A stretch of 63,635 nucleotides of DNA, counting the filler, from Platydemus manokwari (Eukaryota), in the NCBI GenBank assembly GCA_037951405.1. It is 6 parts of 6 records of this genome, joined end to end, with 100 filler letters (N's around TTAATTAATTAA, not from the genome) between each part and the next. Parts side by side here need not be neighbours in the genome. Positions count along the whole stretch, not along the records: positions 32,037 to 42,255 come from JBBMOY011157216.1; 5 more parts are not named here. The stretch is one strand, 5' to 3'. The translations under genes and the position numbers were made by a program. Positions 1-63,635 of the stretch are shown here, piece after piece; the stretch's first letter is position 1, and each line of letters opens with the position of its first letter. The notes beneath the pieces were generated by a model. The model was not told the DNA's origin and searched no databases. It saw only the letters and a program-made list of their open reading frames with translations.

Positions 1-209
1 CTTTTATTGTTACTATTTATATTCTATTTTTATACAGGTGTGAATAATCATTTTTATAAAGTCTCCAAATCATAAAGAATTATATTTATATATCAGAATC
101 AAAGTTATAGAATGACAAATAATTATTCTCAGAATCGTATATGCGAAATATACAGAGAATCTTAAGTAAAAGAATAAATGTGCACAGAATCGAAATCATA
201 AATATTCGA

Positions 210-520
210 AGCAAAGATATTATTGATGGAATTTGATGATGTCTATGATAATTTATTAGCTATGAAGGTAGACATATGGTTAGATAAATCAACTAATATC
301 CAACTCTTAATAGTGCTGAAGCATAGGTGCTCTGTATAAATTATAGTTGTATGTAAATAAAAATAATTGAAGATGAATTACTTTGATTAAGCTTGCGATA
401 TGATATGATAAGATTATCAATATTCTAATAATTATAAATGGTTTTATATTGAAATGTTGACATAACCTGAAGATGACAAACAATCAGTGTTGTTAATTAT
501 TGGTACTCAAACGTGGTGAA
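210..520 (+). pseudogene. Possible D5-like primase/SF3 helicase fragment (decayed, truncated at Walker A)
   Basis: Manual translation gives MEFDDVYDNLLAMKVDIWLDKST (resembles D5_N 'FDxxxxLLxxxNGxxDLxT'). Further on it gives KWFYIEMLT*PEDDKQSVLLIIGTQTW*, resembling the strand leading into the SF3 P-loop. Several stops are present and the match is weak. Confidence 0.35.
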
Positions 521-541
521 AAAAAGGTTAATTAATCAAAA

Positions 542-1360
542 TCAAATGTCATCAAATAATCTTTCGTCAATAAATTGTTTGATTGCGCGAGAGTCGTGGC
601 CATCTAGAATAGTAAGAGTGACATCTTTGGATTCTAAAGGATGAGTCGTCGAGAATAAGCGATCATAGAGATATATCAAATATCTCATGTCAGACTCCTC
701 GTATTCAAATCCATCACTACAAAAACGATCCTTTATTGAATTATAATAAGTTTTTAGGTATATATAATGATCTGCATAAAGCTTGGCTTGTTTTGCTTGT
801 TCACACAATCCATATACAAAGGCAGCTAACTGTTTATCTTTCGAGAGATCTTCTCATATGCACGAAATTTAAAATTAATAATTTCGTCCCAATCAATTGG
901 GTTGGTCTGGCTCATAAATCGAATTCGGTTCCCCGGTAGTTTACTAAATTCATAAGGTATAAATACAGAGATATTCGATTCAAGGCTTCGCTCGATAATA
1001 TAAAATTATCCGAGGGAAGGTGGTTTATCGTATCCAATTTGGTAGTCATGATAAAATGACTTTTAATTAGCCAGATTAGCAAATATATTCTCATATCCAA
1101 ATGGAAGGTTAAAATAATCAATTGTAATATTTAGGTGGTTCCTTACCCAACCATTTAGCAACCAGTTCGCGTACAATATATAAATCATCCGAACCCCATT
1201 CGTATTGATACAAGCCAATATTATAAGATTTACCAACCGATGGAACTCCATCGATAACAAATTGACACCGAGGTAGATTAAACGGTCTCTGTATATCACC
1301 ATATGAATCATCAATCGATTATCGGAATATCAAATCAATAAAAGACGGAATATTGGACAT
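542..1360 (-). pseudogene. Intronless deoxynucleoside kinase (dNK family) pseudogene, virus-like
   Basis: Minus-strand translation across stops and frameshifts gives the dNK motifs in order: P-loop FVIDGVPSVGKS (1226-1252), YIVRELVAKW (EPVxxW equivalent), IIERSLESNISVF (ERS motif, 985-993), ADHYIYLK and the lid region FEYEESDMRYLIYL, ending at the stop at 542-544. ATG at 1358-1360. Confidence 0.7.
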
Positions 1361-1478
1361 ATTAAATAATTCAAACTAATAACTAGTGCATATATACTAT
1401 TTAAATATCGTGTTTATCCGGATATTCCCACCCTAATTTTACATATATAAGACCGATATACTTTATGAAGTTTATATG

Positions 1479-1603
1479 TTTAAAATGTCAACAGGTCAAT
1501 TACTCGCATTTAAATGAATGAATTCGTCGGCCAAGTTTCCAATCCGAGCTACTATCGAATTCATTAATGTAAACGCGAGTAATTGACCTGTTGACATTTT
1601 AAA
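1479..1603. repeat. 48-bp inverted repeat (foldback) with 29-nt spacer
   Basis: 1479-1526 and the reverse complement of 1556-1603 differ at 3 of 48 positions. Both outer ends contain TTAA. Confidence 0.95.
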
Positions 1604-3249
1604 GATTAATTTAGAAAAAGGTCAAATGTTTTTTGAAAACTTTGAGTCGGTTAATTAAATAATAATTCTCTATCGTGTAATATTAATATATTAATATAAA
1701 TAAAATTTGTTCTTGTCTTCAATGTGGTTACTTTGTAATTTTTTGCCAAAAATTTCTGTTATTTTTCTTATTTCTTTGTGCTTTTTATACTATTTTTGTG
1801 TTTATGTCTTCTTCTGATTGGGTGTTTACTAAACTGGTTATTTATTTTCTTTCTTAACCAAGTAGCCATAAAAATGGGTTAGGTTGTCATGGAAACTAAT
1901 GACTTGTTTTGACTATTTGTATTTATCTATTTATTTTTCATCATTTATTATTAGTTAATTATTTATTTTATTATTTCTTATTATTTATTTCAACAATTTG
2001 ATTGTTTTAACTGCACTTAAGAAGAGTTTATACATTATTGTAATCAATATCATGAAAATAAAATATAATGGAATTATGTTATTGTAATTAATATAATGAA
2101 TATATAAAATATAATGACATTATTTTTTGAGTACAGTGAATATTGAAAAACAATTGAGAGCAATCGATTTAAATTATTGTTGGGTTTACTTTGTTAATGA
2201 TTTATTAAGAGGCTTAATTTAATTTTGCTTTTCGCGCTTTTACTTTTGTGGGACTGGATATTTCCGTTCTATCCTATTGCAACATGATTTAAGTGTACCG
2301 CTGGTTTTGAAAGAGCTTCAATAATGGGTATTGGTAATTGTTAAGACTGAAAACTAAAGGTTATGTAAATTGCTTTAATTATATTAATGTTAATTAATGA
2401 TGAAAAAGGTGATCTTGTTAATGGTTCTGAAATTATAATATTCACTATCAATAAGTGCTCGCTTAATCTATACTCAGTTAAAACGCTCAAAGTTGGTTTA
2501 AAAATTTATTTAGGAAACAAATCTATTAACAATTAATGAAAATATAACAAAAAAAGTTTATTCAATGTTCAGCGTCTCGCGAAAGTGATTTGCTGAGAAA
2601 TCCGTAAGAGGGCGAAAAAGAGATCAAATATATTTGTAGGGTTGTGGGGCCTATGGCAAGATTTTAATTAGACAGTAATTGCATGAAATTTTAATGTAAA
2701 ACGTTCTTATGAGAATTCAGGGAGATTTTGTGACCAACAGGAATATAACAAAATAATATATAATTTATACCCCAATTAATAATCCCGATAAATAATATTA
2801 ACAAGGCATTAAAATTAAAACCATTAAAATAATCTTATATTAAGTTCACTAATTAAAACAACACTGAGCGAATTTATCCATGAAGTAATCAAGCGGAATA
2901 AGTTATCTCACATGGCGAGTAAAATACCCAGTTAGAATAAATTAATATCCATGCATTAAATAAAAATAAATTACCGTGCATTTAATCGCAGAGAATTTCT
3001 CTATACCACGATAAATTCTAGCACATTAAACATATATGCACTGCATTAAATAAAATTCGCGGACAATTTTTGTGAATGACTCACCACAGCCTATATAATT
3101 ATACGCACTGCACAATAGTTACATAAGAAGAACCAGAACGTAACATTTCAAGATCATTCATTGCCGGGACCGGGACTGGGATATGCCCAGTATATTCTAC
3201 TGGAAGAACAAACTAAGATAATACAATTAAAATTACATATTAATATTTC

Positions 3250-3790
3250 TATCGCACATTCCACCTATTTATCGATCTGAGCTCGGAAAACCCTCTTGAG
3301 AAGGACACTTACCTATTATCAAGAAGGGTCTAGTTTGGTCCACTATCTTCTATCCTGAATTGTATATTAATTTCAACATTTAGGAGTATAAAAGTATTAA
3401 CACTTAATTTTTAATACATATTTTGGTGTTAAAAATTAGTTTTGATATTCATTTAACATTTGACATTCACAAGATTCATGAATTCATTATTAAATAGTTC
3501 ATTATCATTAATCACCTTTTAAAGTTATTCTGGTGCATAATTAAATCAAATCAAATGAGACTGATTTTAAAATCAATAACATTGTTGAGACCATAATTGA
3601 GGTAATAATACGGATTAAGTTAATTAAATCGATTTCTACGCTGTTCCACTTATCTTCATATAAGTTGAGAACGTCGAGGCGAAGCAATATCAAAATACAT
3701 AGGTCTATCTGAGGGTCAAGACAGAACCTGATTTAGTCGTAGGTTTCGATCAAATCCAATAATAATTATTAAAGAAATAAAAGCAGTGAC
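3250..3790 (-). mobile_element. Interspersed repeat family A (probable LTR segment), copy 1
   Basis: Reverse-complement homolog of 8990-9560 and 10145-10730. Shares the block GCTTCGCCTCGACGTTYTCAACTTATATGAAGATAAGTGGAAC and a CCCTTC...TAAGTGTC...CAAG block. Confidence 0.75.
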
Positions 3791-4128
3791 CTCAAAACGT
3801 TACATATGGAAGAAATTAATTACGGCAAATGATATTATGAATAATTAAATATGCCTGAAAATTGGTAAAATTATAAAGTGGGCCTTACTCCGGTCAATTG
3901 ATAAAAGTTCGATAAATTTTCAAAACAAAATGCTCTCGCAAAACAAATATCTTCCGAATGACTACAATATGTAAAAATCTTCTACTGCAAGTGAATATAT
4001 CCTTAACTATGGTTAGCAACTATCGTAATGCGGTCTGAAATTGTGTGATCAAATGTTTGTGTTAATCGTTTTTGTGTCATCTTTTTTGGGTGGGTTTGTG
4101 GTCAGATCAACTATGTATTTATAGTGAT

Positions 4129-4840
4129 TCAAACCCTTGACCACATTTGCTTTCTCAAATAATAGGGTATTCCTTTTGTTCTTATTCGAATTTGGGTGAA
4201 GTCTTGTAAAGCACTATTTATCTTTTGCGTGGTGAGATGAATTGATATTGAAGTGAATGCTTCCAGGGTTATATCTTCATTTGGGTATGTGACTGTGGTA
4301 TCCACTTGAGTGTTTTGAATATTTATCATCGTTGGGGAAAAATCCAATTGTGGCAGCATATCTCTGATCTTGAAGCTTCTTTGCTCTTGGGAAAAGAGAA
4401 TGATCACAACTCTTTTCTTCTGAGAAGATGCTTTGAGATTGTTGAGTAAATCTGTAATATTATTGAATTTCCTTATCCCTATCACAAGGGGTGCTTTCTT
4501 TACAGCCGATTTTATTGCTGAATAGAACCTTCGTAGGTAAAACTGTATTATGGATGCAGTTGGCTTCATTGCTAAATCATAAAAGATTAATTCTGAATAA
4601 ATGAAGGGGTGCCTTACTCTTTTACGTAGTGATCGTGAAGTTTCTGCTTTAAAATTATGATTTTTAGAGGTTCTATAAGCGCTTTTATAGTTCTTAGCCA
4701 CTTGATGGTGATTGGTTATTAATTTACTGGTCTTTTTCATATTGGTTGGGATTTTAGGGGTATTATTTCTATTGGACAAATGATTTTTCTCCATTAGTTT
4801 ATTCATTAGGGATTTTTCAGGGAATTTATTTGCATTCATT
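4129..4840 (-). CDS. Intronless basic ORF of unknown function, probably carried by a mobile element
   Basis: Stop-free for 321 codons (4129-5094), but the 5' third runs through degenerate tandem repeats. A plausible start is MNANKFPEK near 4835. No recognisable domain; flanked by repeat family A. Confidence 0.35.
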
Positions 4841-4856
4841 ATTCTACTCCTTGTTT

Positions 4857-5095
4857 TATATTTACAAAAATTAAATTTCCTATACACACCGATAAAAAGA
4901 TTGTATTGATATTTACAAGAATTGATCCTATTAAATATAATTTTATACACCAAATTTGGATATTTACATAAATTGATTTCTCCTAATTTCCTTAAATAAT
5001 TATTACAACTTTTTATATACAAATTGATTTCATATTGCCATTGGTATTTACAGAATTTGATCAAGTAATTAAAAATTTTACAAAAATTATACAAA
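4857..5095. repeat. Degenerate ~40-50 bp tandem repeats with core ATATTTACA(A/G)AATT
   Basis: The core recurs about 6 times and reads as xCKY on the minus strand. Similar cores occur at 7540-7620. Confidence 0.65.
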
Positions 5096-5509
5096 TTGTT
5101 TTCATCCTATAATTGCTATAAGCTGACTTCCCATACACTAGGGTTGTCCTTACAATATTTTCTATATAATTTATAACTTATGTATATCACCATTATGGTG
5201 GTCAAGCTGGAAACTACTGCTCCTATTATCATTATATTTAGGGTGATTTCATTCTGAGGTTTCACATTGCTCAAAAAGTTTTAATGATGGGCTTTGTCGT
5301 TTCCTTTATAACAGAGGGTTCTAATTTTATTTGTTCTCGATGAATTATGTACTTAGCGTTACTTTTTTCATAATACTAAAAGTACATGTTTATAGGATTC
5401 TTGATATTAACATTCTGGATGATGATTCCTTCGTTTGAATTTATTTAAATTGATGTTCTTTGATATGCACTCTTACTTCAAAACATTTAAGGTCTTCCCA
5501 GATGATTTT

Positions 5510-7125
5510 TATTTTATGTAACAACTTTTCGATAAATATTTTACGGGGAAAAATAGTTAATTATTGACTTAGTTCAATACAGAATAGAAAGTTCTGTGAA
5601 GACAAAATCAATTTATTGTTTAGTCATTTAATGTATTATGATACATTTTAAACTAAAATGATTTTGTGAGATAACAAAAGGCATTTTTAAATATTTTGCT
5701 TATATATAGTTTTATTTTCTTGATACTTCTTTTCAAATTTGTATTTTTACTGAGATAACTTGAAGGCTCTTGTTTATGATTTAATTTATTTTTATCATTG
5801 TGGGTATTCGGTTAATAAACTAAAATATTAAAAAAAGTACACTTTATAGAGCGTATATACTTTTATATTTGTACAGAAAATGGATTGATAAAATGATTGT
5901 TATCCTAAAGAAGACAAATGGTTCCAAAATTTGCTTATCTTAAGACACTGGTTGATTATAATCATGAATAATTATAATTATTGAAAATTTAAATCGTTAA
6001 GAATACCTAATGAAATAAATATAAAAAATGAATTCGACAGTTTAAGTTGCGATCCTAATAGCAACCGAAACTAGTGTCAACAATTGCCTTGTTACAAACT
6101 GAAAGGTCCATCATCTGAGAACTGTGAATGACGACAATTCACTGACCTTTTGTTTTAATGCTCTGACATTATGAATTATGACGTATCTTTTATAGTCATT
6201 TGATTTTTCTTTGTGTATTCACAGCGTCTCGTTTGAAAGTCGATGCTTTTTCCACAGATCACTTTTAAGTGTTCAAGTTTTCATATTTTTCATATTGTAA
6301 ATTTGTATGCGTAAAATTCTTGGCTTTATGATTAAACAGACTGAATTTATGACATTTGATTTTGATAACGCTTACGAGTGCATTGACGATACAATACCGT
6401 GTCTTAGATTCTGCCTTGTGACATCCTGTTTGGTTTATTGTTTGATATATTATTACTATTCTGATTATTCCATTAATTGTTGGTGTTTAATTTTGGGGTT
6501 TACTTCCGTTTAATGGACAAATATGTCCTGCCGTGCTATTGATAATTTGAAGACATATGATTGGCTACTGGAACATGTATTTATTGTACATGTATGTAAC
6601 CCTTTGAAGATTTTTCGACGATTAGATAATCATCCTTAATAGATTTGTCGTAGATAAATTGGAATCGAATTGTTTAAATTACTTTCAAATTCTTTTTATG
6701 GGAAAACAATTGAAAATATTAGAATTATTAATAACGAAAAAAATTGTAAAACTTTAACGTCGCAAATAATTTACTCTCGTTCAAAAATATTTACGGAAGA
6801 TGTCATGCGGTTCACATGCTAGATTCAAGTATATTGTGTGATAAATTTAATTTTATGGGTTTTACAATTTTATAAAATGCAAAATTAGTTATATATAATT
6901 TTATATATAATGGATTAGAAAAATATTTATCAGGTAATTATGAAATACATTATCTAGACACGGCTTGTTTATTGAATTTATTTTTGATAAAAATGAAACT
7001 TTAAGTAATATCATTGATAAAATCAATGATTTTATAGGAAATGAAATATTTCAATTTAAAGATGAAAAACCCAATGAAAATATAAAAATAAGCGATTCAA
7101 TGATACCAAAATTATATCACAAATC
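5510..7125 (+). pseudogene. Maverick/Polinton-type (protein-primed) family-B DNA polymerase relic
   Basis: Motif B ELFKLLSNSFYGKTIENIR (6667-6723), then SKIFTEDVM, CDKFNFMGFTIL*NAKLVIYNFIYN, a motif C remnant EIHYLDT (6951-6962) and FQFKDEKPNENIKISDSMIPKLY. These are collinear with the Maverick pPolB 'KLMNNSVFGKTMENVR...KPIYVGF.IL..SK..MY.F.Y...LYTDTDS...KDE.....FVGLRPKMY'. Weaker exonuclease-region remnants at 5510-6040 (FTGK, SHLMYYDTF, SFYFLDTS, DYNHE). Motif A was not found, and ~6040-6590 looks unrelated. Confidence 0.8.
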
Positions 7126-8989
7126 AGATGGGAAATAATAATCATTGTAAGCGGCTATTTTTATAACGCACGCATTGAAAATTAACTGAAAAGTCACGAC
7201 ACTAAATTATATTTTAATTACAATTATTCAAACAAATAAATATTTTATAAAAATATGATTTAAAATTTTTTAAAATTTCGATTCTTTATAAATCCTCCTA
7301 TGACTCTCTTTAAAATATTTGATATTGAATTCTTAACTATCTATGTATTTATAACGATCAATATTATTATTACTATTTCTAAAACTATTGGTTAAAAATG
7401 ATTTTGCTAGTTGAACATTTGTTGGGTTTTTTATAAATGTTTATTGGCGTTCCTATTAGTTATTTGTTTTGTTACTTTTTTTATTGTTCGAATTTTGAGA
7501 GACTTTTATTGGTTACCCGATAAAAATATTTGTTATTAATATTTACAAAATTTCCCTACCAATATTTCTATTGGTTAATGAATAAGAATATTTATTAGTA
7601 ATATTTACAAAAATTGTTATCCTTTTTTCCACAATAATTTATAATACATCTTTATTCAGGTTTATTATTTTACTTCTCATTTTAAAACATTTTTATATCA
7701 ATAATTGAACCTCTATAATAACAAATATTATAACTCATCGATTAAACAATTAATGGACAAATTGAAATTAATTAAATCGATTAGTTATCGACACTAATAT
7801 TGTTTGTGTTTAAAACTATGTTAGGTTAAGCATATGGAGAATTGTTTGATTCATTTTTGCAGAAATTTAGACCAAAATAAAAAATGAGAATATTTTTTGA
7901 GGTTTATTTTCCTTCTCCTCTTATTGGTATTTTTATCTATTTCTACTCCATTTTTGGATTATTATTTCGCATATTCTTGGTAATTCGTTGGATTTTCTTT
8001 TCTTATTTGTCTTCTTTTCATATTTGAATTTTTTTCAGGTTTTCTAATATATCTTTTGATTTTATTCTTAGTGTCCGTAAATCCAAATATCACCAGTCAT
8101 ACTTTCTTCATAAATCTATTCCAATTAATAGTGCCAATGAAGCTAGCTTATTTTTTTTCCTATTTATTGCTTGTAAATCTTTTTCTACATATATTGATTT
8201 CATCTCATCTGCTGATGGTGGTGGTAGATAATATTTTTATAGACATTTATATGATTTTTCCTTTATTGGTTGACATATAGTTTGTGGTTGGTTCATTTGG
8301 AATGGTATTCATAGGTTGCAAACTACTACTTTCCTTGTCTTCCTGCTGTTTTACCAAGATTAGATACTTAGCTATTGGCGGGCATATAAAATGCATTATT
8401 TTCTCTGACTATCTAAATACGACTCTTAATGGTTTTGCTGAAATTGTCGATGAGAATATTATCTTGATTAATGCGTCTATGCTATATATAATACCAGAAA
8501 AGATTTAAAACATGAAAGAATTATAATCTTCCATATAGACATTATACCATTCCTTTAGTGGGTTTTTTGAGATTATTTGGTGATATTAATGATATTAAGT
8601 GATATCAATATTGATACTTCAATTATCTATCTATGATGCCTCTTAATGCTTTATGCACCATTATAAATTTTTCTATTTGGATTAGAAATATCATGAGTTT
8701 TCTTGCATTTTATGTGTACTTTTAATTACTAAAATTTTGTTATTAAAATATGGAACGTTATAAAACACAAAATTAACTTACAAAAATATCAAATATTAAA
8801 ATTGAACATTATGAAATAGAATATTATGGAACAAATTTGATTTGAAATGAACATAATTAGTTATTGAAATTTCTAAATATAAAAGTTTCGAAAAACAATA
8901 TAAAATATATGTTTAAAAAGCTCCATAAAAAATAATTAGTTGTTGTTTCGGAGTAACTGAGTTTATTCTCTTTATTAATTCTTATTTGA

Positions 8990-9560
8990 CTTAATCGAGT
9001 TCTACGACTTAATCAGTTCTCAAAGTCCGTTTCGATCCTCAGGTAGCATTTTGACTTATGAATATTGATGTTGCTTCGCCTCGACGTTTTCAACTTATAT
9101 GAAGATAAGTGGAACGGTTCAGAAAAAGATTTTAATTCTAGTATTACCTCTATTATCGTCTCAACCTTTTTTATATCAGTCTCTTAATCAAATTGATTAT
9201 CAAATTATTCCCAATGAGGTGATGAGTGATACTGGGATTTATATATGATGAACTTGTGATACCTTATAGTCAAATTGCTGATCAAGAACCAACTCGGTTT
9301 AATATAAAACGTTTGTTGTAATTAGTAAATACATCAATTATTGCGTATGCAATGAAATAAAAATGGCTACAAATTACTACTTTTCTACGTCAATGATGTT
9401 AACTAAATAATTATACACTTAAACGTTGGACAAAACTTCTCAATATATAACTTCAGGATAGCAAGTAGTGTACCAACAAATCCCTTCGTGACTATTGGAT
9501 AAGTGTCCTTTACAAGAGTGTTTTCCGAGCTCGGATCGATAGATAGGAAGAATATACGAT
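8990..9560 (+). mobile_element. Interspersed repeat family A, copy 2
   Basis: Homologous to 3250-3790 (reverse complement) and 10145-10730. Contains the conserved 43-bp block at ~9073-9115 and the palindrome TCCGAGCTCGGA at 9524-9535. Confidence 0.75.
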
Positions 9561-10144
9561 GTAAATAATGTAATATTGATTTACACGAATGTATTCTTTT
9601 GTTAATTTTTGTCTTCCACGGAAATTAGATTATTTCTATACTCTTAATATATTTCTATAAGGCATATACTTGATGGCAGACTTCGGCGCAAACATCGATC
9701 TTCGGTTATTCACATGTAGTTTCTAGTAGTTTCTTATTAAGGATAAAGGTATATGATGTTTTACTGCCTTATATATGGTTGTTGGACTATGACGGAAATA
9801 TTGTGTTTGAATAAAAAATGCGGGCTTAATTTATGCTTCATTGTAATAATTTTTTAGAAATTCAACGGAAATATTTTTCCGAAGCCTTTTGCTATGCGGG
9901 TTTATAAGGGCTTCATTGTTGATGTTATTTTAAATTTCGGGTAAAAAACGGGTAAGAATATGGGTTTAATAATTCAAAATTATATTCACTACACTAAATT
10001 AAGTCCTGATTAAACTTATTTTCTATTTAAATTTGTTTAATTTTAATAATATTAATTTTAGAATTATCATAAAATATTATCAAACTATTTTACGATAACA
10101 AGATTTTATTAAAAAACCAAAATCCTTTAAATTTATTATTTGTA

Positions 10145-10730
10145 ACTTTTTGGGGTCACTACTTTTATTTCTTTAATAATTATTATATCACTTGATCGAT
10201 ATCTAAGTCTTTATCAGTGCTCTGAGTCCGTTTCGACCCTCAGGTTATATTACCTATGTATTTTGATATTGCCTCGCCTCGACGTTCTCAACTTATATGA
10301 AGATAAGTGAAACGGCGTTGAAATCGATTTGATTTTTTTTCTTTTATCCCTATTATTGTTCTTTTACAAGTCTCTATCAGTCTCGATTATTAATTTTATT
10401 AACAAAACTTCCCAAAATAGGTGATGAAAGACACTGAAACTTATGTATAATGAAATTACGATATCCTATGCCAACTGGTAGATTGAAAACCGACTCGATT
10501 TTTATCCTACAAATGTTTATTTTGGATAACAACATACACCAAGTTATAAATTACTACTTTATACAGCAAATTATGTGTTTACAACAATTAAATAAAAGAA
10601 ATAAGTTGATTTTAAACACTACTTCTATACACTCAAATGATGAGATAACTATTCAATGTACAATTCAGGATAGAAGATCGTGGACCAAAAATACCCTTCG
10701 TAATATTGGGTAAGTGTCTGTTTACAAGTG
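10145..10730 (+). mobile_element. Interspersed repeat family A, copy 3 (3'-truncated)
   Basis: Shares GTCCGTTTCGAyCCTCAGG, the 43-bp core (~10271-10313) and CAGGATAG..CCCTTCGT..TAAGTGTC with the other two copies. Confidence 0.75.
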
Positions 10731-11294
10731 TTGGGTTGTGGTAGATGTTTATTTATTTGTTGTTTAAAACAACTCAACAGCGTGAGTTCCCGTTTTTTAT
10801 TTATATTATAACAAAACATACGGAGAAGACAATAAACTTTATTATGATTAAAAAATAGTGTACAGTCAGATAAATTTTTGTTCACACAATTTAACTCGAA
10901 CAAATATTTTATATAAAACAAGTTAGTACGGTTATCTCACCGAGATCGTGAGAACCTTTTATATTTTTCCTTAAAAGTTTATTATATATTTTATTCAATA
11001 TAATTCAACTCCAAAGGGGGATCCTTCAGAGAGTAGTTATAAGTTCAATTTTATTAAGAAGTTAAAAATTATCGATCCGTTACTTTTTCTTAACGTCAGA
11101 TTCTCGCTGTATCAAAATTCTTTATGTCGAAATTTTTAAGAGTGAATTGTGATGGAAATCCCTCAGCTTATATAGATGCTGAAATTCGGTACTTTGTACC
11201 TAGGAATTTCCATCACGCTTATAAATTTTAAACCATTTTTTCACTTTTGATCTTTAATATTTATAATTATAAAAGTTCAAAACCTTAAATATTC

Positions 11295-11394
11295 NNNNNN
11301 NNNNNNNNNNNNNNNNNNNNNNNNNNNNNNNNNNNNNNTTAATTAATTAANNNNNNNNNNNNNNNNNNNNNNNNNNNNNNNNNNNNNNNNNNNN
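11295..11394. other. Artificial contig linker N44-TTAATTAATTAA-N44
   Basis: Exactly 100 nt with a six-frame stop spacer; identical to the four other linkers. Confidence 0.99.
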
Positions 11395-12733
11395 CTGCAA
11401 ATGGAAAATATTTTGATTGAATTTCATTAAATAAATATTTTAAAAAATGTTTTTGTTTTTTTTAAAAAAAAAAGCCGGAATCATACTAATACACCTAATA
11501 TTAATTTTAATAATTTCATAATAATATTAGTAAAATTTTAGTTTAAAACTCAATGTGAAGTGGTTTTTAAATAATTATATACATATATAATAATTCCATG
11601 ATTTGATATCAGTAACTAATTAGCTATAATCAACAAATACAATTGGCTTTCGGAATATTCGATTTTTATATGAGAATAAGGTTGCTATTAAATGGATATG
11701 TCCCATTGTGAGATATATTATAATCTGCAGGCAGCGCCAATCAGAAATACCAAGACAAGTGATAATAATAATAATGAATGTAAAAAAATGTGAGTGAATA
11801 GACATGACTATCAAATGACTCCATGTTGCGGATTGATAAATATTAAATCATCAAAGTAATCCAATAACATTTGCACATATCTCACTGGCTTGATTCGATA
11901 AAATATCATCTAAATATTATCAATTTATTAACCATGTATAAATGGATAATTCAATATTATATTTATCAATTGAAATCGATTAATAAACTGTAACCAACAA
12001 AACACTTCCAAAGAGAAAAATCTGTGAAAAATGTTTGTCAATTTATTGAGATATTATTTTCAAAATCATTCGATATTTTTCATCAAAATTAAAATAAATT
12101 TCAATCAATAATAAAAATGATCATAAAACTCAATCCCAATTAAATCGATTAATTTTATAACAAAGAGAATTTTATTTTTATAGGCAGCTTCAGCCGATTC
12201 GATTGATCTTTTTCGTTAATCAATATTACCGATTTTGATCTTAATGGCTTTATTTTAACGCTGGCAATTGACCATTTAAAAGTAATATTTGTAGATTATT
12301 TTAGTATCTTATTTTTTGTTCAATTGATAGATAGATAGTATTGTATCTTATATTACTACTAGTGTAGTTGCGTTTGAAAGGTAAAGTTTATGTATTTTGT
12401 TACTGGGTATTGTGATACAGGCTCAAGGAGTATCTATGCTGGTAGATTGATAGAAATGAAAGGGTATGATCACCGTTTTATTGATAATTTTTGGTTTTGC
12501 CCTAATAAATACGTATATGTAGGACATATGAGAAAGTTCAAATAAGAAGATTAGACTGCGTTAATTTCGAGTAGTTACACAAACGAAATATATGTTAACT
12601 CAGTTAATTAAAAGTCTACTATTGGTAAGAATCCGCTGTCTTTCACATACACACACGCACACACACTCATATATATAGTTTAGTTTTGTCTGGTTTCCAA
12701 ACTTCAGAAGGTTTTTATTTAATTTATTATGCC

Positions 12734-13927
12734 TGACTCCAGTAATCAGTATAATAAAATGATTTAAAGGATATTGAATATAAATAAACCACATAAAAAA
12801 CAGATGTAATATTATATATTTGTTCTAAAATAAAATAATCAATGATGAACACAATACAACTATTAGTAAGTAAGTTTTAACAATTAACCAGGAGATTTAC
12901 GTTTTAATTAGCTTTCGATTAATTATTAGCTATAGTTTCTTTGTTAAGATTTTACAAGATCCTCGTGTGGGGGTCTACAAGGTCCTAAGTGTTTCATTGA
13001 TGATAGTGATGGAATACTACTAGCCTGTGTTAAGTAGTATTTGGTGTGATGATTCAAAGATAATTCAACCAGTAATAACTCGTTGAATGATCAGTAAATT
13101 AGAATAATATGATTAAAACCAGAACAATGGAGATTCCACAAATGATCTGATTCTAAAGAAGTGATTGATTTTTAGCTTACAAACTCTTGTGGCTTTGCAA
13201 TTAATAATTTAGACCTGCAAATCTCAACGAGCATTGCGAGGGGATGTTGGAAATTGAAATAATAATATTTACCAATAGGTATAGATCACGAAGTATAAGA
13301 TTAAATAGATTGAGAATAATTAGAGGAGGATGCAGTCCCGAGTGAAGAATATCCTTAAGCTGAATTTGATGCTGATCCTGAGCTTATAAAATTAATATCC
13401 CAATTGATGCGCTGAACTGCTCCCAAAATAGATGTGATAATCGTAGAAAGATGAAGTTTCTTCCAGAATTAATTGATCGATGAATAGTGCGCTGACTGAG
13501 TGTTGAAATTGCTTGCAAATTTTGAGCGTGAAAATTGAATGCAAAGTTTCTCTCAGAAATTAATGTGAAAATTCCCCATTTTTGAATGGGTTTATATACC
13601 TATATTCTTTTGTGGGAGTGATGATTAATTTTTTCCTTAGTTATGTATTTACTTTACATGGTTACTAATGCTTTCGCTTTAGTAATATGCAAATCACCAT
13701 GGAGATGTGAATTTTTATTTAAAATTATCATGGCAACGCATAATTTAAAATTAATTTTTGGGTTTGATTGTTCATTTATTTTATCATGCTATTTATGTAG
13801 GTGGGATGTGGGCTGAATGTAGCCAACAGTAGCTGGGACCTAATAGTCCAGCAATTTCAAAGTTAACGATACTTAATTATTAAAAGTTAAAGTTTAGTTA
13901 GACAGTGGTTGGGCTTGACCCAAGACA
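12734..13927 (-). mobile_element. LTR (family B) with U3 promoter elements and PBS-like junction
   Basis: On the minus strand it starts with TG..TGGG-like termini (~13853-13927), has TATATAAA at 13591-13598 and ends at TGGAGTCA (12734-12741). Segments match 37600-38010 and 50262-50680. No TSD could be confirmed. Confidence 0.55.
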
Positions 13928-16900
13928 CCTGTTGGTAATTACATTCATTTTATAATTCATGCTAAATTTTTTAGAACAAAATTAATAAAGATTTACTTTT
14001 AATAACGCTCGAATTTTCGTCTAGTATCGATAATTTTACTCCTCTTGTTGTTGTTGGCGGTTATTTCCTTGACAATGTCTCATTCAATAATTTCCACGTT
14101 AGACAATAACTGAAGAATAACAGCTGTGTACGTTTTTTGATTATTTGTTTCAAGTGGTTCAAATCAATATTTTCCTGACGTCTGTTTAATCAATAGTTAA
14201 TCAGTAATAAATTTCTAATCTGTAACCTGTTTTTTAGAATCAATTTCATATGGGTGTTTTTCTGATTCATTGGTTTTCTTTTATACTCGTTTCTTCATGA
14301 TTTTCTAGCCTATCATCTTTATCATCTATTTTTGTATTTTTGCAAACTTATTTTTAGCAACTTCTATTTTATTGTACTATTTTATATTTAATAATTTATT
14401 TGTTCTATTTTTATTTAGGATTTATTAATTATTAATTTTTAAAGTTACGTTGTTGTTTCTATTTATAGGAGGGCCTGGAGCATATGGAAAGATTTTTAAA
14501 AAAAATTATATTTTATTCTTATTTTAGGGTATTTCTGTAGCCAACATTATATATATGGCATACATTTATGAGTGCTGAGCCCCTTTATGACCCGATTTTG
14601 TTGGCCGTTTTGTTTTATTGAATTGCGGTAAATTATATTTTACTTTATTGTGTGATGACTATAATAATCTAAAAATATATGTAAAAATATATAAAATTAT
14701 GATTATACAAACAATTCAAACACGAACAACTGTAAGTACGCCCATTGGGCTAGAGGAATTCTTTACTGCTGGACACACACACGTTCATATTCATGTAATG
14801 TGTGAATGATTTGCTTAAAAATCGACCATCGGAATTCGAGTCTCATCCAATGAACTTCAGAATCAGCAGTGTTATTTCAGGATTTTCGCCAATCTAATTC
14901 AGAAAAAAAAATTTTCAAAAATTGTTTTTGGTAAATTCGATATGAATAAGATTGGATAATATGGAGAATTACAAAAGTCATTATAAAAATCTATCAATAT
15001 CTTGTGTCACCTACATTGGTAAACAATTTTGTTTCTTTTTCTGTCTCATTCTAATCAGTAATTTGTAGCAAATTAATTTTATGAATCATTTTGAATTTTC
15101 TAAGTGATTTGTGAAATCTTTTTTCTGTGAATGATGTCGGAGAATAAACGGGATGAAGTAGACATAATAGTGAATGGAACAAATGACAGCTCCGAAAAAG
15201 AAATGTCAACTTTATGTTTGATTGGAAAATAAATAATATAATATAAATATAATATTGATATAAAATATGGACAAACAACGTTTCCATGGATATTGAATTT
15301 CACCGCTCTTTAATTGAACTCCATTAGTAGTGTATTGAATTTCTCAGCTCATTTTATTACTTTTTTCAGCCTCTGAATTCACATTGCCATGTGTAACGGC
15401 TTTATGTGCTTATCGCTGATGGGTATATTTTGGATTGAAAATGTAATGAGTTCTCCAGTCTATCTAGTATCATATAATTGGATAATCATTAGCCAATCTT
15501 TGATGATAAAATTGGTTAATAATAATTCTGATAAAAATATTATGTTAACAATATTTTAAAATTGAAGGCATTTTTATTATCAACATTGATTAAAAACGTA
15601 CTGTTTTAAATATTTTTTTAAAATTAAAATCAAAAATATTAAAAATTTCATTAAAAGGCGAATTGTAAAACTAAAGTTAAGATTTACAGCCTTTTTAATT
15701 TTATTAAGATATGATATCGTTAATAAAATTTTTACTATTAGCTATAATAACTAATCTATCACACACACAATTGTTATTGTTAATTCATTATAGTTAATAT
15801 GCTGTCAGTAAATCACTTGAATAATCCAACCACACCTCAGCAGTATGAAATCCATTGAGGTAAAGATTATAATTTTGTTAGGCCAGAAACTTTCGAATCT
15901 ATTGTTGTTGCGCTAAATATATTCTTTAGCTTCATTTTCATGATTTTAGTTGATAAACAACGCAACATAAACTTGATGATGCAGCAAAAAAAAATCATAT
16001 TTCACACAATAAAGCGTCGATTTAATTAAAATTAAAAACAAATTCGCAATCTTGAACTTTTAATAAAGTTGAATGAGATGCAGAAAATATAGCTCGAAGA
16101 ATTAACCTTGGAGATATAAAACTATTCTCTTGTTCTGAATGTTGCAGATCAAACCTTAAACAACTTAAGTATAATAATCATTGGTAACACCGCTTTGAAG
16201 AGTATTAGAATCACTACTCTCTTATTTAAAGACGAATTAACCAATTAGCTAGATAAGAACTCTATTCCCTCGAACCTAATAATATTTGACAGTTAAGTGT
16301 GACCATATTCAACATGTACCTTCAATAACTACAAACTGTTGCATAAGGTATTTTAAATATCCCCAATATTTTAATTTACAGAAAATTCAAAACAATTAAG
16401 AATCTTTTGAAAGACGATACTTATTAATTTGATTTTTAAAATATCCTGGAAACGAATAAAGATATTTTTAATAAAATTATACTCTCCTAAACTATCATCG
16501 ACAAATTTATTTCAGATCTTTTTTTTAATAAATTAAATACAAATTCATTGATATTCTTGGCATATTTTCTCACGCATGATGTTTTCGTGCATAGTGTGAT
16601 TGTGAGCATTGTAAGCACATTGATAATTTCATTCACAAATCAACTCACATCGAAATCAAGGTATCACTTACAACCTTTGAAATTCATATTGTTCAGAAGC
16701 TAATTATCAGCTCTAAGTAAGTTTACAACCATATCGATATTGTCTAAGTTTATACAAAGCCAGAGTGGTTTCACAGTTAAACTGCCATAAATTATAAATT
16801 CCAAAAATTTTCCTTTATTAATTTTGACTTTTATATTTTCATGACATTTTTCAAGTATTTTATCATGGCATCTGCACATAGATTTCTTATTTTTAAATCA

Positions 16901-17519
16901 GTCTGATCATTTCGGTAATATCAATAGATGAAGTTCATTTGAGACATTGAAATTTTTTAGAACCAAATAACAGAACAATTAAATATATTTTATTACTGTT
17001 AATAACAATAGATAATTAAAAGTTAAGATGTAATTAAAAAGTAATTATGGTTTCTAACAATGATATGAGAGCGTTTTAACAACTAAGGAGTTAATGAATG
17101 AAGATGGTGTTCTATCCCTAGAGGACCACTGGTGGCTAGATATGACTAGATATGAATAACAAACTGCGTAGTTGATGTGATGTGATCACGGTAATGTCAT
17201 ATTATTCAATAAATATTTTATTATGAATCACTGAAGGAATTGTGTTTAAAAATTCTGTCAAAATCAGACCAATTGGTTTGAGAAAAAATGACAAACTAGA
17301 AAGACAGTTTTTGTTTTTGACATTTTAAACTATTTTTCAAATGATCTTTATTTGATTTTTATAAATAAATATAATTTAATTAATTTTAATATTATTTTAA
17401 ATTTTATTTAAATATTTTTAAAATGTTTAATAAATTTTTAAACATTTCTCACGTCCTACTTCTATAAAAGCTTTGATTTCCCGTGAATTTCTTTTAATCT
17501 TTGTACTATTGTCACATTG

Positions 17520-18720
17520 TCATTGATACTTCATTTCGGGGTAATTTCACATCACCTCATACGCGCCATCATATCTTTCTTTGTTTTTGTTTTGAACATC
17601 TTATTATACCAATATTTTATCGCCTATCTTGAATTTGCGTCCTCTTATTTCTGCCTTTTATCTATTGTTTTTCCTTGATTCATCTTTTGATATTTTACCT
17701 ATCTATATTACTATTTGCATGCCACTGGAATCTGTCTTCCAAATATAACTTTTGTCTGAATAACATTAATCCGTTTTATACCACCACATTCAATGCGTAC
17801 TCTATTCCTGGTAGTATTGAAACACAATTCGTGGGCTATTTATCTTTAAACATCTTATTTATATTGTCTCATCGTTTTAAAATTGTCTTTCAACTCATTC
17901 ACTTGAGTTGTGATGATATGTACTCGAAAAATAATAATTATTTTCCTTCCTAAAAGTCATCTCTTTGATTTTTTGTTATTCAAAGCATTTAGCACAATCT
18001 AAATGTATTTCTTTTGGTGAACCGTATTTTATAACTCATTTATTCTAAATTGCTTTATCTGTTGTTACATCATTTCGTTTATTTATTGGTCCAAGTGATA
18101 TATATATCTGCTAAATCGGTCTTTAATACCTACTATATAATTTTCTCCCTCAAACGATTCTTTCCAAAGAACCACAAATATCAATATACTTTTTTCCAAA
18201 GATTCTAATGCTTATTGGTGTTCCTTCGTTAAAATAGTTGATTTCTCTGTTCCTACATGACAACAATTATAAGTTTAATTTATCATTTCTCTTTTTTTAA
18301 ATGATCGCATCCAAATTTTTTATCTTCTTTGATATTTTTTTCGAATAAATAATGATCACTTCGAGCTCTTTCTTATATCATTTTTAATTATTTCTATCTC
18401 TTCATTTTTTATTTACGATTCTTTTTGTATATTCTCAGTCATCGTTGTTAGTATTATGTTCTTTATTTTTCTTTTTTTTGAATCCTCATGTTTATCCAAG
18501 CATTGTGAATGTGCGCTACACCTATTATTCCATAACTAATACCATTTCTAAAAATCATCTTTATATTCAAACTAATCAGACAATTCAACTATGTCTGGAA
18601 TTGTGGTGTTGTTGAATTCTTTGTGCTTAACATGGTTCTAGTTGGTTTGTGATATTCGCCTAGTATGAATCGTTTGTCACCCAGATAGTGATTTAAATGA
18701 CGATAAAAAATATATAGTCA
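17520..18720 (-). mobile_element. Ty3/Gypsy pol relic (RNase H C-terminus, integrase core, GPY/F)
   Basis: Minus-strand translation gives HYLGDKRFILGEYHKP (RNase H end), YIDICGS, YIVGIKDRFSRY, KYGSPKEIHLDC, SSTYHHNSSE*VERQF, LPGIEYALN and KFKIGDKILV...RYDGAYEV. RH-then-IN order; many stops and frameshifts. Confidence 0.85.
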
Positions 18721-18809
18721 GTGATTCCTTCTTATCAGAGATTTCTTTCCTTCTCATGTTTGTTCATTGCATGGGATTTGTATGCAATTGTCCATTTCCT
18801 TGGTCATCT

Positions 18810-19150
18810 TTTTATGATGGAACTGCACCTACAAAGAAAACATAAACGTCTGTTACTTTCAATGATGTTGAAAACGACGATTTGAGAGTTAAACAATAGG
18901 TTCATCAAGCAACAAACTACGGAAAGTAGACAAACTCTTGCTTCAGTTTTAAGATAAAAGTTAATCTCATATAAGTGATAACTCAGAATCGGTCCAATAA
19001 TAGATAAAACAAGGATACCGAAGTACCACATAAAATAGTCAATGGACACGACAATAAAAACTATTATAGTCAAAAAAGGCTCTCGATTTAGACGAGGAGA
19101 AAATTTCAAAGGCTTAGAAGACACATCGAATACTACGACTCAAATACCAA
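18810..19150 (+). mobile_element. Possible RTE-like LINE 3' fragment
   Basis: Degenerate translation (LQRKHKRLL..MMLK, RIGPIIDKTR, GHD, DLDE) loosely follows the RTE ORF C-terminus. Weak. Confidence 0.3.
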
Positions 19151-20415
19151 TACTGAAAAAACTCGGAAAACAATCAAAATAACGGCGATCTTTCATTCAA
19201 ATATCTCATCAACCTAATTCTCATGTATGATTAGAGTAGGAATAAATGATGAGTTAACACTAAAAGGCAATTTGGACCATCAAATAAGCTCAGAGTGTTC
19301 CTTATTAAATGGTTCTCCGGAGAGCATATAAATATAAAAAACAAAATTTATATTGGCTGCCATGGAATGTAAATATTATTTTAAAAGAAATTTTACTTTG
19401 AATCAAGTTGACAATACCTCAAAAGAAATAAACTATGAAACTATTATATTTGCTGGAAAAACGGATCATACTTATGATCGGGAAAGAAGAAAGGATGTCA
19501 TTGATTAACTAGCATATTATGAAAGTAAAATACAAATATTAATAAAAAATTACCAAAGAATTTTAATAGCAACTGTAATTAAATGATCATCATTGTGGCC
19601 TATTTGTGATTATATATATATAAAATATTTCCAAAGAAAAGGAACATAATAATAATCAGATAATGTGACAAGAAAAGCACAAGTCATTTAAAATTCAATA
19701 TTCTAAAAAACCTAATAGTAACAACCTGTGTGTCAAATTTCAACAAAAAAATTATGGTTACATGCTATCAAAAGTGCCAACACTTCATGTATCAGTAGAT
19801 GTGACAGTATTTAGTACCTAATAAAAACGGAAGTGAAATTAACACCTCTTTGCATTCTTTCTCCTTATTGAGCATTTGAGATGACATATGAAGTAAAAGC
19901 GTCGACTGCTGCCCAATCAAAATAAGTCTAGAAAATCATTTTGGGAAAAATAATCGAAAATGAATGCTTGGCTACACTCCTAAAGAAACGGAAATTTCAC
20001 AGTCTCCGTCTTCTAAAGCATTCCAGTCTTCAGCTTATCGAGAGATAGACTCCCAAATATCTCAACCTCAATCGTATCAAAAGCTATCTATGGCCTCAAC
20101 ATAAGCCCCAACTCAAGTCCAAACCACAGAATCTCAACGGAAGGTTGAGAATAATGAGCAGAAATGTTGGGGTTTTATAAGATATGATATAAGTAAATGA
20201 AATTAAAACGAAATTTTGGTATTATAATTCTACGATAAAGCTATAACGTTCGGATTTGAATATAATATGAAGGTAGGTTGCGATTTGGCTCCCAACAGAA
20301 TCTGTTCCAATCAGATACGCAGGAAATGTTCAAATCATTCTCAAACTATAATAATAATAATATTTAAAATATAGATATTAGTAAAATATGGGTCTACCTG
20401 AAAATATTAAAATCA

Positions 20416-20515
20416 NNNNNNNNNNNNNNNNNNNNNNNNNNNNNNNNNNNNNNNNNNNNTTAATTAATTAANNNNNNNNNNNNNNNNNNNNNNNNNNNNN
20501 NNNNNNNNNNNNNNN
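20416..20515. other. Artificial contig linker
   Basis: N44-TTAATTAATTAA-N44. Confidence 0.99.
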
Positions 20516-22155
20516 GGGTTCAAGCCATAGATTCAAATGGTCTTTACTTTGAAACTTAATTGTTTTCCATTTGTTGTAAAATTATGTTTAAACTTTTAAT
20601 AAAAAATCGGAAAGAACTTTTGGTTCACCATAATACTTGAACCACATAAACTTAGTTTTCATACTCCTACATTCAGTTTGCATATACTTATAAGGAGGGT
20701 GATTGAAACTTTGTTATCAGTTTCTTGGCAAAAAATAAAGTTAATTATTTGGTTTTGATTTTATATAACATGAATAAGCATTATAATCAATATTTTTAAT
20801 TCGTATTCCCGAAATTATATCGTTTTATTGCTCCATAATTATTCCTCTATTGATATTTTGTCAATCGTTTTAAAAAATCAAAGTTGCCACACAACTTCAA
20901 TATTTCGATAATGACAAGGATTTAATTTTGTCTCTTTTCCAATATAAATCTTAAAGTCTTAATCAATTTAGTTATGATCATAAATGGTGATGATGTTTTT
21001 TAAATAATTTTTGACTTTTACTTGAACAATTTCTTTTTATTTGATTTAGCTGTTTTAGCTATCAAATTAATTATATTTCTCAAATATTATTTTCATATTA
21101 ATGATGCATACCGTTTCGTTTATAAATTACAATTTCGCTGAATATTTTCTCGCTTATGATCATAGTCGATTTACAATATTTACTTAAATTAAGCGGCCTT
21201 AAATGAGGGATTCCAGATACAAGCAATTCAATATAAAACATCTGTACGGTTTTTCAAAATTATTTTTTAATTAATGAATTACATTGTCTACTTTAGCCAA
21301 CATTCATATTTTTTAACTCTATTTAATGTATGCAACAACTAAGCCCAAAATAAATAGAGAAAAGGAGATTAAAATCAGTATTTAAATACTGAAGTAATAC
21401 CTTGATTGAAATACACACAGACAGGCGAAACATTAATTATCAGTACTCAATCAGAGATTTAAAGATTGTTTCATCACGATCTGATCGTTCAAAAAGAAAC
21501 ATGCATCTTAATACTTCAATAGAAAATAGAAACTATGATTCAAAATCAAGCACATTGTATACAAATTAAAATTCAAGTTTTCACATATATTTTAGCCTAT
21601 AAACTAAACCAATTCAACGGTATTCACCAGTCATTTTGATTGGTAATTTAATGTAAATTCTTTATCACTCCGAATCATTTTTGTGTGCATTTTTATTTCC
21701 TGGTGCTTTAATTGACTGAAACTTTGTTGGGAAATAATAAAATTTTATTATTCTTACAATTGTGTCCTTTAATTGTATAGCAGATCTATTCAAATTCTTA
21801 ACAATATTATCTTGATTATATAGATTAAGCTAAGTTCTGATAGCTTAATTAAATATACTACTCAACAGAATGAATTCGTCTGTGGTCAACTAAATTTCTT
21901 TGAGGAATAATAACTGGTGTAAAACCAGTCTCACCAGAACTATTATCAGCAGTAACTGTTAGCATATTATATCTAAGTCTAATTTACTACATTGAAAACA
22001 TACACATAATATTTATTTATACACAATTTCCATAAATAATATTCAAAGCAAATTACAAGCAATTTTATTTACACTAAGCGATATAAAACGAGGCAAAGGA
22101 TGTTTTACGAAGAACTTAAGAACGTTATTGGCTCAGAGATTTTAAATTATAGAAG

Positions 22156-22161
<6 letters not shown>

Positions 22162-22188
<27 letters not shown>
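22162..22188. repeat. (TA)n microsatellite
   Basis: About 13 perfect TA units. Confidence 0.95.
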
Positions 22189-22194
<6 letters not shown>

Positions 22195-24310
22195 CGATTT
22201 AGCTTAAAGCGTAATTATCTAAGATTTTAAATAGCAATAAAACAAAACCTGTTAGACTTCAAATGTTTCCGATTTCAAGATTCTTCTAATTCCGCTTATA
22301 ATTTACTCTTCAATTCAGAAGGTTTACCAAGTACTAAATTCTTAATTTAAAATTATTGATTCACAAATGGATTCTATCAACTTACCTAATTCACTATCTT
22401 ATTATTTATTTCACCAGAGATTAGTTCTATTCCACTCTACAATTACTACTGCACAGTATTTATACTAGGTTGTTTATTCAAAATAGACGTGTTTTATAAT
22501 TAGTTTGTCAGTCGTGAAGATCCTATTCCTAATCAAGCTGGCAGTAACTCTTGAATAAAATCCATTTTATAATATGGAATTCTAGTCTTTTAATTTTCAA
22601 TTATATTTTAAGACAGAAAGTTCCAATTTATTTCAAAAACAGCTCATAGGGGTTAAATTACTGTAATTTTTGAGAATTTCCATACTCTGAATATAAGAAT
22701 TACAAAAGATACTCATGAAGATTTTACAACATAAGACAAGATTAATATAAATGAATTTCAAATATTTGAAAAATTATTAAATTTGTTTTAATTAAATTTT
22801 TTAATTGTATAGAAACTAAATAAATAATTTTTTAAATTTTTTTGAAATATGAAACGAAGTAATTACATTCGAATCTTGATTGCTGCGAAAAGAATTCAAA
22901 CGCGATAATTTTATTTATTAATAATTAGAATGGAAAAAATACTAAAGAATAATGGATAACTCCATAAGTTTCAAACCTCACATGCAAATAACCTTGGTTA
23001 AGATATATTCCAAAATATTGTTTTATACAGCTATCAAACTTTAGTAAAATTTTATCTTTTAAAAGGTAGTTTTAAACAAAAGCGTATGCCTAAATAAAAA
23101 TTAAACTATAACTATGACCTTAACTAGCAAAATATGAATAAATTTACTATTATTTTGTTTACCACTTATATTTTAACGAATTTACAATAATATAATTAAA
23201 TTATTTATGGACCCTACAGATATTTTCTAAGACAACTATCCAAATCGAACGGAATGCATAATATCCGCCAAAAGGAAACATGGCCGTGAGTTAATCATTG
23301 GGTTCAGTATTTAAATCTTACTTCCTCAATCATTGTAACGACATTATCACACCTGAATTATTTTATCAATTACTGAACAAGAAATTCCCAACTTCTCTTC
23401 CATCAATTGTTGAAATAATTGACACCAAGTACAGAAACAATCATACAATTTGCATGGAACAGGTGTCAATTGATTTTATTGAAATTTTTTCAACTTGGAT
23501 TTGGTTAAAACAATTATATAATGGACTCATTATTTGATGGACAAGCAAACTTATTTCCAAATCACGAAAATGAAAACTAATACAATACATTCTAAAACGA
23601 AACTCTTCTTCAGGATAGAGAAAATTAAATCTCTTTAATAAACTGAGATGTACAAAACGTGTCAATGTAAAACCCTTGTTAAGAAAATCTTAGTGTTGGT
23701 GACAAACACTTATCAATACTTTTTGTTGACCAGTTTCAATAGCCTCGTTCAAATTGACAAGCAAGATATTTAAGATGATCTACAACTTGTCGCAAAAAAG
23801 ATTTGATAATTTCTTCGTGACAATTTACCAAGTACTATCCAAGAATTCCAAATATCATCATTCTTAACTTTTCAAGATTTGATAATCCCCATTGGCTAAT
23901 TTTTATTAATCACAATTGGACAAAATTATTTTTTATTTATGCTTTCGATTGTTAGAGCCATTGAACCAATGAAGTTGAATCAACTCAAGTCGCCTGTCAG
24001 TTGATATTAATGAAATAAATCATTACGTTCAGTGATGATTATCAATTAGCTTTGGCAATTCTCTCTTAATAATAAAAATTTTAAATCGACTTCATTTAAA
24101 CATGATAGGATGTTGCGGTTTTTATGCTAATTTATAGAGAATATAACTGATAATCATAAAGATAATCGTATAGTTCAATTAAATATTGAAGAAGTCCACA
24201 CACACGCAATCAATAAAAATTAACCAACTGCAAACGACTAACATTTAACAAGAAATCAATATTTGCCTTCAACCTACTCAATTATTCATCCAACATGAAA
24301 AGCGAAACCA

Positions 24311-24622
24311 TTAATCATTAATATTTATATCAAAATCTTCATACATCTTCTTGACTGTACATTGTTTGATATCGGCTAATAAACCTAATATCTTCGTAGT
24401 CAGATCTTTTATATCATTATATTGGTGTAATTGATCGATTATCTCATCTAATTCCGATAAATCAAATCCTTCATTTTTGAACAGTTCAATTTTCTCATCC
24501 AGTTCCTGTTCTTTTTCTAATAAACTGACATAAAGATCATCATTATTTTCATTATCTTGATCCGTTTCGTTTTTTATCTTTTTTATTAATGGGGACTTGA
24601 ACGGAGCATTAGCACGCTTCAT
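24311..24622 (-). CDS. SWI5: DNA repair protein SWI5 (Swi5/Sae3 family), 103 aa
   Basis: Intact ORF with the family signature IDQLHQYNDIKDLTTKILGLLADIKQCTVKKMYEDF (cf. HIxxLHxYNDIKDxGQxLxGxLAxxRxVTxKxLYxEF) and an N-terminal FKSP motif. Confidence 0.93.
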   Translation of the reverse strand: MKRANAPFKSPLIKKIKNETDQDNENNDDLYVSLLEKEQELDEKIELFKNEGFDLSELDEIIDQLHQYNDIKDLTTKILGLLADIKQCTVKKMYEDFDININD

Positions 24623-25410
24623 TTCTAAAATTTTAATTAATTAATTCAACTAACAATTAAAATAAATCATCAAATCAAACAATCCTCTCCAATCACGATA
24701 GCTAATTAAGAAAGAAAATCAAAAATAAAACAAAAGCAAATCTTTTTATTCAAAAAATAACATCTAATTTTGATAGGCACAATTATCGACGGCAATTTTC
24801 ACATAAAAATGCAAAACTTTTCTCTTTGTCGATTTTAACACAATGAAGATGATACCAACGAATTTCACAACCAGAATTGATACATTCAACCATTTCCCCA
24901 TATGCATTATCGTTGCAAAAACAAACTTTCTTTTCTCTTAAGAATTTTTCCGTTAATTAAAACAAATAATTTTAAAAAATTAAAATTTCAAATTTGGCTT
25001 TCAAAAACTACAACAGACAAAGATATTCAACAAATTTGAAAGGGTTACACCACTAAAATAACATGTTTTCTGTTAAAAAAAATTTTGATCAATCAATAGT
25101 GAAAACAAATTACAAAATTTTCTGTATGCATTGATTATTTTGCATTCTATTTTACAATTTCATAATAAGATTTTCGAAAATAAAACAATTTAGCCCATCT
25201 ACACCCACCGTTGCTTTAACAGAACTAAGAATAATCAATGGTAAATAGTTTTCCTTTGGGATTTCAAACATCGAGTTGAAACAATAGCCCAAATATGAAT
25301 TAAAATGCACAAGAATTTATTTTCAAGAATTCTCATTTTTATTTAAATTAATTGAAATATATATAAATCATTAACGGTAACATTAAATCAGATCTATTAA
25401 CGCGTATTAA

Positions 25411-25965
25411 TAAGATTGAAACGAAAGTCTTTTCGGATAGAAAATAATATTTATTTAACAAATAAGGACGCAGAAATTTACTGGACTCAGTTGGACAAAC
25501 TGGTAGATGCGATTCGAGTAAAGAGGTGCCGGTTGTGTGGAAACAGTTATGAAAAATTTCATTTCCTTCACGATATCGTTCGACCGCATACGTTTAACTC
25601 AAAATAAGCTTGTGCAATCAGTTTTACGGTAACAGCGCATCCACCATACACCCCAGACCTTGTCCCTTCTATTATCTGTTTTCTCCTATGAAAAACTCAG
25701 TTCATGGGAAAACTTATCACTCCGCTGAAGAGGTTAACGATGATTTGAAAAGTAGTTCGCAGCAAAACCTGAGAAATTCTATCAAAACAGCATAAAACAA
25801 CTTCCAGAACGCAGGTAAAAGTGTGTAGACTTTAATGATGATTATTTTCAACATTTCAGATTCACAGACGAATGGGGTTTTGTTTATATTTCTCAATTTA
25901 CATATTTTCTTCATTGGTTAAATAAATATTATTTTTAATCGGACAAGACTTTCGCTCCAATCCAA
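25411..25965 (+). mobile_element. Internally deleted mariner (DD34D) element with both TIRs
   Basis: Imperfect ~50-bp TIRs (25411-25460 versus the reverse complement of ~25915-25965), with TA after the right end. Transposase C-terminal remnant EIYWTQLDKL..FLHDIVRPHT..HPPYTPDL..YYLFSPMKN..KPEKFYQNSIKQLPER..DYF. Confidence 0.92.
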
Positions 25966-26589
25966 TATTATAATGATGATATTTTTGCAGCAATTTGTTG
26001 AATTACACACTGTTAAACTGACGAATCAATCGGTGTGAGTTTCTCGTGACAGAATTGATTCAAATAAATGACGTTGACAACTATAGTGCCAAATGGTTTT
26101 AGATTTTATACAACATATTTGGCAAAATTGCCAGCAAAATATATAAAATTATTCACTAAAATATCTCAAACAGTTGAAAACGAAATATCAATCTAATTAT
26201 TTTTCAACAAATCCAAAAAATTCAAAGAAAAACCAATCAATCCAAAATCAAAAAATTAATTGTCCAACTATTGTGGCTGAGAAATAGTCAGTTCCGTTTT
26301 TTTTTCCAAAAACTTTGAACCGGAAAATTTTTCAAATAAATTACCCTATCTTTGATTGTTATCCAGAAAAATACATCGCGACTTGAAGCTTTCACCAGTG
26401 TGACAATTAAAAATGTTCAATTATTATGATAGACAATTTAGATAAGTCGAAATTATCTGGAATAACTTTAATGATTTTTTTTGTACAGTAAAAACAGGAT
26501 TATTGCAATGTTTTAAAAATCAAAATGAAATGACGAAAAAAAATTATTATAAAATGGCAAAAAACAATTTTTTAATAACAAAATGGAGT

Positions 26590-27140
26590 GAATTTTCCAA
26601 TGATATAGTAGCTAGAAATTTATTCATTCCTTATAATTGTTCTTGAACGTTCTCATCAATCTTATATTCAAGATTTGATCATGAAATGAGAATTTAAAAA
26701 CAAACTGTAATTGTAGTTTCCATAGCAACAGCTAACACACATCGATAACCCAAACAAGACATGATTATTTAAACAATTTTTTGTGTTTACAAATGAGCCA
26801 CTGATAATGAGCCACAATTTTCCGAAAATTCAAAACAAATCATTAATTTTATGCAATTAATTTTTTAATAAAGAAAAACTGAATAACTTTTGCAATGATA
26901 TAGTAGCTAGAAATTTATTCATTCCTCATGGACTTTATATTCAAGATTTTGATCATGAAATGAGAATTTAAAACAAACTGAAATTATAGTTTCCATAGCA
27001 GCAGCTAACACACATTGTTTGGACAACCCAGATATGATTATTTAAATAAATTTATTTGGCTATACAAATTCGCTGATAATGAGCATCAATTTTCGGGAAA
27101 ATCAAAACAGATCATTTAATTTTATGGAAATAATTTTGTA
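26590..27140. repeat. Tandem duplication of a ~295-bp non-coding unit (2 copies)
   Basis: CAATGATATAGTAGCTAGAAATTTATTCATTCC occurs at 26598 and 26893, with continued similarity to ~27130. Confidence 0.9.
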
Positions 27141-27294
27141 TAATTTTAATCAGGGATGAGGACCTGGGCGAAACGAGTGTTATTTGGGGGGGGGGGGGGG
27201 TACGCTTTGATTATTTTCACAATTTGATTCACGATCATGATTATAATTAAAACAATTTTTAGCTATAAATTAAAACTTCAAATAAATAAATACA

Positions 27295-27450
27295 GAATTC
27301 GTCTTTTTATCCGCCACATTTTTCCAATGATAAAAAATTTAAAGTTCATTTTATTGTTCTTCTTTATTATTTTTCTTATAAAAAACTGCTCTTAACTGCC
27401 ATATTTTTCCAATTCCCAGAAGTGGCGGTTAGGGGGAGGATAACTGTGTT
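27295..27450 (+). repeat. Non-autonomous interspersed repeat (MITE-like), copy 1
   Basis: CCACATTTTTCC(A/G)ATGATAAAAAAT...TTCTTTATTATTTTT...CCA(C/T)ATTTTTCCAATTCC is shared with 41600-41725. Confidence 0.7.
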
Positions 27451-27490
27451 CAAATTATAATCAGCAGACATCTATATGCTCATTGGTGTA

Positions 27491-27492
<2 letters not shown>

Positions 27493-27560
<68 letters not shown>
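27493..27560. repeat. (ATT)n microsatellite
   Basis: About 22 ATT units. Confidence 0.95.
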
Positions 27561-28469
27561 TATTCAAACAAATAAAATCTCATTTAAACAAATAATTAGT
27601 CGATATAATCAGTTAGAAACTATTTGATATTGATTTTGTAATATTACCAGCTAATTTATGGGGAAATTATCAATATCAAAATGAGAATTATCATGGAAAC
27701 AAATGAAAATCGTCAAGAACAAACATTAATTGAGCACCTTTCATTGATATAATCGGGTAACGTGTAAGTATCTGGAACCATTTGCGTCAATAAGCCTTTT
27801 GAACCTAATGATTGGTGTTAATATGAAACAAATTAGAAATTAATCCATAAGTTATTACTATAATGTTTCAAAATAAAAGACGAATCCTCGATGCATGTTT
27901 TACAACAATTCTCTACCTACAAGACATAAATATGAAAACAAACATTGATTAATATTATTTCTGGGTTAATAATCGATATTTTTGTTTTAATTGATGTATT
28001 TTTCATATAAAAATGATTTGAGATTAGATAATAACTGATATAAAATATCCTTCAAATGACAGCCATGAGGATGACAGAGCTGGTAATTCTGGGGAAATAT
28101 TTATTTTCAAATCGATATTTTAACTTTAAAGTGAGCTCTAAACCAAAAATTGTGCTTGAACAATCACGGTTGAGAAAACCAGAGCAAAATAGATTGGGAT
28201 TAGATTAGTCGGGATGAACCGATTAGATTTATTCGAAACCTCCGCTATCGGGCGGATAAATAAATGGTAACAAAGTCATTGTTTTTCAGAGTAGAACATT
28301 GGGTAAAGAAACAAAAATTAAACATTTCTCATTTAAAATATTGCGCTTTGAGGGTGGTCATTAGAAACCAAATAATAGTGTAGAAAAACAAATGCATAAA
28401 TACTTCATTTTTATATAATAGAAGGTTTGATCACGAAAAATTAGCAACGAATTTCAAATATCCTCAAAA

Positions 28470-29062
28470 TCAGTTGGACTTATTTAACAGATCAAATCCA
28501 TTTTTTCTACGAAGCGTAAATCTTGGAGATAAAACATTTGGCTTCTAAAATGATCAATCAACTTTCATTGTGATAAATACAAAATAAATACAAAATTTCC
28601 TTTCCAAATGACAATATTTAACTTTAAGATTCACAATTGTTTTTCGTAAATCAGAGAAAATAGAAACAGTTAATAGAATAATTTTTTATTAGTAAATGAT
28701 GAAAATATTTTTTGGAAATTTATCATGAAATTTAGCATTTTAAATTAGACGAATAATAATAATTCAAATTTATTTATATTAAAATAATTCAAAATGATCA
28801 CTACTAATTCATAATGAAAAATATTCAATACGATTTTAAAAAACACCCACCAATTCACATATTTTGTTAGTAATTTCGATCTTTTCTTCGAACAACTTTT
28901 CACATCTTTCTACGATTTCATTTGGATTAATATCATTCGAAGTACTGGTAATTGTGGATTTAACATATTCTTTATAAGACTCTTTCAAAATTTTCAACTC
29001 TTGATCTTTCATTTGCAAATTTTTACTGAGAAGTATTAAATCATCATTGAGCTTCTTCAAGT
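28470..29062 (-). CDS. Two putative 3' exons (28851-29062, 28470-28544) of an unidentified coiled-coil protein
   Basis: The first exon is bounded by ccaatag| and |gtgggt and encodes heptad-like LKKLNDDLILLSKNLQMKDQELKILKESY...CEKLFEEKIEITNKICEL. A phase-compatible last exon (ttttag|KPNVLSPRF...KSN*) follows. Upstream exons were not found. Confidence 0.5.
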
Positions 29063-30149
29063 CTATTGGTATTAATAAATACATTAATGATTAATTAAAC
29101 CAATGATTAAATATACTTTGACTTAATTTTAATTTATAAAAATTATTCATATTTATAATAAAAACTGAATTGGTTTTATACTTTTAAATTAATTACTTAT
29201 CATGCATACACAATAACTATTATTATACTGAAATTTGTGAATATTTCTTAAATCTCGTTAAATCGTAATAGATTATTTAAACAAACTGTTTAATAAATAA
29301 TTATAAAAATATTATGACTATGATTTTCATTAGATATCATTTCAAAGACTGGGATTTCAAAAACAGGGATTAATAAATATTTAGAACTCAAAATAAAAAT
29401 TTATCAAATTTAATGAAATGAAGAACATCTAAGAATTATTTTTAGTGAAGTTTTAAACTAACTTTAAAACTTCTACAAATTTACTATATATCATAATTAT
29501 TATAACCGGACCAAGTAAATTGAGGATAATTTGATTAAACTGCACTTATGCAAAGCATACACATCTATTGTTTTTAAAATGAAATTAATATAAGAAAATA
29601 TGATAGAAAAATATGAATATTTAAAAATTCTTCATGGAAATCGAAAAACATTGTTTAAGTTATTTTGATGAACTCAAAAAATATACAACAATCAATAGTT
29701 AATTCAAAGTAAATAGTAAAATTAATTTACTAAATCTATGTTAATGGGATTTGGAATAATGGGGAACGTTTATAGGAACTAAAGTTTATTTAAATGAGCC
29801 GAGAATGCATTGAAGATTCTTTCTGCCAATTTTAGAAGCTATGTTTTCAAATTTTGATTGTTTTGTTTTTTGAGTTTGAAGATTTGTAGGACATGGCACG
29901 AAATCTTACATGAAAGAGAGGTTGTAAATTGCCACTAAATCTTGAATGAATGCATTAGTCAGTAGGGTTTTAGTTCCGATCCTCACTTATATTACATGCA
30001 TCGCTAGCGTACACCAAATTTGAAACTTTATGAGTATTTGAGAAGTTTTCTAAAGAACAATAGAAACAATGTACTCCTAAGTGGCAAAAAATATGAAAAA
30101 CAATGCGCAGGCTCAGTTTTAGGCTGGTAGTTTATTAATGTCAATGATA

Positions 30150-30850
30150 TATTGTTTTGATGACATAAGGTCTACATAAATTAAATATTCAAATGTGATC
30201 CTAATGAGTTTATTATGGAAGGTTTGAGAAACTTATTTTATGTTATTCAGATATAGGCAATACATTAAACCGTTCAATTAAAGTTATCTAGCAACTACAG
30301 TGCTTTGTACAGCCGTAGTCAGAAAACAGTGCTTTCCTATTTTAGAGAGAATCTTTCGAGATTTATGAAAATTGACGATTATTTACTATGGTATATCAGA
30401 CATTGATAAGTAACTTGATATCAAGTAGAAATAAGATGTTAAATAAAATGCTTCCTTGTTTTCAATATAATCTTGTTTTATTCATAGTTCAAAGACCCGC
30501 AGTAAGTGTTCTACCCTAAAATTACATTGAAAAAATCAAATTGTCATCATTCAGTATTGATGAGATCATTTATCTCAATAGCTAAGTGACTCAAATTGTC
30601 AAGGTTGACATATTTTCTTGAAACTTTGACTTGCTAGTAAGACAGATTAATTGACCCATGTTAGGCTAGAAATGATGTTGCTGAAGCGAAAAATTTAAAG
30701 TCATATCCTCAAGGTTCAAATTGGAAAGATGTATAGCTGATTGAAGAAGATTAATAATGTTCTTATAATAATGTGTCTTATTATCGATTCAGAGAAAAAA
30801 TCGATCAACTTACTGGATGAAAAATGTATTTTGCATTTACTGCAGCTTTA
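30150..30850 (+). mobile_element. Highly decayed BEL/Pao-like retrotransposon pol
   Basis: Fragments in the expected order: DI...*IKY...SLLWK...YRQ..KPF (RT), IDDYF, then WK..IAD.KKINNVLI..C....QLTG...AFTAA (Pao RNase H-like region). Very degenerate. Confidence 0.45.
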
Positions 30851-31835
30851 AGAATTTCACTTAAATTCGACCAAACTAGTTAAATAAATTAAGGCAAGAA
30901 CCTTGAAGAATAGATGATGGTTTATATAACGACAGACTTGGGTTACTGAGTCACAACATGATTGTATTCCTGGTACAGTGGACTTGTACGGAGATTGAAA
31001 GTGATGTTCTTATCGCAGTAGACCAGGGCATGTCAAACGGCAATAAATGTCAGCAGTTGAGAAACGATTGAGTGAGAGATCATTAGGTAGGCAAGAAATT
31101 TTGGAGAAAGTTATCAAATGTATGTCAGGGATTCTATACTTTATCAGAGAAAACTGGATCAGCAAAAGGAGACTTCGATAGAATATAGAGGAACCTGTGA
31201 TGTCAAGAAAACTAATTCTCCGTATAAACACATTTTTCTCATTTGCTTGTGAATCCGATGTCAGAATTTAAAGCAGACGATAAGTTCGACCTTTGATGCA
31301 CCATACTTATTTTTTGTCAATTTTCCTCACATTTATAAATACATGAGAAACAAATAAAAGCAATCAGTATTTCGTTACGTAAGGAGTCATATGACTTTTT
31401 CGTTTAATCAGTATCTTTCGACAAAAACTCATGTATTTCTAATTTCTCAAAATTCTCGAAAGCAGTAATAAAAAGTCTATTTTATTGAGATGTGAAATAC
31501 AGTATTCAATATTGAATGAAAATTTCCCATCACAATTTAATATTCCAGTGTATTTAATTACAAATTTGAAATTGTCATAAAAATTTTATCAAAAATTTCT
31601 TGGTTTTTATCGAAATTTAATTTTAACTAATTTTACTTGATTAATAAAACACACATTTATTTACAATTGTAATACATAATAAATGAAATTAAGATAATTG
31701 GTATTGTGGTGAACATTTAGTTCAAAATTGACATTTGCCAAAGCTTGCTGGTTAAGTTTTTGTTTTTAATTTCTGAAAAATTTCTTTAAAACAAATTTTT
31801 TTAAATTTAAATCTTCCAAATATTCAAATTAAATT

Positions 31836-31936
31836 GGGTGTGGAAGAAGTTCAATCGCTTCAAGATTTTTGATCTTTTCCTGGGTTCGTCTGGCAGTATG
31901 AGGTTTTGCGTTGTCTCGTTGCAGGATTACGCGCTT
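31836..31936 (-). mobile_element. Mariner transposase fragment at contig end
   Basis: KRVILQRDNAKPHTARRTQEKIKNLEAIELLPHP (second catalytic Asp region). Confidence 0.85.
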
Positions 31937-32036
31937 NNNNNNNNNNNNNNNNNNNNNNNNNNNNNNNNNNNNNNNNNNNNTTAATTAATTAANNNNNNNN
32001 NNNNNNNNNNNNNNNNNNNNNNNNNNNNNNNNNNNN
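31937..32036. other. Artificial contig linker
   Basis: N44-TTAATTAATTAA-N44. Confidence 0.99.
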
Positions 32037-32250
32037 TTTGTATTGAATATAATAATAATTATATCTTATTTATATCGAATCATTTATTTTATCCTTGATT
32101 TATAATATAAGCTCATATCATATTCATTATATACATACACCTTTTGGAGTCAAGTGTACCAATTAAATATTATTCACATAACTTTTAATTTGCTTTGATA
32201 CAAATTATATTTAATCGACAAATTTAGTAAACCCAACAGATCGGTTACCA
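32037..32250 (+). mobile_element. LTR family B 3' end and PBS-like junction
   Basis: ...CATACATACACCTTTTGGAGTCAAGTGTA matches the reverse complement of 37590-37710 and also 52970-52995. Confidence 0.65.
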
Positions 32251-32482
32251 CGATAATTTATCTGAATAGATTCGAGATTAACTAAATTTATAATATAATA
32301 AATGATTTATTTTTGCAAGATGTTTTCACCAATTTTTCATATACGAAATTTGTCATTGTTACATGATCACAAACTGAAAATTACAAAGATTTGGACTCAA
32401 AGATTATGACAAAAATTTCATCTCAACCATACTGTCTGATACAATCTAGTCTTGATATCTATTCTAAAATAATAGACAATCC

Positions 32483-35400
32483 TTAGTTACTGGGATTCTC
32501 ATTGCGTTTGAGCATATTTCGAGGATGCTCCTTTAGTGCATTGTACATGAATTGTACGTAAGTGTACACACATTTCTCATCGGGTGAGTCCAGTACAAGC
32601 ATGTCTTCCGGGTCCAGCAGAGGTTCTATGCCACCATACTTCCTTAACAAACTTATGTTTATCCAGCAAATATTAACAAAGCGTAACTTCGCAGTTTCAA
32701 AGGCTAATTTTAAATTCCTGAGTGGATTTTTCGATGAAAGAGAATTGTAATCGAAGGAATTTGGATAAAAGTGATGAATCAGTGCACAGAAAGCCAGACC
32801 ATCAGCCCAAGATTTCGAATAATTTGTTATTTGGATATTCTGAATGATAACAATTATTTCAAATTTTCGTATTTTTTGCGTTAATATGCATTAAAAAGTG
32901 CTCTAAATGGAAGCAATGCTGAACTCATAGCAGCTAATAGCAGTCTACTCTCTACTTGGTACTCGATGGTATTTTTCTGAAGCCATAAGAGTAATTTGTC
33001 TCTCAATGAGCCTTTTGACTGGTAACCAATAATATGTGCACTTCCTTTTCGAGTAAGAGAAGACCCCTGTCTGCAAATTGACATAGTTGTGGATAACTCG
33101 AGTACAGAATTACAATGTTTATATATAAATATAAATATAAATATATATTTGTAGCAGCATTAATGAGTTGTGCTTGATTCAAGAACTTTAGTAGATTGTG
33201 CAAAAATATTTATAAAAATAATAATAAGAATAATAATAATAATCATATTATCCAATAACAGCATATACAAGGTGATGTGCTCTATTTACAAATTATGTTT
33301 TTGACGAGACCTCATATTCTTTAGTGTTTTCTTGACAGAATTCAATAATATGTGCCTTTATTGCCTGCACTGATGAACGGGCAGTCTGTGCCCTCCTCTT
33401 CATTTGGGGAATCACCTTCATAACACTCCTGAAGACATAGTTAGACAACCACAAAGATTGAAGTGAATAGAGTAAAATATAACAGAAAAAACAAATTAAA
33501 CTTGCTGCAGTTTACATAGAGCCTGAATCTTGAAAATCATCCCGAATTATTATTTTTATTAATATTCATTATTATAACTAATTTTGTTGCTATTATTTAT
33601 TACAACAAACTATATAACAGGAACAATAAAATTAAAATTTTCTAGTTCTTAACATAATCTATTATACATTTTTTACTATTGGAATAGAATTTTCTCAACT
33701 TGCTTCTTATGTTGGGTACAGACCCCACTCCAAAAACGATAATGATAATAATAATTTAATTTTTTTTTCATTATGTTCAAGATTTTTCCAATATTTTTCA
33801 TGGTTTATACTAAATACAACTAAGAAATGATCTATAAATTACAGCATAGATTGATCCATAAATTTTTTGGGTGTAACTTTAATCCCAATCATTAGTAAGG
33901 CTTTCAATGGGATACATGGCTTTTACGGGCAAAAGCAAGAAGGAATCATCGTTATTTAATAATACAAAGCAATACAATTTGAAATAATCAATCAATTTAT
34001 TAATTAAATAACGACTTGTTTATTTATTCAATATTGCATTTTATTGTATTCTATTTCGATCTCATATTTCATTATTTCATTGAAATATTCTTTATTTAAT
34101 TATATTTTAAAGTGTTATAATTACTGGAGTAACCACATCTATTGGATCTAGGTTTTAATAATATAAAGTAGTATTTTATACTTGAAATCTGATCACCGAT
34201 AAACTCTTATTGTGACAAGTCATTGATTAATATAGAGCTTCTTTAGATTTTTAAATCTATCGTAAAATAATAAGCCAATCAAAGTATGGCATAGTTCAAC
34301 ATTATTGATTTTCATTTTACAATGTAGTGAATATTTAAATTCGCATTCATTTAATTTTATCATTGATTAATAATCAATAATAGTGCCTTTCGGGTGAACT
34401 TATAAAAATTACAATAATGAAATATATTTTAATGTTTATATTTCAACTATAATATGGATAAATAAACTTACGTCGCACTAATTTTACGAGTTCGCGCTCC
34501 CGACGCTGTTGTAGTATTTTCACCAGAATTGATTTCTGATAAATTGACAAATTAAGTAGATAATATATTTTCGAAATGTTTTCATGTCATTTTAACCATA
34601 TATAAAAGTAAATAAAATCAAATGTCGCACTTATCCGTAGAAATTGGGAGTTTAGTAACAGATGTGAAAATCGTGCAAAACCAATAATCAATCAGGAATA
34701 AAGATTAAAATAACGAACTTGAAAATAAACAGTGAAGTGTTGGATAAGGGCACTCGCTCTAATTCTTTGACGAATAAAAATGTAAAATCAAATTCGACGC
34801 ATGAAAATTACAAGCAAAAAAAGGATTTCAATCACTGAGAAATTCCACGAACGTGATTCTTATCAGAATCAAATATCGTAATCAACTATAAAGGTGATAT
34901 TTGAGAAAAATAGTCTTTGACCAAATACTAATCAAGTATAATCTCGAGTTCTTGTCTAAAACGCATTCTCTCGATACTCATATCTTCTTGCTTGGAATAG
35001 GTGGGATACATTTAGAGCAATTGCTGAGATTTTATTTGTTAATTCTTCAAGGGACAAGCCTTACGCTTAATATCCACGTATTGTTTCCATTAACTTTAAA
35101 CAAGACTTCAAAATATCCTTTGGAATAATTTTTATTTGATGGGTCGAATATGCTATGGGTCGAAATATTTACATTAAAACCCACACTTCTGAGTCGCACA
35201 TGACTCCTGGACATAAACTAATAAAAGAATGTCAAAACATAAATATAGATGACTGGATATAACTGGATAACAAATAATTTAATCGCGTACCTCGTCTAGG
35301 ATTTGATTTTGTCAGATTCATTTTTAGCGACGAATTTATTAGATCATTTATTTCTTGGTCAGTCAAAGCTTTGACTTTCTGGGATTTTTTGGAATCGCCT

Positions 35401-36690
35401 GAATATTTTTCCAAGCAGTTAATTTAGATAAAACGATAAAAACTCACCAATATTAGTCGGTTTCTCAAATACTTGTCTCGCACTAGCAACTCTAGAAAGA
35501 TTGGTTTTCACAGGTGTTTTCGGCGAACTAGAGATTGAATTCTTGGGAATCGGTATCAAACTGGATTCATTTATGTAAAAGCTATTTCGAGTCTTCTCAT
35601 TAGGTTTGTCGACATCTGTTTCGATTCTTGTGTCTGAAAAACATTATGTTTATAAAGATAAAATATTAACCTTGCGCTAATCTTTGATTGATAACAACCG
35701 ATGCAGGCCTTTCAACATAGGCCTGGCGATCGGGTTTCAAAGGAATTGATGACCTCATTTCAAAAGACTTTTTTTCAGGTTTTGTTGGTGTTATAGGTGT
35801 CTTAACGTTGGATTTTACTGAAGGAACATTATTCTGATTAATTTCGCTTGTTGGCAGTAACGATTTTTCCTTATTGCTGTCTTGTTGCGTTGGACTTTGA
35901 TAAGTTCTCGTATAGGATTTAGTAACAGGAGCACTATTTTGATTGGTCTTCGAGTCATTCCATAAGGAATTTAGCATTTGTTTTGTAAAATCGGCATCAG
36001 TATTAGATGTTCTGATTTCATCTTTCTAAGCATTTATTTAAAATAAAGTAAGATCCAGTTTTACCTTAGTAACATTGACTTTATTGCTAGGGGTTATCGA
36101 ATTGACTTTTGTTGCCGACGAGTTAATATTGGATTTTTCTACGTTTTCCTCCAGATTTGAGTTCTCTTCTCTGATCAACTGAGTATCACAAATTGATTGA
36201 CTAAAAGAAATGGGTAATTTTATCATTCAATATCCACCAAATACCCTTTCAAACAGTTACACTTCTCTTCCAGTTCTAGGATGTCTTTTCTAAGCTGTCT
36301 ACGACTTGCAAGATCAACGGTCTCATCTAGCTGTGAGAAAATCAGCTATTTTTTGGAAATATACTTTAGCAAATCAAACTTCTTTCTTTAACAGGCAAAT
36401 TTTCTGCATGCATTGTTCTTGTTCGGTTCCAGAATTCGATTGTTTGAGAGAATTCTTATCTTTGGTAGAATTTGAAGATGAACTAACGGAGTCTCCTTTT
36501 TTCATCTAAATAAAGATTAAAAAATCCCATCTCCGGAGAAACACTAGGTGAATCATACGATTTTTACGTCTTCAGATGTGATTTGATTGCAGGAATCCAA
36601 CGTTTTGGGATTGTCTGAATTATAATTTGATTTATTACGCATTGCTTTCCTGAGCAGTCGCCGTCTAGTGATTGAAGACTCTTGGATTAG
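32483..36690 (-). CDS. SMTN: Smoothelin-like protein (multi-exon; smoothelin repeats plus C-terminal calponin-homology domain); 5' end unresolved
   Basis: GT-AG exons include 36559-36690 (LIQESSITRRRLLRKAMR), an exon near 36245-36330 (LDETVDLASRRQLRKDILEL), Ser/Thr/Pro-rich exons at 35291-36200, 34472-34535, alternative exons 33311-33428 or 32956-33070, then 32688-32839 (NIQITNYSKSWADGLAFCALIHHFYPNSFDY) and 32483-32642 (GIEPLLDPEDML..PDEKCVYTYVQFMY...stop). Phases are compatible across the 3' exons. Confidence 0.85.
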
Positions 36691-37579
36691 CTATAATAGA
36701 TAATTATCTTTAATACAGTGAACATAATGTTATTAAACTATAATGATGGAAACGTGTAATGGCTTTGTTGAGTTAACTATTAGTAGCAAACTCAACAGTA
36801 GCCTTCTGTTACCATTAGCAATGTTATGTTTAATGTTCATAGTTTGTGATTGTTATATATATTTAATTAATCGCATCGCTACATTGTTTAATGAAAATTC
36901 ATTGTATTTGCGTTCATTGGATATTTTTTATTACATCATCTGTTTGTTCGGGTTCTATTTCTCGCATAGATTCAACAATTTTTAAAAGACATAACTGCAT
37001 ATCTATATCTTACAGATTTAATTTATTACAAAAAGTCAAACCTCAAACATCTATCATTCCTAGAATCTTCTTATAGAAGAATACATTTTACACTATCGAG
37101 TTGATAGTCTAAATACCCTTTATCGAATATGCCTCTACTTTTGTTGCGGATACACCAAAAAAATCTCGATAATAACAGATAATCTAATAACCATAATCTA
37201 GTATCAATCTCAATAATCACGAGATCTTTCGAAAAGCCTCATCAATAAATCAGATCAAAATAAATAATCGAAGAGCATTTTGTTATAAACGATGATATTT
37301 CCCAAGATAACCGAACATAATAATTAATTCTGTGCAAGGAAACACTAAATATTTTGTGATAATATTTTATGTTATAATGTGAGGATATATTTTCATGAAT
37401 GATGGCATTTAAATTATGTTGCGGTGATGTTAAATAGGAATACAATGCATTGTTGGGTTTCACAATAAGTTTCGATTTGGTATAAGATGGATCAGAATAT
37501 ATTGAAGATGTATGATAATCGGTTTATTTCATATTCTAGATCATTAAGTATGTCAAACCCTAAATTGTTTTTATGAGCA

Positions 37580-38010
37580 ATATTAATAGATACACATGAC
37601 TCCAAAGGGTGTATGTATGACTATTGGTAATATTAAAAAGTTGGTATATAAATCAATAATAAAATAGATAATTCAATTGGTAAGATAAAATTATCATTAA
37701 AAATACAAGATCTGGCTGCTGTACAATAATGAAATAAAGCACGCTAATTAAATGGCAGTTATTTAGGCTAATAACCAGAAGGAAAATTACGTCGTTAATT
37801 AAAATTGCTAGTGTTTTGGTTCTATCATGGTAAAACTAGATAATTTTAAGGTTTTATTTTAATGGTTGTGCTGGTAAGGGCCCTTATTGATTAATATTTT
37901 ATTTGTGGTAAGGTCTAATGGCACTGTAACAGCGAAAGTAGGAGCTCAGTTTATATATAAGTTTTCAATTATTTTTACTGCAGCTGAACCGGATTGAATC
38001 TCTAGTTTTT
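37580..38010 (-). mobile_element. LTR family B 3' part and PBS-like junction
   Basis: TGACTCCAAAGGGTGTATG at 37597, plus the motifs TAACCAG, GTAAG(G/A)GCCCTT, GGCAC and TGAAC(C/T)GG shared with 50262-50680. Confidence 0.65.
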
Positions 38011-41000
38011 GTAAATGGTAAGTTAATTTTAATGTTATCAATTTATTTTGAAAAATTAATTTACCAAAAATAAAAATAAAGATCACCTGCTGCTACAGAT
38101 ACAATGAATTATTTTAAATAAAATTTCCGTATTAAGCAATTGAAAGTCGAATACAATGATTTGTTCTTGCTGTATTGAGTAATAAACGATTATCATGAGA
38201 TAACAATGGTTCATTTATCAAGATAATTCTTCAATGGATACGTAACAAGAATAATATTTCTATTTCAGATTTCTTAAGTCTTCGTAACTGATGAATTTGT
38301 AAGAAGCTAATGAGGCCCGTAAAATTTGATGTTTATTTAAATCAGGGCTTTGTTTTTGTAAAGGGCAATTTTATTTTGGCCTGGTCTTATAATACTATTT
38401 TCCAATTCGTAAATTTTTGTTTTATGCTAATATTCTATTATTGGGATTTACTAATACTATTTTTATTCCATTATTTTTAAGGTTACTATATTTAGTAACG
38501 AATTTATTTTATTTCTATTAGGTAGGATAATTTCTATTTTTATTTTTGGACAAAATAATATATTTTATTTAGGATAAGTCAGTCTGAAAATTGGAAAAAA
38601 AATGTATTTGTCTTCATTATCATAATTTATTATAGGGTTGTATCCAAAAGTACTTTATAAGAAAAAGTTTTATCATAGAAGATAGAAAGAAAATATTAAT
38701 ATAAGATCAAAATCTATATAATATATACCTTGGTGAATCGAAACGAGCAAAAATGTGACTTAATAATAATAAATACCAAATGAATAAAGATAAAATATGG
38801 CACCAAGCACATTTAAAGACACAAATAAAAGCAAGTGTATTTACATAGCAAAAATCTCAAGGATAAAAACAGCAAAACACAAAAAGCTATTGCAGATAGA
38901 GGGTTGACAAGAACAAGGCGACAAATAATGTAAATTAGCTTAAAATCATCACATTGGCCATTGTTATATTGGTAAACAAACGATCACAAAATCTTGCGAT
39001 TTAAGTAGAAATCATCCGCCAAAGCCTGATATTTCCCTCTATATATAAATAATTATTCCTACAATAGTCCACATACTACTGCAGAAGCACTTTGCAGGAA
39101 CAACAAAAAGTCCGTGTCGAGTGAAATAATATATTAACACGAATAATAATACATCATTTGGTATAGCGAGCCGAGACACACAAAATTTCCAATTCAACAA
39201 TAAATATAAAACCATCAAATAATCCAATACTTTTACTACTGCACCACAGGTGATTCCAACGTGATGAATTGTTGTCCTTTATTATAAAGAACAAAATGAT
39301 TTATCTCAAATACAATTCCGATGATATCTCTTATTTAAATTTTATAATGGGAAAGATCAATGCTTTATTTACACTTTTATATTAATTTTTGGTAGAGATT
39401 TCTGGCATGTGTGTTGCACCAAAATTGATGTAATTATTATTTTCTATTTTTAAATTAATGTTCCTTTAATTGACTTAAAAATTATCTCTTGTAATAAAAA
39501 ATTAATCATTTCTATTCAACATCTTCTTTACTTTTGCGTCATTTCGATGGCAAACTTTAATTTATATTCTATTATTGACCAATGGGATTAAGGGGATATT
39601 TATTTTTTCTTTCTAAACTAGTTATCTACTTTTAATTATTTCGATTTCATTTGTTATGAACCCACATGGTCTATGATCAAGATGATTTTACTTTTATCTA
39701 CAAAAGCTTGATTTCTTGACAAATTGCACTTTAGAAAGATAAGAGCTGTATGATGATGAGATGGGAATTCTGTGAGAATATAAAAGTTGAACAAATGAGA
39801 AAGAATTTGTTATGATGTTCATGAAAATTTGAAATTATATTTGATCAAGTATCGAGGATTACCAATTGGTAAAATAAAAGTTTGAGGTTTTTATATTTCA
39901 TCTATCGAACTTTATTAGCTTGCCTTTCGTAGATGTGATTCAGTAAGGATGGTTGGTAGGTTGGAATAGTAAATAATTTGTAATTCTAATGGCCTGTATC
40001 ACTCATTATTGTTGCTAACGATTATGTGATTTGCTAAACGGTTGATGTCATGTTGGATTCGAAAATTATATATTCATGGTTTTCCAGATTGCGATGATTG
40101 TGATGATTGTGATGATTGCGATGCGATAGTTCATAAATTTATTTCACATCATAATTTATTAGCTTTCGTCACATAGGGGGTCTCATAGATTTTTTATCAA
40201 CTCTCAAACAAAATGTTGCAGACAACATCATTTAAACAACAGGAAGCAATAACAACAAGAACCAAAAAAATATTGATAATAAGCTCTTGTCGAGATAGAA
40301 TTACCTCTGATTTTATTAATTTATTGTTGCTATTATATACGATAATGTAATTGTTTATGATGACCAGCAAGGAAAATATATTGCTATTATTATTATTATT
40401 ATCATCATCATTATATTATTATATAAAATATTATTATCGTGATTAATCTTGATTATAACGATTAGATTTGAATTCATTTACCGCTGGGCAGTGCATATCA
40501 TGGTTTTTTTTTCTGAAAGATGCCATTTAGCCCTCCCAGTTATTATTGTTGATATTTTTAATCCAATTTTAAGAATCCAGAATTCTTAGTTATAAATTAT
40601 CCCACTTAGTGTTAAGCTATACTTTCATATATCTGAAATAATATTTCATATAAAGATATTTCCACACAATTGAAAATCTTCTACCGGAAATAATTCTACC
40701 AGATGAGAATAGAGAGAGCTTACAGACAAAGAATTTGAAAATGAATGACTTTACTTAGTCACTTGGTATTGCTATGAAATCTATGTTCTTCCCACGATTT
40801 TTACTTCTCGTAAAGATTGATTTTACAATTTATAATATGTTTCATGCAGCCATAAATTGACACCAGACTCTAATCCTAGAGACATCCAATCATATATATT
40901 TATAAACTTTATCACAAAATTCATTAAAGAACATTCCCTACGGTAATAATAAATCAGATTTTCCCAAAATACTTCAAAAATAAATCAAAATTCAGCAAAA

Positions 41001-41599
41001 ACTGGTCAATAAAGATTTTCCAAATTGCGTAAAGATGTTCTTGAAATAGATGACAAACATGTGGCATAATAAAATAACAAATTTATCGGTGAATCTATGG
41101 ATAATTATAAAGATCATTTATTCAAGAGTCAATTGCTGCTGGTGTCCAGGAAATCATCAACCAAATAAATAAATAGAGAAGAGAGAGAAATTAGTTCGAA
41201 TCGTGTTCGTCAATCTGATGAAAAGCCTTAATGTCTGTTGGTTCAGTAAGTCACAAGTAGTCAAACGCACACCTTTTCATTGATTATATGACGAGTAACC
41301 ATGAACATTTAGGCGAACATTTACTATGTTATTTACTTTGTTATTTAGTGTCTTCCAATTAGCTCCGAATGGTGTATATACTAGTTGCCGCCTTTCCCAA
41401 GTTAACTTATCAGTAAAATAGTGTGTATGTTGAGCCCGTCTCTAATATAAATAATTCTCGCCGCAAGTCACTTATTTGGACACACCGAACACTTGTTTAT
41501 CTTTTATCAAATCTGGTCCTGATTTTAAATAATTATAGATTTCTTTTGTTTTGGTTTATTTCAATCACGTGCGTTATTCTACCCAATCGTAAACATATA

Positions 41600-41725
41600 C
41601 AGTATTCTTTTTCCTAGCCACCACATTTTTCCGATGATAAAAAATAAAAATTCTATGTGACTGCTCTTCTTTATTATTTTTATTGTAAAAAACTTTTCTT
41701 CACCGCCACATTTTTCCAATTCCTG
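41600..41725 (+). repeat. Non-autonomous interspersed repeat (MITE-like), copy 2
   Basis: Homologous to 27295-27420. Confidence 0.7.
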
Positions 41726-42255
41726 TAATTCGAAAAATATCAAACTGAATACAGCTAAATGGTTTCATGACCACACGACAACAGCAGAACATGGTTTGAG
41801 ATGATCATTCTTTAAATCAATATTTATAAAATTCCAATAATTCCAATTCGATCACCATGGAGTCGATATTGATTGGCTTACTACTACAATAAAATGAAAT
41901 CCTTTTTTATAATAAAATTTGTTTTAATTATCACAGCTAATATTAGATGCTAAATCATCTGGAAAATGATGTTGTTCAAATCTTTCACAGCACACTTATT
42001 AATAATTTAATGAAGAATGACTGAAACAAGATTATTTTATCAAATCATCATCATCATCACCACCTTCATCATCATTATCATCATTATTTTAATTAAATTT
42101 TATTATCATTTAATCGTACATAATCGATTTTCTGTACAAAATTATTTTATTTATTTTATCAGAAATAAATTCGATCATCCCTCAAATGCTTTGTCAATGA
42201 TTTGTCATCAATCAATCTTTAATAATAATAATAATATCATTATAATTATAATAAT

Positions 42256-42355
42256 NNNNNNNNNNNNNNNNNNNNNNNNNNNNNNNNNNNNNNNNNNNNT
42301 TAATTAATTAANNNNNNNNNNNNNNNNNNNNNNNNNNNNNNNNNNNNNNNNNNNN
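42256..42355. other. Artificial contig linker
   Basis: N44-TTAATTAATTAA-N44. Confidence 0.99.
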
Positions 42356-42736
42356 GAGATTAGTGTAAACTTTCAAATTTTTCAAGCAAAATTACAATTA
42401 GAACAATGTTTATTTAGTTAATATATTAAATTAATATCACATTTATTAAATGAATTGAATTATTAATAACATATTAACATTTGAAAATCATAATTAATAA
42501 AATTACAAAGTCATTTATTACAAAATATAATAAAATTCATGATAATTAAACATTTCTGACATTCGTTTTAATTAATCAGAAAACATTTATTATTTTGCAA
42601 ATATTTTAAGAATGACAATAGTTAGCTTCGACCAAATTTTCATATATTAATAATTTTGATTAAAATTCACATTTTTAACATCAGTATTTCAATGGAATAA
42701 CATTTATTAGAAACTATTAACATAACATTCTTTTAG

Positions 42737-45700
42737 ATCACCGATAAAATGTCAAATGTTCACAAAATAACGATCCTAGAAAAAATCAATCAAATGTTTG
42801 TCTGTTCAATTTGTTGTGATATGAAAGCTGGTAACAATTGTAAACCATTTGCAACATCGAATCCGTCTCTTTTTCTCGAACATCAACGATGTTGTCATTC
42901 ATCCATCAATGAATTTGAATGTATTTATTGTTGTTGTCATTTGCCAAGCGTCAATTTGATGCAACATATTCAAAACCATTTCACCGAACCTTCAACGGAT
43001 AATCGATTCACTTGTCCTCATTGTTCGGATCGAGTGAAAATCAACATTGCCAGTTGTTTGAACCATTTGGAAATCAATCATCCCCAACTGGTGCCGGATT
43101 GTCCATATTGTCGACACATGTTTTCTAATCGAACAGACCTGCTTCATCATTTGCAGAAACATTTCCTATACGTATTCCATTGTTCATTCGATAATTGTTT
43201 CGTAAAGAGTCACAATAAGCATGGTGTTCTTGAACACTTGAAACGAGTCCACAACGGATCTCGATGTCTCAAGGTTGAATGTGTGGTAATAATTAATTTT
43301 AATTATCATTTATTTTCTTTTTTTACTAGTTTTCTTATTTATATTTTATATTATAATTATATGATGATAATATATAAATATTTTTCAATTGTCTAAAAAT
43401 GCTCCATAATAAAGTATGACGCAACGACTTTGAAATTAATTGTATAATCATCTATAATAATAATCATCACCATCATCATCATCAACTGTTATTTCATGTA
43501 TCAAATCGCTGTCAACGATAAACTAAATATTCTGGCCATCTTCTATCTTAAAATCTATGTTTTATTGCTCATCTCACACAATGGATTGCCACATATTGCG
43601 CACCCTTGAAAAAATGGAGTTGTTCAGTGATGCGATCACACATCTAGTGGGTGCGGTTGTTTGCTATCAGACCTGACGAGATGTGATAAAGAGCAATTTA
43701 TTAATATCGCGTATATTATATTCTACAGTGTGTTTAATTGTGTGGACTTTTCTATTAGATTTGATTTGATTCTTTATTTGTTGAGAATGATGTTGCTGCT
43801 ACTAATGCAAGATATCTCCTTACAACTTTTCTCGAAATGTTTACTGATGTATAACGAACAGGTATTATATGACCACTTTGACTTGAGATTAAAGAGGGTT
43901 TCTGTCATTGATGCTGCGACTTGGGCTTAGGTGTTCTCTATCAATCTTTTTTTTATCGATCTGTCTGGGTGTCAACGAAACATTCAGTATTTGACCACAG
44001 TCGATTGTGCGCGCATTTATTGCTTTAGAACAACGATTTCTGTTGTGCTCAATCATCCGTGACTGCGACGGTTATTCATTTCTGCACCCAGTGACCAGAT
44101 TCACGACACAACCTACACTCAGTCACTTGAGTTTCGGTAATCTTCTTTGTGCGGTTTGGTGGTATACAAATGATGAGAATGCAGATTTAAACAATGGCTC
44201 TGAGAGCAACTATTTCGTTTTGTGTTGCTAGCAGGCATCGCTCTAATGACCATCTTGATGCCGAAAATCACAGACCGTTATCAATTATTATGACAGAAGC
44301 GGTCTTATTTTTCAATGGTTTTCTTTTTTCTTATCTTTCTGTTTCAGTATCAATGCTTATATCAACGAAATTAATTGGTACCCCGTTATTGGTCACCAAT
44401 TGTCTATGACTGAAGCATTTTCTGAAATCTCAAAAAGAATTGATTGATTTTTTAATTTTTACTGCACATTTTTATTTGTCCACTTATTTCAATTTAATAA
44501 AAGGTTGTTCATCATTTTTAAAATTTTCTTTCACATTTTGTTCACATGAATACTTATTCGCTACTCATTCAGTTAACGTGTGCGGAACGTATGTCATCAA
44601 AGGGCCAGTGTAACTGTAACCTCAACAATAGTGAACTGCAATCTCCCCAATCACCTTTAAAAATTAATAGTCCTCCTACAGATGATTGTCAGATGATTAA
44701 TCTACCATATTCCACCCGAGTGCTCAGTAAATTGTCATCGGGTTTCGATGAAAGATTGAGAGAAGATCTAATTAGCAAAATGGCTCAATATTCTAAATTT
44801 AAAGTTCGTCTGGAAATAGTGGATGGTCAGAAGCAATTTGTGTGTTCTACATGCCAATATCGATCAGTACATTCTTTAGCAGATGTTCGAAAGCATATTT
44901 TGGGCTGTCATTGCAGCGTCAGTACAAGTTATACGCGCTTATGTTTACGTGCCAGTCGCTTGGATACGAACACGTTCTCTCTGTTTTCCGATCGCAAATT
45001 GATTTCATTTGCCAATGAAAAATTGAAGAGAGCTGAATCTGGAACAGGATGGGATGCAAATGGAGACAGTAGTGCAATGCAATTATTGGATGATAGCGAG
45101 CCGGAACAGGAAAGTCCAGTTGATACAGTTACTAGACCTATTAAGCGCGGTTTACTATCTAGTGGCACGATGGGATCAATTAAACGAGCTAAAATGACGC
45201 AACGCCAGAGCCATTCAGCTAAAATGAGACCAGATTCACCGGTACCGGAGGTAAACATGTAGCATTCATATAATAAATGTCCGCGTGTTGCCGTGTTTGT
45301 GTGTACACTGTGATTTTGATTGGATAATAAATTCATTGATTATTTCAGGTCGGTCAGCCACTGGCACGGAATGAAAAAATAGACCGCGTCATTCATCTCA
45401 ATTATTCTTGGCACGTACTTGAGCGATTGGTCGCAGGTCAGTGCCCAGAGCGTTATTTGCCGATATTGCGACAGAAAATGGATGTATACGCCTTACATAG
45501 TATTCTTCTCACCAGGCGCAATGGCAAGCGCTACTTTCTGTGTTCTCATTGTCCAAATTGTTCGCCTCACGGTATGAACGATATACGCAAACATATCCTC
45601 GGGGTTCATGCTCGCCTTCCCGAGCGTTTCAAGGCGGCAGCTATGTACTGCTCTCGAATGAACCGTGACAATTACGGTCTCTTATCCGATGATGAATTAC

Positions 45701-46188
45701 TCAAGAAAAACCAAGACATGGTTCGATGGCGAAAGGTGCCGTCAAATAATAGTGATGATAATTTAATGGACCCGTTACCACCTTTGCAACCCGCAACATG
45801 CTATGAAGATAGTTCTCCGATCTCGCAGTCTCAGAACAAGTCTCATAATATCTTCTTGTCTGGTGACAATGGGGAAACGAGTCCACTATCGACGGTTCCA
45901 GATGCATTTTCTGACCAATTATCTTTTAATCATCAAAACAATATCGAGCTGCAATTTCCCTACAATATTTTCGGCAACATCAGCAATACAACAACGAAAA
46001 ATCCGAGCAATGCCTCCAATGAGTCGTCACCGAAGATCGATGACAATTCTTCAGTGACATCATCTGTCAACATTATCAATCAGCATAGCAACGGTCGCAG
46101 TCGGCGCTCTCTCGTACTCAAGTCGAGGAGCAACAATACCAGTAACAACAGCAACAACCACAACTATGTTAGCAACGCCACAATCTAG
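42737..46188 (+). CDS. Multi-C2H2 zinc-finger protein (exons 42737-43285, 44573-45250, 45349-46188; possibly 5'-incomplete)
   Basis: Three phase-0 GT-AG exons. Five C2H2 fingers in the first exon (e.g. CPYCRHMFSNRTDLLHHLQKH), two atypical fingers (CSTC...DVRKHILGCH; CSHC...DIRKHILGVH) and an Asn/Ser-rich tail. An acceptor ttttag lies 12 nt before the ATG at 42749. Confidence 0.88.
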
Positions 46189-46489
46189 CAAATATTGTCA
46201 ATAATTATCATACATTACCATCAGCGCGATTGGCAATGAGCACCGCTCTGGAAATGTCACATTTTCCAGCACCAGATTTATGTGCTACTGCTTGTTGTCA
46301 ATGTAATCGATAAATAATTCTGGTCGCGATGTATTCTTGTGATTCTGCTTTGTGCTGCAATTCATAGAAACAGATATTCACTGCACATCGGTGGCCGTCG
46401 TGTGTTGCAGAGATGCTGCAAGAGCCTGCGAGAAACTGAGAGAAGTGGTATTTGTCTCTGTCTCACTCTTGTGCCATTACAGCTTTGTT

Positions 46490-46765
46490 TTTATTATAGT
46501 TATTATTATGATAATGATGATGATTATTATTATCATTCTTATTATGATTATTATTATATTATCATTATTATAATGATAATAATAATTATTATTTCTATTA
46601 TTTGAGATCTGTGCTACATCTCATCGGCATTTAATTCTGTGGACAAACATTGATAACTTTATTGATGAATGCTCAACCGGTCATCTGTGTACTCTCTGTG
46701 CACTGTTAAGATGAGATGATGCTGATGCCGATGATGATGATGATGCTGTTGATGATGATGATGAC
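46490..46765. repeat. Degenerate ATT/GAT trinucleotide tracts in the 3' region of the zinc-finger gene
   Basis: Runs of ATT, ATC and GAT units. Confidence 0.8.
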
Positions 46766-47626
46766 TATTTGTTTCTGTCGCTCTGTGTTATTCTTGCTAT
46801 TTTATCACTACATCATATCTGTTGTAGCTATTTTATCACCACTGTCTACTCGTGCTCTCGACAATGTGATGCCTTTATTCAGTATATTGATTTTGTATTT
46901 AATAAAATGTAATCATAATAATAATGATGATGATGGTAGCTTGGACAAGTTGAAACTTGTCGAAGATGACCGAGAGAGATTTATGACAAAATTTTACACA
47001 ACAGACTCAACGAAATTTCGGATATTTCGTCATTTAGATATTATCGTTCACACAAGTGCTTGCCAAGTTAGATAAGACAATTATGATTGTCGAGGTACGA
47101 GACGAGCAGGTTGAATATGAATGAATATATGAATTTATGTTTCAATGAGTAGTTTGAAATGGTCGTTTTTTATCTGACATACCAACTAGATAAATCATTT
47201 TACTGTTGTACTGCCTGCTTGAACTTCGTTCTAGCTAGATTTAAGTGAGTTCGAAAAGTAGTCTCATGAACGCTATGTCAGAGAGATATAAGCTTGAGAG
47301 CATCTAAATAATTGACCACATGACAGATACAATGCACAATATGATCTCTGTGAAGAATCGGCTGTCGTCACAAGAATTATACATTTTTAAATAATATTCA
47401 TTTTTTATTATAACAATTTTGAATCGATCTTATTAATAATTAATGACGTCATTATATTATGATTGTGGAACATCTGGTTTTATTCACGAGATAAATCATA
47501 TCATTATTTAATAATAATGCCCGATAAATGATATTTATTATTAATAAATAATTCAATTCGATAAAACAAAACCAACAACAATATATTTATCATTAAAAAA
47601 TAATCACAATTCTATAAAAGTCATCA

Positions 47627-49218
47627 TCACTTCTTTTTACCTTTACCGCTTTTCTTTCCTTTTTTACCTTTACCGCCTTTCTTTCCTTTTCTCTTTTTCT
47701 TACCATAAGGTCCAAGACCTTGTCGAACACAAATAGTTCGCCACCAACATTGAATTTTCAAAGATGACGCAATTTCCATGGCCTCCTTTTCTTTGATTCG
47801 AAGCATTTTCTCTTTTTCAATGCGATCATTGATAACAACAGTTTCATATTGGACATACTAAATATATATATATATATTATATCAATCATAGATCATGAGC
47901 GCACATACATATATATCTATCATAAATCATGCACACACACACATATATATACAATATATCTCATTACTCACCGTCATTGTTAAATCTTTTAATCGTTGTA
48001 AATCTTTATTCTTATTACTATTCAAAGCTCCTAAATTTCTTTTTAATGTTTCTGTATCAATCTCATATTTCTGTGACCAATGTTTGGTTTTAATTTGTAT
48101 TTGATCTAAATAATCTCTCAACCAACTATCAGTCTCATTATGTACTCGTTGTTCATTATCAATCATTCGATCTAAACATATCAATTCATTATGAAGATTT
48201 TGTTCCATTTGTTGACAGATTTTAATCGTTTGATTGACTTGTCCATCACATTTTGCTCGAATATATTTCAATTCCATACTTGTTTTAGCTTTGGTTTCTT
48301 GTAATTGATCTTTTAAATGAGCTATCATTTCATTACGATTTTGAATTTCTTCTAATTCTAAATATTTTACTTCTTCGATTTCTTTTTTTAATTCTTTGAT
48401 TCTTTTACGACTTTGTTCCTCACTAAAAAATGATAATAAAATGTTATCAATTAATCAATCAATCAACAAATCCATCATTAATTCATTTCTATCCGTGTAT
48501 ATGAACATTAATTTGACTTACTTTTTGATAACATCCTGTAATTGTTGTTTCATATGAACTTCATTTTCAACCGTGTTCAATAGATAATCAAATGAGCCTT
48601 TGTCAAACAATTCTTTCCATGTTTTCGTCAATATTTCTTGCAGAAATAGTCTGTTTTTGGAATAATATTTTGATTTTTTATTAATTAACATTTATTATTT
48701 ATTTATATATTTAATAATAAATAGGGTTATATAATATTTAAATCATAATTAATCAATAACCTGTCCTCTTGAACTTTTTTAATGTTTTCCGATGTTAAGG
48801 GATTGTGGTTCATATTTCTCGAAAACACATGAACCGAATTTTTTAATTCACCTGTCAAATCTTTGATTTGATTTTTTAGATATTCATTCTCACTTGGTAA
48901 AACTAATTATTATTTAAAAATTATTTTTCATAATATGTTCTTACGGCCTTTAGAATTACTATACTTTGATAGTACATGTTGAAATCGTGTCTCAATGTCC
49001 ATATTATTTATAAGAATTTCTTCAACTTCACCATTTAAAATCTAATATTACAGTCAAAAACGTAAATTAATGTAGCTCATATATAAGCTTACATCTAAAA
49101 CGTCGGGTTGTTCGACATAACTATAAGGCATTATTTTACCAAGAATATCAAGTTGTCGGACATTATCTTCCAGTGCAGTAGCTAAAGCTATTGCTTCAGA
49201 ATCATAAATAGCAGACAT
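47627..49218 (-). CDS. IQCG: IQ domain-containing protein G / dynein regulatory complex subunit 9 (6 exons, 391 aa)
   Basis: Exons 49093-49218, 48945-49041, 48761-48902, 48522-48650, 47972-48422 and 47627-47857 join in frame (1176 nt). Signatures NEMIAHLKDQLQETKAKT, WSQKYEIDTE, YETVVINDRIEKE, the IQ motif KIQCWWRTICVR and a GKK-rich tail match IQCG/DRC9. Confidence 0.93.
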
Positions 49219-49239
49219 AAATTAAAATTGATTTATATG

Positions 49240-49253
49240 GTTACTATGACACC
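49240..49253 (-). promoter_or_regulatory. Putative RFX X-box upstream of IQCG
   Basis: GGTGTCATAGTAAC on the minus strand, about 20 bp upstream of the ATG of a motile-cilium gene; close to the consensus GTTNCCATGGNAAC. Confidence 0.55.
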
Positions 49254-50244
49254 GAATATTTAAACAAATATCTAACTCTGTTGATATAAAAAAATATTTT
49301 TTATTTGTAGTTATCTTTGTTTTTGTTAATTAAAACACAAATAGTTAAAATTTTTAAGGTCAAGTTTTTATGAATTTATCATAATTATATTATTTATTTT
49401 TGAATCAATTAATTTTATAACAATAAGCCTTTTTAGAAAATAATAAAATTAATTTTAATATCGAATTAAACTTCTAATAAGAAAATATTAAAAAATTGAA
49501 AAAGGAAAAGCCTTTAAATTAATTGTAATTAAACATAGAATATCAACCTGGAGTCAATTTCATTTAAAAATGACAAAATATAATAGTGAGCATATTACAT
49601 TGCTCTTATCGGCTCAATTTTTAATTATTAAATCTTAATTTCATTGTAAATCGGATAAACTTCATTAAAATAAATTAATGTTTGAAAAAAATGCAAAGAA
49701 AAAATCTCTGAAACTGAGGACTTATTTTTATGGCTTTATTGCGGATAATCACATAGTTAGGCCTAAGGATATACTTCTAATCCAGTCAGGGATAAACTAA
49801 CCAACATTTCTGTTGTATTGCATATATCGCATGAACAGGAAGCAGATGTTTACCAATATTTTTGTAGTAGGGCGAATCAGGCATTGGTAGCATTCTTTCA
49901 AAAAACAAAATATCATGTTCTTTATAATATTTTGCACTCAAGAAATGTCATACTTTCAATAAAAAAACAAACATAACAAGCCATATTTTAAAAAATATAT
50001 TGATTTTATTTTTCGGGGTTTAACCCCATAGGCACAAAATACAATAATACAGAAATAAATGTATAAACACAAACATATAAATAATACAATATAATTCAGA
50101 ACATAAATGTGGGCTTAAAATGATAAATATAAAATCAGGATTAAATGACTAATGTTGGGGTTTATAATGTATTTTGGGTTTAGTTAATTTGGGTTTAAAT
50201 TATTTGATATCCCAACGTGTGTGTGCATGTTCTCCTTATTTACT

Positions 50245-50680
50245 GATAATTTTGCAACACCTGACTCCAAAGGTGCAGTGTATAATAACTATAACAATAT
50301 TGATATAAATAACAATAAAATCCGCTTATAAATATATATTGAGTTCTAAATTTTAAACACACAGTATAGGTAACTTGATCTATGAGAATACAAATACTAG
50401 ATTTTAGTAAGGTTGATTAACAAATAACCAGGCACAAGAGGGCTTATTTGACGATTAATTGATTTATGATTAACCGCTGGATTTTAGAGACACTATGCAG
50501 ATAGAGTGTTTAGATTTTGTTTGGTCTCTTATGGGTAACCCTGTAAGAGCCCTTGATTTGATTTTATTGGAGGTTAGGCCTACTTGGCACCCTAACCCCT
50601 TAGACTGGATTTGTTTTGAGTTTTATTTTTAGATGCGAGTACTTTTAGTTGAACTGGGTTCAAGCTAGAGATTGTATGTT
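50245..50680 (-). mobile_element. LTR family B 3' part and PBS-like junction
   Basis: TGACTCCAAAGGTG at 50262 with downstream motifs collinear to 37597-38010. Confidence 0.65.
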
Positions 50681-51164
50681 ATGGATGCTTGCTCGTTAAG
50701 GATACAAATATTTTTATGATATTTCTTTTGATAGGTGAAGATTAAATATTAATCACAAATTCGTTATAGATTCAATAAGACGTTTAAATAAAATATAATT
50801 CAAAGATTGGTTATTGGTTTTATAAGATATTTTATTAGACAGAAAAATACCAGTACAACGATCTTTGTTGTTGGTTTTTAATTGTGATTTAATATGATTG
50901 ATTAAAATTAGAATCAATAATATATCATATGAATGCTTTACAACAAATATACTATGATAGATTATAATTATTATATCAGATAAATGCTTTACGATTATTA
51001 TTACTAACAATGATTCCTTACAATTATTCTGATGGTGACTATCTGTTGGAAGGCACTTTCCTTTATCTCTTCGTAGGCTGATTTCTTCTTGTTTCCCTGT
51101 TGGGTCCCCTTCTCTAGGTTTGTCAGCTCATTCCTTTCGTTTTCTAAGACGGTTTCGCTTTATA

Positions 51165-51278
51165 GCTCCTTGTTTCGTTTTTTAGTGACGTTTCTTGTTT
51201 TTCAGTGAGGCTTCTTGTTTCGTTTTTCAGTGACATTTCTTGTTTTTTAGTGACGCTTCTTGTGTCGTTTTTCAGTGA
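51165..51278. repeat. 45-bp tandem repeat (2.5 copies)
   Basis: The minus strand reads SLKNDTRSVTKKQEM / SLKNETRSLTEKQET / SLKNETRS. Confidence 0.85.
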
Positions 51279-51840
51279 TGATAGAATACTCCTTTTATAA
51301 CAGAAAGCTGAGACGATTGTCGATTCTTGTCAATGATGAGAATAATAATTTTCTGACTGATTTGAGACAATTATAGTTGAGAAAATTATCTGTGAGAATT
51401 GCGACAGAAAACCAATTATCCGTGATAAATTGCTGTTGCTGCCGGAGGAGGCAATTATTTTGATTTTGAGAGAGAAGCAATTAGTTTTAGTAAATTCTTT
51501 TGATCAGTGAAGATCTTTTGCTTAATTTGTCGTTCGTGATTTATTTTATTTTGCGCGGGTTTTAATTTCTTTCTTGTCTTTTAATATTAATTTGATTTCT
51601 TTGGTCTCTTCTTTCTCTATTTTTCATCCATATTATTACTATTTTTGTCTTAAAATTCTTCATTTTCTATTTTTACCTGCTGCTATTTTTGAAATAATTC
51701 ATTTTGTTGTTTATTAATTCGTAGGGTTATTTCAAGAAATAAAATCTCTGGTAAGTAATATAATTAATATTTATGTTATAATTTTTAATTACATCTATTA
51801 TTTTATATTGTTTTTGCTTGTTTTATTATTGCTTATTTTA

Positions 51841-51940
51841 NNNNNNNNNNNNNNNNNNNNNNNNNNNNNNNNNNNNNNNNNNNNTTAATTAATTAANNNN
51901 NNNNNNNNNNNNNNNNNNNNNNNNNNNNNNNNNNNNNNNN
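51841..51940. other. Artificial contig linker
   Basis: N44-TTAATTAATTAA-N44. Confidence 0.99.
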
Positions 51941-54900
51941 TATATCTGATCGTTATCTACTTGTTAATATCTTATTATTTATATATTGAATTGTTCTCAA
52001 TTACACCCAACCTAATCGAGTCAAAGAGCAACTTAGCGTAACAGAAGTAAAATTAGCAAGTTGCACAATGTGGCAACCACGTACTTAATAGTATAAGATT
52101 AGCAACTTTAAATAATAAAACCACGAAGAAATAAAAATAAAGAAATTTTAATTTAAAGAAAAGAATATAAATAGTTAGAAACAAAATTAAAGGCTGCCAT
52201 TTACGATACTTTAAAAATCTCATAATTTCGATAATTAGATTCTTCCGTACTGAATTAATTAACCACATGCATCATGAAATAGGTTATTTAATCTCACTCT
52301 TAGATTATATTACTATTATATATCATCACTTGATTATTATTCTCATTATTTATTCAAGACAACAATAATTAAATTATTCATTACCAAGATCAAATTCGAA
52401 CAAGTCTAAAAATAATCGCGAATTCATGTAAGAATTAGAAACTAATTCGCAATGTTTGTTTTATAACAATGTTGGATTGTGGGTAGTAGATTGTCGTTTT
52501 TAATTTAAAAACTCATACTAGAAAATAATTACAATAATTCTTAATTACCAGAAAACCAAGTCATTTATCTTATTTATATTTGAACCACATTATAATCTTA
52601 AACTAATCTTATAATCTAAATTTATCTTTCTACCGAGACACGACACCGAACCACTAGGAAAAATTATGACTCTTTCTAACATTATAATAAGTAAAATCCC
52701 TTAAAATAATTAGGTCTATCAAAAAAGAACCGCAATAATAACAATTATAATTAATCAATTACCTATTGTTCCTACCTCGTTACTGGCCAAAAAATTAATC
52801 TTATTGTAATTCGTGTGCCAATAAATTAATTTTGCAGTTACTCATTTTAATTTGAAATTTGTGTATATTTTAAACATTATTTGTATTCAGAACCCGTAAT
52901 AACAATGATATCTCATTGATCGAATTTTATTATTGATCTATATTCTAACTCAATTTGATCATAATTATAAATACACCTTTTTGAGTCAAGCGTAGCTAAA
53001 CTAGATAACTTAAAAATAAAATTTAGAGATCCAATAGATTCATCAATAAATTGCGTAGAAAATTTATGTTGCGAAAGTGCTTTCAATGCCCCAAGCACCT
53101 ACTACAACATAACCACAAATGCAAGCACCTCGAATAATGAGAAGATAATACTGGACGAAAATGGAGAATGGGATGGAACGGTTTATCGTGGGGTTAAGCC
53201 CGAGAAAGTCGGTCGTAGCCAGCGTAAAGAAACAATAAAAACGGAACCGATGATCCCAGAAGACCGGGGAATAGAAAACTCAAGATGGTTGGGAATACAT
53301 AAGCGAGTGGATTTGGACGAGGAATATGACCTCGGATATCTCTAAAAACTTACATTATAACATTTTGTGATTATAAATTTGTCTATAATCATTGCTTTAT
53401 GATACTGTAATTTCTCTAATCTTTCCTTGAATGTATATTGTATTTAAAAGTATTTTGTAACGTATTTTGTTAAAAATAATATTTTAAAATTAATGAAAAT
53501 TTTTAATAAAAATAAACTCAACGTTAAAGAAAAATAAATCGGACAACAAAAATAATAAATAACGCGCCTAAAAATAATAATAAAAGCAAAAATAAAATTA
53601 ACTTATATAAAATTTTAGAATATGTTTCAGTGAGCTAATAATATATAGAAATTCCAAAATTAATTCATTGGAATTTCTAAGTCTAAAAATAATAGAATTT
53701 ATTAAATAAAATTAATAAAATAATTAGAATTAAATTTTTGGAAAAAATAAAATAATTTTAATTTCGAAGTGGGAAAATAAAAATATTTTAAATTTCTAAA
53801 GCAAATTTTCCACTTCTAAAATAGTATAAATAGGCACCAAAAAGCATTAATTTTCGGTCACAAATATCTTAACGATAAAACACAGAAATTTGAACGTAAT
53901 TCCGAAGACTGAAAACTGCCGACCACTATACTATTATCAAGAAGACGAATTCACAACCTCCAAAAGGCTCATAAGCTTTAACTCTAACATCATTGGCAAT
54001 ACTGGATTTTTTGCTTAAACGGAACAACTTCAAAGGTGCGACGCTTGAAGAAACTATGTTAAACATTTTAAAATCTATTTATTTTAAAATCATTATCTAT
54101 AGGTCGTTTCGTTAAATTCGAATCGGCCACTCACATACCATAAATTGTACGAGTTAAAATCGTGTTTGTTGAAAAATAATTAAAGTGCTTGTTGATCCGG
54201 TTTATTAATAATCATTTATTGTAATTTATTTGGAAAATTTGTAATTGTGTTGATTTTCAATAGCGGACTATTTTTACAAAAGTGTGTTTAGTTTTGATTT
54301 ATTATTTGGAAATTGTTTTTTGAATTCATATAGTTGTAATCCTGAATCAAAAGTATAGTTTTTACATAGTTATTTAATAACAGACTGATAATCTAGAGAG
54401 TTGATTTGAATTTAAATCAGATCAACTTTAAAGTACTCAGTTGTGTTGGGAACACTAACCTATAAGACCCAAAACCCAACAGCTATATTAAAATCAACTA
54501 TGATTGCCACATAACTTTCAAGCTTTTCTAATCCATCGTATAATCACACACATGAACATAAAATTTAAATCTCCTTGAAAACAAAGTAAACTTCGTTAAA
54601 ACCAATCAAACAAAGACTACCAGCACATAAAGTCAATATTTTGGTATAAATAAAAAAGATAAAATCAAAATTGGTATTACGAACATAAATATAGCTGTAA
54701 CTTTAATAAAAATTTTAAAAGATTGTATGTCGCGCAAAAAATTTAATCGAAATAGGAACAAAAGAATTTCAAATATCGCGAATAGTTTGGAATTTCTAAA
54801 GCAAAATTTAGTTGATATTGACCACATGGAAAACTGTCAGAATAACAAGTTACATAGACAGGTTAATAAAACTTGAAAATATAACTAAATTGCCTAGAGA

Positions 54901-54959
54901 GTATGAAAAGACCATAAAAAAGCATTTCGATAGATAGAGGTAAACAGTTTGAATGAAAT

Positions 54960-55330
54960 TAGTGCTAAAAAGATGTACAAGATATGTCATTCATTTGGAT
55001 GTTAGGTATCTTTATCATCGAATTGGCATAACAAGTCATTCATATAAATACGTTAAAGGTGACATGCTGTAAGCGTAACTGGTTTGAACTCTTACAAATA
55101 ATTGAATTTTTGATCAACGCTACTCGGCCAAATTTGACAAAATTATCGTCTTTTTAAGTGGTTTATGAACGCAAGCTTAGTCTTATATTGAAGAAAAATA
55201 TTATTAGCCAGTTTTCAATGTCTAAACTCGACTTTCCGTGCTAACCTCTCTGCCTTAATTAATTCCGAATATCATTTAGTCTCCTAAGACGGCACATATA
55301 TCTATCAGTATGCCAGATTTCGAAGAAAAT
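54960..55330 (+). mobile_element. Penelope-like element 3' relic (GIY-YIG endonuclease plus degenerate hammerhead-like motif)
   Basis: MYKICH..GC...IGITS...KIR*R*H (cf. VYKIxC..C...YIGxT.R....R..EH), then ERKLSLIL....PVFNV*T (cf. KPxLNxQ). Followed by CCT-AAGAC GGCA...TGCC AGATTTCG at ~55282-55322. Confidence 0.5.
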
Positions 55331-58300
55331 ATCTTTCTTCTGAGAAACTATGCGTTAGTAATTATCGATTCGGATGAGAGCGTTTTAAAAGTAAAATCAT
55401 ATTCGCAACTCTCTCATGGATCAGGATGAAACTCCAGTAGAAGAAAATGCAAACACCTACACCCGTATTATACTTATCTCACCACTCGAGAAGACATATT
55501 AAATAGACAGTTCTTCATTGGAAAGAATTTGTCTTAATCGAAATCCATGTGAGTCGTTGCTACTAGAATTATAAACTATAAATCTCAGACAGTAAGGATA
55601 TCGATAAAATGATATGCGCTACAACCATATTGGTCTACACAGGAAATTTAATAATCAAAACCAAAATTACTTCCGGCATTAGATACGTCATCGGAGAAAT
55701 AATAACATTTTAAATGGTTGGAATTAATTATTTGAAAAATCATTTAACATCCTAGAAATCTAAAAAACAAATGGAAAGCGAACGGCAAGACCATCTACCA
55801 CTTCAAGATGACATATATCCATGCGAAGAACACTTACAACAATTAGAACTTCCTAAAAAATAATACGAAAATAACCCAGAAACCAGATTCAAATTCGATA
55901 ATGGCAAAATGTACAATGACTATGCATTAATATCCATAGCAGCATATCTCAAAGTAGACAGTCATACAAGCGAAGAAAACAACGAGTCCGATGATGACTA
56001 CATGTCCATCCTAGACAAAGACAAATCTGAAGAAGCATCCATATATCCAGTCCTACCAAAAGTGATTCCACCTTGGTATTCCTATATGACGGACAGCGGC
56101 TTTTTACAGCCATTCAGTTTACTAAATCTGGAACAGGCGAATAATTTCTTAAAAGAAGTGAAAACCCTCCTATGAGCCAAGTGAACAGCTAAAAATATCG
56201 TTTGTACAAAACAATTAGCATTACATATTGCTTATCTCATATCGATTTATTGGTCAATGCGATTATGAACTCTGTTTAGAAATCAATATTCTGTGTCTAC
56301 ACTAATTTTACTATACACTGGAAGTGAAATTTCATTGAGAAAGAATTTTTATTAAATTAAAAACCATTATTGTTTCATCTGTAATCTTCTATACATAATA
56401 TATATGTAATAATTCACCCAGGTGAATGGAATAAATTTTTAATTTATTCTTGTTTAATTTTGATCTAATATTTATCAAGAATTGCATAACCTTTATTTTA
56501 ACCATATTATTTTCAATGTTTAATTTTAATACATTACTGGCTTGAATTCAGTTAAATAATCAATTAATTATTAAATTCAATCGTAAAATCAATTTTCAAA
56601 TTGTGATCGCTAGAACATTATTCCAAACTATCAGTAACGCAAAAATAACAATTATAGCTCATATGACTAAAGATACAGGAGAAACCCTTAATTATTTATG
56701 CAAATCAATGGATTGTTCGATAATCAACCAATTTATTATTTAAAAGATACCCTGATTGTTTGCTGCTATTTATTCTTTCTTTGAAATATTATTTATTTAT
56801 TTAATTTATTTATAATTAAAGGTACTTTGTTTATATAAATTAATCACATCTATTGGAAGAAGATTTTAATAAAATTAGCATTTTTTTAATCGAAATATTA
56901 CCAATAAATTCTAAATTGTGTCAAATCATAAGTCATTATTACTCTTAATTCTGTAAAATCGGTGCCAATGTACAATGATAGTTTCACTAATAAAATTCAT
57001 GATTCGACAGAAATTCATTTTGTATCATATTTATCAAGGCAAAAACAGTAAAATTATCATATAAGATATTCCATGATCTATTTAATCATAATTATTCAAA
57101 TTAATTATGCATTCGGGTAAATTTTATCACGTAGACACGACTGTTCTAGTGAACTTTGCATGAAGTGAAACTAAAATATCTAAGAAACCTTATAATCATA
57201 TCTTTCTCTTAGTTTTGGAAAACCAGAGGATGCACAGTCCATTAAAGGATACGCTCTTCATTGCGTATTAATCTTGTGCTGCACAAGAAAACATCAAGTT
57301 AATTTTGTAAGGAATCCATTTTGAATCCTGACGAAGTGTGGAATAATACTGCTGTTTAAATAAAAGTAATCTGGAATACTTGGAAGAAATACGAAAATAT
57401 TTGTGATTAAATCTGATCAGTGAAAATCAATGGCCCTAAAATAATTATGTAATCATTATGATGAAATATATCGAATATGTCGAAATGTTGTGAGCATGGA
57501 AAATGTGCGATCAGGTTTTCGATATTTTAATAATACTTCCTTATGGTTTACCGAAGCTTATTCTTTATCAATTATAAAGAGTTTTGGGTTGAAATCTTGA
57601 AAGTTAACCACAAACAACATACACAAACTTCTGACTATAAATTACCAAGAAAATTTGCCTATTTTCAGTTGAAGCTAACTGAATAGTGAAATGTTTTTGT
57701 TTTTTATGTTAACACTGAATAGCGTTATTTAGAGTCAATAAACGTTTTAATCGCAACCTCGGTTTTAGAAATGATATATAAAAAATTAATATTATTGGTA
57801 GTAGACATAAAATTACTACTAGACGATACATTTTTTTAGTGAATTGGAGAGTGCAATAAAATATATTAGCATAAATATCGAATAAATTAAAAAGAAAAAT
57901 CAAGTGGAATACTCCGATGCTCATGAATTTAGGAAGGAATACCAACAAGACTAAATTCTAAACACGAGGAAACAATAATTCACATAAAATTTCATGGACA
58001 CAAGAAAATAATAAAAAATATTATTTTGTAAAGACAAAGATAATATGTCCCAAAAAGATAAATAATAAAATAATATAAAACAAAACACAAATTAAGTCAC
58101 ATAATTTACATAGCGGACACGGACAATTTTAGAAACAAGTTACTAAACAAAAAACTGTAAAATTTTGTCACCAAATCATGGTAAATTCAAAGATTTCTAT
58201 TACATAGTTTAACATATTTTGATAAAAAGTGCATTAGTATTATTCAAAATTTTGTAAGAATACAAAAATAAACAATGGCGTTTAAAATATCAACTAGATA

Positions 58301-61300
58301 CAATAAGTAAAATATCATTTAAATGTTATCTAATATAGTCATTTAATATAGCCCAACTTCAAATGGTAGGCAGTACAAATTTTCTATGCAGATTTTGAAT
58401 ACTTGACGCAAATGACTTAATAGAATGTGGCAAAATAAGATAAAAAGTTAGACATGATAAAGTAAGTACTTAAAGATAACGATTGTCGCAATGGATTCAT
58501 TAAATGACAATAAATGACCTCGACGCTCCATAAAAATAACTACTATAAATATAGCTGACAAAGCCAGAAAAATGACAAGAAAAAAGAAAATTTGAATTTT
58601 CAAACTGTGTAATTTTAAATTTAATTATAATGTAATTATACATATTAATTTTGATAATGCCAACCTAAAATATTTGTGCAAAGAGAAATTAACAGCAAGG
58701 ATTAGTTACTTCCAACTTTACATAAAAACCTTTGTAAACAAGTTATCCGCACCTCTCTGGAAATAACTCCATAAACAGCCTCTTGCTTTTTGACTAGAGC
58801 CGGTACAATAAACCTCGACGCTAGTATTTATCCTAGGGAAAATACAGCTTGAACTAGAAAATTGATTTTTGTAATTGTATATCTTGCTAATTATTTTTAA
58901 ATAACCATTGTATTATTTATAAAGCTTCATTCTTATTTTTCACTTTATTTGTAGTACTTATTTGGGAACTAAGAATTTGAGAGGAATATAATTACTGGTA
59001 AGAATATGGCCATAATCTGATTAAACTTCACATTAAATAGGAATTAACCCCCATGATTCCCCTATGTTTAGAGTTAGATTTATTAGGTTGAAATGAGTTT
59101 GTTATTACCGTCATTGTTTTCTTCGTTAATATTTTATAAAATTTGTCAATGAATTTTAATTAATTCTGTGCATATTTTAATTTAGAACTTTTCAAACTAC
59201 CACATTATTTTGTATTGCAGTAAGTTAATTTATTATGTATTTTAAGCAGAATTATTAAGAAACCTATTTACTTTTAATATGCCGAAGTTCACGAAAATTA
59301 AATAAGACGTTTACACAAATAAAATACTTTACCTTTAATAATTAAAACATAAATAATAAATATAAATGTCCAATAATATAACCATAACTTTTTAAAACCA
59401 AATACCAATTTAGTAAAGTGATAAGATAACCTTTAAAAATAAAAATTATTTTTTATTTATGACATTTATTGCAATGGCGCTAGTAAATAGATATAAATAC
59501 AAAGGCTATCAGATGAAGATTGCCAATAGTAAAATCTCAACGAGATAAACAAAGAGGTTATTAAAAGCAACAAAACTTAATAATTCTTTCTTTATTGTTT
59601 GACGGAATGAAGTTTATCCCAAACTTTCCAAGTTAAACGTTCGAATATCAATCAGAACGTAATAAAATAAAATAAAATTACTGGTCTAAACTTAACTCAA
59701 TTGACAATTTTTCTTTCCAGTTTAAACTAACTGAAATTATTGATTTTTTCCAAATTAATGGGAATCATTTTAAAATCGTGCTGAAAATGTAAAAACGCAG
59801 TTAAAAAATAGACACGACTGAGGAAGCAGTTTTTAAGATATAGGCAAACTGACTCCTCAATTGAATTAAAATAAGTTTGGAAACGATGAATCGTATATTA
59901 TACTTAATATGTGACCATTTAATTAAACATTGATAATTAAAATAAGATAATTAAATTAAAATCAATAATTACAAAATTAAATATTCCAAAAATAGAAGGA
60001 TTTTGTAATTTAATAATTTCAATTACTTAACTTACTAAATCAAAAAGTCTAATAATTGTTCAATTCAATCTTTCCGAGGACTAAGCTATTGATTCAAAAA
60101 CAATAAAAAATTAGCCAACATGAGAACATAATATTTTAAAGTAAGTTGATTGGAAATATTCAATAAATTATAAAATTATTATCATTTTAAATTTAAAAAA
60201 ATGCGATTTATAAATCTTGTACAATTTACAGTTATGTAAAATCGAAGGGGTAAATCCTAAATATTTATTTTAAGAATTCATGTAATATTATTTGATTTAT
60301 AATTTGTTTATGAACTTCAGTAAAAATCTGAATATTGAATATTAATTTATATTTTGTTAAGGTTGTAAATCAATATTTTTTGGAATTTTGAGAACCTATA
60401 AAGAAACCTTTACAACAACGAGCACATCAAAAAGTTTGTGGATCAATTATTCAAATGCAAAGACGGCAAATTATCAAAGGAAAACATGATCAGGTTGACA
60501 CAAAGACCATCTAGAATTAATACGCAAAACTCATCTACAGAATCTGAAATTGATAATTATTAATAAGAATATCACACAACTTACAGAATTATATGATCTT
60601 GTTCCAATTTAATATCATTAATTGATATTCTACCTTCGAATACCTCCTAATCGCCTACTATTTGTATTGGCTCCTTTATTATTTATTATTTGTTTCTATA
60701 TTCATTATTTGTCATCACTTTACTTCCAGAAGTATTCACTTAATTTTTATTTAATGAAAATAAATCACATTGATGTAGGAAAAAAACGTAGGAACAAAAG
60801 AAGAAAGACCAGCTGAAACCAAAATAAACCCAATCTAGAAACCGCACTGTCCACAATTGCCCCAATAACCTTCACAGACAGCGAACCACAACCATGCACA
60901 AGCCGCCAAGCATAGGCTCCTCAAACGCACAAAAATAACCAAATACCGCCTTCAAACACACCACTATTCCACCAACCAACACCCTCAAAGCGAAAGAATC
61001 TGGCACCGACAAGGAGAACATGCTTGAACCTAGGAACCGATTCTGTCGATTCTTAGCTTCCAAATATGGATTAATATTAGAACAAATCTGGATGACGGCG
61101 CATGTGCTTATCGGATTTATGTGACAACCCAACATAACAATAACAGAAACTATTGCCAAATACAATTCTAATTTATCTGTATATTCGTATATATACAGAT
61201 TTGTAAGCTCTTGTCATTAGTAAAATTAAAGATTTTAGGATACCAAGATTATTAATTCTTTTGTTATAATAATTACATTACAGAAAACCTCTGAACCATG

Positions 61301-63635
61301 AGAACCTATTGTGATTGCATATTAATTCCATTTTAGCAAAGGCGTTACTAAATTAAAGTTTTATATTTAAAAATTAATTTATGAATCTTTAAGTTGACAA
61401 TGAGAATAATTAAAATAAATATTAGCAAAAATATTGGTTTAAAAAGATATTATAAATCAAGTTTTTAAAACAGCAAACAAAGGTCCAATTCACAATACAA
61501 GCTTATACCCAAAAGAACTAATTTTACAGAATAAAAATGAAGTCAAAAACACAAAAATTCAAATAAAAAAATATCAAGATACAAAAATTTACGCGGTGTA
61601 ACGTAAATAATGCATTTGTTCAAGTTAGCAGAAATAAAAAGCATTCATTTTAAAAATTAAAGAATTTTAATGCAAACTTTTCAAATTCATTTCACATTAC
61701 TCAAATCAACTTGAACGACAACTTGAACAATATTTCCTAAAACATTTGTAGGTAAGCAATAATCAGGACATAAAAAATATTTAAGCAAGATAATAAAATT
61801 CAATAACTGAAATCAAATAAACATTATACAAAAATTGTGTTACTGGGTTGTCTTAAATATTGAATTGGATTAGTACTTTACTCAATCTTTAATCAATTAA
61901 ATTTTACAAACTAGGTTATGATGGCAATAACCTTTCTTGTTCAAATTCATAAAGTTCATATTTTTGAAAAAATAGTTTTGGTATATTTGCTAAATTTGAA
62001 TATCAAAATAATGAATAAAATAAATAGGAAGTAAAAGATAAGTCACCAAAGAGAGAATTAATTAACAATCATAATATTTATTTAAAACTCTATTTCAAAA
62101 ATGTTGTCAAATATTATTAATTTCACCATGTATCGCTAGTTGAAAATACATACTAAATGACTCAGATATAAAAAACAAAATTTTAAAATGTTAAACTTTT
62201 AAGTATAAATATTAAAATTTAAAATATCCATGACATAAAGAACAAATGAAGTTCTAAATAAGAAAATTTTTTTTTAAAAATGAATTAAAGCATTATTTTA
62301 ACATAAAGGACAAAGAAACAAACCTATGACAGACCATTTTAGGTAAAAATTCTATTGTGGACAGCAAAAATCAAAATCCCAAGCTGAAAACTTTGAAAAT
62401 TTCAACAAATTTAGAGCAGTTTTGTCATACACTTACTAGAAAGCTGGCAAAGATCTGAACTCCCAAACGTAAAAAAAAACATACCGCGATCTTAACACCT
62501 AAATACAACTCAACTCAGTCTCTTGCTCAAATCCCATTCCGCCAAACTCATCCAAAATCTCATAATGCAATTCAAAATATCAGCTGTAGAAAGATATGTG
62601 ATGACTCTAATTCAATGATTTATCGACACGTTGCAGCATTAAATCGTGAATTATATGAAAAAAATTAAAATTTTCAGTTACAGTGGATATGTGGTACTCA
62701 TCAAATTCTCGAAGCCTTAATAATGTATTACTAAAGTGCATTATTCTTCAATAAACATTCGAACTGCTTACAAACTGGTCACTAATCCCTTTGCACATCA
62801 TCCAACCGCATGCAAAGCACAGAGCTTTGCCTATCATGACTCCAGTAGTGAACAAACCTTGATTCACAGATAAAGATAGTAAAAATTTTACCAATTATTT
62901 ATTTAAATTTAATGCAAAAAAATCGTTATATATGATTTAAGTTAATTATTTCAATTTTTGTGATAAGGATAGGAGTTTCGCCTCTGTCATTCATGACTCA
63001 GAACTTCGAAAACGGATCCCGGAGATAGACTATATCTACAACTATGTCTTAGCACATCTTCAATTTCACCATCATCCAAAGCACCTATCATTTTACTTTA
63101 ATTTAAAATAGTTTCACCTAACAAGCCTACAATAAGAATATTATTTATATTCATTCCGGCATGCTCTTACCATGGAAAACAAAACATGATTGTCCTGAAA
63201 TACATTCATTAATTAATTTTCATCGTCGTTTTCTTTTTTTAATGTCATGATAAAATGTATTACCAGAATTGTTAGTTCAAATTGTAATAAACGATAGACT
63301 ATCATTACCATTATAATTTGAGAATTGTCAGTTTATCCTTTATATATTTATTTATTGACTTATTTGGAATCTTTTCGTAGCCGATAGATTAAGGTATATC
63401 TCTATCAAATATTCAGTAGTCAATTTCTGGTTGACAGGACTTTGTTCATTATTCAACTCATTATTCATTTATTTTTTATTTTTATTGTGATTGCTAAGTT
63501 GTATTATCTGATTTTATTTGTATAACTTTATATATTAATAACTCTATTATATACATAAACTAGCCCTAACACTATATAATTGGTAGCTGATAAATTTTAG
63601 CAAAAATTGACAAGGAATGATTACGAAATCTTTAC

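Follow-up and report, generated by a model that had tools for sequence, protein, structure and literature searches.

Two probably separate insertions in Platydemus manokwari: a Polinton-type polymerase fragment and a hairpin-flanked deoxynucleoside kinase-like pseudogene

Results and Discussion

The first contig (positions 1-11,294) of the Platydemus manokwari DNA analysed here (the window: the whole 63,635-nt stretch, fillers included) carries two gene fossils that probably arrived as separate insertions in a graveyard of repeats: a dead scrap of a Polinton-type PolB, and a dead, single-copy gene predicted to encode a viral deoxynucleoside kinase (dNK), with a hairpin upstream of it. The two lie 5.3 kb apart in a repeat-rich stretch (Table 1). 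An initial annotation had taken them, together with a D5-like helicase and a foldback, for the remains of a single endogenised element. This reading appears unlikely: sequencing contigs cover the PolB deeply, whereas at 80% identity or more the kinase and foldback are matched by their own contig only.

Table 1. Features of the first contig and the evidence for each
Feature	Position	Strand	Evidence
Dispersed repeat family member (initially annotated as D5-like fragment)	219..517	.	X1 contig pile-up; densest at 219-406
dNK-like pseudogene, intronless, about 272 codons	542..1360	-	ordered motifs, coding test, stop count, codon-position GC, single depth
Single-copy foldback, 131 nt	1476..1606	.	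complementarity, shuffles, depth
Copy of ~600-nt dispersed repeat	3201..3817	.	self-BLAST, X1 contigs
325-codon open frame in moderately repeated DNA	4129..5106	-	ORF, coding test, X1 depth
Internal PolB scrap, Polinton/adintovirus-type, protein-primed	6658..7120	+	tblastn, tree, Pfam of relative
Inverted copies of the ~600-nt repeat at 3201..3817	8833-9618, 10029-10731	.	self-BLAST

The polymerase scrap

The PolB was compared with P0004, an intact 777-aa Polinton-type protein-primed polymerase with DNA_pol_B_2 (PF03175) and Endonuclease_7 domains. A tblastn search with this protein joined three pieces in three frames across 6658-7120 (Expect(3)=4e-47), which correspond to residues 514-675 of P0004 at 63-73% identity. 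Both of the motifs noted previously were found, KLLSNSFYGKTIENIR in the frame from 6658 and YLDT in the frame from 6807. The identity of the PolB is therefore upheld, but a whole gene is not: nothing aligned to P0004 5' of 6658, and 121 PolB queries detected no other piece in the window, N- or C-terminus included, so that what remains is an internal fragment of ~460 nt. Its ~160 codons are broken by two frameshifts and one stop, and the scrap cannot now make the full protein.

Assignment to the Polinton/adintovirus (pfam03175) type was correct, as P0004 passes PF03175 and the tree agrees. In this quick tree, built from 48 of the 121 PolB proteins and one 50-residue window piece and containing long branches, the piece grouped with P0004 (support 95) within a set that includes P0006, P0005 and the long-branch P0018. 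The nearest relatives of the scrap form a small set (44-54% to P0004), with the other listed matches at 30-39%. Many PolB relatives sit on long animal-type contigs. None with gene context was found among viral contigs, and one 1.7-kb metagenome contig bears a relative (35% identity) without neighbour genes.

The kinase frame and its foldback

On the minus strand between 1360 and 542, dNK motifs occur in the order P-loop (DGVPSVGKS, 1261), E-x-x-x-x-W (1180), ERS (1005, in another frame), YIYLKT (769), YL (685) and LDG (616). The frame contains three in-frame stops, compared with ~20 expected in ~272 codons, and it shifts twice, once at about 1110-1130 and again at about 855-870. A coding test over positions 1-11294 ranked this segment first, at 35.1 bits versus a shuffle maximum of 14.0. 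The six ordered motifs, hand-picked after the sequence was seen, scored 58.3 bits, and none of 60 window-size shuffles exceeded 35.7. When profile blocks were chosen objectively, the kinase scored 39.0, below both the shuffle maximum of 42.9 and a non-dNK-like site at 26113; a second dNK near 26 kb, suggested by this test, was rejected on inspection. A spliced host gene was likewise rejected, the sole good donor-like site, near 1146, being out of phase and stops persisting after it.

No search of Pfam, PHROGs or PDB with the kinase, nor a homolog search, in which none of 148 candidates passed E 0.001, gave a match above threshold. Phmmer against 1.84 billion representative proteins returned nothing, tblastn against phages gave two chance matches only, and none of 92 pattern matches in prokaryote genomes was confirmed. 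These searches lose power in that the middle piece, which bears ERS, was either missing or read in the wrong frame, and the Pfam test, in which the frame was split in three pieces, stayed below the PF01712 cut-off. Two-frame mixture profiles yielded no useful alignment, and a single-sequence fold model was unusable (pLDDT 32). Among viral contigs the pattern IIERSLESNI had one exact match, which lies within an intact dNK of contig L144 (Pfam, E 1.3e-36); the P-loop pattern matched only an unrelated contig. A comparison with PF01712, the family of dCK/dGK/TK2 and viral dNK, gives a similarly mixed picture. The P-loop, E-x-x-x-x-W, ERS, Y-L-x-T and terminal L-D-G are present in fitting order and spacing, but the frame is broken, falls below all thresholds and has about 25-30 extra residues after ERS. 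Enzymes of the dNK family have an arginine-rich lid, and the translation shows no clear lid arginines. The earlier identification as a dNK with P-loop and ERS thus holds for the motifs, but no database threshold was reached. Judged from the ordered motifs and the match within a dNK of a viral contig, the frame is probably the fossil of a real dNK-like gene; a non-host origin is likely. It cannot now make the full kinase.

The foldback proved real. Its 51-nt arms (1476-1526 and 1556-1606) are 92% complementary about a 29-nt centre (z=-12.7; 0 of 200 shuffles as good). It lies between the two genes, with 115 nt separating it from the ATG of the kinase downstream, and it marks the right edge of the single-depth block. 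That single depth also weakens a reading of the foldback as a MITE. A search of Rfam gave two chance matches only. The minus strand of the centre contains AGTAG, a 5-mer that we take, weakly, to resemble Polinton ends.

Coverage in a sequencing run

Contigs of sequencing run X1, possibly the window's own source, were compared with the window at an identity of at least 80%. The kinase and foldback were covered only by their own identical contig. A single depth of 13.3 was seen in 19 of 30 bins, with exactly this value throughout 518-1581, and depths of 8-18 apply to the six contigs listed as identical to the window. Over the PolB scrap lie contigs whose depth is hundreds of times greater: the bin at 6787-7163 has a mean depth of 2915, with one contig of about 4,100, contig depth not being the same as copy number. 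Over 73 nt, 10 listed sites distinguish the scrap from these deep relatives (an identity of roughly 86%); had a kinase of the same family been inserted with it, the 80% setting should have revealed it. None of the X1 contigs listed bridges the kinase to the PolB. We take the scrap to be a remnant of a Polinton/adintovirus family that is abundant in this host.

Neighbouring DNA

The region called D5-like gave no match to a relevant Pfam family (three frames), PHROGs (four pieces) or PDB (two frames), and its first part, 219 to ~410, is dispersed repeat. On 70-1720 there are 114 other X1 contigs, which pile up at the D5-like segment and at 1607-1704; 96% of them continue into unlike DNA. As for the proposed LTR-type insertions at 1.6-5.4 kb, repeats are indeed present there, but no reverse transcriptase (RT), integrase or gag profile matched, and the ~600-nt repeat has no partner within that interval that would make paired LTRs. 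Neither the D5 helicase nor the LTR label is supported.

No integrase, capsid, ATPase or LTR gene was detected between the kinase and the PolB. Frame pieces from 1-11294 contained no rve-type integrase, though an old fragment could escape such a search, and 48 further frame pieces matched no relevant Pfam family. Whole six-frame translations of 1-11000, pieces too long for sensitivity, also gave nothing in Pfam. Capsid, packaging ATPase and adenain protease found no match in Pfam or to L144 proteins; the sensitivity of Pfam is low here, since it also missed the capsid-like proteins of L144. Neither NS1 helicase nor single jelly-roll capsid was matched in Pfam near the genes. No inverted pair brackets the kinase and PolB among the 25 longest of 136, nor by self-BLAST. 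The 325-codon frame has no Pfam or PHROGs identity, and an Atlas search of it gave no usable match.

Origin of the two fossils

On the favoured reading of two separate insertions, the 1.1-kb block at 518-1606, made up of a hairpin, an AT-rich spacer and a kinase read inward from the hairpin, may stem from the end of a linear DNA virus or viral segment, with a single capture followed by neutral decay. While the virus lived, its kinase would have supplied viral DNA synthesis by phosphorylating deoxynucleosides. Decay is alike in both fossils (5 lesions in 819 nt of kinase, 3 in ~460 nt of PolB); they could thus be of similar age, which counts against two insertions. This likeness, the short distance between the genes and the AGTAG would suit a single element, that is, a rare Polinton variant or bidna-class virus with PolB and kinase, later split by repeats, whose terminal repeats would have met head to head to give the foldback. 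There is also a precedent, as bidna-class viruses combine Alpha PolB, SF3 helicase and segments with TK-like genes (bioRxiv 10.1101/2024.03.25.586562). Against such an element stand the contrast in coverage, the PolB being an isolated internal scrap, the missing bridging contig among those listed, and the failure of Pfam, PHROGs and L144 proteins to detect remains of helicase, capsid, ATPase or integrase. The foldback arms, moreover, are at single depth and hence are not terminal repeats of the abundant PolB family. We therefore consider a single element rather improbable, although some rare member of the PolB family may have carried the kinase.

Two further readings concern the kinase alone. 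A fast-evolving dNK/TK2-like gene of the host, retrocopied or duplicated, with the foldback as an insertion-made inversion or an old miniature transposon, would account for an intronless, single-depth frame without an attached viral gene. However, a copy of a conserved animal dCK/TK2 with five lesions should match Pfam dNK or the library of 1.84 billion proteins, and neither matched; the P-loop also speaks against a host source, as does the best single-sequence score among 83 kinases, that of a herpesvirus-like TK, albeit one pre-selected by this P-loop pattern. A host copy thus seems quite improbable. The frame could also derive from another P-loop kinase family, its dNK likeness being partly chance. 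The lack of significant database matches, the non-significant objective-block test and the poor fold model fit this view, as does hhalign in that single pieces were reached by 2-4 of 60 shuffles. In the same alignments, however, the top alignment of all three pieces was to the dNK motif predicted for each, in correct order, a frameshift-aware profile scored 29.9 (equalled by 1 of 300 shuffles), and the sole exact motif match among viral contigs falls in a dNK; we regard another kinase family as very improbable. Returning to separate insertions, we suggest a viral origin for the hairpin. A bolder proposal, which we put forward tentatively and consider doubtful, is that an undescribed DNA virus of invertebrates, possibly segmented and bidna-like or Polinton-derived, left 518-1606 as its hairpin-ended terminus; its kinase would be too divergent to have a significant relative among the representative proteins searched; in its boldest form, the same virus gave rise to the PolB scrap.

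Comparison with known systems

The pPolB type (pfam03175) of the scrap is shared with Polintons/Mavericks and Alpha adintoviruses (PMC8502044), and PMC8532177 describes Polintons as known and piRNA-controlled in planarians. Unlike these elements, the window PolB has no integrase, capsid, ATPase, protease or terminal repeats found nearby. The bidna-class parvoviruses (bioRxiv 10.1101/2024.03.25.586562) carry Alpha PolB and TK-like (Tkoid) genes on separate segments with repeat-bounded ends; NS1, capsid and Cahain genes were not found here. One Tkoid listed there has a G-x-P-x-x-G-K P-loop similar to that of the window kinase, but a DR motif in place of ERS, the two being set side by side by motif only. 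L144, a 17-kb IMG/VR contig, represents a mid-size, Polinton-like virus with a Pfam dNK and penton-like and packaging-ATPase-like genes. Its dNK shares IIERSLESNI with the window kinase and does not align beyond 13 residues; its replication protein is an SF1 helicase, pPolB was not detected in it, and none of 14 L144 proteins tested matched the window.

The notion that dNKs typify larger DNA viruses is too strong, given the kinases of L144 and those that Buck et al. describe from a MELD virus (Meld29240) and bidna-class segments (bioRxiv 10.1101/2024.03.25.586562). No paper in the literature searched reports a dNK in an animal Polinton, and the supplements of PMC11071296 may hold closer PolB or kinase relatives. 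Polinton debris is ordinary in animal genomes, and with salvage kinases precedented in mid-size DNA viruses, the cluster reveals no new system. Its remaining interest is a modest lead, an orphan, hairpin-flanked, putatively viral dNK-like fossil, and the kinase with its hairpin could be used as bait for a DNA virus of invertebrates that has so far escaped sampling. A second modest lead comes from the very deep PolB relatives, which suggest that one Polinton family, on a sparsely sampled PolB branch, is abundant and probably young.

Fossil genes in the first contig

The cluster that the initial annotation read as one endogenised Polinton-like virus is ordinary Polinton debris together with an orphan fossil resembling a deoxynucleoside kinase (dNK). 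That observation is confirmed in part and its interpretation supported in part: the DNA polymerase (PolB) and the foldback stand, the D5-like helicase and the LTR-type insertions have no support, and the single element is unlikely.

Positions of features in the window
Feature	Position	Strand	Remarks
dNK-like pseudogene	ATG at 1360 to stop at 542	-	three pieces, two frameshifts, three in-frame stops
Foldback arms	1476-1526, 1556-1606		
Dispersed repeat, ~600-700 nt	3201-3817, 8833-9618, 10029-10731		three copies
Open frame, 325 codons	4129-5106	-	window's longest; moderately repeated DNA
PolB fragment	6658-7120	+	
Swi5 host exon	24311-24640	-	
Calponin-homology (CH) domain host exon	32483-32890	-	
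Zinc-finger host gene	42737-46188	+	

The kinase frame has few stops, about 20 being expected in 270 random codons. GC at the first codon position is raised in all three pieces (0.41-0.47 vs 0.28-0.34), and in a family-free coding test over 1-11294 the segment 1312-548 ranked top, with 35.1 bits; the highest of 40 shuffles reached 14.0. A gene was therefore once present here. If X1, the public sequencing run whose contigs were compared with the window, is from this animal, errors of assembly do not account for the stops and frameshifts, because an identical X1 contig has the same sequence.

That this gene was a dNK is very probable, though less sure than its former presence. The ordered motifs support that part of the initial annotation; against it, nothing relevant was found in Pfam, PHROGs, PDB, a homolog search or 1.84 billion representatives. 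Frameshift-aware alignment to a profile made from 79 viral dNKs collected by motif scored 29.9, a value that one in 300 shuffles of this region reached and that two further minus-strand sites of the window exceeded. With hhalign, every piece aligned to its expected dNK motif in the correct order; shuffles equalled the pieces in 4/60, 2/60 and 4/60 cases. Six ordered, hand-picked family motifs scored 58.3, where 60 shuffles averaged 29.0 and peaked at 35.7; objectively chosen blocks scored only 39.0, against a shuffle maximum of 42.9. The ten-residue ERS pattern has one exact match among viral contigs, inside an intact dNK. The single match of the P-loop pattern was unrelated.

The foldback is borne out, folding at -46 kcal/mol (z -12.7). 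When X1 contigs were aligned to 70-1720 at 80% likeness, 115 matched: one is identical and spans the entire stretch, and 114 are diverged. Depth is exactly 13.3 across 518-1581 (19 of 30 bins) while the diverged contigs stack at 219-406 and 1607-1704, which delimits a single-depth block starting just beyond the kinase stop and ending at the foldback's outer arm. Its order, hairpin, 115-nt spacer and kinase reading inward, would fit the terminus of a linear virus or segment. A palindromic 5' hairpin is known in an endogenous parvovirus-like element (PMC3198968).

Among the papers listed by the literature searches, none deals with a dNK in an animal Polinton. In L144, a viral contig of 16,966 nt from IMG/VR, a dNK adjoins a penton-like gene that has viral clusters, Preplasmiviricota among them, as its Atlas neighbours; a packaging-ATPase-like gene is also present. 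These leads suggest that L144 is Polinton-like; its DNA is not closely related to the window. L144 is a compact virus, with genes for an SF1-helicase replication protein, long fibre, dNK, penton-like, probable major-capsid, ATPase, lipase-like and methylase products. According to section 13 of Buck et al. (bioRxiv 10.1101/2024.03.25.586562), TK-like genes are frequent on bidna-class segments, and the paper's supplement enters such kinases for Meld29240 and Parvo5362s2.

The polymerase fragment

The PolB motifs lie where the initial annotation placed them. A homolog search with the 6541-6840 frame found one relative among 38 candidates, P0003, whose cluster mate P0004, an intact Polinton-type polymerase of 777 aa, passes DNA_pol_B_2 and Endonuclease_7. 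By tblastn, 6658-6807, 6807-6962 and 6968-7120 align to P0004 residues 514-675 at 63%, 73% and 63% identity (Expect(3)=4e-47). Since 121 PolB queries gave no match in the window outside 6600-7200, the fragment lacks about 510 residues at the N-terminal end and 100 at the C-terminal end. Among 4053 candidates, 1474 are relatives of P0004 with E 1e-20 or better; among the 120 relatives listed, two have 44-54% identity to it and the rest 30-39%. A quick tree joins one window piece to P0004 (support 95), within a five-row set with PolB proteins P0006 and P0005 and one long-branch row. The scheme of PMC8502044 places pfam03175 PolB in an Alpha class common to adintoviruses and bidnaviruses. Planarian piRNAs are described as actively targeting Polintons (PMC8532177).

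X1 depth in bin 6787-7163 averages 2915 and one contig comes close to 4,100; the six listed contigs that are identical to the window have depths of 8-18. By the tool's own warning such depth is not copy number, and the deep PolB coverage probably reflects an abundant family or abundant DNA. Many loose contig ends at 7159-7218 mark a junction directly after the fragment. Related contigs also lie very deep across 6787-7540 and 10934-11294 (bin means 2915, 8221 and 16854 vs ~13), pointing to abundant repeat families; the first contig ends at 11294.

One element or two insertions

The kinase and the PolB fragment probably arrived as two separate insertions. Had they entered together, the deep PolB family should cover the kinase too, given the 80% cut-off and a divergence of about one listed difference per seven sites between the fragment and the deep contigs in the densest stretch. 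Deep PolB-family contigs in X1 do not cover the kinase at that cut-off. A single element carrying both, as initially proposed, is unlikely: the two genes are similarly decayed, and a rare kinase-carrying variant of the family is possible, but coverage differs between them and the foldback, whose arms lack deep coverage, is situated between them at single depth.

Repeats and surrounding DNA

The proposed D5-like helicase is rejected: it has no relevant profile or structure match, and a dispersed repeat, with copies that pass into unlike DNA at ~221-226, occupies the same stretch. Positions 208-288 are weakly coding-like (9.6 bits), inside the shuffle range. The LTR-type insertions proposed at ~1.6-5.4 kb found no support; 1.6-6.6 kb is a repeat patchwork of differing depths, and a profile search of 48 frame pieces gave one unrelated weak DUF match. 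The two downstream copies of the ~600-700-nt repeat are direct, 1.2 kb apart and ~68% alike overall (80-83% in core parts); the repeat has no Rfam match and could be the terminal repeat of a small retroelement. For the 325-codon frame, Pfam was not significant and PHROGs and Atlas gave no match.

The window is AT-rich (GC ~28%), scaffolded animal DNA, and X1 contains 89% of the words of 400-7200 and may be its source. Each of five 100-nt scaffold gaps (11295, 20416, 31937, 42256 and 51841) contains an identical palindromic filler of 12 nt flanked by N runs; this is an artefact of assembly and gives rise to false repeats. Inverted arms of 55 nt at 25414-25962 (84% complementary, spaced 439 nt) are possibly a miniature transposon, and degenerate direct repeats that recur every ~270-295 nt occupy 26580-27122.

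What the first reader, a model, noticed from the sequence alone, without database searches (positions are those of the whole stretch)
32956..33428. Frame-enforced mutually exclusive exons swap the first helix of the smoothelin CH domain
Seen: exon A 33311-33428 (118 nt; SVMKVIPQMKRRAQTARSSVQAIKAHIIEFCQENTKEYE) and exon B 32956-33070 (115 nt; QGSSLTRKGSAHIIGYQSKGSLRDKLLLWLQKNTIEYQ). Both have cag acceptors and GT donors, are 3n+1 long, complete the same split Thr codon from exon 34472-34535, and end at the homologous EY(E/Q) position. Including both or neither shifts the frame. A has FC and B has WL where the family has WC. Known: this helix contributes to CH-domain ligand binding, and an adjacent basic segment binds calmodulin in SMTNL1. 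Inference: an old exon duplication producing two functionally distinct isoforms, probably unannotated.
Basis: partly seen in the sequence, partly recalled or inferred. Interest (0 to 1): 0.75.

Follow-up and report, generated by a model that had tools for sequence, protein, structure and literature searches.

The report
Alternative first-helix exons in smoothelin gene
A muscle-cytoskeleton gene (smoothelin-like) carries two side-by-side versions of the exon for the first helix of its actin-binding-type CH domain, of which only one can be spliced in at a time; the same swap exists in priapulid, brachiopod and mollusc genes, so it is an old but apparently undescribed isoform switch.

Summary
On the minus strand, two AG/GT-bounded exons lie between a phase-2 upstream exon and the CH-core exon: A (33428-33311, 118 nt) and B (33070-32956, 115 nt). 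Including both or neither frameshifts into an early stop. The gene is smoothelin-type: its best solved relatives are the smoothelin and SMTNL1 CH domains. Its exon sizes (118/115 + 152 nt) equal those published for vertebrate SMTN genes.

NCBI isoform models of Priapulus, Lingula and Liolophura swap exactly this segment between a Trp-type helix and a Phe/Tyr-type helix. In the Priapulus locus the Tyr-type exon comes first, the Trp-type second, and both are 3n+1, as here.

Exon A is a clear Phe-type orthologue: 36 bits against a Phe-type profile, and a 98/97 clade across phyla.

Exon B sits where the Trp-type exon should be but is very diverged and insignificant against either profile. It keeps the buried helix positions, exon-like GC and an open frame.

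No transcripts or close relatives were available, so use of B is inferred (about 0.7). No paper on this swap was found. Verdict: a real, ancient mutually exclusive exon pair, and a new member of a known kind.

The parts
34472..34535 (-). Upstream constitutive exon (64 nt). It encodes ..INSGENTTTASGARTRKISA and ends with AC, the first two bases of a split Thr codon (phase 2). Donor is GAC|gtaagt.
   Evidence: Sequence reading; frame; splice sites. The phase-2 end matches the Priapulus upstream exon (..KPM + AG).
33311..33428 (-). Exon A, 118 nt, the Phe-type version of CH helix I (..RSSVQAIKAHIIEFCQENTKEYE). Weak donor GAG|gtctcg.
   Evidence: Phe-type profile built without window sequences: 36.2 bits, E 1.1e-9 among 6779 six-frame fragments; Trp-type profile only 6.6 bits. 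48-50% identity over 29-30 aa to the Liolophura and Elysia Phe-type exons. Inside a 98/97 clade with Phe/Tyr-type exons of Lingula, Priapulus, Elysia and Liolophura. GC 0.415 against 0.24 in the flanking introns.
32956..33070 (-). Exon B, 115 nt, a diverged second version of helix I (..SLRDKLLLWLQKNTIEYQ). It sits where the Trp-type exon lies in Priapulus. Donor CAA|gtagag.
   Evidence: AG/GT bounded, 3n+1, and ends at the family's EY(x)| junction. Keeps L-3, L-2, W0, T+5 and Y+8, with conservative L-7 and R-6, out of the 8 most conserved helix columns. Only 5.5 bits (E 4.3) against the Phe-type profile and below listing against the Trp-type profile; exceeds its own shuffles (1/2000 and 3/2000). 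GC 0.391, reached by 0.5% of 608 non-coding windows.
32688..32839 (-). 152-nt CH core exon (helices II-IV: NIQITNYSKSWADGLAFCALIHHFYPNSFDY...AFETA plus 2 nt).
   Evidence: Pfam CH 7.9e-15. Best solved relatives are human smoothelin 2d87 (1.8e-23) and SMTNL1 2jv9. Same 152-nt size as the invariant penultimate exon of vertebrate SMTN/SMTNL1/2 (PMC10643981) and as in Trichinella, Helobdella and Macrostomum.
32643..32687 (-). 45-nt intron (gttacg...ttaag), which happens to be open in frame.
   Evidence: A 15-residue gap at exactly this place in the alignments to 2d87 and 2jv9; GT..AG ends read.
32483..32642 (-). Terminal coding exon (KYGGIEPLLDPEDMLVLDSPDEKCVYTYVQFMYNALKEHP...), stop TAA at 32485-32483.
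33343..33355 (-). 13-nt string GCACATATTATTG (sense), shared exactly with exon B at 33027-33039. It is out of register: in A it encodes helix residues AHII, in B it lies 14 residues upstream of the helix.
   Evidence: family D8. Never reached in 5000 codon shuffles. Unexplained; a short conversion tract is possible.

Best explanation
The piece holds the 3' half of a smoothelin-family gene on the minus strand. Its exon for helix I of the C-terminal CH domain exists in two tandem copies, A and B.

This exon is 3n+1 long in every lineage looked at: 118/115 nt in vertebrates; 94, 106 and 121 nt in Trichinella, Helobdella and Macrostomum; 88 and 103 nt in Priapulus. It sits between a phase-2 and a phase-0 intron. 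Any tandem duplicate is therefore automatically mutually exclusive: only mRNAs with exactly one copy keep the CH domain in frame. The double-inclusion and double-skip products run into early stops, and would be truncated or degraded.

The pair is not a local novelty. It corresponds to a Phe/Tyr-type against Trp-type helix-I exon pair that is spliced alternatively in priapulids, brachiopods and molluscs. Exon A is the Phe-type orthologue. Exon B occupies the Trp-type slot but has diverged strongly on its surface positions while keeping the buried ones.

The two mRNAs would give proteins with the same CH core (helices II-VI). They would differ in helix I and in the roughly 20 residues before it, the neighbourhood where SMTNL1 has its regulatory Ser301, calmodulin-binding segment and tropomyosin surface. 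That would tune partner binding or regulation per cell type.

Shown: the anatomy, the frame logic, the family, the cross-phylum swap and the orthology of A. Inferred: that B is used, that nonsense-mediated decay removes the wrong products, and any functional difference.
For: - Anatomy and frames.
- Smoothelin-type CH domain.
- Family consensus and conserved junction EY(E)|N(V)xITNF.
- Priapulus isoform X2 against X1/3/4/5 swap exactly this segment. The Priapulus locus L001 has the Tyr-type exon at 28045-28132 (88 nt), then the Trp-type exon at 29168-29270 (103 nt), with phase 2 before and phase 0 after.
- Lingula X1 (Trp-type) against X3/X5 (Phe-type), and Liolophura X2 (Phe-type) against X3/4/5 (Trp-type).
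- Exon A: 36.2 bits, E 1.1e-9 on the Phe-type profile; 48-50% identity to mollusc Phe-type exons; 98/97 clade.
- Exon B: conserved core positions; better than its own shuffles; exon-like GC; 92-codon open frame in roughly 27% GC DNA.
- 13-nt exact A/B match beyond chance.
- Exon sizes 118/115/152 identical to vertebrate SMTN genes (PMC10643981); 3n+1 everywhere.
Against: - No RNA evidence of any kind was available.
- Exon B is not significantly similar to either the Phe-type or the Trp-type profile in a blind six-frame scan (E 4.3), and it sits on a very long unplaced branch.
- AU tests on 26 columns cannot reject A+B as a local duplicate pair (p 0.29), nor species-wise pairing in Priapulus or Lingula (p 0.32, 0.12). 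The ancient origin therefore rests on branch support plus shared gene structure.
- Both alternative donors are weak (gtctcg, gtagag).
- Helobdella, Trichinella, Brachionus and Macrostomum loci show only one (Trp-type) exon, so the pair is not universal.
- The Smoothelin N-terminal domain was not detected in the piece.
Confidence: 0.7

Rival explanations
1. Exon A is the only helix-I exon in use. B is a decaying relic of the former Trp-type exon (or of a duplicate of A), no longer spliced in or giving only noise transcripts.
For: B scores only 5.5 bits on the Phe-type profile and below listing on the Trp-type profile. The Trp-type exons of other phyla score 35-56 bits. B has a long branch of 2.37, a weak donor with A at -1, and residues never seen in the family at two highly conserved columns: L at -7 and L at +1.
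Against: After that much divergence, a neutral sequence in DNA with about 8% stop-like codons should have lost its frame: about 4% chance of staying open over 38 codons (my estimate from base composition). B keeps AG and GT at the right phase, the 3n+1 length, exon-like GC (0.5% tail), and five of the eight most conserved residues exactly plus two conservative changes.
Confidence: 0.2
2. B is not the orthologue of the ancient Trp-type exon. It is a lineage-specific duplicate of exon A that regained Trp. This is a difference of origin only; it would still be a mutually exclusive pair.
For: B shares Asn-Thr (QKNTIEY) with the Phe-type exons; Asn is rare (4%) at that column overall. There is a 13-nt exact DNA match between A and B and a shared AACTATGTC just upstream of both acceptors. 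The AU test does not reject A+B as sisters (p 0.29), nor B inside the Phe-type clade (p 0.46).
Against: The 13-nt match is out of register with the helix alignment, so it fits a short conversion patch better than common descent of whole exons. Exon order (Phe-type first, Trp-bearing exon second) equals that of Priapulus. The free tree puts B among Trp-type exons, though without support.
Confidence: 0.25
3. B is a chance open frame in the intron and the resemblance to helix I is accidental.
For: In a blind scan, fragments of that score are expected about 4 times in 217,000 residues. Other long open frames without known function occur in the piece.
Against: The match lies in the only 472-nt interval where a second copy could work. 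It is on the right strand and in the right frame, ends exactly at the profile's last column directly before a GT, starts after an AG that completes the same Thr codon, and is 3n+1 long. Scaling E 4.3 to the roughly 470 residues of that interval gives about 0.01 before the splice and phase requirements are added (my arithmetic). GC content and the shuffle tests also argue against chance.
Confidence: 0.03
4. Choice between A and B is made by competing RNA pairings, with a docking site just after the upstream donor and selector sites before each alternative exon, as in insect Dscam or 14-3-3 xi.
For: A 27-nt stretch at 34446-34420 has its two best partners in the whole 1.8-kb pre-mRNA stretch at 33498-33469 (upstream of A, -9.0 kcal/mol) and at 33151-33122 (upstream of B, -8.9).
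Against: The stretch was picked after seeing the repeats. All arms are A/U-only low-complexity sequence. In an unbiased test, random pairs of 120-nt windows from the same piece do as well 58% of the time. No relatives were available to test covariation.
Confidence: 0.05

Closest known systems
Vertebrate SMTN / SMTNL1 / SMTNL2 gene structure (Garg & Fisher 2023, PMC10643981)
   Same: A single C-terminal type-2 CH domain. Helix I is encoded in the 3' half of a 118- or 115-nt exon, followed by an invariant 152-nt exon for helices II-IV and a terminal exon for helices IV-VI. The window has 118 (A), 115 (B), 152 and a terminal exon.
   Different: In vertebrates the helix-I exon is single and constitutive, and the described alternative splicing (E20/E21) changes helices IV-VI. 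Here the helix-I exon is duplicated, and the terminal part shows no second version in the piece.
NCBI isoform models of smoothelin-like genes in Priapulus caudatus (LOC106817857, X1 vs X2), Lingula anatina (X1 vs X3/X5) and Liolophura sinensis (X2 vs X3-X5)
   Same: The same segment is swapped, between the same neighbouring exons, with a Trp-type and a Phe/Tyr-type helix I. In Priapulus the order, phases and 3n+1 lengths are the same. Exon A groups with their Phe/Tyr-type exons.
   Different: Their Trp-type exons are close to the family consensus (47-56 bits), whereas the window's second exon B is very diverged. Exon lengths differ (88/103 nt in Priapulus). Their isoforms are database models; I found no paper that describes them.
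Frame-enforced mutually exclusive exon pairs from tandem exon duplication in cytoskeletal genes (for example alpha-actinin NM/SM exons; PMC5062968 discusses Actn1)
   Same: Tandem homologous exons encode the same structural element, and one of the two is chosen per cell type. Where exon length is not a multiple of three, wrong combinations are out of frame.
   Different: A different gene and a different structural element (CH helix I instead of an EF hand). Tissue specificity here is unknown.
SMTNL1 regulatory region upstream of the CH domain (Ser301 PKA site, CBD1 residues 310-325, tropomyosin surface; PMC5359911)
   Same: The swapped segment includes the roughly 20 residues before helix I. 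The constitutive exon just before it ends in RTRKIS and exon B contains TRKGS, both basophilic-kinase-like motifs. The Trp-type consensus carries RS(P/A)S where most Phe-type exons have R(R/H/M)NA.
   Different: No sequence homology to CBD1 or Ser301 was tested or shown here. The link is positional and inferred.

Membership tests
Smoothelin family (SMTN/SMTNL) | Single type-2 CH domain at the extreme C-terminus | tested here: met
   Pfam CH 7.9e-15 on the core and terminal exon read-through. The stop follows 52 residues after the 45-nt intron. Best solved relatives are smoothelin 2d87 (1.8e-23) and SMTNL1 2jv9 (1.3e-19), ahead of alpha-actinin CH2.
Smoothelin family (SMTN/SMTNL) | Conserved 3' gene structure: 118/115-nt helix-I exon, then a 152-nt exon, then a terminal exon | tested here: met
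   Exons of 118, 115 and 152 nt against PMC10643981. The 152-nt exon is also present in the Trichinella, Helobdella and Macrostomum loci.
Smoothelin family (SMTN/SMTNL) | N-terminal Smoothelin domain (PF12510) | tested here: inconclusive
   No Pfam hit on eight upstream open frames at E up to 10, and no tblastn match to the N-terminal parts of 13 homologues. The 5' end of the gene may lie outside the piece or be too diverged. A DLASRRQLRKDILELEEK stretch at 36345-36226 only resembles the motif by eye.
Mutually exclusive exon (MXE) pair from tandem duplication | Adjacent exons, same strand, each with its own AG and GT, same phase class | tested here: met
   The exons are 240 nt apart, both are 3n+1, and both complete a Thr codon and end in phase 0.
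Mutually exclusive exon (MXE) pair from tandem duplication | The two exons are homologous and encode the same structural element | tested here: met
   Both align to helix I of the family ending at EY(E/Q)|. A/B local score reached in 5 of 2000 shuffles. 13-nt exact DNA match, 0 of 5000 shuffles. The homology is weak for B.
Mutually exclusive exon (MXE) pair from tandem duplication | Both-in and both-out products are non-productive | tested here: met
Mutually exclusive exon (MXE) pair from tandem duplication | Transcripts contain one or the other exon, never both | not testable with these tools
   No RNA data for this genome. Degenerate DNA pattern scans of JGI metagenome or transcriptome contigs for either peptide found nothing. 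The 1.84-billion-protein scan found no relative above 61% identity.
Mutually exclusive exon (MXE) pair from tandem duplication | Conservation of the pair in other species | tested here: met
   Priapulus (genomic and isoforms), Lingula and Liolophura (isoforms). Not found in the Helobdella, Trichinella, Brachionus or Macrostomum loci.
Docking-site/selector RNA control of MXE choice | One intronic element complementary to an element next to each alternative exon, beyond chance | tested here: not met
   Candidate pairings of -9.0 and -8.9 kcal/mol are matched by 58% of random window pairs.

The most novel reading that the evidence does not exclude
The Phe-type/Trp-type helix-I exon pair is a regulated switch of the smoothelin CH domain that dates back at least to the last common ancestor of Ecdysozoa and Spiralia and has never been described. 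It changes the surface of helix I and the presence of an RS(P/A)S phospho-motif just before it, giving muscle- or cell-type-specific partner binding. In this lineage the Trp-type copy has been remodelled into a new surface variant, with a short conversion patch from exon A.
Probability: 0.35. Interest if true: 0.65.

Novelty: new member of a known kind. Interest (0 to 1): 0.5.

Why it matters
Smoothelins are used as markers and regulators of contractile cells, yet what their single CH domain binds is still debated. So far only variation in helices IV-VI has been discussed (PMC10643981).

A second natural switch, confined to helix I and the linker before it and kept in several protostome phyla, gives a ready-made pair of natural variants. 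These can be used to ask what helix I does: binding of actin, tropomyosin, calmodulin or myosin phosphatase, or phospho-regulation.

It also shows a simple rule. Because the helix-I exon is 3n+1 in all animals examined, any tandem duplicate of it becomes mutually exclusive without extra machinery.

For annotation of this genome, it means two isoforms should be modelled, and gene predictors that take both exons will break the CH domain.

Tried and rejected

2. Docking/selector RNA pairing looked attractive but failed the unbiased control (P = 0.58).

3. A third helix-I copy was sought with tblastn and three profiles over the whole piece. None was found.

4. Taxon of the window:
- The best CH-domain relatives are only 55-65% identical and come from many protostome phyla.
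- Rfam found nothing in the piece.
- An exact look-up of a 103-aa window ORF found nothing.

5. Genomic loci for Lingula, Liolophura and Elysia could not be fetched, because only the longest product per gene is indexed. Exon order and phases are therefore confirmed genomically only in Priapulus.

6. A word-based search restricted to the Liolophura Phe-type segment found only itself, so the wider distribution of the Phe-type exon is unknown.

7. The third large protein search was not spent on the exon-B frame. The exhaustive scan had already shown that no close relative's CH frame is in the collection.

8. P0026 (457 aa, source organism not given) carries Phe but did not join the Phe-type clade. 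It was left unclassified.

All searches were exon by exon, so no structure prediction of the two isoforms was made.

10. No human contig was fetched. Human smoothelin appears only as a PDB chain in a search result.
Full report
**1. What is in the sequence**

The gene lies on the minus strand. Reading 34700-32700 and 32760-32037 gives five elements:

- Upstream exon 34535-34472: 64 nt, acceptor ..ttatcag, donor GAC|gtaagt. Its frame (..ASGARTRKISA) ends with AC.
- Exon A 33428-33311: 118 nt, ..cttcag|GAG...GAG|gtctcg.
- Exon B 33070-32956: 115 nt, ..ttgcag|ACA...CAA|gtagag.
- CH core exon 32839-32688: 152 nt.
- A 45-nt intron 32687-32643 (gttacg..ttaag), then a terminal exon 32642-32486 with stop TAA at 32485-32483.

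A completes ACG and B completes ACA, both Thr. Both exons are 3n+1.

Reading exon by exon in the shifted frames, A+B together stop after 12 codons of the core exon. Skipping both stops after 4 codons. Either stop lies more than 100 nt upstream of the last exon junction. My only addition is the 3' end of the core exon and the mini-intron behind it.

**2. What gene it is**

The core plus terminal frame hits Pfam CH (7.9e-15). Its best solved relatives are human smoothelin CH (2d87, 1.8e-23) and SMTNL1 CH (2jv9, 1.3e-19), ahead of the alpha-actinin, spectrin and utrophin CH2 domains. The 15-residue gap in those alignments marks the 45-nt intron.

An exhaustive phmmer scan of 1.84 billion cluster representatives gave 3086 hits, none above 61% identity. 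No close relative of this organism is therefore in that collection.

The family consensus before the junction is ..RSPSAIKxMLLxWCxxxTxEYE|NVxITNFSSSW. Many mispredicted proteins diverge exactly at that junction, which fits a widely conserved intron there.

Garg and Fisher (PMC10643981) describe the vertebrate SMTN, SMTNL1 and SMTNL2 genes. A constitutive 118- or 115-nt exon carries helix I in its 3' half. An invariant 152-nt exon encodes helices II-IV, and terminal exons encode helices IV-VI. The only alternative splicing they describe (E20) affects helices IV-VI.

The window has the same sizes: 118, 115 and 152 nt. The 152-nt exon is also present in the Trichinella, Helobdella and Macrostomum loci (149 nt in Priapulus). 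The helix-I exon is 3n+1 in all of them: 94, 106, 121 and 88/103 nt.

The N-terminal Smoothelin domain was not found in the piece.

**3. The same swap in other phyla**

Cluster look-ups showed that the Priapulus caudatus LOC106817857 isoforms differ in exactly this segment:

- X2: ..NPKPM|RGATIRNDVKAVKAELLDYCQSNTQEYDSD|VEITNF..
- X1/3/4/5..NPKPM|SRSITLGGSTPGVFNANTAKEQLLYWCQAKTTEYP|VEITNF..

In the genomic locus L001 the layout is as follows:

- The upstream exon ends in phase 2 (..ATG AG|gtaact).
- The Tyr-type exon is 28045-28132 (88 nt).
- The Trp-type exon is 29168-29270 (103 nt).
- The core exon starts at 29453 in phase 0.

Order, phases and the 3n+1 class are the same as in the window.

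A word search with a Lingula isoform and inspection of the hits added two more cases. Lingula X1 is Trp-type (RSPSAIKQMLLSWTQAMTKEYANY), while X3/X5 are Phe-type (NANTIKQQILNFAQANTQEYKNY). Liolophura X3/4/5 are Trp-type (RNPSAIKQMLLDWCKAMTAEYE), while X2 is Phe-type (RRNAVQIKAEILDFCKSNTAEYK). Elysia and one metagenomic protein also carry Phe-type helices.

The helix-I swap is therefore annotated in a priapulid, a brachiopod and a chiton. Loci of Helobdella, Trichinella, Brachionus and Macrostomum contain only a Trp-type exon, and Brachionus lacks the intron at the junction.

**4. Assigning A and B**

A profile was built from six Phe/Tyr-bearing helix-I peptides (Lingula, Liolophura, Elysia, Priapulus, one JGI metagenomic protein, and P0026, which the later tree did not place with the other five). 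None of them comes from the window. It scores exon A at 36.2 bits (E 1.1e-9 among 6779 six-frame fragments). The Trp-type profile gives A only 6.6 bits.

tblastn aligns A to the mollusc Phe-type exons over 29-30 residues at 48-50% identity, including the basic stretch before the helix (KRRAQT against KKAATT). In a maximum-likelihood tree of 31 helix peptides, A falls in a clade with the Lingula, Priapulus, Elysia, Liolophura and JGI Phe/Tyr-type exons (support 98/97). That clade is apart from the Trp-type exons of the same species.

AU tests on 26 columns are weak and reject nothing: A+B as sisters p 0.29, Priapulus pair p 0.32, Lingula pair p 0.12.

Exon B is different. It scores 5.5 bits (E 4.3) on the Phe-type profile and is unlisted on the Trp-type profile. 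It sits on an unplaced long branch. It still beats its own shuffles (1/2000 and 3/2000).

Of the eight most conserved helix columns, B keeps L-3, L-2, W0, T+5 and Y+8. It has conservative L at -7 and R at -6, and one odd residue (L for C at +1). Its GC content (0.391) is that of the exons (0.34-0.45), not of the flanking introns (0.24, 0.24, 0.32). Only 0.5% of 608 non-coding windows reach it.

The match lies in the only interval, strand and frame where it could function, and ends at the profile's last column right before a GT. I therefore reject chance. I rate B as a functional, fast-evolving second exon at about 0.7, and as a relic no longer used at about 0.2.

Whether B descends from the old Trp-type exon or from a local copy of A is open. 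It shares Asn-Thr with the Phe-type exons. It also shares a 13-nt exact string with A, never reached in 5000 codon shuffles. That string is out of register with the helix alignment, which looks more like a short conversion patch.

**5. How it most likely works**

Because the ancestral helix-I exon is 3n+1 between a phase-2 and a phase-0 intron, a tandem copy is exclusive by frame alone. This is shown by the sequence here and in Priapulus. Removal of the wrong products by nonsense-mediated decay is inferred.

Both alternative donors are weak (gtctcg, gtagag), against gtaagt on the constitutive upstream exon. That is usual for regulated exons.

I tested a docking/selector model. A stretch just after the upstream donor pairs best with sites upstream of A and of B. 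However, the arms are A/U-only, and an unbiased control gives P = 0.58. The model is not supported.

The products would share helices II-VI and differ in helix I and the roughly 20 residues before it. Across the family, the Trp-type exon carries RS(P/A)S before the helix, where most Phe-type exons have R(R/H/M)NA. In the window, the constitutive exon ends in RTRKIS, exon B adds TRKGS, and exon A has a basic KRRAQTARSS stretch.

In SMTNL1, Ser301, the Ca-calmodulin site (residues 310-325) and part of the tropomyosin surface lie just upstream of, and on, the CH domain (PMC5359911). A difference in partner binding or phospho-control is thus a reasonable inference, but an untested one.

**6. Novelty**

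Searches of the held literature found no description of a helix-I exon swap:

- smoothelin with 'mutually exclusive'
- 'mutually exclusive exons' with 'calponin homology'
- smoothelin with invertebrate
- smoothelin with flatworm terms
- CG34417

The only gene-structure paper treats the helix-I exon as constitutive.

The isoforms are, however, present as NCBI models in other phyla, and tandem mutually exclusive exons in cytoskeletal genes are a well-known kind. I file this as a new member of a known kind, of moderate interest.

**7. Limits**

- No transcript data, no close relatives, and the taxon was not determined.
- Genomic confirmation outside the window comes only from Priapulus, because the other look-ups failed.
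All work was exon by exon.
- No human contig was fetched.

Noticed in passing
window 33343-33355 and 33027-33039: Exact 13-nt string (sense GCACATATTATTG) shared by exons A and B. It encodes AHII in both, but in A inside helix I and in B 14 residues upstream of the helix. It was not reached in 5000 codon shuffles. A short gene-conversion patch or the trace of a more complex duplication are possible.
   Followed up: partly
window 33434-33442 and 33080-33088: The same 9-mer AACTATGTC lies 6 to 10 nt upstream of both alternative acceptors. In A it is part of gtCTAACtatg, a branch-point-like CTAAC. It is not significant on its own (E 0.43), but its position is consistent with duplication of the intron end together with the exon.
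   Followed up: no
window 32643-32687: A 45-nt intron inside the CH domain that happens to be open in frame, so six-frame reading gives one 135-codon frame (32890-32486) with a 15-residue false insert. A prokaryote-style gene caller would read straight through it.
   Followed up: yes
window 34472-34491 and 33041-33058: The constitutive exon ends in ARTRKISA(T) and exon B begins ..SLTRKGSA. These are two similar basophilic-kinase-type motifs (R-K-x-S), so the B isoform would carry two in tandem.
   Followed up: no
window 36226-36345 and 36556-36690: Open frames with DLASRRQLRKDILELEEK and SSITRRRLLRKAMRNK resemble by eye the (D/E)xxxRRxIRxxLxE core of the Smoothelin N-terminal domain seen in homologues (for example Priapulus DFETRRVIRSRLQEVKRK). 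They get no Pfam or tblastn support.
   Followed up: partly
window 37245-37523 and 39042-39278: Two further long open frames on the minus strand (93 and 79 codons) in very AT-rich sequence, with no Pfam match at E up to 10. They could be upstream exons, transposon remains or chance.
   Followed up: partly
L005 (Macrostomum lignano NIVC01000845.1), L003 (Helobdella), L002 (Trichinella sp. T6): These smoothelin-like loci keep the 152-nt core exon and a single 3n+1 helix-I exon (121, 106 and 94 nt). No Phe-type copy is detectable, so the pair was either lost several times or is absent from these paralogues.
   Followed up: partly
P0026 (457 aa, source organism not given): It carries IILMFCKLNTEEYE, a helix whose C-terminal half matches the Phe-type signature, while its N-terminal half (RSATSAKD) looks like copepod-style Trp-type exons. 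The tree did not place it with the Phe-type clade. It is also fused to an Ig-like region upstream.
   Followed up: no
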